From: a virus
IMG/VR virus record: IMGVR_UViG_3300025108_004281
Coordinates: 28,050-92,049 of that record
Direction: 5' to 3' (one strand)
DNA length: 64,000 bases
The position numbers and the translations under genes are program-made. Within the stretch, counting starts at the first letter, position 1. Every line of letters starts with the position of its first letter. Shown in pieces: positions 1 through 64,000 of this stretch. The notes beneath the pieces were generated by a model that was given only the letters and a program-made list of their open reading frames with translations, was not told the origin of the DNA and did no database searches.

Positions 1-504
1 TTCTTCACTTGCTACAATAATACCTGTAACAAACTCATCTACCATTTGTTCATATCTACGCATCCAGTCAAACATACCTTCTCTAATAAGGAAGTCATCT
101 GGGTCTGTTGTTTGTGCTAAGAACCTTAGGAATACTTTAGGTCTGTATTCTTCTGGAGACTGGTCCATTATGTAAGGTAAACATTCTAAGCCTGGTGTAA
201 ACATATCTTCATAGAAGATTACGTCATCGCTTGTGATTTCACCGTTCTTCATTTTCTGTACTAAGTTCATTGTTTGACTTAGACTGTAATAACTTCTTCC
301 ATGTGCATCAAGTACACTACCTGTAACGATTGCTTTACTGTTATCAAGTTCTTCACCTTTGATTATTTCATAATCAATATCATGCTTTTTAAACTCTCGC
401 TCGTTCCAGTCTTGTAATTGTAATGTGTATCTTGCTTCATAAGACTCAAGACCCATGTAGAACAATTTACGCATTTTCATTTTGTACAAATTACCTTCCT
501 CCAT
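1..504 (-). CDS. N-terminal part of a putative glycosyltransferase-like protein (runs off the left edge)
   Basis: Not in ORF track. Open frame MEEGNLYKMKMRKLFYMGLESYEARYTLQLQDW...DVIFYEDMFTPG..., GGAG SD upstream of ATG 504. Resembles phage GT-like proteins found near TGT/queuosine-pathway genes (recognition only). Confidence 0.5.
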   Translation of the reverse strand, partial: MEEGNLYKMKMRKLFYMGLESYEARYTLQLQDWNEREFKKHDIDYEIIKGEELDNSKAIVTGSVLDAHGRSYYSLSQTMNLVQKMKNGEITSDDVIFYEDMFTPGLECLPYIMDQSPEEYRPKVFLRFLAQTTDPDDFLIREGMFDWMRRYEQMVDEFVTGIIVASEE

Positions 505-549
505 ATAGATTCTCCATATTAGTTATTATATCATTTTTTGTGGCCAATG

Positions 550-1143
550 TCAACCGTTTTTCCTTTTAAATGATGTATCGCCATCTGCGTACTTGTGATT
601 AATTTTGCTGTGATGTTGTTCATCTGCTCTAACTTTTTTAATCAAATCACTTAACTTAGCATCATCCTTCATTTTATAATATTTGATAGCAAGTTTAGGT
701 GCAGGTACATTTGGCACTTCACCACTTTCAACTAATTCTAAATAACTAGTATAACTTCTTACTGCCTCTTCTTCAAAGTAAGCAATCATTCTGTGTGCTG
801 TTTTGTAATCTATTATATACAATACAGAGTAAAATAACATAAAAATAAATTGAGCAAACAAAACCAAATACCTTTCAAACCAATTAGGTTGTGCTATCTC
901 AATAAAGAACATTAAGTGCATTCTTTCATTCTCTGCTTCTGCTAACATCTCTCTTATGTCAGGCCCATACCCAACTTTCATCTTACGCAGGCTTTTCATG
1001 TGTAACCACATACCAGCAACCATGCCAGGAACACCTGCTACTGTTTCTAATACAACTGCTCTATGACCATAACGTTTAGCAAAGAATGTATCTGCTATAA
1101 AGCGAAAAAACTTTGTCATGCTCATTGCTAACTTGTCTCGCAT
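550..1143 (-). CDS. aox: Alternative oxidase (ubiquinol oxidase, di-iron)
   Basis: AOX motifs LETVAGVPGMV, EAENERMHL, FEEEA, RADEQHH; AOX-type rather than PTOX-type (LETIARVPYF). Confidence 0.93.
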   Translation of the reverse strand: MRDKLAMSMTKFFRFIADTFFAKRYGHRAVVLETVAGVPGMVAGMWLHMKSLRKMKVGYGPDIREMLAEAENERMHLMFFIEIAQPNWFERYLVLFAQFIFMLFYSVLYIIDYKTAHRMIAYFEEEAVRSYTSYLELVESGEVPNVPAPKLAIKYYKMKDDAKLSDLIKKVRADEQHHSKINHKYADGDTSFKRKNG

Positions 1144-1649
1144 TAATCAATAACCTCGTCTTTGGTATATTTTGTCCAGTCTGTAAATCCTTTTCTATTT
1201 TGTAGTTCATGTAAACTATGACACCAAACACCTGGATTAGTTGCTTTAAAGTCTTTGTCATCTAGTTTAAGTGTAGCATTGTAGTTAAATTGATTAATGT
1301 AAGGTAACTTAACACTAATCATTGGTATAAATGTACTATACTCAGTCCAGCCACATTCTAATACTCTTTCTGCTAAACTAACATCAAAGTCTAACGTAAT
1401 CCAAATATCATCTTTTAAAAGTCCAGTAATAAGTTCGTCCCAACCCTGCCAATCCTTATCAGTTGGAGGGTTGAAACTTTGGTTGGCACCCAAATAGATA
1501 TGTGGACACCCGCTGTTTAATGCCCTAGCAAGTATTTCTTCCTTAGGCTGATAACCAACTACAAATAATGTTTTTTGTCCGTATGCAGGAGATTGCTCTA
1601 CCTCAGTACCAACAAAAAACTTTACGTCTTCGTGTCCTTCTCTATCCAT
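1143..1649 (-). CDS. Conserved phage hypothetical protein
   Basis: 168-aa ORF translationally coupled to both neighbours. Confidence 0.75.
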   Translation of the reverse strand: MDREGHEDVKFFVGTEVEQSPAYGQKTLFVVGYQPKEEILARALNSGCPHIYLGANQSFNPPTDKDWQGWDELITGLLKDDIWITLDFDVSLAERVLECGWTEYSTFIPMISVKLPYINQFNYNATLKLDDKDFKATNPGVWCHSLHELQNRKGFTDWTKYTKDEVID

Positions 1650-1846
1650 TAGTAACTAGTGTACCCCCATTTAATTAACTTATCCTGAAAGTCTACACCT
1701 TCTTCAAGGTCTACAAGTCTAACAGGCATTGTTTTACCGTCTTTAGTTTCTACTATTTCCATTGTTGCACCATTCTCCAACACATGAAATTGTACGTCAT
1801 GCCCTTCGAATGTGTATGTACCACTGTATGCTTTATTCTCCGTCAT
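1649..1846 (-). CDS. Small hypothetical protein
   Basis: 65 aa, overlaps TGT stop, GAGG SD-like upstream. Confidence 0.6.
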   Translation of the reverse strand: MTENKAYSGTYTFEGHDVQFHVLENGATMEIVETKDGKTMPVRLVDLEEGVDFQDKLIKWGYTSY

Positions 1847-3374
1847 AATCGGCCCTCATTATATCTTCTTGCATGTCTGCTTCACTGTCACCTGACTCGT
1901 ATTCTTCTGTTTCGAATAACGAACCAAATGTAGTTTGCTCAGCACTACCGTCTGAGAAACTAATCTCTTTTAAAAATTCTTTGTTATCTTCTAACATTTG
2001 TCTTGCATTGGTGTTATTTGGATCTAACACTTCTTCTGCAAAACTATCGAACATCAAAATAGTACCTGGTACATAAGGAGAAGTTTCATTGCTCACACTA
2101 CTGCCTTTTACCTTCTTCCAGTTCTTCCAATGTGTAGGTGTTCTGTGTTTTTCCATATCAGCAAGTCTGTTTGCTTCTTGCGTTGCTGTAATGTGATTGT
2201 AAACACTATGACCCATATAAAGTGCATAACTTAGTGTGTCCCAACTAGTTGTAGTCTCTTTACCATTCCTATTAACATCACCATGTCCTAAAACACAGAT
2301 GTCACCAACTGTAAGTCTACTCATTATAGGGGAATGTGCAAAAGGCATAGGCATCTTTGATCCTTTGAGATCTTTGTTATCGAATGCTCTATCCATAAAG
2401 TATCCGAATCGCTTGGCTCTAAACTCATTATGTGTGTAGGTTTGGCCATATGCTGTATTAACAAAAGGTGATGCCGCATCAAATGATAGTGTAATATTAG
2501 GATTGTCATATTTTCTCAACTGTCTTTGGATACTAGTAAGGTGACATGCCCAATTAAGGCGTCCAGTACCCAAGAAGTGTATCCAATCCTTACCTTCAAG
2601 TAAACCATCTTCTCTAAGATCCAATAGTCTACTTAACACACTATACATGTGTTTCATATTGATACCAGCGAATGCGTAACCTTCTAAGGTTCTATTCTCA
2701 TCACCGTATGCTTCTTGCACAAAACTTTTATTGGAAAAATGCTTTACAGCATCATACCATTGTTTGCTATTTTCTTCGTTACTACCACTTAACACATTTA
2801 AGAACTTGGTAGCACCTGGTGTTCTGTTCCTCATAAAATAGTCTAAATTAAGTAGACTAATATCTAGTGTGTCTTGAAATTCTGTAAGTCCTGTTCTTTC
2901 ACTTAGTTTACCAACTGCCGCAAAAGCAGGAACATCTAATGTCATACTCCAGTCTGCTGTATGCTCTAACCACGTAAGTATCTTATTACAAAACTCTGTT
3001 CTAGCAGGGTCATTGGGATCTTTTGCATTACTCCAATCCATTTTAATAACACCAGTAGCAAGTTGGAAACCACCTGAGTCTCCTAGTATCATTGTTTTGC
3101 TACGGTCTCTGCCTTGTATCATTGGTTCACGTTCGTCACTTTTTACAGGATCTAAGTGTGCGTGTCCACCGGAGTATAGACCCCATGGATAATGATAATA
3201 ACTATTCTCAGGATCAAGGAAGTTCATGCCTTGTGTGCCTTTTTCAAAGCCTTCAGGACATCTCCATTCACTTGGATTAGCATTCATCTTTTGTAATTGT
3301 GTTACATAGAAGCCACTAATAGCAGGCAGGTAAACTGCCCAATCCTGGTGCTTCTTTCCTAAGTCTTCTGTCAT
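1833..3374 (-). CDS. TGT-fold (tRNA-guanine transglycosylase/DpdA-like) base-exchange enzyme
   Basis: GDSGGFQ catalytic motif, MTLDVP, WIHFLG and SFDAASP motifs of the TGT/DpdA barrel; adjacent to clamp and polymerase. Confidence 0.75.
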   Translation of the reverse strand: MTEDLGKKHQDWAVYLPAISGFYVTQLQKMNANPSEWRCPEGFEKGTQGMNFLDPENSYYHYPWGLYSGGHAHLDPVKSDEREPMIQGRDRSKTMILGDSGGFQLATGVIKMDWSNAKDPNDPARTEFCNKILTWLEHTADWSMTLDVPAFAAVGKLSERTGLTEFQDTLDISLLNLDYFMRNRTPGATKFLNVLSGSNEENSKQWYDAVKHFSNKSFVQEAYGDENRTLEGYAFAGINMKHMYSVLSRLLDLREDGLLEGKDWIHFLGTGRLNWACHLTSIQRQLRKYDNPNITLSFDAASPFVNTAYGQTYTHNEFRAKRFGYFMDRAFDNKDLKGSKMPMPFAHSPIMSRLTVGDICVLGHGDVNRNGKETTTSWDTLSYALYMGHSVYNHITATQEANRLADMEKHRTPTHWKNWKKVKGSSVSNETSPYVPGTILMFDSFAEEVLDPNNTNARQMLEDNKEFLKEISFSDGSAEQTTFGSLFETEEYESGDSEADMQEDIMRADYDGE

Positions 3375-3376
3375 GT

Positions 3377-4120
3377 TTAACTCTTAGCAGGTAATATGTA
3401 TTTGTATTCGCCTAAACCACTGTCAATAACAATTTGCATTGCACCTGCATTAGCAAAACTAACAGTACAATTAGCACTATCGCTTAGTCTTAGAATGCTT
3501 AGTGCTTTATCAATTTCCCATTTCCAGTTACCGGATAGTTCGCCATCGACATTGTTGTTGATTGGTAATTTACCTTTATCACCGGCACCTTCGCCAATGC
3601 TAAAATATAATGCACCATCTTCTGTACTTGGAGAGAACACAGGTTCAAAACCACCTAACACACCATTGAAGTAACCTAAGTCTTTTAAGTTCTTCTGTGA
3701 TGGCACAATAGTAACGTCCCATGGGATCTCTTTCATTGTAACAGATTTTAGTTGCTGATTAATTACATCTGCTAACATAAATCTGTAACTACCAGTGTGT
3801 CCTTCTGCACTTTTAAAACTAATTTGTACAGGTATGTCATCTCCGTTTCTGCTCTGTGTTTCTACACTTACTTCAGAACCTTCGTCTACAAAACCTGGAA
3901 ATTTTAAATATCCATCTAGTACACTCATTCTGCTAAGACCTACTGTTTGATCTACAAAGTCTGCTACAGGATTATGTAGTTTACCTTGCAGGATAACAGT
4001 TTTGTCTGCATCCATGGCTTCAATTGTAGTAGACGACTCATCGCCACTAATCTTAACCATTTCAATAAAACCTAAGGCGTGAGTATGCCTTAGTATGTCT
4101 TTAAATATATCTTTTATCAT
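3377..4120 (-). CDS. DNA polymerase sliding clamp (gp45/PCNA-like)
   Basis: 247 aa, acidic, directly downstream of PolB, ends YKYILPA as in clamp C-termini. Confidence 0.7.
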   Translation of the reverse strand: MIKDIFKDILRHTHALGFIEMVKISGDESSTTIEAMDADKTVILQGKLHNPVADFVDQTVGLSRMSVLDGYLKFPGFVDEGSEVSVETQSRNGDDIPVQISFKSAEGHTGSYRFMLADVINQQLKSVTMKEIPWDVTIVPSQKNLKDLGYFNGVLGGFEPVFSPSTEDGALYFSIGEGAGDKGKLPINNNVDGELSGNWKWEIDKALSILRLSDSANCTVSFANAGAMQIVIDSGLGEYKYILPAKS

Positions 4121-4210
4121 ATGTTGTCACCTCTTATATTAAAGTTATTATTTAGGCCTTTACACCTAAAAAGTTTATAAATCCTGGCCGTTTGATACCT
4201 AACGACCAAG

Positions 4211-6916
4211 TTAATCATCAAAATCAAATAAACTATGGAATGTATTACTAGTATCTGTCTGCGACAAATCCCATTTTAGTACATTCAATAAGTTTTCTAC
4301 TTTCTTATCAACTACTGCCTCTTCCATTGCATCGTCATCAAAAGGCAGTTGTTTAAACCAATCTGGTATATGCATTTCATCTGTTGGGTATGCAATACTT
4401 GTATAACCCATTGCATTACTCTTTAACCTGCACACAATTACTTTCATACCATCTGTTATTTGCATACTGTATTGATCACTGTTTGCTTTTAACATGTTAT
4501 TCCAGTTAATACTTGCTCTAACATGCCCAGGAATCATTACTTTCTTTTCGTCTTTGAGTTTTTCTAACTTGTAAAGACTAGCACTCTTGTTCATACTGAA
4601 TGCTTTATTGTATGCTTCTGTGTAATATGTTAAGTTGTTTACCCTTTTAGGCATACCTTTCTTCCAAGAGTCCATTGCTTTGAACTCCTTCTTAAACTCT
4701 CTTACACTTGCAAGTACTTTTGTTTCACCGTCACCGTTTAGTGTCTGCCCTAGTATGTCACTTAAGAAGTCTTGCACAAACTCAGGTGTGTCTGATCTCT
4801 TAAGATCTAGGCCCATTACTTTAAGTTTTCCGCCTTCTGGTTGCCAACCTTCTAAGTCTAATACATTGATAGCATACCTTTTCTTAGTAATAAAGATACC
4901 TGCTCTACCAACAACTTCTCTACCTGCTTTAAGTATATTACCTTGACTAGTAGAAATGTTAAAGGCCTGTTTAGCAAATGAAGGGAAAGAGTCACTAACT
5001 GTATCTGAAATATTATCATATAATGCAATAGCACTATCCATGTCTAACTCAATATCTTGCTTTTTACTAATTTCATGAGCACTAAAATATACAGAGTCAG
5101 TATCACCATAAACAATAGTATCGCCTGTGTGATCATATTCGCCAGTCAACATTTTGTTTGTTTCTGCTCCCATGTGTCTAGTAATTGCTCTACCAGTGAG
5201 TGTTGTACTTTGTCCTATTCTATGGTCAAAGAACCTACTACCTGGATTACAAATAGCACCATATGTACTGTTAAGTAAAATTTTTCTAACTAACTGTCTC
5301 TTATCCCAGAATGCTATGTCCTCTGGTGTTGTTGCTTGTTTCTTTTTAGCCTGTAATTCTTGTCTCTCTGAATACCATTTCTCTAATAGACCGGGTATAA
5401 TACCTTGTACGTCTGTTCTATATACAGTACCATTTGCACTAATGCACCATGGCTCCTCGCTATTAAACAGCATGTTATACACGTCAGCACCTTTAACACT
5501 AATTTCTCTTTTGTCTTCTAAGTCTAATATAAGTGGCTTGTCAACATCTTTAGCCATAACCATTTCATATTCATTAGTACCAAACTTACCTGCCCATGCA
5601 TCTGCAAATGATTTCTTTTCTATTTGCATTTTTTCTGTAATTTCTTTATCTGTGTACTCTTGCCTTAGTTGTCCTACAATAGTTTCAGGAGCCATATTCA
5701 ATGCTCTAATGACACTAGGATACAGACTGTTTATGTCCATCGACCCTACCCATTCATGCATACCTTTCTTAGGAAATGCCACATAGGCACCTGCTACTGT
5801 ATGCCCCCATGGGTTATCTGAATCTTTAGTTCTATTTCTATCAGGAACAACCATGCCACGTCTGTGTGCTTCATTAACTATTGCTTGGTCAATAGTCTGT
5901 ACCGCACCCATTGTTACTGGAAGTAATACTGTATTTTGATGTGCAATCTCACTGGCAAGACTTATAAACTGCAACTTATCATCTAGTTTCTTAAGTAGCA
6001 TTGTGTCTTGTATGTTATACTCTAAGAACAGTTCAAAGTCGTGATTGTATAGTCTGTCTAAACTACCATCATACACAACTTTCTTTTCACCTACTTCCAT
6101 TTCACCAATGTAGTCTAGTCTGTAACTATGACGCTCTTCATAGTTATACTTTCTGTACAGTTGCATATAGTCTAAGTGTACACGACCTACTAAGTCATAT
6201 GTTTGTGTTTCTCTACCGTGATTAACATATTCTCTTTTAATCACGTTTTTGTCTAGTAAACACAGACGTCTTGTTTCGCTTTTACCTAACACTTTGATAA
6301 TTCTGTTTACAGTATAAGGAATATCATAACCTTCACTGTTCCAACCACTCAATATATCTGCATCATCTATGAGACTAAGAAAAGCATCTAACATTGCTTT
6401 TTCATTACCAAACAATATAGTGTCGCCTACATTATCTGCTATCTTTTGTGCTTGTTCCCAATTAAGTGTCTTAGGCGGAACTGCTAAACAAACAATCTTA
6501 TCCATCCAGTCTAAGTAAACACTGATACTGGTAATAGGCATAAATGCATCTTCAGGAGAACTATAACCTCTATCTGGATCAAAGTCTACCTCGATATCAA
6601 AAAAGCATTTGTGTAAGTCTGGTGCATCCATGCCCAAGTAATGATCTGCTAATACTCTGTTTACAGGTTTTAGATCACTTTCATATGTGCGTTTGTTTTG
6701 ATACAATGCAACATTACGTTTAAAGTCTTTCCAATTGTTTGCTGTAATCTTACTTACTGGGTCGCCATACACACTATGCTGTTTGCCTTTAGGATCATCT
6801 ACATAAAAGTAGTATCGCATAGGGTGATCAATAATCTTGCGTTCGCCCTCTTTAGTACGTTCAACGACTCTTACTATGCCTTTGTTCTGTTCAAAAACTG
6901 CGTCAACGTAACTCAT
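4211..6916 (-). CDS. Family B DNA polymerase with 3'-5' exonuclease
   Basis: ExoI FDIEV, ExoII GWNSEGYDIPY, motif A DINSLYPS, motif B KILLNSTYG, motif C YGDTDS, KKRY. Confidence 0.97.
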   Translation of the reverse strand: MSYVDAVFEQNKGIVRVVERTKEGERKIIDHPMRYYFYVDDPKGKQHSVYGDPVSKITANNWKDFKRNVALYQNKRTYESDLKPVNRVLADHYLGMDAPDLHKCFFDIEVDFDPDRGYSSPEDAFMPITSISVYLDWMDKIVCLAVPPKTLNWEQAQKIADNVGDTILFGNEKAMLDAFLSLIDDADILSGWNSEGYDIPYTVNRIIKVLGKSETRRLCLLDKNVIKREYVNHGRETQTYDLVGRVHLDYMQLYRKYNYEERHSYRLDYIGEMEVGEKKVVYDGSLDRLYNHDFELFLEYNIQDTMLLKKLDDKLQFISLASEIAHQNTVLLPVTMGAVQTIDQAIVNEAHRRGMVVPDRNRTKDSDNPWGHTVAGAYVAFPKKGMHEWVGSMDINSLYPSVIRALNMAPETIVGQLRQEYTDKEITEKMQIEKKSFADAWAGKFGTNEYEMVMAKDVDKPLILDLEDKREISVKGADVYNMLFNSEEPWCISANGTVYRTDVQGIIPGLLEKWYSERQELQAKKKQATTPEDIAFWDKRQLVRKILLNSTYGAICNPGSRFFDHRIGQSTTLTGRAITRHMGAETNKMLTGEYDHTGDTIVYGDTDSVYFSAHEISKKQDIELDMDSAIALYDNISDTVSDSFPSFAKQAFNISTSQGNILKAGREVVGRAGIFITKKRYAINVLDLEGWQPEGGKLKVMGLDLKRSDTPEFVQDFLSDILGQTLNGDGETKVLASVREFKKEFKAMDSWKKGMPKRVNNLTYYTEAYNKAFSMNKSASLYKLEKLKDEKKVMIPGHVRASINWNNMLKANSDQYSMQITDGMKVIVCRLKSNAMGYTSIAYPTDEMHIPDWFKQLPFDDDAMEEAVVDKKVENLLNVLKWDLSQTDTSNTFHSLFDFDD

Positions 6917-7163
6917 TTAATTTGTCCGAATATTTTAACATAAATTTATATTTGCTTGCCTCTGTTATAAACTTTGCATATATTTTTGCTACTGGTTTAT
7001 AACTGCTTGTATAGTCTACTTCTCTAGAAAAGGTTGCTTCTTCACCAAATGCAAAGAAAGGAATCATTGTGTCATGCAGGCGATCTTCGAAGATGTGCTC
7101 ATAGTCAGCATCATCTGTCCATTGCATGTCAAATAAATATACCTTTTCTACAGTCAGACTCAT
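6903..7163 (-). CDS. Hypothetical protein
   Basis: 86 aa, directly after a TTGACA..TATACT promoter, overlaps PolB start. Confidence 0.65.
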   Translation of the reverse strand: MSLTVEKVYLFDMQWTDDADYEHIFEDRLHDTMIPFFAFGEEATFSREVDYTSSYKPVAKIYAKFITEASKYKFMLKYSDKLNELR

Positions 7164-7223
7164 ATTAGTAGTATAACAGATAGAACTATATTGTCAACCT
7201 GTTTTTAGTTTATTGGTCCTGTT

Positions 7224-7490
7224 TTATAAGTGATCTTTACCGACTGCGGCTAGAATAGTTTCTAGTGCATCAAACTTGTCTGTTTCGTCAGTAAATGATG
7301 CCTTATGAGCAACTTTAACTGCTTTCATAAGGATTGCAGGTTTAATATCCATTTCTTCTGCTATTGCTTTAACAGTTTCTCTTAAACCTACTTGGAGTGA
7401 TTCTACTTCGTAAAGGACTTGGTCTCCTTCTTGAACTAGTTTTTTAAGTCTTGCGACTTCTTCTTGATTGAATGTTTTATTGAACGCCAT
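7224..7490 (-). CDS. Small dsDNA-binding protein (T4 DsbA/GapR-like)
   Basis: 88-aa helical protein with LRETVKAIAEEMDIKPAILMKAVK pattern; sigma70 promoter and AGGA SD upstream. Confidence 0.6.
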   Translation of the reverse strand: MAFNKTFNQEEVARLKKLVQEGDQVLYEVESLQVGLRETVKAIAEEMDIKPAILMKAVKVAHKASFTDETDKFDALETILAAVGKDHL

Positions 7491-7525
7491 AATAATCCTG
7501 TGTGTATGTAATTAATTATCTAAGT

Positions 7526-7554
7526 ATTATACTAAAAAAGTAGATTGTGGTCAA
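7526..7554 (-). promoter_or_regulatory. sigma70-type early promoter
   Basis: TTGACC-N17-TATAAT on minus strand. Confidence 0.75.
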
Positions 7555-7557
7555 GTA

Positions 7558-7863
7558 CTAATATTCAGTACTGGCCTCAAAGTCCCAATCGACCACATCT
7601 AATTCTTCTGCAAGTATATCTGCAATTTTAGTGCCTTCCTCAGCACTAATATCTTCTTCAGTTAATACTTCGTACACTTGTACATCATCTGATTCGTAAT
7701 GGACTACTTCTGCTTTAACTTTATTGCCACTACCATCAAATGATGAAAATACTTTGGTAGGAACAACACTTTGAACTATGTCAAAAAAGTCAACAATATC
7801 ATCACGTGATATTTCCTTTTCAACTACAATCCTTACAAAATGTTTTCTTACCTTATCTACCAT
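7558..7863 (-). CDS. Hypothetical acidic protein
   Basis: 101-aa ORF in operon context. Confidence 0.7.
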   Translation of the reverse strand: MVDKVRKHFVRIVVEKEISRDDIVDFFDIVQSVVPTKVFSSFDGSGNKVKAEVVHYESDDVQVYEVLTEEDISAEEGTKIADILAEELDVVDWDFEASTEY

Positions 7864-7868
7864 AGTAA

Positions 7869-8195
7869 TTACTTACCTTTACTAAATGCTTGAGCACCAA
7901 AGAAGGCGGCAACGATACCGGCAACTGCTACAAAGTATGTAGCGGCCATGTCACCTAGTATTTCACTTGCTTGATTTAAGCCAGCCAATACTGCTATTAC
8001 TACTGCAAAAGGATACAGTAACATACCACTTAGTGCAAACCAAGCCATGCTACGTTGAGCATCTCTCATTGCATCTAGATCTTCAAGTTCTTTTCTTTTG
8101 AACTCTAAGTACATTTGCTCTTCTGCTTTTGAAACTTTCCCATCTCCATTTGTATCAGCCGGATGGTGTACTGCTGTTGTTGTTTCTTCTGCCAT
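7869..8195 (-). CDS. Small membrane protein with EF-hand-like loop (holin-like topology)
   Basis: DTNGDGKVSKAE loop, two hydrophobic helices, basic C-terminus, AGGAG SD. Confidence 0.6.
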   Translation of the reverse strand: MAEETTTAVHHPADTNGDGKVSKAEEQMYLEFKRKELEDLDAMRDAQRSMAWFALSGMLLYPFAVVIAVLAGLNQASEILGDMAATYFVAVAGIVAAFFGAQAFSKGK

Positions 8196-8207
8196 TATGT
8201 TCTCCTA

Positions 8208-9320
8208 CTAACTTATGACTGCTCTGTCTGTTACTCTTCTCCAGTTAGTGCCATCGCTAAATGCCATTACTGGACCTCCTGTTTCATTGGTTACATATAT
8301 CATATGCCCAATGTATGCAGATGCATCAGGTACTGATAATACTGCATATCGTGGAAACTCAACTGGTCCTCCACTTGTTTCAACAACGCCATAGTCACTG
8401 TTGACTAGGGCAACTACTGAATCTGTTAAATTACCATAGTCTAAACTGTCTGTTACTGAGGCTGTAATTGCACCGTAATCGCTTACAGTTTCAAATAATA
8501 TTGATGAAACAGAACCACCTACTGATAGTTTTGCTTCTGACTCATCATATGTAAATGCTGATGAACCATTGAATGTACCTTCATCGTTATATTGAATTTG
8601 CGTGTTACTGCCGCCTGGTGTAGCATCTACATTAGCAAAACTTACTGTACCACTACCATCTGTAGTTAATACTTGATTAGCACTACCATCTGCTGTTGGC
8701 ATAGTGTAAGTGCCGTTTACAATAAGTGTATTTGCTCTTACAACGTTAGGTGCTCCATTGGGTGCTATACTTCCTGTTACATTACCACTTAGGTTACCAA
8801 CAAAAGCACCAGCACTAAACGTTTGACCATTTACGGTCCATTCGCCTTCTTCTTCGTCCCAGCGAATATAAACATTACTTTCGTTACCTCTGTTTACTAA
8901 TATTCCTGCGTTAGCAGTTGCGGGTTGGTTTGATGGAAGGTCGCTGTTTAAAACTATTTCATTGTCAGCAATATTGAGAGTTTCTGTATTAATGATAGAC
9001 TGTGTACCGTTTACAGTAAGATTACCTGTTATAGTAATATCATTTGCAAAGGTATTGTCTGTATCAATTCTAGCAAAACTTGTACTATTAATGCTATCTA
9101 ATGTGTCAGCATCGCCTACCGTCAGTTTATTCCATGTTACAGAACCACCTGATACAGTTGCAATTTTTAATAGTGTATTGCTTGAATCGAACCAAAGATC
9201 ACCTGTCGAGATATTACTAACGTCACTAGGTGCGTCAGATGTCCCGTAAATTCTAGAACCGCGTTTTCCAATTCTAAAACTACTTTGCGAGGTACCTTTG
9301 GCGTTCATTATGATTGCCAT
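8208..9320 (-). CDS. Virion structural/tail-fibre-associated protein
   Basis: G/S/T/N-rich; PTADGSANQVLTTDGSG and C-terminal AFSDGTNWRR fibre-type motifs; late promoter upstream. Confidence 0.7.
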   Translation of the reverse strand: MAIIMNAKGTSQSSFRIGKRGSRIYGTSDAPSDVSNISTGDLWFDSSNTLLKIATVSGGSVTWNKLTVGDADTLDSINSTSFARIDTDNTFANDITITGNLTVNGTQSIINTETLNIADNEIVLNSDLPSNQPATANAGILVNRGNESNVYIRWDEEEGEWTVNGQTFSAGAFVGNLSGNVTGSIAPNGAPNVVRANTLIVNGTYTMPTADGSANQVLTTDGSGTVSFANVDATPGGSNTQIQYNDEGTFNGSSAFTYDESEAKLSVGGSVSSILFETVSDYGAITASVTDSLDYGNLTDSVVALVNSDYGVVETSGGPVEFPRYAVLSVPDASAYIGHMIYVTNETGGPVMAFSDGTNWRRVTDRAVIS

Positions 9321-9406
9321 TAGTTACGTCTCTCCAATATGTACTTGTCTAGCATACTGCTAGTCTACATGTAAACATGTAGTCAAATCCTATTAGGACT
9401 TAACTA
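9321..9406 (-). promoter_or_regulatory. Structured 5' leader (multi-hairpin, SD-sequestering)
   Basis: Perfect hairpins CUACAUG/CAUGUAG and CUAGCA/UGCUAG; the 5' end is complementary to the SD/pre-AUG segment. Confidence 0.5.
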
Positions 9407-9427
9407 TATTTATCTTTTTTATAAATA
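9407..9427. promoter_or_regulatory. Divergent late promoters
   Basis: GATAAATA (minus, 9407-9414) and TATAAATA (plus, 9420-9427). Confidence 0.7.
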
Positions 9428-9432
9428 TATGT

Positions 9433-10101
9433 ATGAGTACAGAATACACTAAATGGACTGTAGATAGAATATTAGATACAGCACCAATTGAAACAGATAA
9501 ACTACACGTTATGGATGTAGAAAATTTTATGCACCCTGATTTGTACGCACAGGTACAAAATTGTATACCATGGAATCAATGGCAAAACGAGGAACTACCA
9601 GGTAGACATGGGTATCATATAGGTCCAGACGACCCACAAGAAGCATTGCAAATAGCCACAGAATATGTGTATAGAAACCAAGAGGTTTTAGATGCAATAG
9701 GTAATGTAATGAATATGTCAAGTAATGTAAACATCAATCAACCGTTTATGTGGATGGACACAAACAAAAATTCAGTACATGATGTTCACGTAGATCACCC
9801 TTCTTACTATTATACAGTTCAGCATTCATTAGCAGATACAGATGAATTTGCACACACAGGTACTATGTTTTGGGAGGTTGATTGTGCTTATGATCAAGCC
9901 ATAGACGAAGGACTAGATCCTACATTTGGCGAAGATAGTAAATTAGTACGAATGGGACACCAAATGCCTTATGTTCCTAATAGGGCATACATATTACCAA
10001 GAAGCAGTAAAGGTTGGCATAGTTGCCCGGACCTTACTGTAGAACCGGACACTATGCAAAGGGTTATGGTTTATTTAATTGCTACTCTTCAGAAAACTTA
10101 A
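9433..10101 (+). CDS. 2OG-Fe(II) oxygenase-like protein
   Basis: HVD...TGTMF...GWHS...R pattern (HxD...H triad plus 2OG-binding Arg). Confidence 0.7.
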   Translation: MSTEYTKWTVDRILDTAPIETDKLHVMDVENFMHPDLYAQVQNCIPWNQWQNEELPGRHGYHIGPDDPQEALQIATEYVYRNQEVLDAIGNVMNMSSNVNINQPFMWMDTNKNSVHDVHVDHPSYYYTVQHSLADTDEFAHTGTMFWEVDCAYDQAIDEGLDPTFGEDSKLVRMGHQMPYVPNRAYILPRSSKGWHSCPDLTVEPDTMQRVMVYLIATLQKT

Positions 10102-10831
10102 CTCTGTTCAAGTAAGTTTCAGCACCACGTGACATTTTGCCACTTGTATGATCTTTGACAAATGCAGTAATAGTAATGCTATCACCTACGTCAGCATTAG
10201 ACTTTTGTGAAAAGAATTTTACAATATTGGAGTTGCCTTCTTTGGCAACATACAAATAACTGTTACTTCTCCAAATAAATTTCTTGTGAAGTATTTCAAC
10301 ATTAAATGTTTCACGTTCATGTAGTCTTCCAACATGCTGACTTTGTTGTGCAAGTTCTTTTTCCATTTTGTTAAATGCACGTTGCTTTTGTCCGTTTTCA
10401 TATACACTAGGCAAACTTGCAATAATACCAATGTCCTTGTATTGAACAAATTCCTTATTAATAAGTCCTAGGATCGATTTTTCAAAGTCACTGATGTCAC
10501 GTTTGATTGCTTTTAGACTTAGGCCTTTGAAATATTTAATCATATGCTCAACATTTTCGCTATCGCTTTCAACAACTGAGATATCATTGTAATAGGTATC
10601 TAGTGTTTTATCAATACGAGATGTTTTGAATTTTTCAATACCTAAGTGGTTATTGATAATAAACAGGTTAGGCAATTTCTTTTGATAACCGTTTTCATCT
10701 TCTTCGATGTTGGCATCCTTTTTGATGTAACCACCATTTACTCTGTTTACTGCTACTGACAATGAAAGAAGATCAGTAAGACTATACTGATCCTCAAACC
10801 ATTTACCTGTTCTTGCTTTCTTAATATTCAT
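10082..10831 (-). CDS. Hypothetical protein with possible C-terminal OB fold
   Basis: 249 aa; C-terminal VGDSITITAFVKDH...TYLNRVK. Confidence 0.6.
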   Translation of the reverse strand: MNIKKARTGKWFEDQYSLTDLLSLSVAVNRVNGGYIKKDANIEEDENGYQKKLPNLFIINNHLGIEKFKTSRIDKTLDTYYNDISVVESDSENVEHMIKYFKGLSLKAIKRDISDFEKSILGLINKEFVQYKDIGIIASLPSVYENGQKQRAFNKMEKELAQQSQHVGRLHERETFNVEILHKKFIWRSNSYLYVAKEGNSNIVKFFSQKSNADVGDSITITAFVKDHTSGKMSRGAETYLNRVKFSEE

Positions 10832-11088
10832 TAAGCGGCCTCTATCATTGAAAGTGGAACACTATATGAACGGCCTCGCATATCTACAATAGCCTTCTTA
10901 ACATTCACTTTGGTAATAACACCAGGTGTGCGTTTTGTTTTTTGAACAACAAATACATTGTCGCCGACACTTAGACTTGCTTTAGCATTAAGTGTTTTAA
11001 CAGAATTGGTAAATGCACTTAGTTCGTTAAGTTCTGACAAACTAAAGTTACCGTTTTTAATTGCTTGTTTAATTTCTAAAAGTTCCAT
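10831..11088 (-). CDS. Small hypothetical protein (SH3/KOW-like C-terminus)
   Basis: LSVGDNVFV...GVITKVNVKKAIV pattern; coupled to neighbours. Confidence 0.6.
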   Translation of the reverse strand: MELLEIKQAIKNGNFSLSELNELSAFTNSVKTLNAKASLSVGDNVFVVQKTKRTPGVITKVNVKKAIVDMRGRSYSVPLSMIEAA

Positions 11089-11462
11089 TACACATTCCTC
11101 AAAACATATCTACCTTCAACAACATCATCTCTGAAACTGCCATCTTTGTTTCTACCAGGTGATGTACTTGCATGAATAACATTTGAATAATCTGCAGGGT
11201 TGATACCTGTTCTAGCATAAACACTATCACATACTCTTTTCACCATCACATTTCTGTGAGCAGTATTGACACCAGTTGGATATTCGCTACCTTCTGGGTG
11301 ATCAATGTTTTCTTCGTGATTGTACCACATGCTTTCTAATCCAGTAAGTTGGATATTGTAACTAGGCAATGCCTTGTCAATCAAAGTAAGCGAACTAATC
11401 CAGTAACCTAGTGGTGCTGTAATTTTATCTTTGCTTTGATTTGTTGTATTTAAGTTTTGCAT
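11088..11462 (-). CDS. Early hypothetical protein
   Basis: AGGAGG SD, downstream of a consensus sigma70 promoter. Confidence 0.7.
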   Translation of the reverse strand: MQNLNTTNQSKDKITAPLGYWISSLTLIDKALPSYNIQLTGLESMWYNHEENIDHPEGSEYPTGVNTAHRNVMVKRVCDSVYARTGINPADYSNVIHASTSPGRNKDGSFRDDVVEGRYVLRNV

Positions 11463-11502
11463 AAAGACCTCCTACCGTCTGTTTTTGCTAAATTATGTAT
11501 AT

Positions 11503-11531
11503 ATTATAGCAAATTCTAGGGTCGAGGTCAA
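11503..11531 (-). promoter_or_regulatory. sigma70-type early promoter
   Basis: TTGACC-N17-TATAAT with extended -10 TG. Confidence 0.8.
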
Positions 11532-12124
11532 CCGGTTTTTACAATTAAATTGTATATTTCTTCCCAGTTTTTACATACACTTGCATCACCTTTGTAATGC
11601 ATATTGTGTCCATGTTCAACTAAGATACCTTTTAGACCAGCATCTATGCCCCAATCAACATTCTGTGGCTTGTCTTCAATCCAGTATGCTCCAGGATATT
11701 TTTTACCAAACTCTAGTAATATTTCATCCTTGTCTGCACCTGTATCTAAACAAATAACTTCTTTAAAACAGTCGTCACCAAACAGTTTATTCAAGTTCTT
11801 AGTTCTAAGTTCTTGTGCATAAGGGTCTAAACTCAAACTTGTAATTGCTACAAATTGATATTGATGTTGCTCATGTAACTTTTTAACAAAGTATTGAGCA
11901 TCTCTAAGTGGAGGCAAAAATCCAATTGCCGCACTTTCATTAAAATTTTTAATTACTTGATCACCAGTAGAGTCGTTTCTAAGATCAAACTTTTCTCTAA
12001 TGCTGTAATGTAATCTGTGATTTTCTACTGGGAAGTGTCCTCTGTGTTCCATCCAATTATGGAATGCAAACTCCCAATCTAATACCACACCGTCGCAGTC
12101 TGTTAATATAACTTTATTTTTCAT
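11528..12124 (-). CDS. HAD-superfamily 5'(3')-deoxyribonucleotidase-like phosphatase
   Basis: Motif I DCDGV and motif IV WIEDK; ATG 12124 lies just after a TTGACA-N17-TATAAT promoter (12131-12159). Confidence 0.8.
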   Translation of the reverse strand: MKNKVILTDCDGVVLDWEFAFHNWMEHRGHFPVENHRLHYSIREKFDLRNDSTGDQVIKNFNESAAIGFLPPLRDAQYFVKKLHEQHQYQFVAITSLSLDPYAQELRTKNLNKLFGDDCFKEVICLDTGADKDEILLEFGKKYPGAYWIEDKPQNVDWGIDAGLKGILVEHGHNMHYKGDASVCKNWEEIYNLIVKTG

Positions 12125-12162
12125 ACATGTATTATACATTCTTTTATCCTCTGTGTCAAGTC

Positions 12163-12190
12163 AAAAGAAAAGCGACCGAAGCCGCTTTTC
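12163..12190 (-). terminator. Rho-independent terminator
   Basis: AAAAGCGGC-UUCG-GUCGCUUUU hairpin plus U-tract after the structural gene. Confidence 0.8.
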
Positions 12191-12223
12191 CAATGTTTAT
12201 TTTGATTAGTCTAAACTAAACGA

Positions 12224-13972
12224 TTAAACAACATACTTGTATTCAACAACACCTGTTACAACACCTGCTGTAGGTGTAGCACTTGTTGATCCGTCACTTT
12301 GAACGAACTCAAGTTGTACTGCCGCATTTTTAGTTAGCGAACTTGCAAAAGGTAAGTCAATAACATAAGTTCCAACTGCAACGTCGTTAGTTGTATGAGC
12401 CGCTAGTACATTACCTGCACCTGCGTTATCTTTAACTAACATACCGTCAACTGAACCACCTGCTATCAATGTTGTAACATTAAGAATCACTCTACTTGCG
12501 TAATATGTTCTTCCTGATACGTTAGGTACAGTACCTATATCAAAAGAAGAGTCACTGCTGTTTGCTGTGAAACTTGCTCTTAATGTAAGACCGTCACCAC
12601 CGTTGTTATCAACATAGTCTTTAACTGCCGCTGATGTTGGTAAAGTAGTATCGTTATCGTTACTACTAATTCCGTCTGCTTCATCAACGAACTTAGTTAC
12701 TGCAATACTTTCACCACTGTCAGTTAATGTACCAAAAGATACAATTCCTGAAGCAGTTACGTTTACTAGTCCAGTAGCACTACCAGAATTAATAGAAGCA
12801 GTTCCGTCTGTTAATGTACCACCTTGTAGTGATCCACTAAATGTACCTGCTGTCATATCTGATAATGTTTGATCCATTGCAAAAGTAACGTCATCATTTG
12901 TGTTACTTGAAGTAATGTTTCTTCCACCTAATAGTTTTAACTTGTCACTTGCTAATGCAACTACGTTATCAGCCGCATCATCTGACTGGATAGTCAATGA
13001 TGTTGCAATTGATACTTCTGCCGCCGCTGTTATACGACCTTGTGCATCAACTGTAAAAGTTGCTACATTAGAAGCATCACCGTAATCACCTGCTGTAACG
13101 GCTGTATTATCTAAACCTAATGTTACACTACTTGCGCCGGAGGCTGAAGTTATTCCAGTTCCACCTGCGATAGTTAATGTACCAGTATCTAAGTCTAGAG
13201 TTCTTCCTGTACCGTCGTCACCAGTAAATGCTAAGTCATCGTCTCTGTCTAAGCCATCGACGTATGCTTTCATTTCAGTGTTAGCAGTATTTACATACGT
13301 GAGCATGTTACTGTTTGCTGTTGTAATAGTACTGTTTAAAGTAGTAACTTCGCCATCAACATAAGCCTTCACACTTTGTTGAGTTGGTACAGCAGTAGCA
13401 CTATCTGAAGACATATTATCTTCATCTAGGAATGCTGTGATTGACGCACCACTGGCACCAGTAAAACTAGAACCTGTGATTCCAGCCGCCTGCATGTCAG
13501 CCGCAGTATAAGTTAAAGCACCTGTTGAAGAACCTGTGAAAGATCCTGTTCCAAATACTACTTTATCTGCTGATTCGTCCCAACCTAAAAATACGTTGTC
13601 GCTGTCGCCTCTTTCGATAACAAGACCGACGTCGTTTGAAGGTGTACCAGTTGTGCCTGTTCCTAATTCTAGTAAGGCATCACTGATTGTTGTATTAGTT
13701 GAACTAACAGTTGTGGTTGCACCATTAACCGTTAAGTCACCTGTAATGACTGCGTCACCGTTAACAGTAACACTACTTGATGTTATATCGTCTGAAAGTA
13801 ATGATCCTTGAACGTCAACGTTGGCGGCTCTAATAGCCTTAAGTGTTGAACCATCTGACCCTGTGAATTCGTATCTATCATTAGCACTTACCCACTTAAA
13901 TCGTCCACCACCTTTGCCAAGTTGTACATCGTTGGATATACCTTTTAGACCAAAATTCTTTACATCTGCCAT
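12224..13972 (-). CDS. Virion structural protein (fibre/baseplate-like)
   Basis: T/S/G/D-rich, repeated PTQQSVKAYVD/PTSAAVKDYVD motifs; AAGGAG SD before MADVKNFG; late promoter 14069-14076. Confidence 0.7.
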   Translation of the reverse strand: MADVKNFGLKGISNDVQLGKGGGRFKWVSANDRYEFTGSDGSTLKAIRAANVDVQGSLLSDDITSSSVTVNGDAVITGDLTVNGATTTVSSTNTTISDALLELGTGTTGTPSNDVGLVIERGDSDNVFLGWDESADKVVFGTGSFTGSSTGALTYTAADMQAAGITGSSFTGASGASITAFLDEDNMSSDSATAVPTQQSVKAYVDGEVTTLNSTITTANSNMLTYVNTANTEMKAYVDGLDRDDDLAFTGDDGTGRTLDLDTGTLTIAGGTGITSASGASSVTLGLDNTAVTAGDYGDASNVATFTVDAQGRITAAAEVSIATSLTIQSDDAADNVVALASDKLKLLGGRNITSSNTNDDVTFAMDQTLSDMTAGTFSGSLQGGTLTDGTASINSGSATGLVNVTASGIVSFGTLTDSGESIAVTKFVDEADGISSNDNDTTLPTSAAVKDYVDNNGGDGLTLRASFTANSSDSSFDIGTVPNVSGRTYYASRVILNVTTLIAGGSVDGMLVKDNAGAGNVLAAHTTNDVAVGTYVIDLPFASSLTKNAAVQLEFVQSDGSTSATPTAGVVTGVVEYKYVV

Positions 13973-14127
13973 TTTGATTTTCTCCTTGGAGTTTTTGAGG
14001 GTATTCAACTCCCTCTTTCAATTTTTACATTGTTCCGGAATAATGTGTGTTGATGTATTGTGTACTACTATTTATCTTTGAACCAGAAAAACTGGCCTTT
14101 AAATACCTTAAAATTTCTGTGCTTTTT

Positions 14128-16140
14128 TTAAACGTATGTGACTTTAACAGTGGCATTACCGGCTGTTGCGCCGTAATGATTGATTCTGAAGTTTACTTCT
14201 AATTCATCTGTATTAGAAGAAGGCCATACATACTCTGGATTTGTTATGTATCCGCCTGCTGAGCCAGGATCGTTATCGTCCTGTCCATGTAAGAAATCTG
14301 TATCTACTGTGGTACCAACTTCCATTGTGGCTTCTTGTGAACCACCTGTGAATGCTGTGTGTACTTCGACACTAACACTTTGTATTTTACCACCTGGCGA
14401 TACATTACCTAAGTCATAATTTTGACTGTTACCAAAGCCTCCTACTGGTGCTGTTACGTTGTATGTGAGCGTCTGTGCGTCGGTATTAGCACTATCCTGG
14501 TCACTTACCTTAGTCCAACTACTACCATCATATAAGTATAATGCCCACTCACCAACACCGTTATCTATAACGTATGCTTGGTCACCTGTTGTAGGTGATA
14601 GTGAATTTCTAGCACTTATATCTGATACTACTGTTACACTAGCACTTCTAATACCTTGTTCTACATTCATTGCTAATGGGAACATTCCATTGTGTACACT
14701 GAAAATACCTGCGTTGTTTTCAAAGTTACCTGTGCTATCGTAAATATCAATTGGCCCACCATCAGTTCTAGTAAGTTTTAGTTTACTACCTGTACTTGCT
14801 GATGTAAAAGAAGGTAACCCAGAAACATTACTACTACCTACAAATGGATTACCGTTAGTATCATTAGAATTATTAAAGATGTTTATAGCATTACCGTTTG
14901 CTTCTGTGAGTGTTAATGCACTACTAGTAAATGTAGCAGTCAAATTAGGAATACTTGCGGCATTAATATCTGTTGCCATGTCTTCTGGAATAGCAACTGC
15001 TATACCGTATGCACTTTGTCCTGCGGCATTAGTAGTAAAGTTTACTGTTGTATTACCACTACCGCCATTAAAAATAGCACTAAATGTTGTATAACCGCCA
15101 ACTAGTCCGTATGCTGTTCCACTAGCACTTGAAGTCACAGTTGTTGGTGCCGGTGATGTATCTGCTGTTATACTTGTACCACTAAGTCCATTTATTTGAC
15201 TTACAGTTTCTGATAATGTACTACTAAAGCCTGCTCCATTAAATGTGTGACTTACACCATTAAATTTAACAACTGTACCATCTGGTATTGTTGGGTTTAT
15301 TGCTGAACCAGTTGTGCTTGTTTCTACAGCATTAGCAATCTTTAAGAACATTATTTTACCTGTATCAGATGTAGTTAAGTCTCCATCTGTATCTGCGTAA
15401 ATAAAATCTCCTGCTGAACCTGGTATTGCTGGTACAAAGTCTATAATTCTGTTATTAGGTGACACCATAAATGCGTTAGGTCCTGGGCCATTCTCTACTA
15501 CAACACCAAAACTCTTACTTACTAGAGCGGCATTTGCCTTAACAAAATCTCCTGTATCACTGACTGCTATAACATCACCTACACTAAAACCGTGTGCTGT
15601 CTTTTCTAATAAGTAATTTAATTGTGGATTTAAGTATTGAAATCTACTGTTTACGTTTGCGTAAAAGTCCGAACTAACAATACCAGTTGGAAGTGGATCT
15701 AACATTGGGTGTCCACTTTCGTTTAGTGTGAACACTACAGCACTACCACTATTGAATATACCAAGTCCTGTATTACTTTTAAATGTATTGTAACGTGCTA
15801 CGTCTTCAACAACACATGTTACTGAACTAGCACTTTTGCTGTCAACTGAAATAATTTTTAAACACTTACCGTCAGTTGCTCCTGCTACCCAGTCGCCAAC
15901 TGCTACATCAAGTCCGTTAAACTCTCTGTCTTTTCTTGTTAAGTGAGAACCATGTGATTGAGATGTAACTGAAAACACAATAGTCCATTGATAATTTTTT
16001 GGGGAACTACCACCTGAGTACCATCTGTCTGCTGAACCGTTAGCATGTGGCCATACAGTTTTACCAGTAATGCTAGTTACATTAACACCTAAAACTTTAT
16101 TTGGTACATTGAGTTCTATTTGACTAGTCTTATAAGACAT
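14128..16140 (-). CDS. Virion structural protein
   Basis: 670 aa, G/S/T-rich, co-transcribed with the collagen fibre gene. Confidence 0.65.
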   Translation of the reverse strand: MSYKTSQIELNVPNKVLGVNVTSITGKTVWPHANGSADRWYSGGSSPKNYQWTIVFSVTSQSHGSHLTRKDREFNGLDVAVGDWVAGATDGKCLKIISVDSKSASSVTCVVEDVARYNTFKSNTGLGIFNSGSAVVFTLNESGHPMLDPLPTGIVSSDFYANVNSRFQYLNPQLNYLLEKTAHGFSVGDVIAVSDTGDFVKANAALVSKSFGVVVENGPGPNAFMVSPNNRIIDFVPAIPGSAGDFIYADTDGDLTTSDTGKIMFLKIANAVETSTTGSAINPTIPDGTVVKFNGVSHTFNGAGFSSTLSETVSQINGLSGTSITADTSPAPTTVTSSASGTAYGLVGGYTTFSAIFNGGSGNTTVNFTTNAAGQSAYGIAVAIPEDMATDINAASIPNLTATFTSSALTLTEANGNAINIFNNSNDTNGNPFVGSSNVSGLPSFTSASTGSKLKLTRTDGGPIDIYDSTGNFENNAGIFSVHNGMFPLAMNVEQGIRSASVTVVSDISARNSLSPTTGDQAYVIDNGVGEWALYLYDGSSWTKVSDQDSANTDAQTLTYNVTAPVGGFGNSQNYDLGNVSPGGKIQSVSVEVHTAFTGGSQEATMEVGTTVDTDFLHGQDDNDPGSAGGYITNPEYVWPSSNTDELEVNFRINHYGATAGNATVKVTYV

Positions 16141-16144
16141 AGTA

Positions 16145-19100
16145 TTACTCCGCCATCACAAACGTAATCCAAGCATGGGTGCTTGTTCCAAACGATCTAC
16201 TTGCTCCTGTTATCGCTTCTGTGACTTTCAAGTCTACGTTAGCATCACTTGAGAAACTTCCAAATGCTGTTGGAGATCCACTGCTTCCGCCGCCGTCTAC
16301 TGTTCTTGTTGTCCAGTCACCACTAACAGCATTCATGCTGTATTTGTTTGACGCATATTGATAACCATGGGCCATAATTGCTACTGGTGGATAATCAAAT
16401 CCTGTAAACTGTACTTCAATCTCAGCACCTGTATCGCTGGTAATTGTTGTAGCATTAATGCCTGCTGTAGTATCTGATATACTTGATAGTGCGCCTGACG
16501 TACTGTAATTGAGTTTCATTCTTTCATAAGTGTTACCACGTGTTACGGAACCGCCGCCTCCGCCGCCACCTGGCTCACCTTTTTGTCCTTTATCTCCAGC
16601 CGCACCATCTGATCCATCTGCTCCATCTGATCCTGCTGGTCCTTGTGGACCTGCTACTGTACTTGGTTCACCCTTAGCACCTGTTGGTCCTTGTGGACCT
16701 GTTGGACCTGCATTACCGTCACTACCTGCTGTACCCTGTGGTCCAGTGTCACCTTTTTGTCCTTTATCACCTGTCGGTCCAGTTGGGCCACCTAATTCAC
16801 CTTTGTCACCCTTACTTCCTGTTGGACCTACTGGTCCTACGTTACCTTGAGGTCCTGTTGGTCCTGTAGCACCTGCTGAACCCTGTGGACCTACTTCACC
16901 TTTAGTACCCTGTCCACCCTGTGGTCCAGTTGCACCTTGTGGTCCTAATTCTCCTTTTTGTCCTTTGGCTCCATCGTTACCAGCATCTCCCTGAGGACCT
17001 GTTGGACCTGCTGGTCCTGTTGCTCCTGCTGGTCCTGTTGGACCTGCTACTGTACTATCAGCACCTGTGGCTCCCTTCTGTCCTTGAGCACCTTGAGGTC
17101 CTGTGGCACCTTGAGCACCAGTTGAACCTTGTGGACCTATATCACCTTTTGATCCTTGTGGACCTGTTGGACCTGCTACACCTTGAGCACCAGTTGTACC
17201 TTGAGCACCTGTGGCTCCAGTTTCACCTTTTTGTCCAGTATCACCTTTTTGTCCTTTATCTCCTGCTGATGAGGCCGCTACCCATGAACTATCATAATAA
17301 ATGTATAGATCACCGTCATCACTTGCCCACCATAAGTCGCCTTCAGAGCCACCACTTGGGGAAACATTTGCAACGGCAACTGAGGCATCAACACTATCTA
17401 ATGCTGAACTTATATCAACATTACTACTACCGCCACTAATTGAAATGACATTACCTGTCATACTTAGTGTTTGGTTAGTACCAGCACCTATTTCACCTTT
17501 TTGTCCTTGTGGTCCAGTTGCTCCAACTTCACCTTTATCTCCAGCAGTTCCTTGTGGTCCTGTTGGTCCTGCATCTCCTTGAGGTCCTGTTGCTCCAGTG
17601 GCTCCTTTATCTCCGGCAGTTCCTTGTGGTCCTTGTGGGCCAACTTCGCCTTTTGCTCCATCGTTTCCTGCTGGTCCAGTTGCACCTGCTGGTCCTGTTG
17701 GTCCAACATCTCCTTGTGCACCTTTATCTCCAGTTGCACCAGTTGTTCCCTGGGCACCTTGATCTCCTTTTGAACCTTTGTCTCCATTGGCTCCTGCAGG
17801 TCCTGTATTACCTACATTTCCTTGTGGACCTGTGGCTCCTGTTGCGCCAGTCTCTCCTACTTCACCCTTTTGTCCTTTTGCCCCATCACTACCTGCTGGG
17901 CCAGTTGCTCCAGTATCACCTTTGACTCCTGAACCTGAACCGGTAGCATCGATTGTAATTGTTTGAGCATTGCTATCTGCTGATATTGTTGCATTAGCAC
18001 CTGCTATAAATGTTAATTGGTCTGCGGCTACATTTGCTACTACACTATTACCACCTTGTACACTTACAGTTTTAAATGCTTCGCCGGCTCCACCGCCTCC
18101 GCCACTGCCTGTGTTATTAATTGTAATAGTATCAGTACTTGCATCAGCAGTAATCGAAATACCGCTACCTGCTACAAAATTTAATGTATCTTGATTATTT
18201 TCTGCAATAATTAAGTCTTGTCCAGCAACACTAATATTTTTAAATATACCATCATTTAGTTGGGTATTATTAATTGTTACTGTATCGCCTGTAACTGATG
18301 TTGTTATACCTGTACCACCAACAATATTAAATGTATCGTCTTTGGCACTAGCATCTGTTGAACCTGAATCGCCTGTAAAACTCTTATAATATCTTAATGC
18401 AGATACATTAGAGGTAATTGCTGTATTAACTTCTGCTTTAGTGTACTTGTCAATACTACTATCATTTAATGTAGCATCAATTATAATTGAATCTGTTCCT
18501 GGATTAGCAGTAAAACTTACATTACTACCGCTAACTAAATTTAATGTATCATTATTGTTATCTGCAATAAGAAGTGTGCCATCTACATCGACGTTTTTAA
18601 ATACGCCTGTGATAGCATCTGTTTTTGAAATCTGTATAGTATTGTTGGCTGTATATTGATTTACATCAATACCTGTTCCGCCCTCAAATCTAATTGCGTG
18701 GGTGGCACTTGTGGCACTGATTGTATTTGCTGAGCCAACACTAGTAACTGTGCTTATAGCATTTTGTAATTGTGCTGATGCAATATTGGCATCAACTTCT
18801 GCTTTGCTGTAAACACCTAAATTTGTTCTTGCTGTTGCGGCATCTGGTAAGTCACTTAAATTATTTGTTTTGTTGACTGCGTTTGCTAATGTTGCCGCTG
18901 TAATAATAGTTGAGCCATCTTCTAATCTAATGGCCGAGTCTGCTGTTCCTCTAAATCTGTTTGCAAATATATTTAAATATTTGTAATTGCTGTTACCAAT
19001 GTCATATGACATTGTTGTATCTGGTGCACTTGTGGCACTCTTAGGAATATAATTTGCTAAGTTGGCAGTTAGTTGACTAGCAGTTAAACCACCAGTTTGT

Positions 19101-19822
19101 AATGTTGTCCAACTAACACCACCTGAACCATTTGTTACAAGTACTTGTCCGTTAGTACCATCTGATGTTGGTAATGTAAATGCGTTAGCAAATGTTGTAC
19201 TTCTATTAGAATTTATTTTTAATGCTGGTGTTGTACTACTTGCACTACCTACATAAAATACAGTACTGTTTGCACTTCTAACTTCAATATGACCATCTGT
19301 GCTTTTTGTTCCTAATATTAAACTATGTTGTGAACTAAGTTCTACATCTGCGGCATCGTTTGAACTAATAACAAATCTTGTTTTAGCATCAAATCCTGCA
19401 CTTTGACTGTTAGTAGGATAGTTTGCGTTATTTAATATACCTGCGTATGCTGTGATATTAGCATTATCACCAAAGTTTCTACCTGAGAAGATATTTGTAT
19501 TGCCATTCACATTGTGAATGCTTAATGGTGTTGGTAGTGTATATGCTGTTGAGGAAACAGTAATAACGTTTGCAGATTCAGTTACAGTTGTTGCACCTGA
19601 GCCTTGTATCTTTTTAAAGTTTAATTGTGAACCGTCTTTTGCTGAGAATAGTCCAATGCCTGAAGCACCAACATTAGCACCACCAGTAACGGCGGCATTG
19701 GCATCTGAAGACAAACTATCTTGTGCTACAAAAATTCCTTGTGCAGAATCGTAAACTAGGATCTGATTATCGGTGATCCCGTCTATATTAAAAGTTAAAT
19801 TATCTCCTGTTACATTTGGCAT
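16145..19822 (-). CDS. Collagen-like tail/head fibre protein
   Basis: Two long Gly-X-Y tracts and about five DTLNxVAGxGI-type shaft repeats; late promoter 19854-19861. Confidence 0.85.
16563..17930 (-). repeat. Collagen Gly-X-Y coding repeats (two blocks split near 17280-17480)
   Basis: GPTGPQG/GDKGQKG/GATGPAG repeats with 9-nt periodicity. Confidence 0.9.
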
Positions 19823-19873
19823 AGTATTCCTATTCTAATTTGCAATTATAATGTATTTATCAACTAAGTTGAT

Positions 19874-20233
19874 TTAATTGCTTAATAAAATTTGTGAGAT
19901 ACTACCGTAAGATGACTCGTATGTACTACCATCGCCGACTCCTGTTCTATCTAGAACGGCTCTTAGGTATACATAATTACCCTTAAATGTGTGAATTTCT
20001 GTGCCTGTAGTTGCAGATGCTTTTTCAATTAGTTTAATATCTCCCCAATCGGCTGATTCAGGGGTTAATGATAGTGTGCCTTGCAGTTTAATCTTGCCTA
20101 CAAAAGCATTTAACTTTACACTAACGGAGTGAATTCCGTCCGTATAACCGAAATAACTATCTGCTTTGATTTTGTCGCCGGTTAAACTCATGTTATCGCT
20201 TGAGTTTCCTAGCATTTCTAATGTTCTTCTCAT
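19874..20233 (-). CDS. Late hypothetical (probably structural) protein
   Basis: Late promoter 20249-20256, GAGG SD before MRRTLEML. Confidence 0.6.
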   Translation of the reverse strand: MRRTLEMLGNSSDNMSLTGDKIKADSYFGYTDGIHSVSVKLNAFVGKIKLQGTLSLTPESADWGDIKLIEKASATTGTEIHTFKGNYVYLRAVLDRTGVGDGSTYESSYGSISQILLSN

Positions 20234-20282
20234 AAGTAGCCTCAATTGTATTTATCTCAATAAGGCACTTATGAGAATGTTG

Positions 20283-20756
20283 TTAAACTTGTTCGAGTCG
20301 AGTCATCAGTCTTTCAGCACGGTTAGTTACTTGTTTGTGCCATCTTGAATCTCTACCTTCCTTTGCGGCTTCTTTCCAATCTTCTTTTAGAATTGCGGCA
20401 TGCATTTTCTTAAACTTACTAAGTCTTGTACGACCCATGTTAAACATCATATTAACCAAGATTTGCTGGACCTCGTCTGGTAAGTCTCCAAACACCCCTT
20501 CTTCGTATAATAACTCACACTCAGATATTGCTGTGTCAAGGTCTCTTTCAAAACATTCTTTAACACGTTCTTCTGATACTGGTGTTCCAACTTCTGCTCC
20601 ATGCTCTGGATCGGTGTCGAGGACCAAATGCCCCACTCCAAAAGTCGGGTATCCCAAGTGGTCGAGGTAGATCTCATTGACTACTCCTTCATCTATTTTA
20701 AGTTGCTCAAAAACTGCTTCTCTATCTAATTTTGTGTCTCTTCCAAATAATCCCAT
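20283..20756 (-). CDS. T4-type lysozyme (GH24 endolysin)
   Basis: DEG...YLDHLGYPTFGVGHL catalytic region; NMMFNMG; SRWHKQVTNRA. Confidence 0.9.
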   Translation of the reverse strand: MGLFGRDTKLDREAVFEQLKIDEGVVNEIYLDHLGYPTFGVGHLVLDTDPEHGAEVGTPVSEERVKECFERDLDTAISECELLYEEGVFGDLPDEVQQILVNMMFNMGRTRLSKFKKMHAAILKEDWKEAAKEGRDSRWHKQVTNRAERLMTRLEQV

Positions 20757-21305
20757 TTATAATTCCTCTGTGGTAACAACTTTATATATTTCGCTATTAC
20801 CTACTGTTAATTGTAATTTAGCAACATCTTTTTTATTGGTCATGTAAACTGTTGATTTCCAACCATCACCAGTGTGTGTTACTTTTGCATCCATACTAAG
20901 TTTGCTAACTTTTTTAACCCAATCAATATTTGGCCAATACTTGTATGCTACATATCTATATTTATTAAAAAACAGTTGTCTTCTAAGTATTTGATTATTT
21001 GATGTAATAACATCATATTCTTCTTGCGAACGTATACCTTGTACACTAATTATACTATCTTTAAATTTTCTAATAAATTTTTTAGCAACTTTGCTATCTG
21101 AAAAATACACTGAATAATTTTTGTGCCATGCAAATTTCATTGTGTCCCAGCAGTACTGATTTTGAAATTTGTATATTTCTTCTAATACCATAGGATCGTG
21201 TATAAGCCAATTGCCTTTTACTTCTGCTTTGATATGATACTTATTCCACCATAATTTAAATGATGGCCGGATATCTATACCGGAAACAGTATTGCCTAAA
21301 TTCAT
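20757..21305 (-). CDS. Hypothetical protein
   Basis: 182-aa basic ORF between clpA and lysozyme. Confidence 0.65.
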   Translation of the reverse strand: MNLGNTVSGIDIRPSFKLWWNKYHIKAEVKGNWLIHDPMVLEEIYKFQNQYCWDTMKFAWHKNYSVYFSDSKVAKKFIRKFKDSIISVQGIRSQEEYDVITSNNQILRRQLFFNKYRYVAYKYWPNIDWVKKVSKLSMDAKVTHTGDGWKSTVYMTNKKDVAKLQLTVGNSEIYKVVTTEEL

Positions 21306-23479
21306 TTGACAGTGAATTCAAACTGCTCAATATAATCTACAAGTACTACGCCTTCCTCTATTTTATCAAACAATATTTTTTTACTAATTGGCTTCTTGAC
21401 AACATCTTCGAACAATCTTTTTAAAGGCCTTGCACCCATGCTAGGTTCAAATCCGTTATCTGCAATATATTTCTTAGCCGCTTTGGTAAGTTCAATACTA
21501 ACTTTACTGTCATTACTAGCAAGTAATTCGTTTGTTTCTCTAACAATTTTATCAATAATAAGATTAACTTCTTTCATTCCTAGTTTGTTAAACTTAACAT
21601 AAGAGTCTATCCTGTTTCTAAACTCTGGTGTGAAGAAACTTTTGACTGCTTTTATATCTGTGTCTGTATGTGATGTTTCACCAAATCCAATCTTGCTTGT
21701 TTCTGCCTTGGCGGCACCTAAGTTACTTGTCATTATAAGTGTAACATTACTGAAGTCTACTTGCTTGCCTGTTGCACCTGTAAGTCTACCATCGTCCATT
21801 ACTTGTAGTAACACTTGTAATACTTCTGGTGCGGCTTTCTCTACTTCATCTAGTAGCAACACACAATTAGGATTCTTATCAATTTCAGAAAGCAACATGC
21901 CTTGTCCTAGTTCGCCTTCTGCGTGTCCTACATAACCTGGAGGAGCACCAATTAGTTTACTTACACTATGTCTTTCCATATACTCTGACATGTCAAACTT
22001 AACAAGTTTAATATCTAATTCGTCTGCTAATGCTCTTGCTGTTTCTGTTTTACCTACACCAGTCGGTCCTACAAATAGGAAACTACCAATTGGTTTGTTT
22101 GGTTCTCTTAGGCCTGCTTTACTAACAAGTATACTTTCTACTAGTTTATCGACTGCTTCGTCTTGTCCAAACACTTTCTTTTTAATCTTTTTATCTAACT
22201 TGCTGAAGCCTTTTGTGTCTTTAACATCTACTACTTCTTGTTTAATTTTAGCAATCTTTGATACCTGTGCTACTACTGAGTCAAGATTTACAACTTTCTT
22301 TTCTAATACTTTAGTGACTGCACCTGCGGCATCTACAATGTCTAATGCTTTGTCTGGAAAGTACTTATTCTTAATATATCTGTCTGCCAATTCACATGCT
22401 TTTTCTATAGCACCTTCTTCATACTTGACTTTGTGGAACTCTTCGTAGTATGGCTGTAAGCCTTGGCATATTTTAATAGTATCTTTAAGTGTTGTTTCTT
22501 CTACGTCTAGTCTTGCAAACCTACGCATCAATGCTCTATCTTTCTCAAACGTACTTGCAAACTCATCTGGTGTAGTTGCACCAATACACAATAGTTTACC
22601 TTTGCCTAACAATGGCTTTAACATGTTTGCCGCATCTACTTGACTGCTACCAGCACTACCGGCACCCATAATCATATGTATTTCGTCAATAAACAGAATA
22701 GCATTTTCGTTCTTTTCTATCTGTTCTAAAACTGTTTTTAGTCTTTCTTCAAAGTCACCTCTAAACTTTGTACCTGCTAACATTGTACCAACATCTATTT
22801 GATAAACAGTTTTATCTTCTAGTGTTTTAGGAACTTGCTTGTTGATAATTTTCCATGCCATACCTTCTGCAATAGCAGTTTTACCTACTCCGGGTTCACC
22901 AACTAAGCATACGTTATTCTTTTTACGTCTAGCAAGTATTTCAACAACATCATTTACTTCTTCGCTTCTACCAATGAGAGGATCAATACTTCCGTTCATT
23001 GCTTCTTCGTTTAAGTTTTTAATGTAGTCTTGTGTTTCTTCTACTAGTTCGCCTTCAACGACATCGCCTAATATTTCAATTAAATTTTCTCTATGGCAAC
23101 CATTAACTGCTAAAAAATATGCACTATGTGAATTTTCTTCATTTGTAATACTAACTAGCAAATCAATTGCAGATATTTTATCTCTACCATTAAAGATACT
23201 TTGTGCAAATGCTCTTTGAAAGACACGTTCAACTGCTACAGTTTTCTTAGGCTTGCCTGTGCTACCGCCTTCTGATTTAAGATTGTTGTACTCATCGTCA
23301 TTAAGATAAGTCACAATGTCTGCTTCTAATTGTTTAATTTCAACATTACATTCACCTAATACTTTTTTAATCTCTTTATCTTTAATAAGAGCCAGAGCAA
23401 CATGCTCTAGAGTCATATACTCATGACTAAATTGATTAGATATTTCGTATGCTTTTTCTATAATTCCTTCAACATTCAT
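21302..23479 (-). CDS. clpA: ATP-dependent Clp protease ATP-binding subunit ClpA
   Basis: Clp-N domain, Walker A GEPGVGKT and [11 protein letters not shown] ClpP-docking loop, GARPL; no ClpB middle domain. Confidence 0.92.
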
Positions 23480-23487
23480 AATAGTAT

Positions 23488-24297
23488 TTAATTATTTCTC
23501 CTACGTTCTTGATTAATTCTTCGTATAAGGTTAACATGATCATGATCTATGGATTCGGGTGCAGTAACAGACACTTGTAAAAGGAAGTCTCCTACTATAC
23601 TGCTACGTGGATTTGTAAAACCCTCTCCTCTTAATTTAAGTCTAGAGTTAGGTTGTGTTAGTGCCGGAATGTTTACTGATAACATCCTGCCATTAACATG
23701 CCTAACTTCAATAGTGGTACCAACAATGGCTTCTAGATAATCAATTTCTACAATACCAATAAGGTCGTTACCATTTTTAGCAAATTCTCTATGTGGCTGA
23801 TATCTGACTCTTACAAATAAATTACCTGGCGGTAAGTTAGGATCTTGCTGTGGGCCTTTGCCATGTAAAGTGAAACGAGTACCTTCTTCTGTGCCTTTTG
23901 GTATATTGAGATCTATAACACCTGTACCAACATCTATTCTTTTTGTTACACCAAAAAACACATCTTCCAATGATAATAGTATATCTGTTTGAGCATCAAA
24001 GTTTTGTTCTCTACGACGTTGACCTCTTTGTCCAAATATATCTCTAAATATATCTCCAAACGGATTGGCGCCACTAAAAGGATCACCACCACCAAAGCCT
24101 TCAAAAGGATTAGGATTATCATACTGACTACGTTTTTGTGGATCACTTAGTGTGTCGTATGCTTCTTGCACTCTTTTGAATTCTTCAGGGTTACCGCCTT
24201 TGTCAGGATGATGCTTACTCGCTAATTTGCGATATGCTTTTTTGATAGCGGAGGCATCAGCATCGCGGCTAACCCCCAATGTTTGGTAGTGATCCAT
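23488..24297 (-). CDS. dnaJ: DnaJ/CbpA-type co-chaperone (no zinc finger)
   Basis: J-domain with HPD, G/F linker, C-terminal domain; sigma70 promoter 24306-24334. Confidence 0.9.
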
Positions 24298-24337
24298 ATT
24301 AACTTATTATAATGTTCTTTGACAGAAATGTCAAGTG

Positions 24338-24760
24338 TTAATCGTCTTTTGTGAGTTTTTTTGGCTCAAAGTCACTAGACTTAATAATACTGCTACTGTC
24401 TTCTTTGCCTTGCTGTTCTTCTGGCTCATAGTATTGTTTATATGCTTCTATGATTGCTCTGTACTTTATGATTTGATTTCTCATTTGCACATTGTTTTTT
24501 TGTAATAGTTCGTAATCTTCGTCAGTAAGACCAAATAATACAGCATCTATGTTTGCTTTTTTAAGTTCAGCAAATACTTCTTCTTGGTTGCCTTCGTTTA
24601 TAATCTTCCAATTAATTTGCTCCAATGCTACAACTGGAGGCATATCTAAGTCTAAAGGCATACGTTCTACTTCTTTAGTAAAGATTTCTAAAGACTTTGT
24701 AGATGCACAACCACTAATAAGGAACGTAATTAGGATTGGCAATATTAGTGCATTCTGCAT
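24338..24760 (-). CDS. Outer-membrane spanin-like lipoprotein (o-spanin)
   Basis: Lipobox LISG-C after a hydrophobic signal; overlaps the end of the i-spanin gene. Confidence 0.7.
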   Translation of the reverse strand: MQNALILPILITFLISGCASTKSLEIFTKEVERMPLDLDMPPVVALEQINWKIINEGNQEEVFAELKKANIDAVLFGLTDEDYELLQKNNVQMRNQIIKYRAIIEAYKQYYEPEEQQGKEDSSSIIKSSDFEPKKLTKDD

Positions 24761-25199
24761 TAATCTGCGATTTCTTAGTTGCATTTAACTCCTCCTCTGT
24801 TAGTGGTGAGCCTTGTGCTATTTCAAAACACCTTGCTCTTTGTTTTTCTCTTTTGCCTTCTATTCTTTGTATACTTTTAGGCTTTGCTACTGCTAATGCA
24901 CCAACATCTCTTCTTTCGCCTGATGCATTTACTTTGTTAAACTTTTCATTTGCAAGATTTAAATCTGCTGTAAGTTTAGCATTGTTTTCATTTAACTGGT
25001 TATTGAGTGCGGTCTTAGTTTCTATATCACGTAACTGTTGCTCAATAACTGCTTGTTGTTGCTCAACAGCATTATTAAGTTTTTCATTGTTTAGTGTAAG
25101 GATTTCGTTTTCTGCTTTTAGATGTTGTACATACCATAAGCCTCCTGCGGCTCCGGACAACATTAGAAAAAAGAAAACTAGTTTAATTTGACCCAACAT
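24714..25199 (-). CDS. Inner-membrane spanin-like protein (i-spanin)
   Basis: N-terminal TM, long coiled coil, C-terminal Cys residues. Confidence 0.7.
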   Translation of the reverse strand: MLGQIKLVFFFLMLSGAAGGLWYVQHLKAENEILTLNNEKLNNAVEQQQAVIEQQLRDIETKTALNNQLNENNAKLTADLNLANEKFNKVNASGERRDVGALAVAKPKSIQRIEGKREKQRARCFEIAQGSPLTEEELNATKKSQINAECTNIANPNYVPY

Positions 25200-25413
25200 G
25201 TCTCTCTACTACTTCACATAGTGCAGACACAGTCATTATATCAAATGTTTCTTCTTCTGGTATGGATATACCTAGTTTGGATTCTATCTGAACAAATACA
25301 TCAACTATGTCAAATTCATCACCGCCTAAGTCGTCCATTATATGACTGTCTACAGTAATATCTTTATCTTTGCCAAAATGTCCTTCTAGGACTTCTAAAA
25401 TTTCTACTCTCAT
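25183..25413 (-). CDS. Acyl carrier protein-like protein lacking the phosphopantetheine Ser
   Basis: Aligns with AcpP (DLGADSLD here reads DLGGDEFD; IESKLGISIPEEE; TVSAL). Confidence 0.75.
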   Translation of the reverse strand: MRVEILEVLEGHFGKDKDITVDSHIMDDLGGDEFDIVDVFVQIESKLGISIPEEETFDIMTVSALCEVVERHVGSN

Positions 25414-26165
25414 ATTTTTCTCAATAACATAACATCGTCACTGCCTTCTCTAGAAATTGTAAACCTACCATCGCTAAAGTTATTAATTGCGTATGTTTTA
25501 CCAATTGCATCAGCAAATGCCAAGTCATCGCTTAACATACTTCTAATAGGTTCTGATGAAATGTCTTCTAGTATATCTTTTTGACCAAAGTTGACTAATT
25601 CAAATTCAAATACTCTTTTACCTCTTTGAAATTGTATTGTATCTCTTTCTGTGTCTTTATCTAAACTTACGTTTGACATTAAACTGTCAATTAAAAAGTT
25701 ACCTAAGTTTTCTTTGTAAGCAGATTCTTCTGCTTGTACTTTGTTTTGTTGGAATGTTTTTTTATCTACATACATATCTGGGTCCACTATTACAAAATCT
25801 TTCCATGTATCTTCGTGTAGTTTGAAATCTTGTTCTGCATAGTAAGGCTTTACAGTCCATGCTAATTTACCAGACAAGTTCTCTACATCATGTAAAATTT
25901 TATCTAATTTCTCAAAGACTTTATCGTCTCTGTCTACTTCAACAAACACCATGTAGTGTCCGTCTTCATTTGAGGCAGGTGATGCCTCGCAATCTAATGT
26001 TTCGTATGCTCCGGCCTCAATAAAGTTTGATAAGTCTTTAGCAGGATCAAGATCATCTACATAAAAGCCTATAACAATAACGTCTTTGTTGTCACCTGTT
26101 TTAGGTGCAAATTCGTCTAGGCTTACTTTAGGTATAACTAAGTCTACTAAATCTTCGTGCTTCAT
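25410..26165 (-). CDS. Conserved phage hypothetical protein
   Basis: 251-aa acidic ORF in a late operon. Confidence 0.7.
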   Translation of the reverse strand: MKHEDLVDLVIPKVSLDEFAPKTGDNKDVIVIGFYVDDLDPAKDLSNFIEAGAYETLDCEASPASNEDGHYMVFVEVDRDDKVFEKLDKILHDVENLSGKLAWTVKPYYAEQDFKLHEDTWKDFVIVDPDMYVDKKTFQQNKVQAEESAYKENLGNFLIDSLMSNVSLDKDTERDTIQFQRGKRVFEFELVNFGQKDILEDISSEPIRSMLSDDLAFADAIGKTYAINNFSDGRFTISREGSDDVMLLRKI

Positions 26166-26716
26166 TATATGCCGCCTCCTAGTGGATCTGCTGGTGCAGG
26201 TGCTGATGGATCAACTCCTTGTTGTAACATTGCACCTTCGTCTGCATCCTGTGTAGATATAACATCGTCATTTATTTTAGTTTCTGCTTCATCATAATGT
26301 TCTAAATACTTTCTTGGTATTCTTAATTCGACTAACCATACAGGATCTGATTCTGTTTTAGTTTTTCTGTACACTCTATTACGTTTGATTTCGACTTCTA
26401 TATCATCTGGACCCATTATCTTTTTAGGATATTCAAATACATCTTCATTAAATTTAACTTTGCAATCTTTGTTAGTTAAACGTAATGCTCCTTCTGGGTC
26501 TGGCATATCGTTTTTATCATACATCAATGTTAGGTCAATCCAGTATTTACTAGGACGTCCTACTTCGACTATCTTGCCCTTCTTCCAGTTCTTAAATGCA
26601 TAAATACCTAGGTGCTCAAACAGACCATCTAGTTCTAATAGCATATCAAGAAGTGTACGATCTTGGTTGATTGCTTTAATAGTGTTGTTTATATCTTCAG
26701 ATGTATATTTTGACAT
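26165..26716 (-). CDS. Conserved phage hypothetical protein
   Basis: GATAAATA-N5-ATG start at 26716 (MSKYTSED). Confidence 0.7.
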   Translation of the reverse strand: MSKYTSEDINNTIKAINQDRTLLDMLLELDGLFEHLGIYAFKNWKKGKIVEVGRPSKYWIDLTLMYDKNDMPDPEGALRLTNKDCKVKFNEDVFEYPKKIMGPDDIEVEIKRNRVYRKTKTESDPVWLVELRIPRKYLEHYDEAETKINDDVISTQDADEGAMLQQGVDPSAPAPADPLGGGI

Positions 26717-26833
26717 ACAAGTATTTATCAAAGTTATTAAATGAGTTGTTTTAACATTGACGTCAAATACTAAATAATATTACATGATGATTAACAACCA
26801 TTTAAAAAGTTGTAGAAATACATACAGAACCCC

Positions 26834-26864
26834 ACCGTTCATGGAACCCATGCACGGTTTTTTT
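26834..26864 (+). terminator. Terminator-like hairpin in the phoH leader (possible attenuator)
   Basis: ACCGU-U-CAUGG-AAC-CCAUG-C-ACGGU plus U-tract, upstream of the phoH SD. Confidence 0.45.
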
Positions 26865-26887
26865 ATGGCTCTAATAAGGAGACAACC

Positions 26888-27637
26888 ATGTCAAGAAAAA
26901 AACGCAAAGAACGAGAATTCAAGGCGAAAATACGCCAACTACAAACGGAGGAATTAATATTGAAACTTGATAACAGATATAATACGAAGACGGCTAATTG
27001 TACAGTAGTACCTAGAAACATAACCCAAGACAATTTACTTGCATCACTAGAGCATACAAATACGTCTATTACATTTGCTGTAGGACCAGCAGGTACGGGT
27101 AAAACATATATTGCTACAAAGAAGGCCGTACAGTCGTTAATGTCTGGAATGGTGTCCAAAATAGTTATTACAAGGCCAGCAATAAGTGTTGATGAGCAAC
27201 ACGGCTTCTTACCTGGTACATTACAGGATAAGATGGCTCCATGGACTAGGCCAATTATAGATATTTTTGAGGAACACTTTACACCCAGTCACATAGAAAA
27301 TATGATAGACGCAAACATTATTGAGATTGCACCACTGGCATATATGAGAGGTAGAACATTTAAAAACTCATTTGTTATTGCAGATGAAATGCAAAATGCA
27401 ACTATTGAACAGATGAAAATGCTTTTAACTAGAATAGGCGTAGGCAGTAAAATGGTTATTACTGGTGACTTACGTCAACATGATAGAGGCTTTGGTGACA
27501 ATGGATTAAAGGATTTCTTAGAAAGACTAGAAGAAAAGGATTACGAATTCATTAGAACAATAGAATTTACTAGCAAAGATATAGAAAGGCACCCTGCTGT
27601 TGCAGAAATACTAAGTGTCTATAATGATTTAAACTAA
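26888..27637 (+). CDS. phoH: PhoH-family ATPase
   Basis: GPAGTGKT, GFLPG, YMRGRTF, ADEMQN, TGDLRQHD, RHP. Confidence 0.95.
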   Translation: MSRKKRKEREFKAKIRQLQTEELILKLDNRYNTKTANCTVVPRNITQDNLLASLEHTNTSITFAVGPAGTGKTYIATKKAVQSLMSGMVSKIVITRPAISVDEQHGFLPGTLQDKMAPWTRPIIDIFEEHFTPSHIENMIDANIIEIAPLAYMRGRTFKNSFVIADEMQNATIEQMKMLLTRIGVGSKMVITGDLRQHDRGFGDNGLKDFLERLEEKDYEFIRTIEFTSKDIERHPAVAEILSVYNDLN

Positions 27638-27838
27638 TCTTTGTAAGATAATTTCGCTAACTTGGCCGACTTGGTTATGCTCTAAATCATACAAGTCGGT
27701 CATCCTATCAACTGCACTTTTAATAGCAACCAGAGGGTCGCTTTTGTTTTGTTTAATATGCGTGTAGACAAACCCACCTTCTCTAAATTCAGGCTCGTAC
27801 TTAATCATTTCTTCTGCTACTGTAACCAGGTCGACCAT
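27629..27838 (-). CDS. Hypothetical protein
   Basis: 69 aa at the end of the minus-strand operon. Confidence 0.5.
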   Translation of the reverse strand: MVDLVTVAEEMIKYEPEFREGGFVYTHIKQNKSDPLVAIKSAVDRMTDLYDLEHNQVGQVSEIILQRLV

Positions 27839-28356
27839 AATGATAACTCGTTGATTTCTATTTCTTGTGGTTTATCAATGCACCACTTAATTGCTTCTGC
27901 TACTGTTTCAGGTGAAAGTTTATTGTAATCTTTAGCACGTGGCGGTATCATATCAGTATCTACATAGCCTGGATTAATATTAATTACTCTGACTCTTTTA
28001 TTCATATCGCTGAATACATTAGATTGTGCTATATGATCTAAATGCTTTTTATCTGCTCCATACAATGATGTCCTAACACCGTCATACTTGCTTCTACTAT
28101 TAATATTTACAATAGTTTTAGTATCGTCTGTTCTCCACAAGTTAAACAATTGATCAAAAAGTTCAGATTGTTTAGTGCCACTGTATGCATTATTAATAAA
28201 CATATCACAGGAGTTGGCTGTCATTATGATAGGTTTGATTTCATTTATATCAAAGCCATTGCTTCTACTCATACCAATTACATCATGCTCTTTGCTTAGT
28301 AAATCAAAACATGCTTTACCAATGCCTTTGCTATGTCCTGTAATTGCTATTTTCAA
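27817..28356 (-). CDS. Short-chain dehydrogenase/reductase
   Basis: TGHSKGIG, NNA, YxxxK (YGADK), NPGYVDT. Confidence 0.85.
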   Translation of the reverse strand: MKIAITGHSKGIGKACFDLLSKEHDVIGMSRSNGFDINEIKPIIMTANSCDMFINNAYSGTKQSELFDQLFNLWRTDDTKTIVNINSRSKYDGVRTSLYGADKKHLDHIAQSNVFSDMNKRVRVININPGYVDTDMIPPRAKDYNKLSPETVAEAIKWCIDKPQEIEINELSLWSTWLQ

Positions 28357-28601
28357 CTGTTCTTCCTTTTAAAGTACATGTAGATTCCATAGGCACTGAT
28401 TATAAACCAAAAGAATTCTATTACCAAACTTGCTAGGTTAGGTGTGTAAACTAGACTAACTGTTACAAGTATTGCTACAATTAAGTTATTGAAACTGTAC
28501 CAAAAACCCTTAGGGTCTATGCGTTCTAATTGTAATAATGCGTATGTGACTATAAGTAATGCCACACCTGTGAATCCTATTATATCGGGTATTGTAATCA
28601 T
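28353..28601 (-). CDS. Small 3-TM membrane protein (CBU_0592-like)
   Basis: DIIGFTGVALLIVTYALLQ...N...IEFFW pattern. Confidence 0.65.
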   Translation of the reverse strand: MITIPDIIGFTGVALLIVTYALLQLERIDPKGFWYSFNNLIVAILVTVSLVYTPNLASLVIEFFWFIISAYGIYMYFKRKNS

Positions 28602-29017
28602 GCTGATGCTGTATATTGTTTTGATATGTATTGCATTTTCCTAAACACACTCATCATACCAATTTGTCTTTGCATACTAAGTTGAGCACCTAATGGTATC
28701 TTTTGTACGGAAGACATGTTAAAATTAAGCATATCATTTGGTTGGTAACCACTGAATGCCTCTACTAAAATATGTAATAAACCTTTAACAAGTTTACTGT
28801 CTGAATGTGCATAGAATTGCAATGTATTGTTTTCGTCTAGTATGTGTGTTAACCACACATCGCTTTGACATCCTGCAACATAGTTTTCGTCATTAATCAT
28901 TTCTGTAACACCAATACCTGCAAGACTGTCGCCTAATTCAATTAAGTATTCATAACGGTCTAAATCAGTTTCTAATGCTTCTAGTGTTTCTACTATGGGT
29001 TCTATAGTTGCTATCAT
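28598..29017 (-). CDS. sufE: SufE-like sulfur acceptor
   Basis: RYEYLIELG, VAGCQSDVW (active Cys), SDSKLVKGL. Confidence 0.88.
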   Translation of the reverse strand: MIATIEPIVETLEALETDLDRYEYLIELGDSLAGIGVTEMINDENYVAGCQSDVWLTHILDENNTLQFYAHSDSKLVKGLLHILVEAFSGYQPNDMLNFNMSSVQKIPLGAQLSMQRQIGMMSVFRKMQYISKQYTASA

Positions 29018-29811
29018 CTTATCTTCTTGTTTTTACTAACTGCTTTTTCTAGCAGTGATAATTTAATGTTTTTACTTTGAGCATAATTGATTAATGCTTC
29101 TGTGTCCTTAGGAAAACAATGTCCACCAAAGCCAAACTCGCCATCAGTCCCGGGCACTTTCATATGACTATTGCCCATGCGTGGATCTCTTGTTAGCATA
29201 TCTGTAAACTGATCCCAACTAACCATACTGCTACTTGCTTGTTGTAGGTTGTATAGTTCATTAAAGAAAACAACTTTAGTTGCTAACCAACTATTAATAG
29301 TATACTTAATCAAACTTGCAGTACTCAAGTCTACTTTGAATGTCGGAACTACTCTCACATTGCTATACCTATTGTATGCTTTTTCAACTGTGTCGCAGTC
29401 TTTCCATTTCCCTCCGAGTACTTGCATGTTTGGATTAACAAAGTCCTGTGAAGCATTTGCTTCAGTGAGAAACTCTGGATTATAAACTATTTTTAATTTG
29501 TAGGATTTTTTAAATATATGTAAGTAGTCAGGTATAATTGTGCTTTTAACAACAACTATACCTTTATACTCACAATCGTTTAATTCTTGTAGAACTTCAG
29601 TAACAATGTCTACATTAACACTACCGTCTTCATTAGGTGGTGTCGGAACACAAACGAAAGTAAGTGGTGGATCAAAGTCATTGACAAGTTTATCAATTGT
29701 GTTGTCCTCTGAAATTTTAGGATCCACCACGTACTGTTCTATATTAGAAAAGCCATCACTGACAGCACTTCCTACAAAACCTTTACCTATAATTCCTATT
29801 TTATACTTCAT
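29014..29811 (-). CDS. UDP-glucose/GDP-mannose dehydrogenase-family protein (short form)
   Basis: GKGFVG, CVPTP, KST, YNPEFL, GFGGHCFPKD. Confidence 0.88.
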   Translation of the reverse strand: MKYKIGIIGKGFVGSAVSDGFSNIEQYVVDPKISEDNTIDKLVNDFDPPLTFVCVPTPPNEDGSVNVDIVTEVLQELNDCEYKGIVVVKSTIIPDYLHIFKKSYKLKIVYNPEFLTEANASQDFVNPNMQVLGGKWKDCDTVEKAYNRYSNVRVVPTFKVDLSTASLIKYTINSWLATKVVFFNELYNLQQASSSMVSWDQFTDMLTRDPRMGNSHMKVPGTDGEFGFGGHCFPKDTEALINYAQSKNIKLSLLEKAVSKNKKIR

Positions 29812-31342
29812 TAAGTAACCAATTTAATTTTTTATTTACATACCTATTTACTGTTTGATCTGTAATATAAGTTGCTTTTTGAACAAGACCTAATCCTGAC
29901 AAGGTTTCTTTTTGTTCATACCAGTCGTTTCTTGATGATGCTATGCCTTGTGCCATGACACTTTGCCAAGTAAATGCTTCAATATGATTTGTTATGACAT
30001 TTCTTTTTTGTATTGCTTTTGAGGCTATGTCAGTACGTTCTTTTGCTTCTGATTTATTAGTGTATTCGTTTGACCATTCTAATGTATTTTCGTCTATGGT
30101 GTAACCAAATCTTTCTGGGTATATATCTATATCAGCAAAGGCGCCTTCGTCCCATGCTAACCATTCTCCACCAAAGTCTTTGTAGCCAGGATGATTCTTT
30201 TTAGGCTCAATGATTAATGTTATAGTACCAGCATTATCAACAAGTAAATTGTCTTCACAGTATCTTAAATTTTTTTCAAACTCTTCGTAACTGTCGTTTG
30301 CTAATCCAAATATAAAACCTGAACTAATCCAAAAGTCATCTATTTCTTTTCTTAACCTTTGAGAAACATACACAAGATCTTCTATTGTGCTTTTCTTTCT
30401 TGTGGCTTTTATTGCGGCATTACCAAAACTTTCTATACCAAAGTTAGCACCATTCATTCCAATTTCTTTATACAAATCAATTTGGTGAGGTCTTTTTGCC
30501 ATAACATCAAGTCTAGCAAAAGATGTTATTCTGGGTTTGAAACTTAATTTATTAACAACTTTAGCAAGTAATTCAAGTTTTTCATCTGACTCATTAATTG
30601 TATCGTCTGCGGCGTAAAAGTGTGTAATACCGTATGTATCATATGCGTGTTGCATTGTGTAATAAAGTTGCTCTTCGCAATTCATATATAAAGTCTTAGA
30701 CGCTCGTAATGGATAATTGCAAAAACTACAATTAAATTTACAGCCTAATGCAACTTCAAATCCTATTACGTCAGTAGATTCTAAAAAGTCATCATCTTTA
30801 AATAAACCGTATGTAATAGGTTTTTCAATGTCATAATTATAATTATGGTTAGCAAAAATATTTGTAAACTCTGGATTTTGTATAAACTTTGACATGTCTT
30901 TACCAGCAACAAAATCTGTTAGCATTTCTGCACATCTACCTAAGAAAATACCATCGCAATGTTTCATGTATTCCATGTCGTTACGTTGTACTCTTCTATT
31001 GCCTCCATATAATATTTTTGCATTAGGCAATTTACTTTTAATTTTACGAGCAAGTGCAATATACTCTTGCTCTAGTCCCATAGATAGAGTGGCACTTATA
31101 CATATAAACTGTACATCTGAATTGCGTAAAAAATTTATTACACCTTTGATTAAGTCTTCTTCGTCAAAATGAAAACAAAAATCTATAACAGTTGATTCTA
31201 CACCTAACTTTTCAAATTCGTGTTTGATAACATGAGCACCTAAAGATCTGTAGTTTGCTGGAAAAGTAGAACGAATTATTTCTTTAGATATTCTTGGCTT
31301 TTGTTTGTTAGATTCAGATATAACAACTGCTTTCTTTTTCAT
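29801..31342 (-). CDS. B12-binding-domain radical SAM protein
   Basis: CKFNCSFC, ADD, GIES, FIFGL; N-terminal cobalamin-binding-like region. Confidence 0.8.
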   Translation of the reverse strand: MKKKAVVISESNKQKPRISKEIIRSTFPANYRSLGAHVIKHEFEKLGVESTVIDFCFHFDEEDLIKGVINFLRNSDVQFICISATLSMGLEQEYIALARKIKSKLPNAKILYGGNRRVQRNDMEYMKHCDGIFLGRCAEMLTDFVAGKDMSKFIQNPEFTNIFANHNYNYDIEKPITYGLFKDDDFLESTDVIGFEVALGCKFNCSFCNYPLRASKTLYMNCEEQLYYTMQHAYDTYGITHFYAADDTINESDEKLELLAKVVNKLSFKPRITSFARLDVMAKRPHQIDLYKEIGMNGANFGIESFGNAAIKATRKKSTIEDLVYVSQRLRKEIDDFWISSGFIFGLANDSYEEFEKNLRYCEDNLLVDNAGTITLIIEPKKNHPGYKDFGGEWLAWDEGAFADIDIYPERFGYTIDENTLEWSNEYTNKSEAKERTDIASKAIQKRNVITNHIEAFTWQSVMAQGIASSRNDWYEQKETLSGLGLVQKATYITDQTVNRYVNKKLNWLLNEV

Positions 31343-31353
31343 GCTAATATTTA

Positions 31354-32280
31354 TTAACCCATAGCATTCATCTCTAGTTCTACTAGAGTTGCACTAAGGT
31401 TAATCTCTGGGTCTGCACAAGACACACTCTTCACCATACCGTCTCTTATGATAACAATGCTTTGGTCTTGCTTCAGTGGCTCTGCTCCCCATAAATCTAA
31501 GTTCCTGTATAAAAACTTAAACACATCTTCGTATTCTTCGGGCCTTGCTTGGTCACAAATAAGTGTTCTTGCTTCTTTGTATTTGCCTGCTTTGAATAAC
31601 TCTACCATAGATAGCATCCAGTCGCTTTGTGCGGCATCGCCATCTTGAGGACTTTGTAATACACCGTCGACTACATTTTGTTGTACCAAGTTGATGCTCT
31701 TACGAAGATCTGGATAACTTGCTTGTACATAAGTGTCAAGGGTTTCTAAATCTATCTGTACGCCCTCTTCAACACAGATAGTTGCTATCCTGGCTGTAAA
31801 TTCATTTATGTCTAGTTTCTCAATATGGAAACCTTGGGACCTAGAATGAAGAGCCGGGATAATTCTTTGTGGGTAGTTACAGGTTAATATGAACCTAGCA
31901 GTTGTATGATACATTTCCATCATACCACGTAACGCCGCCTGCCCATTAGGAGTAATGTAATCTGCTTCATCTAGCAATACATACTTAAACTCTCCAAACG
32001 GCATAGTACTCACAAAGTTTGTGATTCTATCTCTAATAACGTCAATACCATTTTCGTTACTAGCATTAATTTCAAGTATATCAAATTGATCTACTTCTAA
32101 ACTGTGTAGCAATACCTTTGCTAATGTAGTTTTACCTGTACCTGGAGCACCACTAAACAGTAAGTGTGGCAATGCACCATCATTAATCCAGCCTTCTATC
32201 TGCTTACGTTGATTGATATCTCTAAATACATATCCATCTACTGTGTTAGGTCTGTATTTTTCTACCCATAATTCTTTCAT
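31354..32280 (-). CDS. Clamp loader (RFC small subunit/gp44-like)
   Basis: LWVEKYRP, GAPGTGKT, LDEAD, FILTCNY. Confidence 0.93.
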   Translation of the reverse strand: MKELWVEKYRPNTVDGYVFRDINQRKQIEGWINDGALPHLLFSGAPGTGKTTLAKVLLHSLEVDQFDILEINASNENGIDVIRDRITNFVSTMPFGEFKYVLLDEADYITPNGQAALRGMMEMYHTTARFILTCNYPQRIIPALHSRSQGFHIEKLDINEFTARIATICVEEGVQIDLETLDTYVQASYPDLRKSINLVQQNVVDGVLQSPQDGDAAQSDWMLSMVELFKAGKYKEARTLICDQARPEEYEDVFKFLYRNLDLWGAEPLKQDQSIVIIRDGMVKSVSCADPEINLSATLVELEMNAMG

Positions 32281-32513
32281 TTAAAAACCTCAATAGTTGT
32301 TGTGTCGTTATGTTCATTAAAAAGAAAGTTTCTAGACTTTGTTACTTTCTTAACAGCACCTGCAACTCTATAATATGTAACTAGTTCTTGCTTAATAACA
32401 TCTTCACTTGCTATTGGATACAAACCATTTGCATTTGCATGATTAGTATCATCTGTATAATCGTCAGTTTCCTGTGCATCATACAGTTCATCAAATAAGT
32501 TACCTTGTTTCAT
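32277..32513 (-). CDS. Small acidic protein with N-terminal QGNLF motif
   Basis: AAGGA SD, sigma70 promoter, overlaps the clamp-loader start. Confidence 0.6.
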   Translation of the reverse strand: MKQGNLFDELYDAQETDDYTDDTNHANANGLYPIASEDVIKQELVTYYRVAGAVKKVTKSRNFLFNEHNDTTTIEVFK

Positions 32514-32559
32514 ATATATTCCTTTTGTGTATTATAAACTAAATGTAGATAAAAGTCAA

Positions 32560-33318
32560 CTATTTTTCGTAGCCAAAACATTCAAAATCTTCTTTCCAGT
32601 ATTCTGCAATTTTGTCTCTATTGTTGTTGTGATCTAATAATTGCATAAAGTCTGATGTTGTTCTATTATCGCTTGGGTGTCTAGCATGAAAATTATTTGC
32701 TTTATGTATTTTTGTTTCCTTGCCTATGATTAATTTAGACACTTCAGGCCAACGTTCTTGTAGTTCTTCTTGTTTTAAAACAAAATCAAAAAATTCTATA
32801 TTGGATGGTTCATTGTCTAGTATTGTATGTATCAAAGGTTCGTTTACCAATGTAACTTGCCACCAATGCCTTGCTTCATTGCCGCTCATGTAATCGCACA
32901 TCTCATCTAAGAAATATGTAAATGCTTCTATGTGCTTGTCCATATCATCAGTCATTTTATATAGAGACATATCAATTTGTGTAGAATGGTCTGCATTGGG
33001 TGGTGGTTGGTTAGGGTGATCAGGGTCACTTATGTTTACAGGAAAGTAAGGAGCATAATGCCAAATGTCTGCTAGATAACCTGCTACTACTCTTGAATAT
33101 GGATTACGACAAAAAGTTACTTTAGGTGCGGCTAGTATATCGTTTTCTACTACATCAAATAAATCATAATTAATAGACCAGTTGTCGCCTGACAAGTCTA
33201 AATAATTTTCTCTACCAATGTATGCTTCAAGCCAGACATTTAATGAGTTTGAACCGCAACGTCTACCTTTAACAAACACAAAAGGGTATGCTTGTTTTTT
33301 GCCAATCAGGATTTCCAC
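32560..33318 (-). CDS. Sulfotransferase-like protein
   Basis: RRCGSNSL (5'-PSB-like), RNPYSRVVAGY (3'-PB-like), C-terminal DFECFGY. Confidence 0.7.
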   Translation of the reverse strand: MEILIGKKQAYPFVFVKGRRCGSNSLNVWLEAYIGRENYLDLSGDNWSINYDLFDVVENDILAAPKVTFCRNPYSRVVAGYLADIWHYAPYFPVNISDPDHPNQPPPNADHSTQIDMSLYKMTDDMDKHIEAFTYFLDEMCDYMSGNEARHWWQVTLVNEPLIHTILDNEPSNIEFFDFVLKQEELQERWPEVSKLIIGKETKIHKANNFHARHPSDNRTTSDFMQLLDHNNNRDKIAEYWKEDFECFGYEK

Positions 33319-33560
33319 TATCTTTTTCTTTTAAGTTGATGTTCTATTTCTTTTTTTCTATGCTCGTGTAAGAATATATCTTCATCTACATAAGTAGGTG
33401 CATTGTCTAATGCCTTTTTGGCTTGGAAGTAAACTTCATAAATCTTTTTCTTACAACCCCAACCATTAAAGCCATCTATGTTTGGGTCGTGCATTACTCC
33501 TTCCCATTGCCATAGTTGTTCTGCTATTGCTCTGTTACCTGTCTTTTCAATGTACGGCAT
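33318..33560 (-). CDS. Hypothetical protein
   Basis: 80 aa, coupled to neighbours. Confidence 0.65.
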   Translation of the reverse strand: MPYIEKTGNRAIAEQLWQWEGVMHDPNIDGFNGWGCKKKIYEVYFQAKKALDNAPTYVDEDIFLHEHRKKEIEHQLKRKR

Positions 33561-33807
33561 GTGCTTTCCTCAATTCTTTATTCTTAAACCAAACCCTTAC
33601 AAAATATTTTCTTGTAATGGCAACTAAAGTAAACCAAAATGTTAGGAATACCGAAGTCCAAAAGATTATATCTCCTTCGCTATCTAAATTAGGTATGAAT
33701 GTTCTATTGGCAATGTACAATAGCAACATGTTCAGCGGAAAGTTAATAACTAATGCTAATGCTGTATCGCCTAGTGATTCTTTTAAGGACTGTGTATCTA
33801 TACTCAC
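33547..33807 (-). CDS. Small 2-TM membrane protein
   Basis: Two hydrophobic helices, RKYFVRVWF. Confidence 0.65.
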   Translation of the reverse strand: MSIDTQSLKESLGDTALALVINFPLNMLLLYIANRTFIPNLDSEGDIIFWTSVFLTFWFTLVAITRKYFVRVWFKNKELRKAHAVH

Positions 33808-34343
33808 ACTTCACCAGATTCAGTATAAATTTCTTGTTTAGCAGTCTGTTTAGCAGTATAAACTCTTTGATCATCTCTTAGTGAAGATGTGACTTGCTGG
33901 CTTTCATAGTATTCTGTTGGCAGTACACTTCCTGGGAAATACCCTAGTACACCGTCATGATAGTCTACTTTCCAAAACATAAATTTATCATTGTATCTGG
34001 CTCCTGAAGAAACATGTTTGTCTACATCTTCAGGCATCACACCAATCGTTTCTGAGAGTTGCTCTCTGTATTCATCAATTGGTAATTGTATATTAGGAGT
34101 CCATCTACCGTGTTTAACTACTACCCAGTAGCCTGGTTTAAGTTCGTCGCCAAACTTTTCTCTGATAGTTGGACCTACACTAAAAACTTGGAACCATCTG
34201 CTTCTAACACCTGATTCCTTGCTGTCATCGTTTGGTATAATAATACCACTGGCTAATTTCTTCTCACCGAAGTCGCCATTTATACATAAAAGGTTGTCAC
34301 CTATTGCTTTTAATCTATGCATCGTCTTCCCAGTCGTCCTCAA
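33804..34343 (-). CDS. GroES-like co-chaperonin with insertions
   Basis: LKAIGDNLL...EKKLASGIIIP mobile loop, VFSVGP. Confidence 0.6.
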   Translation of the reverse strand: MRTTGKTMHRLKAIGDNLLCINGDFGEKKLASGIIIPNDDSKESGVRSRWFQVFSVGPTIREKFGDELKPGYWVVVKHGRWTPNIQLPIDEYREQLSETIGVMPEDVDKHVSSGARYNDKFMFWKVDYHDGVLGYFPGSVLPTEYYESQQVTSSLRDDQRVYTAKQTAKQEIYTESGEV

Positions 34344-34836
34344 ATATTGGCACCATTTCTATATCTCCATTGGGCAGTTCCACCTCCTTATACCCTATTG
34401 GTTCTTTGCTTTGTGCCTGTGCTTTTGATTTTGCAACCTGTGTTTTAGTAAGTTCTTCTACATCTTTTTCTTCTTGCATTTTAACTTCTTGTTTTACAGG
34501 TTCTTCTTTAACTACTGGGTCCGGCTGTATTTTAGCCTCTGACTTGCCTGTTGCGGCAGTTTTGACTTCTGGTGATAAATCAGAAGGTTCTGCATTTACA
34601 CCACTAAAGGATGGTTGTGCATTTTTAATACTAACTTGGCCAGACTCAGAACCATCAACATTCTTATAATGATCTCTTGCTCTTTGATCTGCTGTTTTGA
34701 TAATTTGGCCACCTGGTCCGATGAGGTCACCTTTACCATTTACGGGCATGTTGCCAATAGCAGGAGCATCGCCTTGCTGAGCAATAATAGATTCCATATC
34801 TATGACTTTGCCTTTGCTTGTTAAATGTTTACTCAT
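34315..34836 (-). CDS. Hypothetical protein
   Basis: 173 aa, IGNMPVNGKGDLIGPGG motif. Confidence 0.65.
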   Translation of the reverse strand: MSKHLTSKGKVIDMESIIAQQGDAPAIGNMPVNGKGDLIGPGGQIIKTADQRARDHYKNVDGSESGQVSIKNAQPSFSGVNAEPSDLSPEVKTAATGKSEAKIQPDPVVKEEPVKQEVKMQEEKDVEELTKTQVAKSKAQAQSKEPIGYKEVELPNGDIEMVPIFEDDWEDDA

Positions 34837-35365
34837 CTTTTAAAAATTCCTTAATGTCTAAATTGTATTTAAGGCTATCAACTTTGTGTATGCCTATTAA
34901 GTATAATACATAACTTGCAACACTACTACCTCTACCAACACCCCAAACAATCTCATGTTTTCGCATGGTATCAATAATATATATCAATGCCCTTAGAATA
35001 GGATATAGGTTCCTGGCCCTATACAGTTCTAATTCATCTACTACTCTATTTATTTGATCTTGGGTGGGTTCGGGTGGTAGTTTATGGACAACATATTGAT
35101 CGATATCTATATCTTTATAGTGATCTGGAATCATCCATTGTGATTGCATACTGGTATGATATGTATCTACGTCGATGCCCATGTTGGCTAACAGTTGTAA
35201 TGGATTTATTTCCAGTTCATTGCAATTACTATTAAAAGTGTTTACGTCTTCAGTAGATATAAAGTCAATGCCTTCTAGCACTTTGTTGTTATACAGCAAC
35301 TCAATGCCAACGTTTTCGCAGTTTTGACTTCTACTGAACTTATCTAAACGATCTTTGGTTTCCAT
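34829..35365 (-). CDS. Stand-alone DNA polymerase III alpha (DnaE) fragment
   Basis: VWGVGRGSSVASYVLYLIGIHKVDSLKYNL matches the DnaE GRGS palm segment; ends at EFLK. Confidence 0.8.
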   Translation of the reverse strand: METKDRLDKFSRSQNCENVGIELLYNNKVLEGIDFISTEDVNTFNSNCNELEINPLQLLANMGIDVDTYHTSMQSQWMIPDHYKDIDIDQYVVHKLPPEPTQDQINRVVDELELYRARNLYPILRALIYIIDTMRKHEIVWGVGRGSSVASYVLYLIGIHKVDSLKYNLDIKEFLKDE

Positions 35366-36084
35366 GATTTCTTTTTGTATTCATCTAAATTAATAATTTC
35401 GCCTGTGTCTTTTGATTCTGGATTAAGTATTGTTCTAACTTTGTTTTCAATTGTGTCAAACGGTTCTGTTACATGATGTTGCGTGTTTTCAAAATGGTTT
35501 GCCATAAAGTTATCATATTCTTCTTGATCTTTTGCACTACCATCGTATGTGGATATGTCATTTCTAAACCACCATGGTATTTCATTGAACTTTATACCAT
35601 CTATCATTGTGTCCATGCTAGGCAAATACTCATAATTTAACTCATCATCTGTATAAGTATAACTGGTTTTTGTTCGTAAGTCAATGATTTCTACATTACC
35701 TATGTAACAATGCTCTGTGATTGCATTAAACTTAGAGTGTAAAACTATATTTAAACATGCATCGCCAGTGTTAGGAACATAAACTAAAGGATTATCTAAG
35801 TCCATACAATTCTTTAAAACAAAATTAGCACCTCCTGGATCAAATACTAATGAATTATCAAATACTGCTTCTAGCATAAAATTCATTTTGTGATAGTTTA
35901 GTGAATGATAGTATGAAACATCTTTTTCTTTAAAGCCATCTTCTGGTAGTAGTGTAAATTCAATATTGATTGTGTATGGTATTATATCTAAAGAGTACAT
36001 AGTATCTTCTGTACTAGATAATACTTTCATCATATAGATATCTTTTGTTATTTTAGTGTAATTATTTCTTGTTGTTATAAACAT
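35344..36084 (-). CDS. Hypothetical protein
   Basis: 246-aa ORF overlapping neighbours. Confidence 0.65.
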   Translation of the reverse strand: MFITTRNNYTKITKDIYMMKVLSSTEDTMYSLDIIPYTINIEFTLLPEDGFKEKDVSYYHSLNYHKMNFMLEAVFDNSLVFDPGGANFVLKNCMDLDNPLVYVPNTGDACLNIVLHSKFNAITEHCYIGNVEIIDLRTKTSYTYTDDELNYEYLPSMDTMIDGIKFNEIPWWFRNDISTYDGSAKDQEEYDNFMANHFENTQHHVTEPFDTIENKVRTILNPESKDTGEIINLDEYKKKSWKPKIV

Positions 36085-36391
36085 AATGTTGTGCTAGTAA
36101 TTTTGTAATTGCTGTTTGTCTTAATTCTTCTTTAACTTCCTCAGGTACAGGATCAGGTTGTACTTCCATTTCACCTTCGCCTATTTCGTATACACCGACA
36201 CCCTCTTCTATATCTTTTTTTGCCATGTTCAATTGAATACGTTCTCTATATTCAAATCTTGCTTCGTTAATATACTCTTCTAACTGTCTGAAAGCAGGAT
36301 AGTTTGGATTAGCAGTAAGTAACTTCTTAGACAAATCGTCTATGTGAGTAAGAAGTTCCTCATCATTGTATTTGCTAAAATCATTAAACAT
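36062..36391 (-). CDS. Hypothetical protein
   Basis: 109 aa, operonic. Confidence 0.65.
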   Translation of the reverse strand: MFNDFSKYNDEELLTHIDDLSKKLLTANPNYPAFRQLEEYINEARFEYRERIQLNMAKKDIEEGVGVYEIGEGEMEVQPDPVPEEVKEELRQTAITKLLAQHYVYNNKK

Positions 36392-36674
36392 TTTTTACTT
36401 TTAAAAGATACTTAGTGTAAGCCATTTTATCTTTGAAACCTATCTGTCTTCCCCTAATCATTACATCATATATCTTTAATTTTTCTTTTAAACAAAACTC
36501 TCTAGACAATTTATGATGTGCCTTATTATTTATAGGTGCCTTGTACTTAAAGGACTCCCATAGTGAATTCATACCAAAGGTTCTTTCTTCTAATGTAGGG
36601 TCAAGTTTACCAAAGATTATATTGCTTTCTTCGTCAGAGTATACTTGGTTCAGTGGTTTCGTAGAATTTGTCAT
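36384..36674 (-). CDS. Hypothetical protein
   Basis: 96 aa, operonic. Confidence 0.55.
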   Translation of the reverse strand: MTNSTKPLNQVYSDEESNIIFGKLDPTLEERTFGMNSLWESFKYKAPINNKAHHKLSREFCLKEKLKIYDVMIRGRQIGFKDKMAYTKYLLKVKNV

Positions 36675-37464
36675 AGTTTGTTTGACTTAATGTATTAAAT
36701 GCAAAACGTTGGCTAAAAATCATATCTAAGTTTGGTAAAGCATTCTTTACACAAAACTCAATAGCAAAGTTTTGATTTCTACCGCCAATTGATAGTTGAT
36801 AATTGTTAATAATACTTTCGTTAAATCCTGCAGGTAGTTTGTAATTATTCAGTTTAGATCTTCCTGGATTTACAATGTTATAGTCCTCAAAAGACAGTTG
36901 TGACCTGAGGTGTTTAATGTCTTTTACGCCTACATACGCCGTCTGTATTGCATTGTTTTCTGCTTCAACGAACTTTATAATACTTCTGCTATTAGAACTG
37001 GTTAATAAAGTGTATTTTTCTTCTTGCTCTAGTATTTGCCATTCCCAATTAGCCATATAAAAGTCTATGGTTTCTTGCATATTATTAGTATGATACACTA
37101 ACCCATAAAAATTAATTAACTCACTGGGGTCACGTGTTACGTTTCTTCTATCAAAGGAATCATTTAAATAAGACTCCATTGCATGTTCGCCTGCCACAGT
37201 TAATGAGAAACCATTAGGATCTTCTAACTCTTGAAACCCATCTGGTTCATCACTAAAAAAGCCTAATCCATATACACCGCTATTCTCGTTAATTACAGTT
37301 TTTACATGCAGTATAACACCGCCGGCGGTATGCCATGAAGACACATCTTCTAGGCTTTCGTTTGCTTGTCTGAATCCTAATGATAGAAAGTTATCAAATA
37401 TATCAGGATCTTGTATAGAATTTTTATACTTTAGAAATGTTAAATCAATCGATGGTTTTGTCAT
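36634..37464 (-). CDS. VOC/glyoxalase-fold-like protein
   Basis: FLSLGF and NMQETIDFY repeat-like VOC elements; GAGGAG SD before MTKPSID. Confidence 0.45.
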   Translation of the reverse strand: MTKPSIDLTFLKYKNSIQDPDIFDNFLSLGFRQANESLEDVSSWHTAGGVILHVKTVINENSGVYGLGFFSDEPDGFQELEDPNGFSLTVAGEHAMESYLNDSFDRRNVTRDPSELINFYGLVYHTNNMQETIDFYMANWEWQILEQEEKYTLLTSSNSRSIIKFVEAENNAIQTAYVGVKDIKHLRSQLSFEDYNIVNPGRSKLNNYKLPAGFNESIINNYQLSIGGRNQNFAIEFCVKNALPNLDMIFSQRFAFNTLSQTNYDKFYETTEPSIL

Positions 37465-37609
37465 TGTCCTGCTCCTCAGCAGTATCACAAGACTGGCAAC
37501 AATCAGGTGTACCGCACTTATCGTGAAGTACCCCGTCTTCGTCGTAGCCTTCTTTGTTTACTTTTTTAGGTGTATAGACTTGAGGTTTAAATTCTTTTAA
37601 TAGATCCAT
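37445..37609 (-). CDS. 54-aa Cys-rich protein (HDKCGTPDCCQSC)
   Basis: Not in track; GATAAATA-N5-ATG start; likely metal-binding motif. Confidence 0.65.
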   Translation of the reverse strand: MDLLKEFKPQVYTPKKVNKEGYDEDGVLHDKCGTPDCCQSCDTAEEQDNDKTID

Positions 37610-37629
37610 ACAGATATTTATCTGTTTTA

Positions 37630-38220
37630 CTATGGACGTTTATCAACAATCTCGTCTATCAACCCGTAATCTAACGCCTCATTGGCTGTCATAAAATTAT
37701 CACGTTCTATGTCAGCATTAACCTCTTCAAAGGTTTTTCCTTTGCTGTTATGTTTTACATAGATCTCAGTTAATTCTGTTCGCATTCTGCGTATTTCTTG
37801 TGCGGCAATTTCGATATCTGATTGCTGTCCTCTTGCACCACCACTTGGCTGGTGTATCATATGTCTTGCTTTTGGTAGCATAAATCTTTTACCAGGTGCT
37901 CCTGCTGTTGCAAGTAGACTGCCCATACTACATGCCTGCCCCATAACAATAGTTGACACATCTGGTTTGATATATTGCATTGTGTCATACATTGCCATAC
38001 CAGCAGTAACTACGCCACCTGGTGAGTTAATATAAAAATTAATATCTTCTGTACTGTCTTCTGCTTCTAAGAAAAGTAACTGAGCACAAATACTATTTGA
38101 TACCTGATCGTTTACTTCGCCATTTAAAAATACAATTCTTTCTTTTAATAATCTGCTGTAGATGTCGTAACTACGTTCGCCACCTGCTACTTTTTCTACT
38201 ACATAAGGTATAAAATTCAT
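37630..38220 (-). CDS. clpP: ClpP protease proteolytic subunit
   Basis: [37 protein letters not shown]. Confidence 0.96.
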
Positions 38221-38228
38221 TGTTGCTC

Positions 38229-39359
38229 CTAGTTAATATCTCCCCACCTTCTTTTGTCAGGCGGAAATGCTTTGTAATTATTTATAGATTCGTATTTTTG
38301 ATCTGGTACCATTTTGATGATATCAGGAAAAGTGTTTTCTATAATAACTTTGTGTATTGTACTACAAAATGTTTGTTGCGTCAAGTCATCAATAGACAAA
38401 CCCAACATTAATTGTGGTATCTCAGGAACTCGCCATGGCGATATTATATTGTGATAGTCAATAGATAGTATTTCTTTGTTATGCAATATTTGATTTAGTA
38501 CAAATTTCTTTGCTTCTGTTATATCTGTGCCTTCGTATATAGGAAAGTCGTCTGGTATAGTTTCACTAATATGAAAGTTATACAGATAAGAATTAGGGTG
38601 TTTATTTAATTCTTCATGATAATCTAAGCCAAAGCAATTCATTATAGAAGTAGCATGGTGCGGAAACCTTAATGTTTCAATGCCTCCTACGAATCCAGTT
38701 AGCATTGCTGTAAAAGGCTCACTGACTATACATTCTTTGTATGCAATATATCTGTTTAAGTATTCATTATATAATGGTGTTCTATAATTCTTTGTGTGTA
38801 TTTTAACAAGGTCGGGTATTTCTAATCCACTTGTAGAATAATTTATTGATATAGGAAATTTATATTTTTTAATTATTGCTAGGACTACTGCTGTATCTAG
38901 TCCGCCACTAAAAAACAATGCAGATTTATTATACTCAGAACAGGCAGATGAAATTCTTTCTGCTATTTTTTCTTCTATAATTTTTGCGGCTGTTTCAAAT
39001 GTAATATCTTCAAATCCAAAATCAGGAATAATTGATTCAGTAAAATGTGATTGGCCGTCATATTTAAAATGATCTATACTGCAAGGTGTGTTATTATCAT
39101 AGAAACAATAATTATTAGTTAATAACAGTCCTGTGTCATTATTAAAATATGTTTTACTTTGATGATATAAAGGCATAGATATATCTATTGAGCCATCTAC
39201 AATATCAATTTTTACATACTCATACTTGAAACCTTTGTAAAAACCTGTGTCAGTAGTCTCCCAGTAACCATCTAGATACAAACATATATCGTCATTCTCA
39301 TACTGACATGTTAAGAATTTTGGTTTAGGATAATCTTTTTTAGCAAGTAAGAATATCAT
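38229..39359 (-). CDS. Asparagine-synthetase-like PP-loop protein
   Basis: FSGGLDT PP-loop in the C-terminal half. Confidence 0.55.
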
Positions 39360-39895
39360 CTTCCCTCAATAGACCAGTGTTGATAAACACCTTGCACACA
39401 TACTGCTTGATAATATGCGTCTTCGTCTGCACTATGAAGATTTTGTTGTATGGCTTTACGAGGATCAACAGGCATCATATTAAATATAGTTCTGCAATCC
39501 ATTACCTGCCAGAAGGCCCAATTCATGTGATGACCAAACTGCTTGTACAAATTTTCTAATATTACCATATCGAACTGCGGGCCTTGACACCATATTTTAT
39601 CAACACCCACTAAATATTTATTGAGATCTTTAAAGAATTGATCTAAAGTAATTCTGTTGTCTTCTGTGAATGCTTCGTCTTGAATGTGTTGCGGTTGTCC
39701 TGCCCACCATTTGAGTGTGTCGTCTAACACACTACGATCAGCATCCATCTGTTCGTCAGCACTTGGACGCCATAATGTTTTAGCATGTGGGTCTGTTAGT
39801 TTATATGGATCAAATTTTACTGCACCCACAGATAGTACAACACAATCAGGCTCAGTGCCTAGTGTTTCTATATCTATCATCGCATGTGTGGCCAT
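39356..39895 (-). CDS. DEDDh 3'-5' exonuclease (RNase AS/exonuclease A-like)
   Basis: MIDIETLG, QGPQFDM, DCRT, HSADEDA. Confidence 0.85.
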   Translation of the reverse strand: MATHAMIDIETLGTEPDCVVLSVGAVKFDPYKLTDPHAKTLWRPSADEQMDADRSVLDDTLKWWAGQPQHIQDEAFTEDNRITLDQFFKDLNKYLVGVDKIWCQGPQFDMVILENLYKQFGHHMNWAFWQVMDCRTIFNMMPVDPRKAIQQNLHSADEDAYYQAVCVQGVYQHWSIEGR

Positions 39896-39931
39896 AAGAT
39901 TACTCCAGTAAAGTAATATTATATGGAATTT

Positions 39932-40561
39932 TTATAGAAAAGTCAAGTCTTTTTCGCTTAACCAAGTGATAAATGATCTGCGTTCGCCAGAAGTGACTTC
40001 AGTAATTTCATGTGGAACATGACCGCCATTAAATAAACACACAAAACCTTTTTGCTTAGGAATAATCCAATCACCTATTACAACATCGCCACCAGTGTAA
40101 TCGCTTTCATCAGACAACTGAATAATCAATGTCCATTGGCGTTTTTTAAGTATTTCGGTATCTCCTGAATCAATGTGGTTCCTTAAGAAGTCACCTGTTT
40201 CATACCTAATAACCTTTGCCCACTGATCAAAATTACCGCATATCCAATGATCTAATTTACTTTTTAAAAAGTCCCTACCAGTAATAACAGTATCACCAAA
40301 GTAAGAATTTGAATGAGTATCGCCAAGATCAACTATAGTTTCGGTTCTTTTGCTCATATCTGGTCGATATTTTTCGTCAACATCAACTATTTTATCGCCT
40401 TCCATAGCAATATTAAATACAGTTGCTTGATGAAATGGATCTTTAGGGAATTGATTATAGATAATATCACACTCTTCTGGTGTAAATATTTGACCTTGTA
40501 CTCTATTAAGAACTCTACGCTCAGGATTATGTTTAAAAAATTCCTCTTTAGAGGTAAACAT
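39932..40561 (-). CDS. 2OG-Fe(II) oxygenase (prolyl-4-hydroxylase-like)
   Basis: RYETGDFLRNHID, LSDESDYTGG, HEITEVTSGERRS. Confidence 0.85.
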   Translation of the reverse strand: MFTSKEEFFKHNPERRVLNRVQGQIFTPEECDIIYNQFPKDPFHQATVFNIAMEGDKIVDVDEKYRPDMSKRTETIVDLGDTHSNSYFGDTVITGRDFLKSKLDHWICGNFDQWAKVIRYETGDFLRNHIDSGDTEILKKRQWTLIIQLSDESDYTGGDVVIGDWIIPKQKGFVCLFNGGHVPHEITEVTSGERRSFITWLSEKDLTFL

Positions 40562-41460
40562 TAATTGTCCTCGTATTCGAGTTCGTCAATTTTGTTTTGA
40601 ATGTCGCGGATTGCGTCTTCGAATGGTTCTTCTAATTGATATATAGCAGACTCTAAATCATTCTTTAGTTCTAATACTTTGCTTTCATCGTATTTGTCTA
40701 ACTCTAAGCCTACATCTTCTGCTACACCGGCCAACTTAGATATAATTTCAATGTGTGTATCCACATACTTAATATCTCTAGTAATGTTTCTTGCCATACC
40801 TAATGCACCTTCTAACTTATAAAGTTTATCTTCTAGTGTGCTAATTTCTTCCTGGCTTTCAGTAATTTGTAATTCAGGTATAGCAATGTATACACCATCA
40901 ACTGAAATCTTAACATCTTCAGGTTTAAGAGGACTAACACCTTGTTGTACAGGATTTATTAATCTTTTTGCTTTGTCTTTAGCAAATGCTAAATCCTTAC
41001 CTGAATAGGCTGGCAACCAATCAGTTTGTTTATTAGGTAAAGTAATTCTTGCCATTACTTTGATTTCTGGTGCTGGCTTACCAAACTTGTCTCTAGCATC
41101 AATGATATCACCTTCATAAATGCCGTCTTTGACTGAACCTACTTTTGCTTTCTTTTTCTTCTTCTTTTTCTTTTTGCCTGGAGGACTCCAGTAACCGCCA
41201 TAGCCTACAAAGAAACCGCCTCGTGATGTAGTTGGCTCTGAAGAAGTGGAGTCAGCGGATGAAGTTGTGCCACTGTCGCCAGTGCTACCTCCGTCTGCAG
41301 ACCCACCGTCTCCACTTGAACCTGTTGCACTACCACCAGCAGATGCACCACCAGAACCACCTGCGGCTCCGCCGCCTGCTCCAGCACCGCCTCCGCCGCC
41401 ACCGGCTTCTGCGTCTAGCCTCTTTTTATGCAAGGCTTCTATGACTTCTTTATAGTTCAT
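40561..41460 (-). CDS. Gly/Ser-rich, poly-Lys, coiled-coil protein
   Basis: Low-complexity G/S tract, K9 run, acidic coiled-coil tail. Confidence 0.65.
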   Translation of the reverse strand: MNYKEVIEALHKKRLDAEAGGGGGGAGAGGGAAGGSGGASAGGSATGSSGDGGSADGGSTGDSGTTSSADSTSSEPTTSRGGFFVGYGGYWSPPGKKKKKKKKKAKVGSVKDGIYEGDIIDARDKFGKPAPEIKVMARITLPNKQTDWLPAYSGKDLAFAKDKAKRLINPVQQGVSPLKPEDVKISVDGVYIAIPELQITESQEEISTLEDKLYKLEGALGMARNITRDIKYVDTHIEIISKLAGVAEDVGLELDKYDESKVLELKNDLESAIYQLEEPFEDAIRDIQNKIDELEYEDN

Positions 41461-41461
41461 C

Positions 41462-41773
41462 TTAGTATGTTGCGTCTAAGGTTTCTATTTCTTCTCTAGT
41501 TAGATCTGAATCTGCTAAAGTACTTGCATCGTATCCAGTTGCTTTGTGCAATGTTCCATTTTCAATATGCTCAAAGTACTGTGTAATAGTACCACTAACG
41601 TCTCTGCAAAAAATACACTTGTATTCTGTTTCATCAACGGGTGTATTACCAGTTGCCGCTGGTGTTTCTTTAGCGGCCGCTAATGCTACATCAGGGTCTA
41701 CCCCTTTTGCAACCATGTCATCTCTAATCTTTTGCCATGTATCTAATGGCGTTGCTAATGTATAGTGACTCAT
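41462..41773 (-). CDS. Hypothetical protein
   Basis: Start MSHYTLATP after GAGG SD, right after the upstream stop. Confidence 0.65.
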   Translation of the reverse strand: MSHYTLATPLDTWQKIRDDMVAKGVDPDVALAAAKETPAATGNTPVDETEYKCIFCRDVSGTITQYFEHIENGTLHKATGYDASTLADSDLTREEIETLDATY

Positions 41774-41774
41774 C

Positions 41775-41939
41775 TTATTCCTCTTTATAAATTGTCCAGG
41801 CACCATATGCAATCATGCCCCAACCTATTAAACTTGTTGGTATTAGTATCATTACAATACCACCACCTATTAGGACTGCACCGTCCCAACTGGTTCTCTC
41901 TTGTGTTCTGTCAAATATCCAATCTTTAAGTTTATCCAT
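41775..41939 (-). CDS. 54-aa membrane peptide (RTQERTSWDG motif)
   Basis: Not in track; AGGAG SD, late promoter 41962-41969, two hydrophobic segments. Confidence 0.7.
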   Translation of the reverse strand: MDKLKDWIFDRTQERTSWDGAVLIGGGIVMILIPTSLIGWGMIAYGAWTIYKEE

Positions 41940-41968
41940 TTTGATCTCCTATTTGTAATAGTATTTAT

Positions 41969-42784
41969 CTACTTACCTTGCGGAGACTCTTCATCTAGGT
42001 TATCTACATGCTGAATATAATGTGGCATACCGTGATCTGCTACAAAATCAAAGAACTTAAACTGTTTACATGCGGCCCAAAAGCCTCTCCAACCGTCTTT
42101 GATTCTTTGCCATATAGTCGAGTTTCTAATATTACCATAACTATTGATGTACATTAGTTTGCCACCATGTACAAATCCAAACAATGCAGGTGGTACTCTA
42201 GGCACAATGTCGTTGTTATTTACATATCTGTGGTATGAACCTATTTTACAACCTTCTAAATGTCTTCTAAACTTCCTTGTTCCTACTCTTGGTTGTCCAA
42301 AAGTTCTAAGTTCTTCAACAGGTATCTTGTCGTGGCATAACATTTCTGCTACTAAAACTGCCATAGCACCGCCTAAACTGTGCCCACATACATATACTTT
42401 TTCGTCTTTCTTTCTACCGGCCTTTACTGCCTCTAGAATGCCTGGGTAGACTTTGTTAGCCTCTTCCCAAAATCCTGAATGAACCATACCATTTCTATCG
42501 TGTCTTACAGGAATAGTCTTTAAGTCTGCTAGAACATCAGCGAACTGAGTTGGCTCTGTCCCTCTACATGCTACAACTATTTTACCTGCTCCATAGTATA
42601 CCCATGCTTGGGCATTCTCTACAGAAACGAACACTGGATTCTTTTTGCCAAATCCAGGAGGTCTTTTCTTTTTTCTTTCAGGGTCATCGGGGTCTAGGTA
42701 ACTGCGTCCTGCCAAACGTGCCATTACTTTGGCTTGTGATATCTCTTCCAGATTATCACTAATAAGTTTGTTTTCTACTGTCAT
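41969..42784 (-). CDS. Class 3 lipase/phospholipase
   Basis: ACRGT, VHSGF, GHSLGG, TFGQPRVG, DIVPRVP, DH. Confidence 0.9.
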   Translation of the reverse strand: MTVENKLISDNLEEISQAKVMARLAGRSYLDPDDPERKKKRPPGFGKKNPVFVSVENAQAWVYYGAGKIVVACRGTEPTQFADVLADLKTIPVRHDRNGMVHSGFWEEANKVYPGILEAVKAGRKKDEKVYVCGHSLGGAMAVLVAEMLCHDKIPVEELRTFGQPRVGTRKFRRHLEGCKIGSYHRYVNNNDIVPRVPPALFGFVHGGKLMYINSYGNIRNSTIWQRIKDGWRGFWAACKQFKFFDFVADHGMPHYIQHVDNLDEESPQGK

Positions 42785-42848
42785 AATTACTCCTACCTAA
42801 TTATGCTAGTATTTATCGATAAATAAGAATATTACTGTAGGAGTAATT
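42785..42848. promoter_or_regulatory. Dyad-symmetric divergent late promoter/RBS unit
   Basis: Palindrome TATTTATCGATAAATA (42810-42825) flanked by 12-nt inverted repeats AATTACTCCTAC/GTAGGAGTAATT. Confidence 0.75.
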
Positions 42849-42850
42849 TA

Positions 42851-42952
42851 ATGGTAACTGAATTAGTTCCGTATTCTTTTAAGAAAGATATGTTGTTGGT
42901 CTGTTCTATAGGACTCAACATAGGATTTATTATAGGCATTCTGCTTATATAA
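42851..42952 (+). CDS. 33-aa single-TM peptide
   Basis: Not in track; MVTELVPYSFKKDMLLVCSIGLNIGFIIGILLI with late promoter, AGGAG SD and downstream hairpin. Confidence 0.6.
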   Translation: MVTELVPYSFKKDMLLVCSIGLNIGFIIGILLI

Positions 42953-42954
42953 AG

Positions 42955-42981
42955 AAAGGCCCCACATGAAGTGAGGCCTTG
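42955..42981. terminator. Hairpin between convergent genes
   Basis: AAGGCC...GGCCTT stem. Confidence 0.5.
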
Positions 42982-43023
42982 TGTCTCTGTTAATAAACCT
43001 TTGCTCTGGGCAAGAGTATTTAC

Positions 43024-43209
43024 TTAGAATCTAATGATAGGTTCCATAGCGAGGTACATAAACCAGACCATAAAGGCTAAGCCTCCAAACGTGGCAATAT
43101 CATTGCACGTCTGTCCGTCTGGACAATACTTCTCTTTGAAGTTTTCAAAGGATGTTGGTAAATTTGTAAAGGTTCCAGAAACAAAACTTTTAATTGTATC
43201 TGTTGTCAT
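43024..43209 (-). CDS. 61-aa peptide with CxxxxxC and C-terminal TM
   Basis: AGGAG SD, long structured leader upstream. Confidence 0.65.
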   Translation of the reverse strand: MTTDTIKSFVSGTFTNLPTSFENFKEKYCPDGQTCNDIATFGGLAFMVWFMYLAMEPIIRF

Positions 43210-43410
43210 ATTTTTCTCCTAGTCTAAATAACAATTAGCACTAGTCGTTCACATGTTCTTACGAACCATGCTCAGGGGTTAAAGTTCCTTAACTTTTGTG
43301 ATTTCGTTTTGTTGTATCTTCTTAATGAGACCTACAGTGAATACATACCACTACAACCGACAATCAATCAACCGTCCTGTTGCGGAAGAGACCAATAATC
43401 TTCCAACGAT
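43210..43410 (-). ncRNA. Candidate structured leader RNA (~200 nt)
   Basis: No ORF in track; starts after GATAAATA (43411-43418); five predicted hairpins including a GUAA tetraloop. Confidence 0.4.
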
Positions 43411-43452
43411 TATTTATCATTAATTAACACATCAGTTAAGTTTTATGGTGTT

Positions 43453-45306
43453 TTAAGTGGAAAACAAAACTTTGCCCCAACCTTGTCTTCTTTTGTAATA
43501 CATTCTGTCTAAGTATTCTTCTTCACTGTCGCATGGCATGATTAAATCTAAGGTGTATTCTGTTTTGTCTTTTAATAATTCTGAGTCCTCATCATTGATG
43601 TATTCTAAAAAGTTATATCCAAAATTCATTTGTGTTGGATAAGATACAGTTAGGTGGCTAACATAAAACGTTTGTAGTTTCATAAGTTGTGGGTAATACT
43701 TCTCTGGCAAGTCTAACCATTCTCTACTGTAATGCTTATCAATGAACTGAAATATTTTTAGTGGCTCCTTGTGAAAGTCGCTTTGTGCTGACCACATAAG
43801 TGTATGTCCACTAAAGCCATCAGCAATACCTGTCTCTAAGTATTCTGTGAGTTGTGCTTTTGCTGTGTCAAATAACTGCTTAACATAACCATCGTCTTCT
43901 TGTATAAGTGTCCACAGTCTATTATAAAACTCCAAGTAACTCATATCTTTATACTTGCGTAGGAACCTGCTGATGATCTGTGTCCAGCCGTAGTTGTGAA
44001 AATTATTGATCATCCAAGCATACATCCAACTGTCTATAAACTTAGGCATCGGCATGTCCTTAGTTCCGCGGACTAACGTGACACTTTCGCTGATGCCATC
44101 TTCTTCCTCAAAGCCTGATATATAATCTTTCACAACTATCGTGTCTATTTCGTGTTCTGCTCTTTGCTCAGGTGTATTAAGGTGTGCGTTCTCTAGTAAT
44201 TGTGCTAACCAACTTTCAATAGCATTGTGTTGACCCATTTCAATTACATCACATAAACCTTTACTCCAACTTTCAAATGTTTCTTTGGGTAAGCCTAGTA
44301 TAAGTTCTGTGTAACTAGGTATCTGTTCTCTATTACATATATCAAATATGTGTTTGAGATTACTAAACTCCATGTTACGTCTTTTAATTTCTTCTAGTAC
44401 ATCCATGTCCATACTTTGTACACTTAAAGTTAGTCCTCTATTGAAGCCACTGCTGATAAACTTCTTAACAATTTCCATTATCTCTTCTGAACTGTTCTTA
44501 TACCATGTGGCATCAACAACCTGTGGATAGCCAAACTCTTTTTGTAATGCTACAAGTTCTTCTGTAAACTTCATATCTCTATCTGTAAACACACCAAAGT
44601 TTGCGTCTGCTATTGTTACATAATCCATTTTGTTATGTGCCATCCAATGCAGTTCTTGTAATACTTTTTCTTCAGGAAACTTTTTAAGTTTACTATATGT
44701 TAAGCCACCCCAGTCACAGAATGTACAAGCAAATGGACAGCCACGATTAGTTTCTAATGTGCCATTCCATAGTACGCCTGGATTGTCTGCTATAATCTTT
44801 TCAAACACACCTGTTAAGTAAGGACTTGGTATGTCTAATTCTGTTAGTCTTGGATAGTTATATATTTTTTCTATTAGTTTGCCGTTGATTAGATTTCGTA
44901 ATATATCTGTAAAACTTAATTCGCCTTCTGCTAAACTAATTGAGTCTACATACTTGTGATGCTTAAAGAATTCTTCTTCATCTGGTCTATCAGTAACTTG
45001 TGGGCCACCAAATACTATTTTGCATTTAGGATATTTTTGTTTGACTTTTTGAGCAACTGCTTTGCTCCATTCCCAGTTCCACATGTAACAACTAAATGCT
45101 ATTATGTCTGGGTCTTCTAGTCTATCAACTAGAGTATCTACATTTTCTCTGCGGAATATTATGTCTTTGAGATCTACATTTTCTTTTATATCATCAAACT
45201 GACTAGCATAACTCCATAAACAGCCAATGCTGTAAGGAATCCAGTAACCAGTTTTTCCTGCAATACCAAATCTAAAGTTAGGTTGGCACAGATATAAGTT
45301 TAGCAT
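43453..45306 (-). CDS. B12-binding radical SAM protein
   Basis: FSCYMWN/GGPQ cobalamin domain, ETNRGCPFACTFCDWG, ELILGLP. Confidence 0.9.
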   Translation of the reverse strand: MLNLYLCQPNFRFGIAGKTGYWIPYSIGCLWSYASQFDDIKENVDLKDIIFRRENVDTLVDRLEDPDIIAFSCYMWNWEWSKAVAQKVKQKYPKCKIVFGGPQVTDRPDEEEFFKHHKYVDSISLAEGELSFTDILRNLINGKLIEKIYNYPRLTELDIPSPYLTGVFEKIIADNPGVLWNGTLETNRGCPFACTFCDWGGLTYSKLKKFPEEKVLQELHWMAHNKMDYVTIADANFGVFTDRDMKFTEELVALQKEFGYPQVVDATWYKNSSEEIMEIVKKFISSGFNRGLTLSVQSMDMDVLEEIKRRNMEFSNLKHIFDICNREQIPSYTELILGLPKETFESWSKGLCDVIEMGQHNAIESWLAQLLENAHLNTPEQRAEHEIDTIVVKDYISGFEEEDGISESVTLVRGTKDMPMPKFIDSWMYAWMINNFHNYGWTQIISRFLRKYKDMSYLEFYNRLWTLIQEDDGYVKQLFDTAKAQLTEYLETGIADGFSGHTLMWSAQSDFHKEPLKIFQFIDKHYSREWLDLPEKYYPQLMKLQTFYVSHLTVSYPTQMNFGYNFLEYINDEDSELLKDKTEYTLDLIMPCDSEEEYLDRMYYKRRQGWGKVLFST

Positions 45307-45388
45307 AGCAGTATTTATCGTGTATAAATCACAGCCAAAGGAAAGCAGGCACTAGGCCTGCTTATTGAATACTTGGTCCTTGTATTGC

Positions 45389-45676
45389 TTACTTGAAAGA
45401 TGCTCTGGCTTCTTTCACTAGGTCTGCTTTTTTCTTACGCAAATCTAGTTCAACACCATTTTCTCTTGCTAATAGTTCTAATTCTGCTTTAGTCTTTTTA
45501 TTAAGTTCTGCCGCAGTAGGAACTTTAGGTTTAGCAGGAGCCTTTGGTGCAGGTGCCGGTGCAGGAGCAGGTGTAGGTTTGCTTTCTACTACATCATCTT
45601 TCTTAAAAAATGATTGGTAAACAACAAATCCAACAATCGCTACTACAACAACTATACCTATGATTGAATTTTCCAT
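45389..45676 (-). CDS. Membrane-anchored protein with Pro/Ala linker and Rho-N/HeH-like domain
   Basis: N-terminal TM, PAPAPAP, LNKKTKAELELLARENG...KKADLV. Confidence 0.65.
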   Translation of the reverse strand: MENSIIGIVVVVAIVGFVVYQSFFKKDDVVESKPTPAPAPAPAPKAPAKPKVPTAAELNKKTKAELELLARENGVELDLRKKKADLVKEARASFK

Positions 45677-45679
45677 GGT

Positions 45680-46669
45680 TTATCTCCTCAATTGGTTATC
45701 TAGTTTATCTAGTAGATCATATCGATCTTTTTCAAACGTATGTGCAAGATTATAAGGATTGAATCTCTTGTATGTTGTGCCTCTAATTCTACTTGCGACC
45801 TCTTCTACTATTAATTTGTCCTTTACATCTTTGAATCCGGCAATATCTGATATGGTATTTTCGAACTCCACTCCGTCTACATTTTCCAGTAACTTGAATA
45901 AGGCTAAATCAAATTCAAGATAACTGAACCCAAACTGATCCTCGTCTGAACTAGATATTCCTAATCCATCTGTTGGAACAGCAAACACGACACTATCGGG
46001 TACACCTTGCATTTCAGCAAGAGCAGGAACTTCCCAACTCTTACTTAATGATTGTATTGGCGATACATCGCCCACGTCTCCGTGTAGTGTCCAAAACCCT
46101 GCGGCTAGTTCTGAAAAATTATCAGTACTTGCTACAAAGCCTTGACTCGCACCAGCAAGATTGTACAACGTAATCATACGCAATCTGGCTCGAATGTTTC
46201 CTTTTCTAATCTTACTAGAGTGATCATTGCTGATTAAACTAGCATCAATTTTATATTCTTGTTGAAGCAAACTTTCGTATGCTTCTGTTAAATCAATATG
46301 TCTGTGGTCTATGCCTAGTGCCTTTGCTGTTTCAAAGCCTCTGTCTGTTTCATCTTCTATTTGATTAATAGGCATTGTTACACCAATTACATGATAGCCT
46401 GCATCTCTAAATAAACTTGCAGTTAAGGCACTATCTATGCCTCCACTGAGTCCAACACAGACGTTGCTTATTTTGTATTTGTTGGCGTACTCAACTAAGT
46501 TCTGTACTATATCATTTCGTAGCACTTGCAGTTTTTCAACTGACATGTACTTTCCGCTTTTGATGTAACTGTCTAGCAGTTTTTCAAATGCAGGAGACAA
46601 CACAGGCTTTCTGTTATAATCAAGTATTAACTTTTTTAAATTTGCTTGTTCAGTTTTCTTATTCATCAT
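45680..46669 (-). CDS. nadE: NH3-dependent NAD+ synthetase
   Basis: GLSGGIDS, GNIRARLRM, STDNFSE, GFWTLHGD, PTDGL. Confidence 0.9.
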   Translation of the reverse strand: MMNKKTEQANLKKLILDYNRKPVLSPAFEKLLDSYIKSGKYMSVEKLQVLRNDIVQNLVEYANKYKISNVCVGLSGGIDSALTASLFRDAGYHVIGVTMPINQIEDETDRGFETAKALGIDHRHIDLTEAYESLLQQEYKIDASLISNDHSSKIRKGNIRARLRMITLYNLAGASQGFVASTDNFSELAAGFWTLHGDVGDVSPIQSLSKSWEVPALAEMQGVPDSVVFAVPTDGLGISSSDEDQFGFSYLEFDLALFKLLENVDGVEFENTISDIAGFKDVKDKLIVEEVASRIRGTTYKRFNPYNLAHTFEKDRYDLLDKLDNQLRR

Positions 46670-46979
46670 CTTTGTTATTGTTTATATCCTCTATTAAATC
46701 CCATATAGTTGCATCTGAATTGGACAACTCTGATTTATAATCTTCTAAACCATATGCTACTCGTAATGCTTTTTTGTAATAGCCAACGGCAGTACTACAA
46801 TAAACAGCAAAACTTTCATGTGTAATATCCACATCCAAGTCCATGCCTAAGTGAACCATAAACTTTGTTAGATCTCTTGTGACATCATCTATTGTTTCTT
46901 CAAATAGAGTGTCGTTACCGAGTTCAGCCGCCTTAAGTTTTTCTCTGTAAGCAGTCAAGTCGACTATGTTATTTTTCAT
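46659..46979 (-). CDS. Hypothetical protein
   Basis: 106 aa, coupled. Confidence 0.6.
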   Translation of the reverse strand: MKNNIVDLTAYREKLKAAELGNDTLFEETIDDVTRDLTKFMVHLGMDLDVDITHESFAVYCSTAVGYYKKALRVAYGLEDYKSELSNSDATIWDLIEDINNNKDDE

Positions 46980-47187
46980 CTAACTTATTTTGTTTCTCTA
47001 ACTCTTCTATTTTAGATTTAAGAATGTTGACCATATTTGATTGTTCATCGTCTAATAATTTAGCACCTATATGAACTTTTTCTTTTTCTAATACATCAAC
47101 CTGTGTTTCTAATTCTGCTATGCGTTGCTCAGCAGAAGACAAAGCATCAATCAATTGCTTTTTAGTCATTTGTGTTTTGCTTGTCAT
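46969..47187 (-). CDS. Small coiled-coil protein
   Basis: 72 aa, GAGGT SD. Confidence 0.6.
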   Translation of the reverse strand: MTSKTQMTKKQLIDALSSAEQRIAELETQVDVLEKEKVHIGAKLLDDEQSNMVNILKSKIEELEKQNKLDEK

Positions 47188-47188
47188 A

Positions 47189-47821
47189 CTAGTTAATTAC
47201 CTCGCTTTTGCCGAATACAATGTATAAACTGGTTCGTTTTTGTCCTTCTGGAACAGGTGTCATCATACCATGCATTTCTTTATTTGTGTTTAACAATATA
47301 TAACCGTTACCTTTTCCATAATAGGTTGTTAATAATTCTTCGCCGTGTTCACTTTCGAATACTGGCTTTAGAAATGTTGTGCCACATCTTTCATCGCAAT
47401 CATTATCTAAATATATTTGCATAGTTACATTTAAAACTTTTTGATCACAATGCGGAAACAATTCAAAGCCTGGTGAGTCTTGCCACATGCTTGTACTAGG
47501 AATACCCAAGCCATTTAAATCAAACTTTGCTTTAATAGAGTCTATTGTTTTTTGTAACTCTAAACTGATTTCATGTATATCAGAAAAGTCTGCTCTTTGC
47601 CTGTGTATTTTATGTGTTTCAGGTGGGTGTGCATACACATCGTATCTTTTTGTTGTTGGTGCATCGTATACTTCTTTAGCATATTCTATTTCTTCATCAC
47701 TAAGAACATCTTCTAGCACTATTAATTTATATTGATGTGGTTCATACTCTATAGTTGCTCCTTCGAGAACTGTGAGGTCTGTGTTTTCTATATATTCAAC
47801 TAACTTTTCAAACATGCCCAT
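47189..47821 (-). CDS. 2OG-Fe(II) oxygenase-like protein
   Basis: PHCD...MQIYL...GTTF...MHGM...RTS. Confidence 0.75.
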   Translation of the reverse strand: MGMFEKLVEYIENTDLTVLEGATIEYEPHQYKLIVLEDVLSDEEIEYAKEVYDAPTTKRYDVYAHPPETHKIHRQRADFSDIHEISLELQKTIDSIKAKFDLNGLGIPSTSMWQDSPGFELFPHCDQKVLNVTMQIYLDNDCDERCGTTFLKPVFESEHGEELLTTYYGKGNGYILLNTNKEMHGMMTPVPEGQKRTSLYIVFGKSEVIN

Positions 47822-48176
47822 GGACCAATAGATGTACTAATAAGAAATATGTCATGCCATGTGCTAATTGATCTGTTCCGTGTATTACCCAATACTTTTG
47901 TTCAGAAGGATTAGTTGGAAATCTTTCCCATAATTTGTTCTTTGCATAGTCTATGTGATAATGTAATATTGCATCTATGGCACCTAATACAAATGCTGTT
48001 AATGGGTTTGCAAAATTTAGTAGTACAATAAAAGTAAACAAGCCGTGTAGTTTTGCATGAGCAAGTCCACCAATGTGTCCATATGTACCTTTGTACTTGA
48101 ACATCCAAGGATATTGCATATAATAATCTGCAATTATATGTTTAGTAAAAAGCCAAAATAAAATGTTAAATTCCAT
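47808..48176 (-). CDS. DUF3307-like membrane protein
   Basis: HIIADYYMQ, HAKLH, HYHIDYAK, DQLAH. Confidence 0.75.
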   Translation of the reverse strand: MEFNILFWLFTKHIIADYYMQYPWMFKYKGTYGHIGGLAHAKLHGLFTFIVLLNFANPLTAFVLGAIDAILHYHIDYAKNKLWERFPTNPSEQKYWVIHGTDQLAHGMTYFLLVHLLVHGHV

Positions 48177-48185
48177 ATTAATACC

Positions 48186-48261
48186 TGGTGGAGCCACGGG
48201 GATTCGAACCCCGGACCTTCTGGTTGCAAACCAGACGTTCTCCCAACTGAACTATGGCCCC
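48186..48261 (-). tRNA. tRNA-Ala(UGC)
   Basis: Cloverleaf, G3:U70 pair, anticodon TGC, encoded CCA. Confidence 0.95.
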
Positions 48262-48270
48262 TTAGTAGTG

Positions 48271-48858
48271 TTATTTATAATACTGTAAATTAGTTGAAGT
48301 CATTTTTTGTACTACATCAAAAAGTACAACAATAGACAATCCACTTATTAAAAATCTAATATCAAATAACAATGCTTCTGGACTAAATGGAGGGAACCAT
48401 TGGCCTGCGTTTGCCATTACATGCCATACTAACCAACTGCTTAATAATGACACATACTTGCTGTCTAGCATTTTGCTAATGAAGGGTGTTAATGCTAATG
48501 CTGAATAAGTCATTAACATACTGTTATGGAAACCTATAAACAAATCACTCACAAACATTACACCTAATGGTAATAAGAATGCTAGGTTGTTTTTAGTTAA
48601 GTAAGGTGTTAGAACTGCTAAACCTAATAGTGGTTCGCTGTTTGGTGGCAATGGTAAAAGTCTGCTCACTACCAAAGCACCAAATAATATTAATCCAACT
48701 TTAAATACTGAGGGATTCTTTAACACAGGCTTCGCAGTTTTTGTTAAACATTGCTCGTAAGAAGCCTTTTGTTTTGGCTCTGCCTGCCCACTTAAAAGTC
48801 TTTTTACATGCTTTGCAATGCCTTTTATGTAATTGATATGGTCCCCATTTTTCATCAT
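48271..48858 (-). CDS. DUF6580-like putative transporter membrane protein (true start probably near 48727)
   Basis: SRLLPLPPNSEP, SDLFIGFH, WHVMAN motifs; multiple TMs. Confidence 0.6.
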   Translation of the reverse strand: MMKNGDHINYIKGIAKHVKRLLSGQAEPKQKASYEQCLTKTAKPVLKNPSVFKVGLILFGALVVSRLLPLPPNSEPLLGLAVLTPYLTKNNLAFLLPLGVMFVSDLFIGFHNSMLMTYSALALTPFISKMLDSKYVSLLSSWLVWHVMANAGQWFPPFSPEALLFDIRFLISGLSIVVLFDVVQKMTSTNLQYYK

Positions 48859-48910
48859 ATGTTTGTTGTCGCTTTTGTATAGAGTCTAGACTCTGTTCTT
48901 TCTTTGGCAT
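48701..48910 (-). CDS. Small basic protein with two CxxC motifs
   Basis: CKAC...CEAC zinc-ribbon-like. Confidence 0.5.
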   Translation of the reverse strand: MPKKEQSLDSIQKRQQTYDEKWGPYQLHKRHCKACKKTFKWAGRAKTKGFLRAMFNKNCEACVKESLSI

Positions 48911-48918
48911 AATTTTCT

Positions 48919-49155
48919 CTAGTGTAAAGTAGAGAAGGCTCTTTCTATCATAGCCTCCCTAACATCTTTGTCAGATACGGCATCAATGAACTCGTCGTTT
49001 ATTGTGAAATATGCGTTACTGTCTGTGATGTCTTGTTCAGGTATGCCTACCATTTTACAAATGTCTTCATAACTTAATGCAATGCCTTTGGCATGTGCTT
49101 CAAGCATTAGGTCCATGACAATCTTACCAATTATCTTTTCCAACTTATCTGACAT
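48919..49155 (-). CDS. Hypothetical protein
   Basis: CATAAATA-N5-ATG start. Confidence 0.65.
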   Translation of the reverse strand: MSDKLEKIIGKIVMDLMLEAHAKGIALSYEDICKMVGIPEQDITDSNAYFTINDEFIDAVSDKDVREAMIERAFSTLH

Positions 49156-49175
49156 GCTAGTATTTATGCTGTCAT

Positions 49176-49311
49176 AAAAAAAGGCGAATGTAAAACTCGC
49201 CTTCTATAGTTTTTATTTAAAGTCACTTAACTATTATAAAATTGACTGGCAAATTATGTTATGTGATTTTGGAGGTATAACACCGGGCACCCGGAAGACA
49301 CTCCTCTACTT
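49176..49311 (-). ncRNA. Candidate small RNA
   Basis: Bounded by TAAATA (49317-49322) and a terminator (49176-49203); GC-rich 5' hairpin; no ORF. Confidence 0.35.
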
Positions 49312-49324
49312 GTCGCTATTTAGT

Positions 49325-49399
49325 TGGTACCCCGTAGGAGAGTCGAACTCCTGTTGCCGAGATGAAAACCCGGTGTCCTAACCACTAGACGAACGGGGC
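49325..49399 (-). tRNA. tRNA-Glu(UUC)
   Basis: Cloverleaf, anticodon TTC, CCA. Confidence 0.95.
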
Positions 49400-49407
49400 A
49401 CATTTTA

Positions 49408-49812
49408 TTATGCACTCCAGTAACTTTCAGAACTTGGACTCATATAATGAGGCGTATTGATTGACTCGGTAAATTTCTTACCTGTCATCATATTAGTTCT
49501 TTCAACCACTGGTTCTATGAGTTCATAATCTTCCACACTCATAACCATGTAGTTATTAATGTCATTAACATGAGTTCGGCCTAAGTCTTTGTTTGTAGCC
49601 TCTTCATAAGCATTACAGAACCTTGAATGATAATAAGGTTTGCCATCAGCCAACACATTATTAACATCTTCAATTGCTTTAGCATAATACTTTAACGTTC
49701 TAGTAATGCCAGCCTTAGCCGCCGCTCTAGTTTTGTATTGAGTATTAGCATAACTTTTCTTGTTAGGCTCTCTGTGAATTGAATTATTCTTTTTACTTAC
49801 TATTACAAACAT
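49408..49812 (-). CDS. Early hypothetical protein
   Basis: AGGAG SD, sigma70-like promoter ~49845-49874; ends TPHYMSPSSESYWS. Confidence 0.75.
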   Translation of the reverse strand: MFVIVSKKNNSIHREPNKKSYANTQYKTRAAAKAGITRTLKYYAKAIEDVNNVLADGKPYYHSRFCNAYEEATNKDLGRTHVNDINNYMVMSVEDYELIEPVVERTNMMTGKKFTESINTPHYMSPSSESYWSA

Positions 49813-49865
49813 AAAAACTCCTACCTTTTTTGTTAATATACATATATTATACTAAATTTTAGGGT

Positions 49866-50585
49866 CTATGTCAACCATCCTGGGCCAGTTTCTGGCTGAA
49901 TATGTATCTTTATTTCTGGTTTTAGTAGGCTAACTGCTAGTGCTATTGTGCTGTTTGTTTCGCATAAACGTTTCATACATGCTTTCCACAGTCCAAAACT
50001 TATTTGATCGTTTTGTATTACCCTGTATGTTCTAGTAATTGCATTGGTTAATATATCATGTGCAAATAAATTAGCAGTGGTTGTGTCTTCATACAACTTA
50101 ATGTTCTTTGTACCGTAATGTTTTGGATCTTGCATCAACTTTTGTTCTTCAGGTATAAAGTCTATTATATTTTCTTGTGTATGTTTAGCACCTGTAACAA
50201 TATGATAAAGACTGTCACTAACTAATGTAAACTTATGCACATTACTAACAGTTAATAGGTTGCTTCTAGTTGTACTGTTTGGATATAAATCAATTAGTGT
50301 ATCAACTATACTAAGAAGCCAACGTAAATTTAAATGTTCTAATAATACATCTTCATAATCTAAATAGAAACGTTCAAACTCATCTTTGTATTCATGTTTT
50401 TCTGCATCATTCATTCGTCTAGAAGTAATAATCATTTCCATTATTTTGACTACTGCTTTTGGCTTGCCAATGTTTTTATTCCATAAAGGTATTGTTGTTT
50501 GATATGGTGTGCGTTCATGTGGAGGAATATCTGCTACAGCAGACTCGTCAATTTGTTCAGTGATTAGTTCTAGTAGTTCATCCAT
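49866..50585 (-). CDS. Hypothetical protein
   Basis: LNLRWLLSIVDT motif; likely start MDELLEL. Confidence 0.65.
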   Translation of the reverse strand: MDELLELITEQIDESAVADIPPHERTPYQTTIPLWNKNIGKPKAVVKIMEMIITSRRMNDAEKHEYKDEFERFYLDYEDVLLEHLNLRWLLSIVDTLIDLYPNSTTRSNLLTVSNVHKFTLVSDSLYHIVTGAKHTQENIIDFIPEEQKLMQDPKHYGTKNIKLYEDTTTANLFAHDILTNAITRTYRVIQNDQISFGLWKACMKRLCETNSTIALAVSLLKPEIKIHIQPETGPGWLT

Positions 50586-51369
50586 TATAAATTTTGTTCT
50601 TGTAATACATATGATGCTCAAAGAAGTCTAGCAACTTGTACTCGTTATAAAGAGGCCCGTGAACAAGATCTCTAATCTTGTGTGCGTGAATGTGTTTAAA
50701 CTTTGATATGTAATATTTTTGTTGATCACTATATGGCGATCTTCTATTCACAAAAAGTCGTAAAAGTTCTTCTGTGATATTATCTTGTCTTTGAATAATT
50801 GGCCGATAAACGTTCGGCCATATATCTCTTCTTGTATCTAAATTCAAACCAACAAGCCGAGATAATAAAAATTTAGGTCTATTTGTTAATGCATTTTCTA
50901 ATGTGATAGATAGAGGAGTCATATGCATGTCGTACTTAGGAGATTTAGCAAAATCGCCTTTAAGAATATCATCAACAACATTTAAAAGATAGGGTTCTAA
51001 ATCATTGTAATAGTCATTACTTTTGCCTTTGAACTTTTTGTGTTTTTCTTGTGACCACCATTCGCTAGAAAGATAACCACCTAGTATTTTATCTACAGGA
51101 TCTTTATAAGGAATAAACCAATTTACATTACCTTCTGGTGCAAACGATCTATTACTGTATGATGAATAATGAATATCAAATAAGTTGTTGAATGCTGAGT
51201 GATTACCTTTGCGGTAAAGTAGTAAACTATGTGTTACATCTTCTTCGGCTTGATAATTTACCCACAAACTTTTTTCTAACTCAAGTTCTGATTTCCATGA
51301 GTTTTGAATGTTTTTATCAAATTGCATGTACGAATACAAGTCATTTATGTTATGCCGTTCTTGTGTCAT
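50578..51369 (-). CDS. Divergent sulfotransferase-like protein
   Basis: YRKGNHS and KDPVDKILGGY echo the PSB/PB motifs; DMHM. Confidence 0.45.
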   Translation of the reverse strand: MTQERHNINDLYSYMQFDKNIQNSWKSELELEKSLWVNYQAEEDVTHSLLLYRKGNHSAFNNLFDIHYSSYSNRSFAPEGNVNWFIPYKDPVDKILGGYLSSEWWSQEKHKKFKGKSNDYYNDLEPYLLNVVDDILKGDFAKSPKYDMHMTPLSITLENALTNRPKFLLSRLVGLNLDTRRDIWPNVYRPIIQRQDNITEELLRLFVNRRSPYSDQQKYYISKFKHIHAHKIRDLVHGPLYNEYKLLDFFEHHMYYKNKIYNG

Positions 51370-51380
51370 AGTAATACCAT

Positions 51381-51470
51381 TGGCGGAAAGGGAGGGATTC
51401 GAACCCTCGGTACAGTTACCCGTACTCTTCCTTAGCAGGGAAGTGCTTTAAGCCACTCAGCCACCTTTCC
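51381..51470 (-). tRNA. tRNA-Ser(GCU)
   Basis: Long variable arm, anticodon GCT, G73, CCA. Confidence 0.95.
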
Positions 51471-52230
51471 TATTCTCATAATCTGTTGCATACTTTATTC
51501 TAAAGTAGTCATATAATTTATATTCATTAGCAAAAATTTCTATCAATGTTGGGTTATGATTTTTAAACTTATTATTGCGTTGCCATTTTAAAAAAGTACT
51601 TGATATAATCATAGAGTAAGGCGAGGACAACTCAGAAGATATTTGTGTCTCCCATAATCGATTCTTTATACCTGGATTTAAATGTTTAAACTTTTCCGAA
51701 ATAAAGTAAGAAATACCATGTCGATTAGTATCTAATACCTGTACTTTATCGATATCAAAATCATAATCTTTGTAAGCCACAGCAAGCCTATTTGGTAAAG
51801 TTATCATATGTGGATCTAATTGTACTTTGCCATGTATTATTTGTCCTGCTATCTCATCGAACCAATTAAATAAGTCATCTTCTTTAAGTCTTTTATTATC
51901 GTAACCTACACTTGAAAAATATCCACCAAAAAAGCCATAAAGAGGTTCAACAATGGGAATGATTTGATTGTTATTTAACGGTAAATCACTTTCAGTGTAG
52001 TCGACTTCGCTGTAGTGAATTATTTTTTCTATTATATTGTGTGCACCTTTAGGGTAAAGCAAACATGATGTATTGTCAAAATTTATCCAACGTTGCGTAG
52101 ATGTCATTCTGTGTAAAGTTATTTCTGCAGATTCCACAGGCAGAGATATTTTAAATAGTTGGTGTGCCTCTGCTTTTAGGTCTACAACATCAATTAAAAA
52201 TTTTGTAATGTCCATGACTAATTGAAACAA
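51457..52230 (-). CDS. Divergent sulfotransferase-like protein (paralogue of 50578-51369)
   Basis: YPKGAHN, EPLYGFFGGY, DPHM, NEYKLYDYF shared with neighbour; stop lies inside tRNA-Ser. Confidence 0.45.
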   Translation of the reverse strand: MFQLVMDITKFLIDVVDLKAEAHQLFKISLPVESAEITLHRMTSTQRWINFDNTSCLLYPKGAHNIIEKIIHYSEVDYTESDLPLNNNQIIPIVEPLYGFFGGYFSSVGYDNKRLKEDDLFNWFDEIAGQIIHGKVQLDPHMITLPNRLAVAYKDYDFDIDKVQVLDTNRHGISYFISEKFKHLNPGIKNRLWETQISSELSSPYSMIISSTFLKWQRNNKFKNHNPTLIEIFANEYKLYDYFRIKYATDYENRKGG

Positions 52231-52898
52231 TACCTAGCAATAATACTTCTCCTCACAGTAAAAGGTACTTTATTATCTAGTAAAACTTTGTGTGTTGGTG
52301 CTGAATGCCAATGTCCACTTACACCAGGGTCATACATAATTGCTGTATTCTTTCTATAAGGTGCATGGTCAATTAACTTAAACTTACTCGGGTCATGGCA
52401 AACACAAAACTCTCCGTGTTGACTGCCTAACTCTTCGCCAGGGTTATTGCCTATGTACTCCCAAAACATTGTGCCTAAAACTTCATCTTCTGCTCTGTGA
52501 GTTTCGCCCATATAAACTTGCATATTGATTACTTTGGTCATGTTTTCAAATACATCTTTGTGTATGTCATCGTTTTGCAATGCGCCAGGTGAGTGCGGAT
52601 CCCAATCATCCTCTTGTAAATGATACCAAATGTGTTTGAGATCTTTTTGATTATAACCAGAGTATTCACACACATCATCTAATCTGCTTTCAAATTCACT
52701 GTGAATATATTTCCACATTAACATATCCTGCTCAGTGTAGTCTTCCCCAGTTTCTATATCAATAGGGAAACTTTTAGGTGCCCATAGCCAGTCAGGTGTA
52801 ATGTTTAATCCTGACCTAAATTTTGGTATATCAAACATCTTATCTGCTATCTCTATGTTTTCGAAATAGTATTTTGGTAATATGCGATACGAGTCCAT
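52218..52898 (-). CDS. 2OG-Fe(II) oxygenase-like protein
   Basis: IHKD...MQVY...GTMFW...HWHS...R. Confidence 0.7.
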   Translation of the reverse strand: MDSYRILPKYYFENIEIADKMFDIPKFRSGLNITPDWLWAPKSFPIDIETGEDYTEQDMLMWKYIHSEFESRLDDVCEYSGYNQKDLKHIWYHLQEDDWDPHSPGALQNDDIHKDVFENMTKVINMQVYMGETHRAEDEVLGTMFWEYIGNNPGEELGSQHGEFCVCHDPSKFKLIDHAPYRKNTAIMYDPGVSGHWHSAPTHKVLLDNKVPFTVRRSIIARYCFN

Positions 52899-53437
52899 TA
52901 TATTAAATCCAAATCCATTTGCTTGTACACTCTATCATGCATAGTTATTTCATCATTAGGCCATAAGCAACACATATCTCTTTTGATAAACAGTTTTCTC
53001 TGTGGAAGTATAGGCTCTTGTCCTTCTTTGTGTATCTTGATAGCATCAAGTAAAATGGTTGCTGTGGTTGTAACACACTTGCCGTAATGCAATCCGCATA
53101 TGATTAAATCCATATATGAATTATCTAATATATACTTGAATAGATCTTCCTGATTATCAATATGTGTATATTCTAAAAACCTAGGATCTATTTGCCCTTC
53201 TGGACTTTGCATAAAGTTAATTACATTTTTGCATTTGAGTTCTACAATTTTGTTATCTTTATATACATGTGTTTTTGTTAATTCTTCTTTTAAATGCCCT
53301 AAAAATACTTTGTTATAAATGTTCAAGTTCATTTCTGCATCGTCATGATTAGGTTGCTTTGACCAAGGATCTACTACAATCCATAGTCCATTTTCAACTA
53401 GGTCTTCGTAATTTGTTGTTGAGAGAGGAATGTGCAT
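52898..53437 (-). CDS. Isochorismatase/cysteine-hydrolase-like protein
   Basis: IVVDPW and ICGLHYGKCV motifs. Confidence 0.55.
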   Translation of the reverse strand: MHIPLSTTNYEDLVENGLWIVVDPWSKQPNHDDAEMNLNIYNKVFLGHLKEELTKTHVYKDNKIVELKCKNVINFMQSPEGQIDPRFLEYTHIDNQEDLFKYILDNSYMDLIICGLHYGKCVTTTATILLDAIKIHKEGQEPILPQRKLFIKRDMCCLWPNDEITMHDRVYKQMDLDLI

Positions 53438-53501
53438 AACAATATTTATCGGTCAAAAAAAAGCCCCGTTATTAAACGAGGCTTAATTTTATTGTGTTAG
53501 T

Positions 53502-54104
53502 TTAGAATGATTTGCTTACGCCAAAAACAATGCTGTCTTCGTCTTCTAATAACGAACCGTCGTCAGCCATAAAACTGTGATATCCCAGTGAACCTTCTAG
53601 TCCCATTGGTAAGTCAAAGTTTCTTGATACTGACCAGTTGTCGCCGTTGTCTTCCCACATACCATATGAAATGTCTATACCCCAATTGGAGTATCCAAAT
53701 TCTACATAGTCTGTGTAGTCATCTTGACCTAAATAATAGTCTACTGATATACCCATGATTTCTTTACTGATAAAGAACTCACTGCCGTCTAAGTCTGCGT
53801 CACCATTGTAACTGTAGTCAATATATCCTACAGTCCAATCGCCGTTAGACCAACCAGCATATAAATCAGTTTCTAGGTCTGATCCGTCTGCATAGTCAAC
53901 TTGTCCAACCCAAGCACCTGCCATGAAACCACTGTCGCCGAACTCATGTGTATAGCCTGCCCATCCTGACATACTACCATCTGATTGCGACAAGCCTCTA
54001 AAAATGTAGTCGCTATTTGCTCCTACACTTCCACCTGCGTATGCGCCTGTTGTTAGTGTTGACAATACTAATACTGCTAACACATTTTTAAATGCATTAA
54101 TCAT
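53502..54104 (-). CDS. TorF/Gcw_chp-like outer-membrane beta-barrel
   Basis: Signal peptide, SDYIFRGLSQS, GAW, ETDLYAG, terminal VSKSF. Confidence 0.8.
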   Translation of the reverse strand: MINAFKNVLAVLVLSTLTTGAYAGGSVGANSDYIFRGLSQSDGSMSGWAGYTHEFGDSGFMAGAWVGQVDYADGSDLETDLYAGWSNGDWTVGYIDYSYNGDADLDGSEFFISKEIMGISVDYYLGQDDYTDYVEFGYSNWGIDISYGMWEDNGDNWSVSRNFDLPMGLEGSLGYHSFMADDGSLLEDEDSIVFGVSKSF

Positions 54105-54166
54105 TTATTTTTCTCCTTGTTATTTTAATTATATGGGGCGGTAAAGGCCACCCCAACCTTGTATCG

Positions 54167-54394
54167 TTACTTCTTATCTCCCAATAAATGAATGATAATA
54201 ATTGCTACGAGTAAGCCGACTAAGCCGCCTTCTCCTAAACCTGATACGAGTGCTGTGATGTTTCCAACTACGTCGCCTACAAAAGATGTGCTACCGAATA
54301 CTAAACCTGCAACGATACCTAATCCTAAAAGGCTGACGAAGATTGATGTGAGTCCACTAACGAAAGAGTGAACCATCTTCATTGCGTTATCCAT
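54167..54394 (-). CDS. Small hydrophobic membrane protein
   Basis: AGGAGG SD, Gly-rich TMs (LGEGGLVGLL); TAAATA upstream. Confidence 0.75.
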   Translation of the reverse strand: MDNAMKMVHSFVSGLTSIFVSLLGLGIVAGLVFGSTSFVGDVVGNITALVSGLGEGGLVGLLVAIIIIHLLGDKK

Positions 54395-54584
54395 AAATGA
54401 ATACCTCCTATTATATTACTCTTGCCCAAGAGTATGAAGAAATTAATTTTTCTTCAGTAATATTTACATTTTTGTTACAGATTGTTACAGAATACTGAAC
54501 AGTCTATGGTGTCGTTAGATAGGTTACGAGGTGTATAGGTAAAAAATATGGTAAAAATCTCATAAATTTGACAGATTTTACTGG

Positions 54585-54607
54585 AAAAGCACCTCCGAAG
54601 AGGTGCT
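54585..54607 (-). terminator. Rho-independent terminator after the YRG peptide
   Basis: AGCACCUC-UUCG-GAGGUGCU plus UUU. Confidence 0.8.
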
Positions 54608-54616
54608 CCCACAAGC

Positions 54617-54772
54617 CTAAGGATAGAAAGGATTGTCTGTGATATAATTAGGTAGTTCGCTTTTTTCATAACGGACTCCTCTGTAATTATAATCTACAGT
54701 TTTCTTCTTATCTTTCCTAAGTTGTTTTAGTACAGCACGTCGAACGATTGCTGTTTCTTGATACTTAGTCAT
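54617..54772 (-). CDS. 51-aa basic peptide with YRGVRY motif (DUF4278/GS-inactivating-factor-like)
   Basis: Not in track; MTKYQETAIVRRAVLKQLRKDKKKTVDYNYRGVRYEKSELPNYITDNPFYP; AGGAGG SD; follows the riboswitches. Confidence 0.75.
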   Translation of the reverse strand: MTKYQETAIVRRAVLKQLRKDKKKTVDYNYRGVRYEKSELPNYITDNPFYP

Positions 54773-54797
54773 GTCATCCTCCTAATTAAAGTAAGAT

Positions 54798-54860
54798 GCG
54801 TTCCTTCGGTATTTTACCTACTTCCGTCGTCGCTCTACATTTAGAGTGGCGATGAACGAG
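54798..54860 (-). ncRNA. Glutamine riboswitch aptamer 2 (glnA RNA motif)
   Basis: CGUUCAUC-hairpin-GACGGAAGUAGG-loop-CCGAAGGAACGC consensus. Confidence 0.85.
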
Positions 54861-54864
54861 TTCG

Positions 54865-54925
54865 GCGTTCCTTCGTCACAATTGACTACTTCCGTTCACT
54901 GCTACATTTAGAGTGAATGAACGAC
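54865..54925 (-). ncRNA. Glutamine riboswitch aptamer 1 (glnA RNA motif)
   Basis: CGUUCAUUCAC-loop-GUGAACGGAAGUAGUC-loop-GACGAAGGAACGC; late promoter 54946-54953 upstream. Confidence 0.85.
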
Positions 54926-54953
54926 GTAACATTCTGTTACAAAAATATTTATC

Positions 54954-54981
54954 AAAAAAAAGCAGGCCGAAGCCTGCTTTT
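54954..54981 (-). terminator. Rho-independent terminator
   Basis: AGCAGGC-UUCG-GCCUGCU plus U-tract. Confidence 0.85.
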
Positions 54982-55001
54982 GATTCTTTAAACCTTACAG
55001 T

Positions 55002-55268
55002 TTAGACAGAGCCGTTTGCAAGTGCTTTATAACCTGCGGCAATAACTGCTCTAGATGGAGTACCAAGTCTATATACATTTCTTGATCTTCCTTTAGTGTC
55101 AGTCACTGTGTTAAGGTAGATTGGGAAACCTTTGAATCTTAGTGATTGAATCACTGCCTGTGGGTTTCCAGTTCCGAAGTAAGATACCATTTGTGCTGAA
55201 GACAAAGTTCTTCCTTCTTGCAAAGCATTTAATACTTTTGCTTCTTTAGTTAATGTTGCTGTAGTCAT
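55002..55268 (-). CDS. Winged-HTH DNA-binding protein
   Basis: KVLNALQEGRTLS...VIQSLRFKGFPI...YRLG; AGGAGG SD; sigma70 promoter 55322-55349. Confidence 0.7.
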   Translation of the reverse strand: MTTATLTKEAKVLNALQEGRTLSSAQMVSYFGTGNPQAVIQSLRFKGFPIYLNTVTDTKGRSRNVYRLGTPSRAVIAAGYKALANGSV

Positions 55269-55354
55269 ATGACCTCCTATTTAACATTATTATCTCTGTG
55301 CAAAATTACACATTGTCTACTATTATACACAGATTATACACAATGTCAACCTTT

Positions 55355-55702
55355 TTATGCTGAAAAATCATAATCCGTGTATTCTAATTTAACCAAAGGA
55401 AAACGATCTGCTATGATATTTTGGATTTGTGTTACCAATTTATCTATATTCCAATCGTCTCCCATCCACTCTGTTTCCCATGTACCCGAATCGGATTCAA
55501 TAAGAAACAAATTCTCTTTATCTCGCTTCAATACTTTCTCTAATGCATTTATTTGTGGAGGTGGTCCTGCCCAAACAAATGGCAACACAACTATTCTACC
55601 CTGATGTGAAGAATACTGTCTTGCTCTGCTGTCTATGTTTGATGTAATACCAAACCCAGGCCTGTCATCAAAGCCAGTTATTGTGTAAAGATACTTAATC
55701 AT
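55355..55702 (-). CDS. GIY-YIG-like small protein
   Basis: YLY...FGITSNIDSRARQY...LEK...TEW. Confidence 0.5.
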   Translation of the reverse strand: MIKYLYTITGFDDRPGFGITSNIDSRARQYSSHQGRIVVLPFVWAGPPPQINALEKVLKRDKENLFLIESDSGTWETEWMGDDWNIDKLVTQIQNIIADRFPLVKLEYTDYDFSA

Positions 55703-56855
55703 TGAACTGTTCTGTAATATAATCAGGTAAGAAGTCTATAAGCGAACTACCTGCTGTATATTCGTTGAACTCGTCTAGCATATATCCTGGCACGTCTGCT
55801 GTACCGCCAAACTTCTTATACAGTTGTACTAAACCTACAGCAATAGCATCATCATTCCAATTATATTCTGTGCCATACTTTGTTTTAGTAAACTTTCTCC
55901 ATGCTGTGTGTATTTCACTATGATATTCTTCATAGTCTGAAAACAAGTTTTGCAACATGCCTGCAAGTTCTTCTAAGAACTCATCTGTTATTTTAAGTTT
56001 AGCAGTCTTAAATCCTCTGTGTAAGTCTCCAAACAAGAACCAAAGAGCACCGTTTACAGGATTATAATGAAAGTAATTGTCGTGCCACTTAGTAGCCATT
56101 TCAATTACATCTTCATTAAGTGACAAGAACTTAGATATATGTGTAAAGGTTCCTGCTTTTGTTGATAAGTCTGAGTTCTGTTCTACAGCAAAACAATTAT
56201 TGTTTTGTGCAATAGACACTTTCTTTTCAACTAAAACATCTTGCTCGTCGTCTGTGTTGCCACAAACTCTAACAACCTGTACAGCATTTTCTAGTTCTTT
56301 GTATGCTGATATCTTCTTTTTACCTTTACCATTTATAAGTGCAAAGGCCTTTAGTGCAAATGATAAGTCATCTGTTTCAATATAAAGTGTAGGGTGTGTT
56401 AAGTCCTGCCACTCGCCATCAAATGCCATTAAACCATCTTTGACTAATGTAGAAATAACTGTAGCAGTATGTTGTCCATCTATTAATTGGAAACTGCCAT
56501 CGCTTTTCTTTACAGCATAAAGTGATTGCGATAATGCTTCATTGTATGTTGCAGGATTAATAATCTTGCCACAGTGAGCAGTATCTAATTGCCTTTGTAC
56601 CATTTCTGATATACCAGCACCGGGTTTGTCAAACTCTCCTAATGCAATCATATCTGACTGCGGTAAAAGTTTGGCATCAAACTGCATGCCTTCTTCTTCC
56701 ATAAGTTTTTTCATTTTCTTATAGATTCTTGCACCTTGCAGTTTTTCAATGTTTGCACTTAAAGGTCGAATTGTATCTTCCTTTTTGTCTAGTGCGTAGA
56801 AGTTTTTTAAAGGATTTGGTTTCCTTGTTACTTCGTTGTATTTAAATATTTCCAT
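55695..56855 (-). CDS. ParB/Srx-like (DGQH) domain protein
   Basis: VQR, LIDGQHT, FALIN; consensus sigma70 promoter 56881-56909. Confidence 0.6.
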   Translation of the reverse strand: MEIFKYNEVTRKPNPLKNFYALDKKEDTIRPLSANIEKLQGARIYKKMKKLMEEEGMQFDAKLLPQSDMIALGEFDKPGAGISEMVQRQLDTAHCGKIINPATYNEALSQSLYAVKKSDGSFQLIDGQHTATVISTLVKDGLMAFDGEWQDLTHPTLYIETDDLSFALKAFALINGKGKKKISAYKELENAVQVVRVCGNTDDEQDVLVEKKVSIAQNNNCFAVEQNSDLSTKAGTFTHISKFLSLNEDVIEMATKWHDNYFHYNPVNGALWFLFGDLHRGFKTAKLKITDEFLEELAGMLQNLFSDYEEYHSEIHTAWRKFTKTKYGTEYNWNDDAIAVGLVQLYKKFGGTADVPGYMLDEFNEYTAGSSLIDFLPDYITEQFND

Positions 56856-56905
56856 AGTTACTCCTATTTGTAATACTACTATTATATAATAAGAGTTATT
56901 TTATG

Positions 56906-57124
56906 TCAACCGGGTCCTGGCGGATAAGGTACAACGGCGTATGGCCTCTGTATTTTAACAAAGACCACACGGCCGTCCCTTTCTTGTGCTTCGTACACTT
57001 CGCCAACCTTAGCATCTATATTTGCTAATTGCAGTTCGCTATCAAATGTAATGCTACCATCGTGACCAAGGGTAAACATATAATCAGCAAACAGCATTTT
57101 ATGTGTACTTTTGGTAATGCTCAT
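56906..57124 (-). CDS. Hypothetical protein
   Basis: 72 aa. Confidence 0.5.
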   Translation of the reverse strand: MSITKSTHKMLFADYMFTLGHDGSITFDSELQLANIDAKVGEVYEAQERDGRVVFVKIQRPYAVVPYPPGPG

Positions 57125-57323
57125 ATAACTTGTTTGCTTCTTCGCTTAATCCTAATCCACAACAAATATCAATTTGTCTGCGGATATCTCCTGCTTGGTC
57201 CGTGCCTTTACTCCACACACGATGATCATCACTATACATATAGAACCAATCATGTGTACTCAAAAGGTTTTCTAGTTCATCTAAATCAGGGTGACAGTTA
57301 GCCATTTCTTTCTCCTTTGTCAA
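57099..57323 (-). CDS. Hypothetical protein (HDWFYMYSDDHRVW motif)
   Basis: Recurrent phage motif; AGGAG SD before MANCHP. Confidence 0.65.
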   Translation of the reverse strand: MTKEKEMANCHPDLDELENLLSTHDWFYMYSDDHRVWSKGTDQAGDIRRQIDICCGLGLSEEANKLYEHYQKYT

Positions 57324-57330
57324 ATAAAGT

Positions 57331-57407
57331 TGGTGGGCCTACTAGGACTTGAACCTAGACTCTACCGATTATGAGTCGGGTGCATTAACCAATTATGCTA
57401 TAGGCCC
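57331..57407 (-). tRNA. tRNA with CAU anticodon, probably Ile2
   Basis: Paired G1-C72 (not initiator); anticodon arm CGACUCAUAAUCG resembling IleX; CCA. Confidence 0.85.
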
Positions 57408-57502
57408 TAATCTTTTCCTGTCCATAGTTTATAACATTCTATGGCACAAAATACTACTACTGTAGTAAAAATTATAAAAAATGCTATTAGTTCCATAGTC
57501 AT
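57407..57502 (-). CDS. Possible 31-aa TM peptide between tRNAs
   Basis: MTMELIAFFIIFTTVVVFCAIECYKLWTGKD; weak SD. Confidence 0.35.
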   Translation of the reverse strand: MTMELIAFFIIFTTVVVFCAIECYKLWTGKD

Positions 57503-57513
57503 ATTCTCTAAGT

Positions 57514-57590
57514 TGGCCTCCCCAGCAGGACTCGAACCTGCAACCTACAGTTTAGAAGACTGTTGTTCTATCCAGTTGAACTATGGGGAG
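57514..57590 (-). tRNA. tRNA-Arg(UCU)
   Basis: Cloverleaf, anticodon TCT, CCA. Confidence 0.95.
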
Positions 57591-57596
57591 ATTAAA

Positions 57597-57683
57597 TGGT
57601 ACCTGAGGCCGGACTTGAACCGGCACGACCTTTCAGTCGAGGGATTTTAAGTCCCTTGTGTCTACCAATTCCACCACTCAGGC
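57597..57683 (-). tRNA. tRNA-Leu(UAA)
   Basis: Long variable arm, anticodon TAA, CCA. Confidence 0.95.
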
Positions 57684-58133
57684 ATCTAAACTTTTTTCGA
57701 ACTCCTCTGCTAATTTGAATTGAAGTCGCCTTGCTTCTTTCTCCCAAGGCTGTTCCCAATACTCGATGTTTGCACAATACTTGTTGGACTTCCAAGATGT
57801 CAGTCCTGAATCAAGTTCTCCTCGAGCAAATTGTTTTACATGAACCATCTCATGTGCTAGGTTCACTACCCAATTACTGTACATACAAACGTCAATAACG
57901 AAGTTGCGTTGGTCTAGTGACTCGCACAATGCTTGGGTGCCATCGTTATTCATAAACACTTTGTGATGTAATTGCACAACAATATTATTCTTTAAACGGC
58001 TGATGCCTAATTGTTTAGCAAAACTTTTAACTGCCAGCACAATATTGGCATGTAGATCAGGCTGTACGATACCACCTTGTGGTCCAGTAACTGCAATGTT
58101 CATTGTGTGAATCCTCTTTGCTAAAAAGTCCAA
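57678..58133 (-). CDS. HExxH metallopeptidase-like protein
   Basis: LAHEMVHVKQ...PWEKEA; stop lies inside tRNA-Leu. Confidence 0.7.
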   Translation of the reverse strand: MDFLAKRIHTMNIAVTGPQGGIVQPDLHANIVLAVKSFAKQLGISRLKNNIVVQLHHKVFMNNDGTQALCESLDQRNFVIDVCMYSNWVVNLAHEMVHVKQFARGELDSGLTSWKSNKYCANIEYWEQPWEKEARRLQFKLAEEFEKSLDA

Positions 58134-58164
58134 CTATTATAACAGAATATACCAGAAGGTCAAC

Positions 58165-59232
58165 CTATTTTTGCCACCAAAATTCTTCGTTAGATATCAA
58201 TGACTTAGCCATGTAGTTTGCTACAACTTTCTGTGCTTTACCTGTAAAATGCATACAACCTGTGTAAATTTCTCCAAAATTTAGGTTTTTTGTACCTAAA
58301 ATTCTGTGTAATGCTACTAACGACACAAATTCTTTGTCAATTATGTGTGGCATTCTGTCTAGTCTGATATCTAGATCTAACACATTAGGAAACAAATTGT
58401 TTTGGTTTGTAATGATGTGATCAACAGGTTCTTGGCTAGAGCACCATGCCATATGGAAATTATTTGCTTTACATATTTGCTGAGCATTAAATATATTTTG
58501 AAACCATTCACCTATATATAAATCGTGCATTGCATAGGCAGTATTATGTTTAGTAAAATCGTATTCATTGTCGCCTATATGAACAAGTGTAGTGTGATTA
58601 ATATTGTAATCACGAAAGTATTCTAACTTACGTTCCAATTCTGAATCGGGTGTGTTGTAATCATGTTCCGTTGTTATAATTTGTTTTCTGCATGGCTCTG
58701 GTGCTTGAAAAAATACCAAAGTTTCGTATTCGTTGCTTTTGGTATCCATGTTTATAAACGTTGATAACGATGACACAACTGATGCCATACTACAACCGCC
58801 TTTGCTTAGATTGATTATATCAATGTCTGGTAACATGGCATTTAATTGATTGCTCCATGTTTTTGGATAATGTCTTAAATCAGATCCGTGTGACCTAAGT
58901 CCAGTATTCAATTCTTCTTTGGTTGGTTTACTATCTGGATCTTGTTCTTTTATGATATCAAAATAGTTTGTGCGGTAAACACTAGTTGTCCATTTGTTAT
59001 ATTGGTCTGTGAGTTTTCTAAGATGCTCTACAATGGATTCATTTTCTTTGTTACCAGTCAGTCCTTGCAATCGTTCATCTTTGATATGATCTCCAGATAT
59101 TCTTTTCCAATCCTCATACCAAGTGCTATCAATCTTTGGTGCTAAAGAGTTTACGTTGTCAAAAACTTCTGGGAAGTCGGCCCCTACACCTAAAGAAAAA
59201 CTGTCGCCTATGATTATTATTCGCTTCTTCAT
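58165..59232 (-). CDS. SGNH/GDSL hydrolase-like protein
   Basis: IGDSFSLG, INLSKGG, C-terminal MHF. Confidence 0.7.
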   Translation of the reverse strand: MKKRIIIIGDSFSLGVGADFPEVFDNVNSLAPKIDSTWYEDWKRISGDHIKDERLQGLTGNKENESIVEHLRKLTDQYNKWTTSVYRTNYFDIIKEQDPDSKPTKEELNTGLRSHGSDLRHYPKTWSNQLNAMLPDIDIINLSKGGCSMASVVSSLSTFINMDTKSNEYETLVFFQAPEPCRKQIITTEHDYNTPDSELERKLEYFRDYNINHTTLVHIGDNEYDFTKHNTAYAMHDLYIGEWFQNIFNAQQICKANNFHMAWCSSQEPVDHIITNQNNLFPNVLDLDIRLDRMPHIIDKEFVSLVALHRILGTKNLNFGEIYTGCMHFTGKAQKVVANYMAKSLISNEEFWWQK

Positions 59233-59264
59233 ACAAGCAATATTTATAGTTTATAAATACTTGC

Positions 59265-60137
59265 ATGTTCATTTATGATAAAGATAAAAATATATCAATC
59301 TTCACAAGAGGTAAGAACGGAACCACAAACTTTCACAACCATTATTGGATGCAAAAAGAAGATACTGAAGTAGGTTCCTACACAGATTTTGATCAAAGCA
59401 ACTGGCTGTTTGCAACACCATTGCCTGCCATAGAAGATATGACAAGAGGTTGCGTTAACCACAACAGAATGTGTCATGAGCAACACCAAGACGACAGTTA
59501 TCAAGAGGGCAATAGACGTTTGGGAATGTATATATTTGAATATGTAACATTCTTAAAAACTTGTAAAATGCTTGACTTAGACATTAAGCATTTTATTATA
59601 ACAAGAGATCCATTAGAAAGATTAGCAAGTGGGTTAAGTACATCAATGCAAAATGCTATAGAAGAAATAGTCTTAGAACATTGCGGTGTTACATTTGATC
59701 AGATAAACGAAAACCTTAAATTTACTGCAACATCAAACTATGACGATATGTTTTGGAATGCATTATGCAAAAACATATTCAAGTTACCTAGTGCTCAATA
59801 TCATGCTCAAGGTTGGTTATCGCATATAGACAAACACATAAACTTTGAAGACTATAAAATATTCTCAGTTGATATAAACGATTTGGTACCATTTGCAAAA
59901 GAAGTTGTTGATATAGATGTTAAGGAAACTGATAAGCATTTACCAGCAAGTGAATGGCATGGTGCTCACACAGGAACACGACCACCGGAAACCAGATACT
60001 TTCATAACTTCATTGAAAGATGGCTGAAAGAGAAGTACGGTACAACTGCGTTAGACAAACAATTAACTGATTTATTAGATGCAGAGTATAAAGTAGTAGA
60101 TAAACTAACACAAATTAAATATGATACTGACTCTTGA
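59265..60137 (+). CDS. Sulfotransferase-like protein
   Basis: GKNGTT and RDPLERLASG; TATAAATA-N5-ATG start. Confidence 0.65.
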   Translation: MFIYDKDKNISIFTRGKNGTTNFHNHYWMQKEDTEVGSYTDFDQSNWLFATPLPAIEDMTRGCVNHNRMCHEQHQDDSYQEGNRRLGMYIFEYVTFLKTCKMLDLDIKHFIITRDPLERLASGLSTSMQNAIEEIVLEHCGVTFDQINENLKFTATSNYDDMFWNALCKNIFKLPSAQYHAQGWLSHIDKHINFEDYKIFSVDINDLVPFAKEVVDIDVKETDKHLPASEWHGAHTGTRPPETRYFHNFIERWLKEKYGTTALDKQLTDLLDAEYKVVDKLTQIKYDTDS

Positions 60138-60510
60138 GAAATACACACTAGAAGATAACTTTGGTACCACAGAAGAACTAGTAAGAAGTATGACTGAGTT
60201 CTTTACTGAGGAACTCTGCATAGGACATTACGATGCAATGATTAATGTAGTTCTACACGATGAAATCAAAGTAGAAGGCCTTGATGGATATTGCGAATGG
60301 GATCCCACAGACAAACTCATAGAAATACACATAGCAATGAAAGGTCCCGAATGGGGTGTAACACTTGCACATGAATTTGTACATGCAAAACAAAACCTAC
60401 AGTATGGTATAGCCAGTAACAACATGGTATTATCAGAACAAGAAGCATACGATATGGAATTTTTATTATATTACAGATGGAAAAAGGAGTACTACAGTGG
60501 CACAATCTAG
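60121..60510 (+). CDS. HExxH metallopeptidase-like protein
   Basis: LAHEFVHAKQ...EQEAY. Confidence 0.65.
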   Translation: MILTLEKYTLEDNFGTTEELVRSMTEFFTEELCIGHYDAMINVVLHDEIKVEGLDGYCEWDPTDKLIEIHIAMKGPEWGVTLAHEFVHAKQNLQYGIASNNMVLSEQEAYDMEFLLYYRWKKEYYSGTI

Positions 60511-61360
60511 ACTTTGGGTAGCAGGAGATAGTTTCGGTCTATTTGATAAAGATGATTCTAGGCCCAATTGGATTAGGATGTTAGGAGACCATTTAGGCGT
60601 AGATGAAATCAAAAACTATTCGCGTGGCGGTGCTGACAACGATATGATTTATTACGTTGCTGAAGCAATAATTAAAAATTGGAATTGGCCAGGTAGAAAT
60701 GAAGTAGAGTTCAATAAAGAAACAGATTATTTGTTATACTTGTCTACAACAAACACCAGAGGATGGATGCGAACAGACATATATGATGAAAGAAAATGGA
60801 ACCAAGAGATATCTATAGCGAACTTGGAATGGTGGATGCATGATTCTAACGGCAAAATGATTGAGGAGTACGACCAATTTCCTAAGCCACTTGTTTACGG
60901 TCAAAACTTTAATTCGCTATTACATGCCAGAGAAGACCATGCAGTATTACGGGGCAACAACAAAGATTTAGTTAATTGGGCACACCCTGATGCAATCAAG
61001 AACGACGTTAGCCGAGTTACTGACGAAGTTTTAGATATAATGGCTAATTATATGTTAGTCAACGATGTTGATTACACAAGAAAACTGAATAATGCTAGAA
61101 TGGAACATTTAATGTCACATCATGTGTCAAAAGGATATAAAACATTATTTGCACATCACGACTTGAACCCTGTGATAGCAGACTTTGATGCGTTAAATCA
61201 GTTTCCTGTTTTTGAACATCCAACAGACTTTGAAGATGAGGACGACGAAATCAAAGGGGAACAACCAAATCACTTAACAGACAAAAGTCATGTTAGGTTT
61301 TTTGAAACACATTTAAAGCAGAGGGTAGATGATATTATTAATACATGGGGCTGGAAGTAG
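60497..61360 (+). CDS. SGNH hydrolase-like protein
   Basis: AGDSFG, NYSRGGADN, PNHL. Confidence 0.65.
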   Translation: MAQSRLWVAGDSFGLFDKDDSRPNWIRMLGDHLGVDEIKNYSRGGADNDMIYYVAEAIIKNWNWPGRNEVEFNKETDYLLYLSTTNTRGWMRTDIYDERKWNQEISIANLEWWMHDSNGKMIEEYDQFPKPLVYGQNFNSLLHAREDHAVLRGNNKDLVNWAHPDAIKNDVSRVTDEVLDIMANYMLVNDVDYTRKLNNARMEHLMSHHVSKGYKTLFAHHDLNPVIADFDALNQFPVFEHPTDFEDEDDEIKGEQPNHLTDKSHVRFFETHLKQRVDDIINTWGWK

Positions 61361-61961
61361 CAGTAATTACTTTAATTACGTTAGCCTATGGTTAGACCAG
61401 GAACTACAAGCAATCGATTATGAAGTAGGCGATGATCACAATGCTATTTTCGATAAAATTCAAAGACCAGACGAAGTAACATATATTGTAGGCCACAGTT
61501 ATGGCGGACTGTTGGGTGCTGAATGGCTCAGCAAAGATACTCGCAACGTAAAAGGTTTATTAACTATAGCAACTCCATGGCAAGGCTCGCCCACAGCAAG
61601 AATATTGAATTGGTTCTTAAGTGATGCTGTATGGAATGACATGAAGCCAGGCAGTGAATTATTGAGAAAAATAAATGCAATTAACCTGTCAATACCTGTA
61701 AAGAACATAGTAGCAGTACCTGATAGAGGCAATGGATTAGCAGGTGGTGGTAAAAGTCAAAACGATGGCACCATACCTGTAGCAAGTGCAAGGGCATTAC
61801 CAAACGGTTTCAGTAAGTCAAAAACCATAGAATTGCCATATGGTCACAGTGAAATAATGCAGACATTTGATTTAGTAGAACAAATAAGAATGTTTGTAGA
61901 TAATCCATTAAAGGATTTATATCCTCCGCTACATTTAGAAGAAGTCAATAGAGGCTTTTAA
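61329..61961 (+). CDS. Alpha/beta hydrolase (lipase/esterase-like)
   Basis: IHGAG, GHSYGG, ATPWQGS, NDGTIP, GHSE. Confidence 0.85.
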   Translation: MILLIHGAGSSSNYFNYVSLWLDQELQAIDYEVGDDHNAIFDKIQRPDEVTYIVGHSYGGLLGAEWLSKDTRNVKGLLTIATPWQGSPTARILNWFLSDAVWNDMKPGSELLRKINAINLSIPVKNIVAVPDRGNGLAGGGKSQNDGTIPVASARALPNGFSKSKTIELPYGHSEIMQTFDLVEQIRMFVDNPLKDLYPPLHLEEVNRGF

Positions 61962-62033
61962 TTAATTTATTAATTAATTCAATAATTAATTCTAATATTT
62001 CAATAAACAATTAATTAATTATTAAATTAATTC
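61958..62033. repeat. Nearly pure A/T tract with TTAATT repeats between convergent genes
   Basis: About 75 nt with only about 5 C and no G on the plus strand. Confidence 0.7.
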
Positions 62034-63068
62034 AAAGTGTTTGTGTATTTGATTAGGATAATGTTTAATTAGATATTGATATACACTTTTATTGTGCTGT
62101 AATTCCCTAGCACATTCATCATAAAGCATTTCAAAGTCATTACCACTGTATTCATTTAAGTCAGCAACAAAACTATTCCAGCAATCATCTGATGTGCCTT
62201 CATCATGATCGCTACGCCATATAGGTAATGGCTCAAAGCCACAGCGAATTAATTCACCTAAATAACCTGTATGACCTAGTGTTCTAAACAATCTACCATG
62301 TGCTATGCTTCTAGCAGTCTTTTCTGTGAGTAACACACTCTGTGAATGTTGATTTCTGGGGAATGTTTCTGATATTATATCCATATGACTCTGTGAATAA
62401 ACACTTTCAGGCACCAAACAACTGATATCTATGATGTCGCCTTGTTGATAAACCTTACTGGGTTGGCCATTGTACACATGATCAATGTTGCAATTATGTC
62501 TGCTTTCACTGGTACCACTGTAAAAATCACTGACATCATAGTCAAGTGTGGTGCCATCTCTACCAGCATAATTAACCAATGCATTATATTCACACAACAC
62601 ATCTGCAATTTGATCTCTTATCTGTTTCTGTCTGCCCAATAAACAAGCAAAATCATAGTCACGTTCACCTGGTTCATAGTCATAATCCAACACAGGCAAA
62701 CGAGCAATCCAAGGTTGCCATGTGTGATGTACACCCAAACTTTTTACTTTGTCATGATGATTGCAGTGATATATTATGCTGTAATCTGATAACAGTTTCA
62801 ATATGGTTTCAGCATTAGCACGACTAGTGGCATGTGTGGGCCAAAACTCTTCTGTGCTGATCAATACCACATGATCTACACTGGCAACCATGTGCTGTAA
62901 GTCTGAAAACTGTGATTCTGATAACTGTAAACAAGCATACCAATCAACTATGCCTAATTTACCACTGTGACCCGTTATCACATCTGCGTTACCATAACTG
63001 TGATAACAGGTATTAATGCTGTTTTGAGTGGTTCCGCGTAGAGAACCTGGCGGGTAAAAGTATTGCAT
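62022..63068 (-). CDS. Glycosyltransferase-like protein
   Basis: DFACLLGR...R, IISET...LTEKT...GF...HN pattern seen in phage GT-like proteins. Confidence 0.45.
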   Translation of the reverse strand: MQYFYPPGSLRGTTQNSINTCYHSYGNADVITGHSGKLGIVDWYACLQLSESQFSDLQHMVASVDHVVLISTEEFWPTHATSRANAETILKLLSDYSIIYHCNHHDKVKSLGVHHTWQPWIARLPVLDYDYEPGERDYDFACLLGRQKQIRDQIADVLCEYNALVNYAGRDGTTLDYDVSDFYSGTSESRHNCNIDHVYNGQPSKVYQQGDIIDISCLVPESVYSQSHMDIISETFPRNQHSQSVLLTEKTARSIAHGRLFRTLGHTGYLGELIRCGFEPLPIWRSDHDEGTSDDCWNSFVADLNEYSGNDFEMLYDECARELQHNKSVYQYLIKHYPNQIHKHFELI

Positions 63069-63083
63069 ACCCTTATTTAACCT

Positions 63084-63296
63084 TTAACTTTTGCTTTTGT
63101 CCAAGTTAAATACACTTCTAGTTAAGCCACCAAACATTGGTGCAATGATTAATAGTGCGGCAATCATTAAGATGTCGCCTATTTGTTCGCCTGTTAAACC
63201 TGCAAAGTCTCTCAGTATGTATTCCACACTAAAGATAATTGCAAATAAAACTGTGAAAGCACCTACGCCGATTAATGTATTTTTAATAAATTCCAT
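63084..63296 (-). CDS. Small 2-TM membrane protein
   Basis: AGGAG SD before MEFIKN; sigma70-like promoter ~63332-63359. Confidence 0.65.
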   Translation of the reverse strand: MEFIKNTLIGVGAFTVLFAIIFSVEYILRDFAGLTGEQIGDILMIAALLIIAPMFGGLTRSVFNLDKSKS

Positions 63297-63368
63297 GTTT
63301 ACTCCTATGGGTTTTGTTAATAATGTATTTAATATACTGTATGTTGACGGAATGGTCAACCTATTTTT

Positions 63369-63932
63369 TTAGAAATTCTCTATTAATTGTCTTTGTGCCA
63401 GTCGCTTCTCTGCCAAATAATCTATGTTATTGTTTACATTAATAACAACATTGGTAGGTAAGAACACAAAACTCAATGCATTAGTGGGTATTTTTGCTTC
63501 TATGCCATCGCTTAACACTCGCAAATAAGGTTGCAGTTCACTATAACTGATAACAGCCATAGCATCTGCTTGTGATATTATATAGTAATCAGCAGGGTGT
63601 GGTAAACTATTATTAACATTATTACCCTGTGAATTCATTATTTTAACAGTAATAGAAGCCTTTGGATTACCTCTTGGAGTGTATAAACCGTTATTGGCAT
63701 ACTTGAATTCCACACTATAACCATTAACAGTATCACGATGATCTCTGCCTAAACCATCTACCCATTCAAACAATCCACCTGTGTATATGTCAAATGCCTG
63801 TTCAATTATGTCTGATTTATCGAATCTGTTCTTGCGACTGTTTAAACTGTTACCTAAACTAGTAATCAATGAACTGTATCTGTTTATATCCAGCACACCA
63901 CGTATATATTGTGCATATTGTGGTGTGGTCAT
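63369..63932 (-). CDS. Putative PD-(D/E)xK nuclease
   Basis: E...GRDH...VEFK...ADYY. Confidence 0.5.
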   Translation of the reverse strand: MTTPQYAQYIRGVLDINRYSSLITSLGNSLNSRKNRFDKSDIIEQAFDIYTGGLFEWVDGLGRDHRDTVNGYSVEFKYANNGLYTPRGNPKASITVKIMNSQGNNVNNSLPHPADYYIISQADAMAVISYSELQPYLRVLSDGIEAKIPTNALSFVFLPTNVVINVNNNIDYLAEKRLAQRQLIENF

Positions 63933-64000
63933 CAGTAATTAAGTGCCCAAATCACAGTTAATATCACACATAATGGTGCTAATAATATCCAAGGAGTTAT

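Follow-up and report, generated by a model that had tools for sequence, protein, structure and literature searches.

Organization of the transcription unit

The DNA analysed here, referred to as the window, is a stretch of 64,000 nucleotides belonging to a 92-kb virus record. Its minus strand carries, from position 54981 down to position 54585, a terminator, a promoter motif, a small hairpin, two aptamers, a hairpin around the Shine-Dalgarno (SD) sequence, an open reading frame (ORF) and a hairpin with a UUCG loop. Every part of this unit that a first-pass annotation of the same DNA had described was found on the minus strand, including the motif GATAAATA at 54946-54953. All features of the unit given below lie on this strand.

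The 5' border of the unit is formed by the intrinsic terminator of the upstream winged-helix gene (55002-55268). This terminator (54958-54981), located directly before the promoter motif, exhibits a 10-bp stem, a UUCG loop and a run of eight U, with a folding energy of -16.2 kcal/mol (z -3.9). The motif GATAAATA resembles a T4-type late promoter, a reading supported by its enrichment, its strand bias and its conservation in relatives. At the predicted 5' end of the transcript, positions 54926-54940 fold into a small hairpin with a 6-bp stem and a 3-nt loop (-4.3 kcal/mol, z -3.7). This hairpin is present in many related leaders, with exchanges of C-G for U-A pairs, and may play a role in RNA stability.

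Downstream of the aptamers, the SD sequence AGGAGG was seen at 54778-54783 as previously claimed, 5 nt upstream of the ATG at 54772, and the gene of a basic 51-residue protein extends from there to 54617, stop codon included. It is followed by a hairpin with a UUCG loop and four U (54585-54610; -18.5 kcal/mol, z -2.6), which is probably the terminator of the unit. The first-pass annotation had presented it as such; the hairpin itself stood up to analysis, but it was not called by a simple terminator scan because only four U follow. A hairpin and T-run matching this terminator are kept in the related viral locus L035 and in the copies found in SAR86 genomes. Since the layout was found again in 38 viral loci and in seven SAR86 loci, the element is not a product of chance. 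These data confirm that a giant uncultured ocean phage possesses a stand-alone monocistronic unit, presumably expressed late, in which tandem glutamine switches precede the gene of a 51-residue protein.

The motif GATAAATA occurs 13 times in the window against 5.3 expected copies, a number reached by one of 100 shuffles. Twelve of the 13 copies share the coding strand with nearly all genes, and most are found upstream of a gene start, at a distance of a few to about 60 nt. Related phage leaders carry (T/G/C)ATAAATA in the corresponding position, and this is the T4 late-promoter word. Given that the phage leaders carry this T4-type word and that the SAR86 chromosomal copies, unlike the phage copies, have no late-type promoter word directly before the aptamers, late expression of the unit can reasonably be inferred. 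Other sites of the motif include 53443-53450, 45312-45319 and 19854-19861 (-). In several copies, the distance to the ATG that follows is just 4-6 nt, too short to accommodate a ribosome site.

In the window, the cassette is followed by the genes of a small membrane protein and of a signal-peptide protein. The stretch just downstream of the cassette (54167-54546) is not shared with L035 (4190-4830), a relative that is otherwise 80-97% identical; the window encodes there a 75-residue membrane protein with its own promoter-like site, and L035 a 168-codon ORF. Four further genes of the window (21302-23479, 29801-31342, 43453-45306 and 16145-19822 (-)) encode a double AAA ATPase of the ClpB-like type, two radical SAM proteins with B12 binding and a collagen-repeat protein of 1225 residues.

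Two glutamine aptamers in tandem

With regard to the leader RNA, a covariance-model search supported the glnA core that had been recognized from the letters of the window. Aptamer 1 (54862-54925) and aptamer 2, which lies beside the ribosome site (54795-54860), matched the glnA RNA model RF01739 (type 1 glutamine aptamer) with 49.2 and 54.3 bits, respectively. Both exceed the gathering score of 35 bits and cover model positions 1-53 in full, and no RF01739 match was found in the 92-kb record beyond these two. They had been described as two tandem repeats of about 62 nt; they are indeed in tandem, but their actual lengths are 64 and 66 nt.

Plain MAFFT alignment of long-armed and short-armed aptamers placed the first hairpin wrongly, and a covariance model built from the short-armed copies was used instead. 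This model aligned 66 aptamers, of which 38 were distinct. In the latter, every cell of the 12 modelled pairs was a standard pair, which corresponds to 100% pairing for the true pairs versus 21-52% for slid-partner controls. Compensatory changes on both sides were observed in six of the seven variable pairs, in agreement with the earlier description of stems that differ and are still paired. P1 is invariant and hence uninformative on covariation, as is expected of core nucleotides. The three-helix architecture, comprising P1, the first hairpin and the second hairpin, is thus backed by covariation. The core words are invariant in 32 aligned aptamers, and the cytosine following P1 is present in at least 90% of them. 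We consider it confirmed from these sequence comparisons that both RNAs are true type 1 glutamine (glnA) aptamers in tandem, predicted to bind glutamine.

The upstream and the SD-proximal aptamers constitute two position-specific lineages, which differ in the second hairpin. In all 37 viral loci with enough upstream DNA, one or two aptamers (33 tandem, 4 single) end 19-36 nt before the ATG; the 38th viral locus begins inside an aptamer. A 13-nt insert in the first hairpin arm (approximately 54836-54848 and 54900-54912 (-)) is identical in both aptamers of the window, whereas their closing stems differ. Most phage copies and the chromosomal copies of SAR86 have retained the insert; among the 80 cellular glnA loci listed, it was seen only in the SAR86 one.

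Expression platform

A hairpin at 54775-54798 (-6.5 kcal/mol, z -3.9), kept in all distinct leaders, would sequester the ribosome site. Cytosine 54798, the first base beyond P1 of aptamer 2, opens the 5' strand of this hairpin, and the 3' strand covers part of AGGAGG and the spacer, with most of AGGAGG contained in the hairpin. In all 25 distinct leaders, the cytosine after the SD-proximal P1 and the next 4-7 bases pair with the ribosome-binding region; in the window, the pairing involves the cytosine and the four following bases. Compensating changes in this hairpin were observed in three lineages (L006, L010 and L011). When the leader was assessed as a complete switch, a helix joining the ribosome site to the aptamer's 3' tail was found to be present, and its ligand-dependent melting is predicted. 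The minimum free energy fold of the whole leader was no better than that of shuffled sequences (z -0.4), which is expected for a small aptamer with a tertiary fold but lends the switch no support either.

This arrangement can be compared with the leader of gifB, the gene of the inactivating factor IF17 in Synechocystis (Klaehn et al. 2018, PMC6212724). In its account of the structures of Ren et al., that paper describes an ON switch in which glutamine promotes a long-range pair that uses the cytosine following P1, the short helix attached to P1 melts and the ribosome site is freed. Given that the platform of the window matches this proposal, we read the unit as a translational ON switch, the pairing being supported by sequence and covariation, and glutamine binding and melting being proposed by analogy. 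The two leaders have in common the aptamer class and core (RF01739), the proposed translational ON logic, based on pairing of the ribosome site with the cytosine next to P1 and adjacent bases, and a small regulatory protein as cargo. Unlike gifB, the phage unit has two tandem aptamers, a late-type promoter and a long conserved insert in the first hairpin arm. Its cargo belongs to a different protein family, devoid of a DUF4278 or IF7-like part, and the cellular home of this family is SAR86.

In many relatives and in SAR86, the tail of aptamer 1 is the anti-SD word of aptamer 2. In the window, the tail of aptamer 1 is not an anti-SD word, a point that weighs against the proposed switch as far as the coupling of this aptamer to the ribosome site is concerned. 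The P1 strands of aptamers 1 and 2 are identical, and strand-swapped pairings between the two aptamers are therefore possible.

A conserved family of small proteins

The 51-residue basic ORF, which had been proposed from the letters of the window, is supported by codon bias, in-frame indels and homologues in large protein sets. We found 13 close relatives of the peptide in a set of 5.8 billion proteins, 20 cluster representatives in an all-against-profile search, and 38 loci encoding a relative in a scan of IMG/VR. The length varies between 46 and 54 codons, always in frame. Within the 12 C-terminal codons, variation is concentrated at the third codon position, with 20 extra alleles versus 6 at the first and 4 at the second, and pair differences comprise 1167 synonymous versus 445 non-synonymous changes. 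Judging from this codon-level signal, the ORF is a real gene under purifying selection and belongs to an unannotated family. The peptide had no match in Pfam (E<=1) or PHROGs and no usable match in the ESM Atlas, and blastn and tblastn searches with the cassette against 50,697 deposited phage records returned no match.

Two blocks are conserved in the family, an N-terminal one that forms a basic helix and a C-terminal one in which proline and aromatic residues abound; the part between them is variable. AlphaFold2 predicts a helix at residues 3-24 with a pLDDT of about 90 and nothing beyond this N-terminal helix. The peptide of the window holds one YRGVRY word, as had been noted. YRG is restricted to one subclade, comprising the window, its closest relatives and a few loci; most family members and the SAR86 copies exhibit unrelated residues in its place. 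One metagenomic relative (P0012) continues, beyond its YRG part, in the frame of a 64-codon ORF that overlaps the gene in the window (54475-54669 (-)), and is probably a frameshifted or mis-sequenced copy.

Distribution in SAR86 and other cells

In a profile search, the peptide was found in eight of 266 genomes of the SAR86 order, in one case on a contig of at least 1.57 Mb, and in none of 399 other sampled Gammaproteobacteria. A pattern scan of 185,579 species, each represented by one genome, yielded a single locus, which also belongs to the SAR86 order. The chromosomal copies of SAR86 comprise the tandem aptamers, the same platform, the same protein family and the terminator, and aptamer 1 of the window is identical to theirs at 58 of 58 bases. 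Their neighbours are housekeeping genes (zinc alcohol-dehydrogenase-type, 5'-nucleotidase, ilv, and ahpC/ahpF with a LysR gene), and no phage genes were found next to them. A long-read study reported RF01739 inside deletion variants of SAR86 populations (PMC12379486), which fits the patchy 3% occurrence of the cassette.

In our cellular sample, the glnA aptamer is common beyond cyanobacteria and is found upstream of genes of several kinds: those of small peptides in SAR86 and other Gammaproteobacteria and, as read by eye from the translations, ammonium-transporter-like and other nitrogen-linked genes in marine Alphaproteobacteria. Loci L052, L081, L090, L094, L103 and others of marine Alphaproteobacteria combine tandem aptamers and a long conserved leader with ammonium-transporter-like genes. 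No obvious SD-sequestering hairpin was seen beside P1 in these leaders, and their platform may differ. In a Porticoccaceae MAG (L108, approximately 7396-7745), a tandem aptamer is followed by a 60-residue peptide with three YRG units, which scores 22.8 bits against a DUF4278 cut-off of 25.3 bits. The middle unit of this peptide closely resembles the T-loop word of a SAR86 PII protein.

The phage and its probable host

The carrier is a jumbo T4-related marine phage. Its DNA polymerase is 41-48% identical to those of jumbo myoviruses of 350-490 kb (Phosso, Atu_ph07, 121Q and GAP32), and CheckV estimated the 92-kb record to be 25% complete, which corresponds to a phage of about 370 kb. The alternative oxidase (AOX) that had been reported was verified: the gene lies at 550-1143 (-) and matches the Pfam AOX model with 232.9 bits. 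The encoded protein shares 70-77% identity with AOX proteins from many SAR86-order genomes, and 117 of the 266 genomes of this order gave a match, with 53-77% identity. On the basis of this resemblance, the AOX is probably a host-derived metabolic gene and constitutes an independent marker of the host. Given that the cassette is present in SAR86 chromosomes and that the AOX resembles that of SAR86, two independent sequence links point to SAR86 as the likely host, and the cassette would have been transferred from host to phage. A phage of about 370 kb would be unusual on a host with a genome of 1-1.7 Mb, which counts against SAR86. The cyanobacterial parallel that the first-pass annotation had drawn was not supported; as indicated by the chromosomal copies and the AOX, this type of cassette is that of SAR86 and not that of cyanobacteria. 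We know of no cultured phage of SAR86, and the cassette serves as a sequence marker linking a jumbo phage with this group.

Other carriers are T4-like phages with a capsid protein 65% identical to those of Mosig, HTVC008M and Melnitz, in which the cassette is located right after the capsid gene. The neighbours of the cassette differ between phage lineages, and no association with lysis genes was seen. In L035 and L038, the flanking proteins are 95-97% identical to those of the window and the leader is almost identical, but the peptide shares just 47% identity with that of the window; it retains the first codons and the C-terminal block, between which the middle part has been replaced. The closest relative of the window peptide (73% identity) is encoded by L003, which has other neighbours. 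These comparisons indicate that the cassette is exchanged or fast-evolving.

Proposed function

The role of glutamine riboswitches is understood in cyanobacteria, in which inhibitors of glutamine synthetase (GS) are under their control. In the window, a doubled glutamine sensor would drive a different conserved mini-protein, one named in no database. Its family occurs both in SAR86, an uncultured heterotroph that ranks among the most abundant in the surface ocean, and in several phage lineages that probably infect SAR86. In the explanation that we favour and regard as probable, the phage acquired the cassette from its SAR86 host and set it under a late promoter. In the absence of glutamine, the platform hairpin would block ribosome entry. 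Bound glutamine would draw the cytosine after P1 into the long-range pair of the aptamer core, the hairpin would melt and translation would be turned on, with the two aptamers sharpening the response. The protein by which the host itself signals high glutamine would then be produced at a late stage of infection, at which glutamine is abundant, and it would probably bind a protein of the host's nitrogen metabolism. Along these lines, the peptide may tune nitrogen assimilation, as the first-pass annotation had suggested. The cassette could help to reveal how the nitrogen status of the host is sensed by phages late in infection.

The peptide might instead be unrelated to nitrogen enzymes, with glutamine serving as a read-out of host state or infection stage and the protein acting on nucleic acid, ribosomes, virion assembly or the timing of lysis. 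Its strongly basic character and its single long helix would suit such a role, as would the position of the cassette right after the capsid gene in the T4-like carriers and the membrane and signal-peptide proteins encoded after it in the window. A link to lysis timing has also been suggested, as a speculation, for the glutamine riboswitch of phage Melnitz (Buchholz et al. 2022, PMC9004378). Nevertheless, these neighbours are not conserved between phage lineages, and in SAR86 the cassette is a normal chromosomal gene without phage neighbours, which implies that its native role is cellular. We therefore consider this reading rather unlikely.

A second possibility is that the peptide mimics the T-loop of the signal protein PII and lures away proteins that recognize this loop, for instance the uridylyltransferase, the ammonium channel or GS-modifying enzymes. 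When the peptide was compared with PII proteins encoded by the SAR86 carrier genomes, an ungapped alignment of residues 30-41 with the T-loop stretch of one paralogue gave 7 matches in 12 positions, a value reached by 20 of 3000 shuffles in this post hoc comparison, for which a single target had been chosen. Among the matching residues are the YRG..Y word and the LP after it, the latter being nearly invariant in the family. However, YRG..Y is limited to the subclade of the window, the spacing is different in the SAR86 chromosomal copies, and the matching part is predicted with low confidence by AlphaFold2. Mimicry of PII thus appears improbable. The broader version of this idea is likewise a long shot: SAR86 and its phages would share a fast-evolving, glutamine-induced mini-protein whose middle part, in the clade of the window, copies the PII T-loop and serves as a late decoy. 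If this were true, the decoy, produced in large amounts for the proteins that read PII, would disconnect the uptake and assimilation of nitrogen from the signalling of the cell itself, and the swaps of the middle part between near-identical phages would reflect the matching of host alleles or an arms race.

The first-pass annotation had related the peptide to the DUF4278 (YRG-motif) family, which includes the gifB product. As a DUF4278/gifB-type factor, it would inactivate GS, and the phage would shut off the host enzyme at high glutamine. GS-inactivating factors are not known from Proteobacteria, and the host is of a proteobacterial type. The HMM search gave no match of the peptide to PF14105 at E<=1, although the same model detected, as a positive control, a 60-residue Porticoccaceae peptide with three YRG units (22.8 bits, E 1.2e-4). 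For profile comparisons, we assembled 31 YRG proteins encoded behind glnA aptamers on genome contigs, almost all of them cyanobacterial. With hhalign, 28 members of the family aligned to these riboswitch-linked DUF4278 proteins with a probability of 0.2%; the YRG subclade alone gave a local match of 10 columns to the DUF4278 unit, with a probability of 48%. The basic C-terminal part of IF17 is reported to be crucial for its interaction with GS (PMC6212724), and the alignment of the family with nine such parts from the analysed loci had a probability below 1%.

The peptide does resemble DUF4278 proteins (PF14105), which include IF17 and short IF17-like proteins, in being small and linked to a glutamine riboswitch, and in the single YRG..Y word of the window's subclade. 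It differs from them in lacking HMM or profile membership, in having one YRG word rather than repeats, and in possessing conserved blocks without a DUF4278 counterpart. Across the family, repeated YRG units were not found, the window peptide having one and most relatives none. Given the lack of a Pfam match, the low probabilities obtained with the DUF4278 profile and the IF17 part, and the restriction of YRG to one subclade, we rejected a DUF4278/gifB-type identity. The association of cyanobacterial glnA aptamers with YRG proteins, seen in our sample and in PMC6212724, and the presence of a full GS gene in at least one SAR86 carrier genome are consistent with GS as a target. On balance, we regard inactivation of GS by such a factor as very unlikely.

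Finally, the weak terminator with only four U after the ORF would allow the aptamers to control downstream genes by read-through, or the RNA itself could be the product and the ORF incidental, but this is scarcely credible in view of the purifying selection at the codon level, the in-frame length variation, the ribosome site and ATG kept at a set distance from aptamer 2 in all loci, the different downstream genes of close relatives, and the promoter-like site and ribosome site that the next gene has of its own.

Relation to published glutamine riboswitches

Glutamine riboswitches of phages and tandem glnA RNAs have already been published; what is added here is the peptide family and the tandem layout in a jumbo phage. 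Tandem glnA RNAs from marine metagenomes have been linked to a more digital control, with nitrogen genes as cargo, namely those of PII, GS, GOGAT and ammonium transporters (Weinberg et al. 2010, PMC2864571). The same aptamer class is arranged there head to tail as in the window; in contrast to those cases, the cargo of the window is a 51-residue protein and the carrier is a phage.

The closest published phage examples are the Methylophilales phage Melnitz and the Pelagibacter phage Mosig (Buchholz et al. 2022, PMC9004378), which are also marine, T4-like and equipped with RF01739. They possess one aptamer each, whereas the window has two. In Mosig, a late-type promoter word and the aptamer are followed by an annotated hypothetical protein, which also has 51 residues. 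With hhalign, this protein aligned to the peptide family with a probability of 0.35%, and the small ORFs of Mosig and Melnitz show no demonstrable homology to the family. The aptamer of Melnitz (L044/L047, MZ577097.1, approximately 46398-46560) overlaps the 3' end of the annotated tmRNA gene, and it was read as being part of this gene and controlling it (PMC9004378). Downstream of this aptamer, we observed an SD-sequestering hairpin, a platform similar to that of the window, and then a 32-codon ORF that lies on the same strand and had not been annotated. The published interpretation of tmRNA control may thus need to be revisited.
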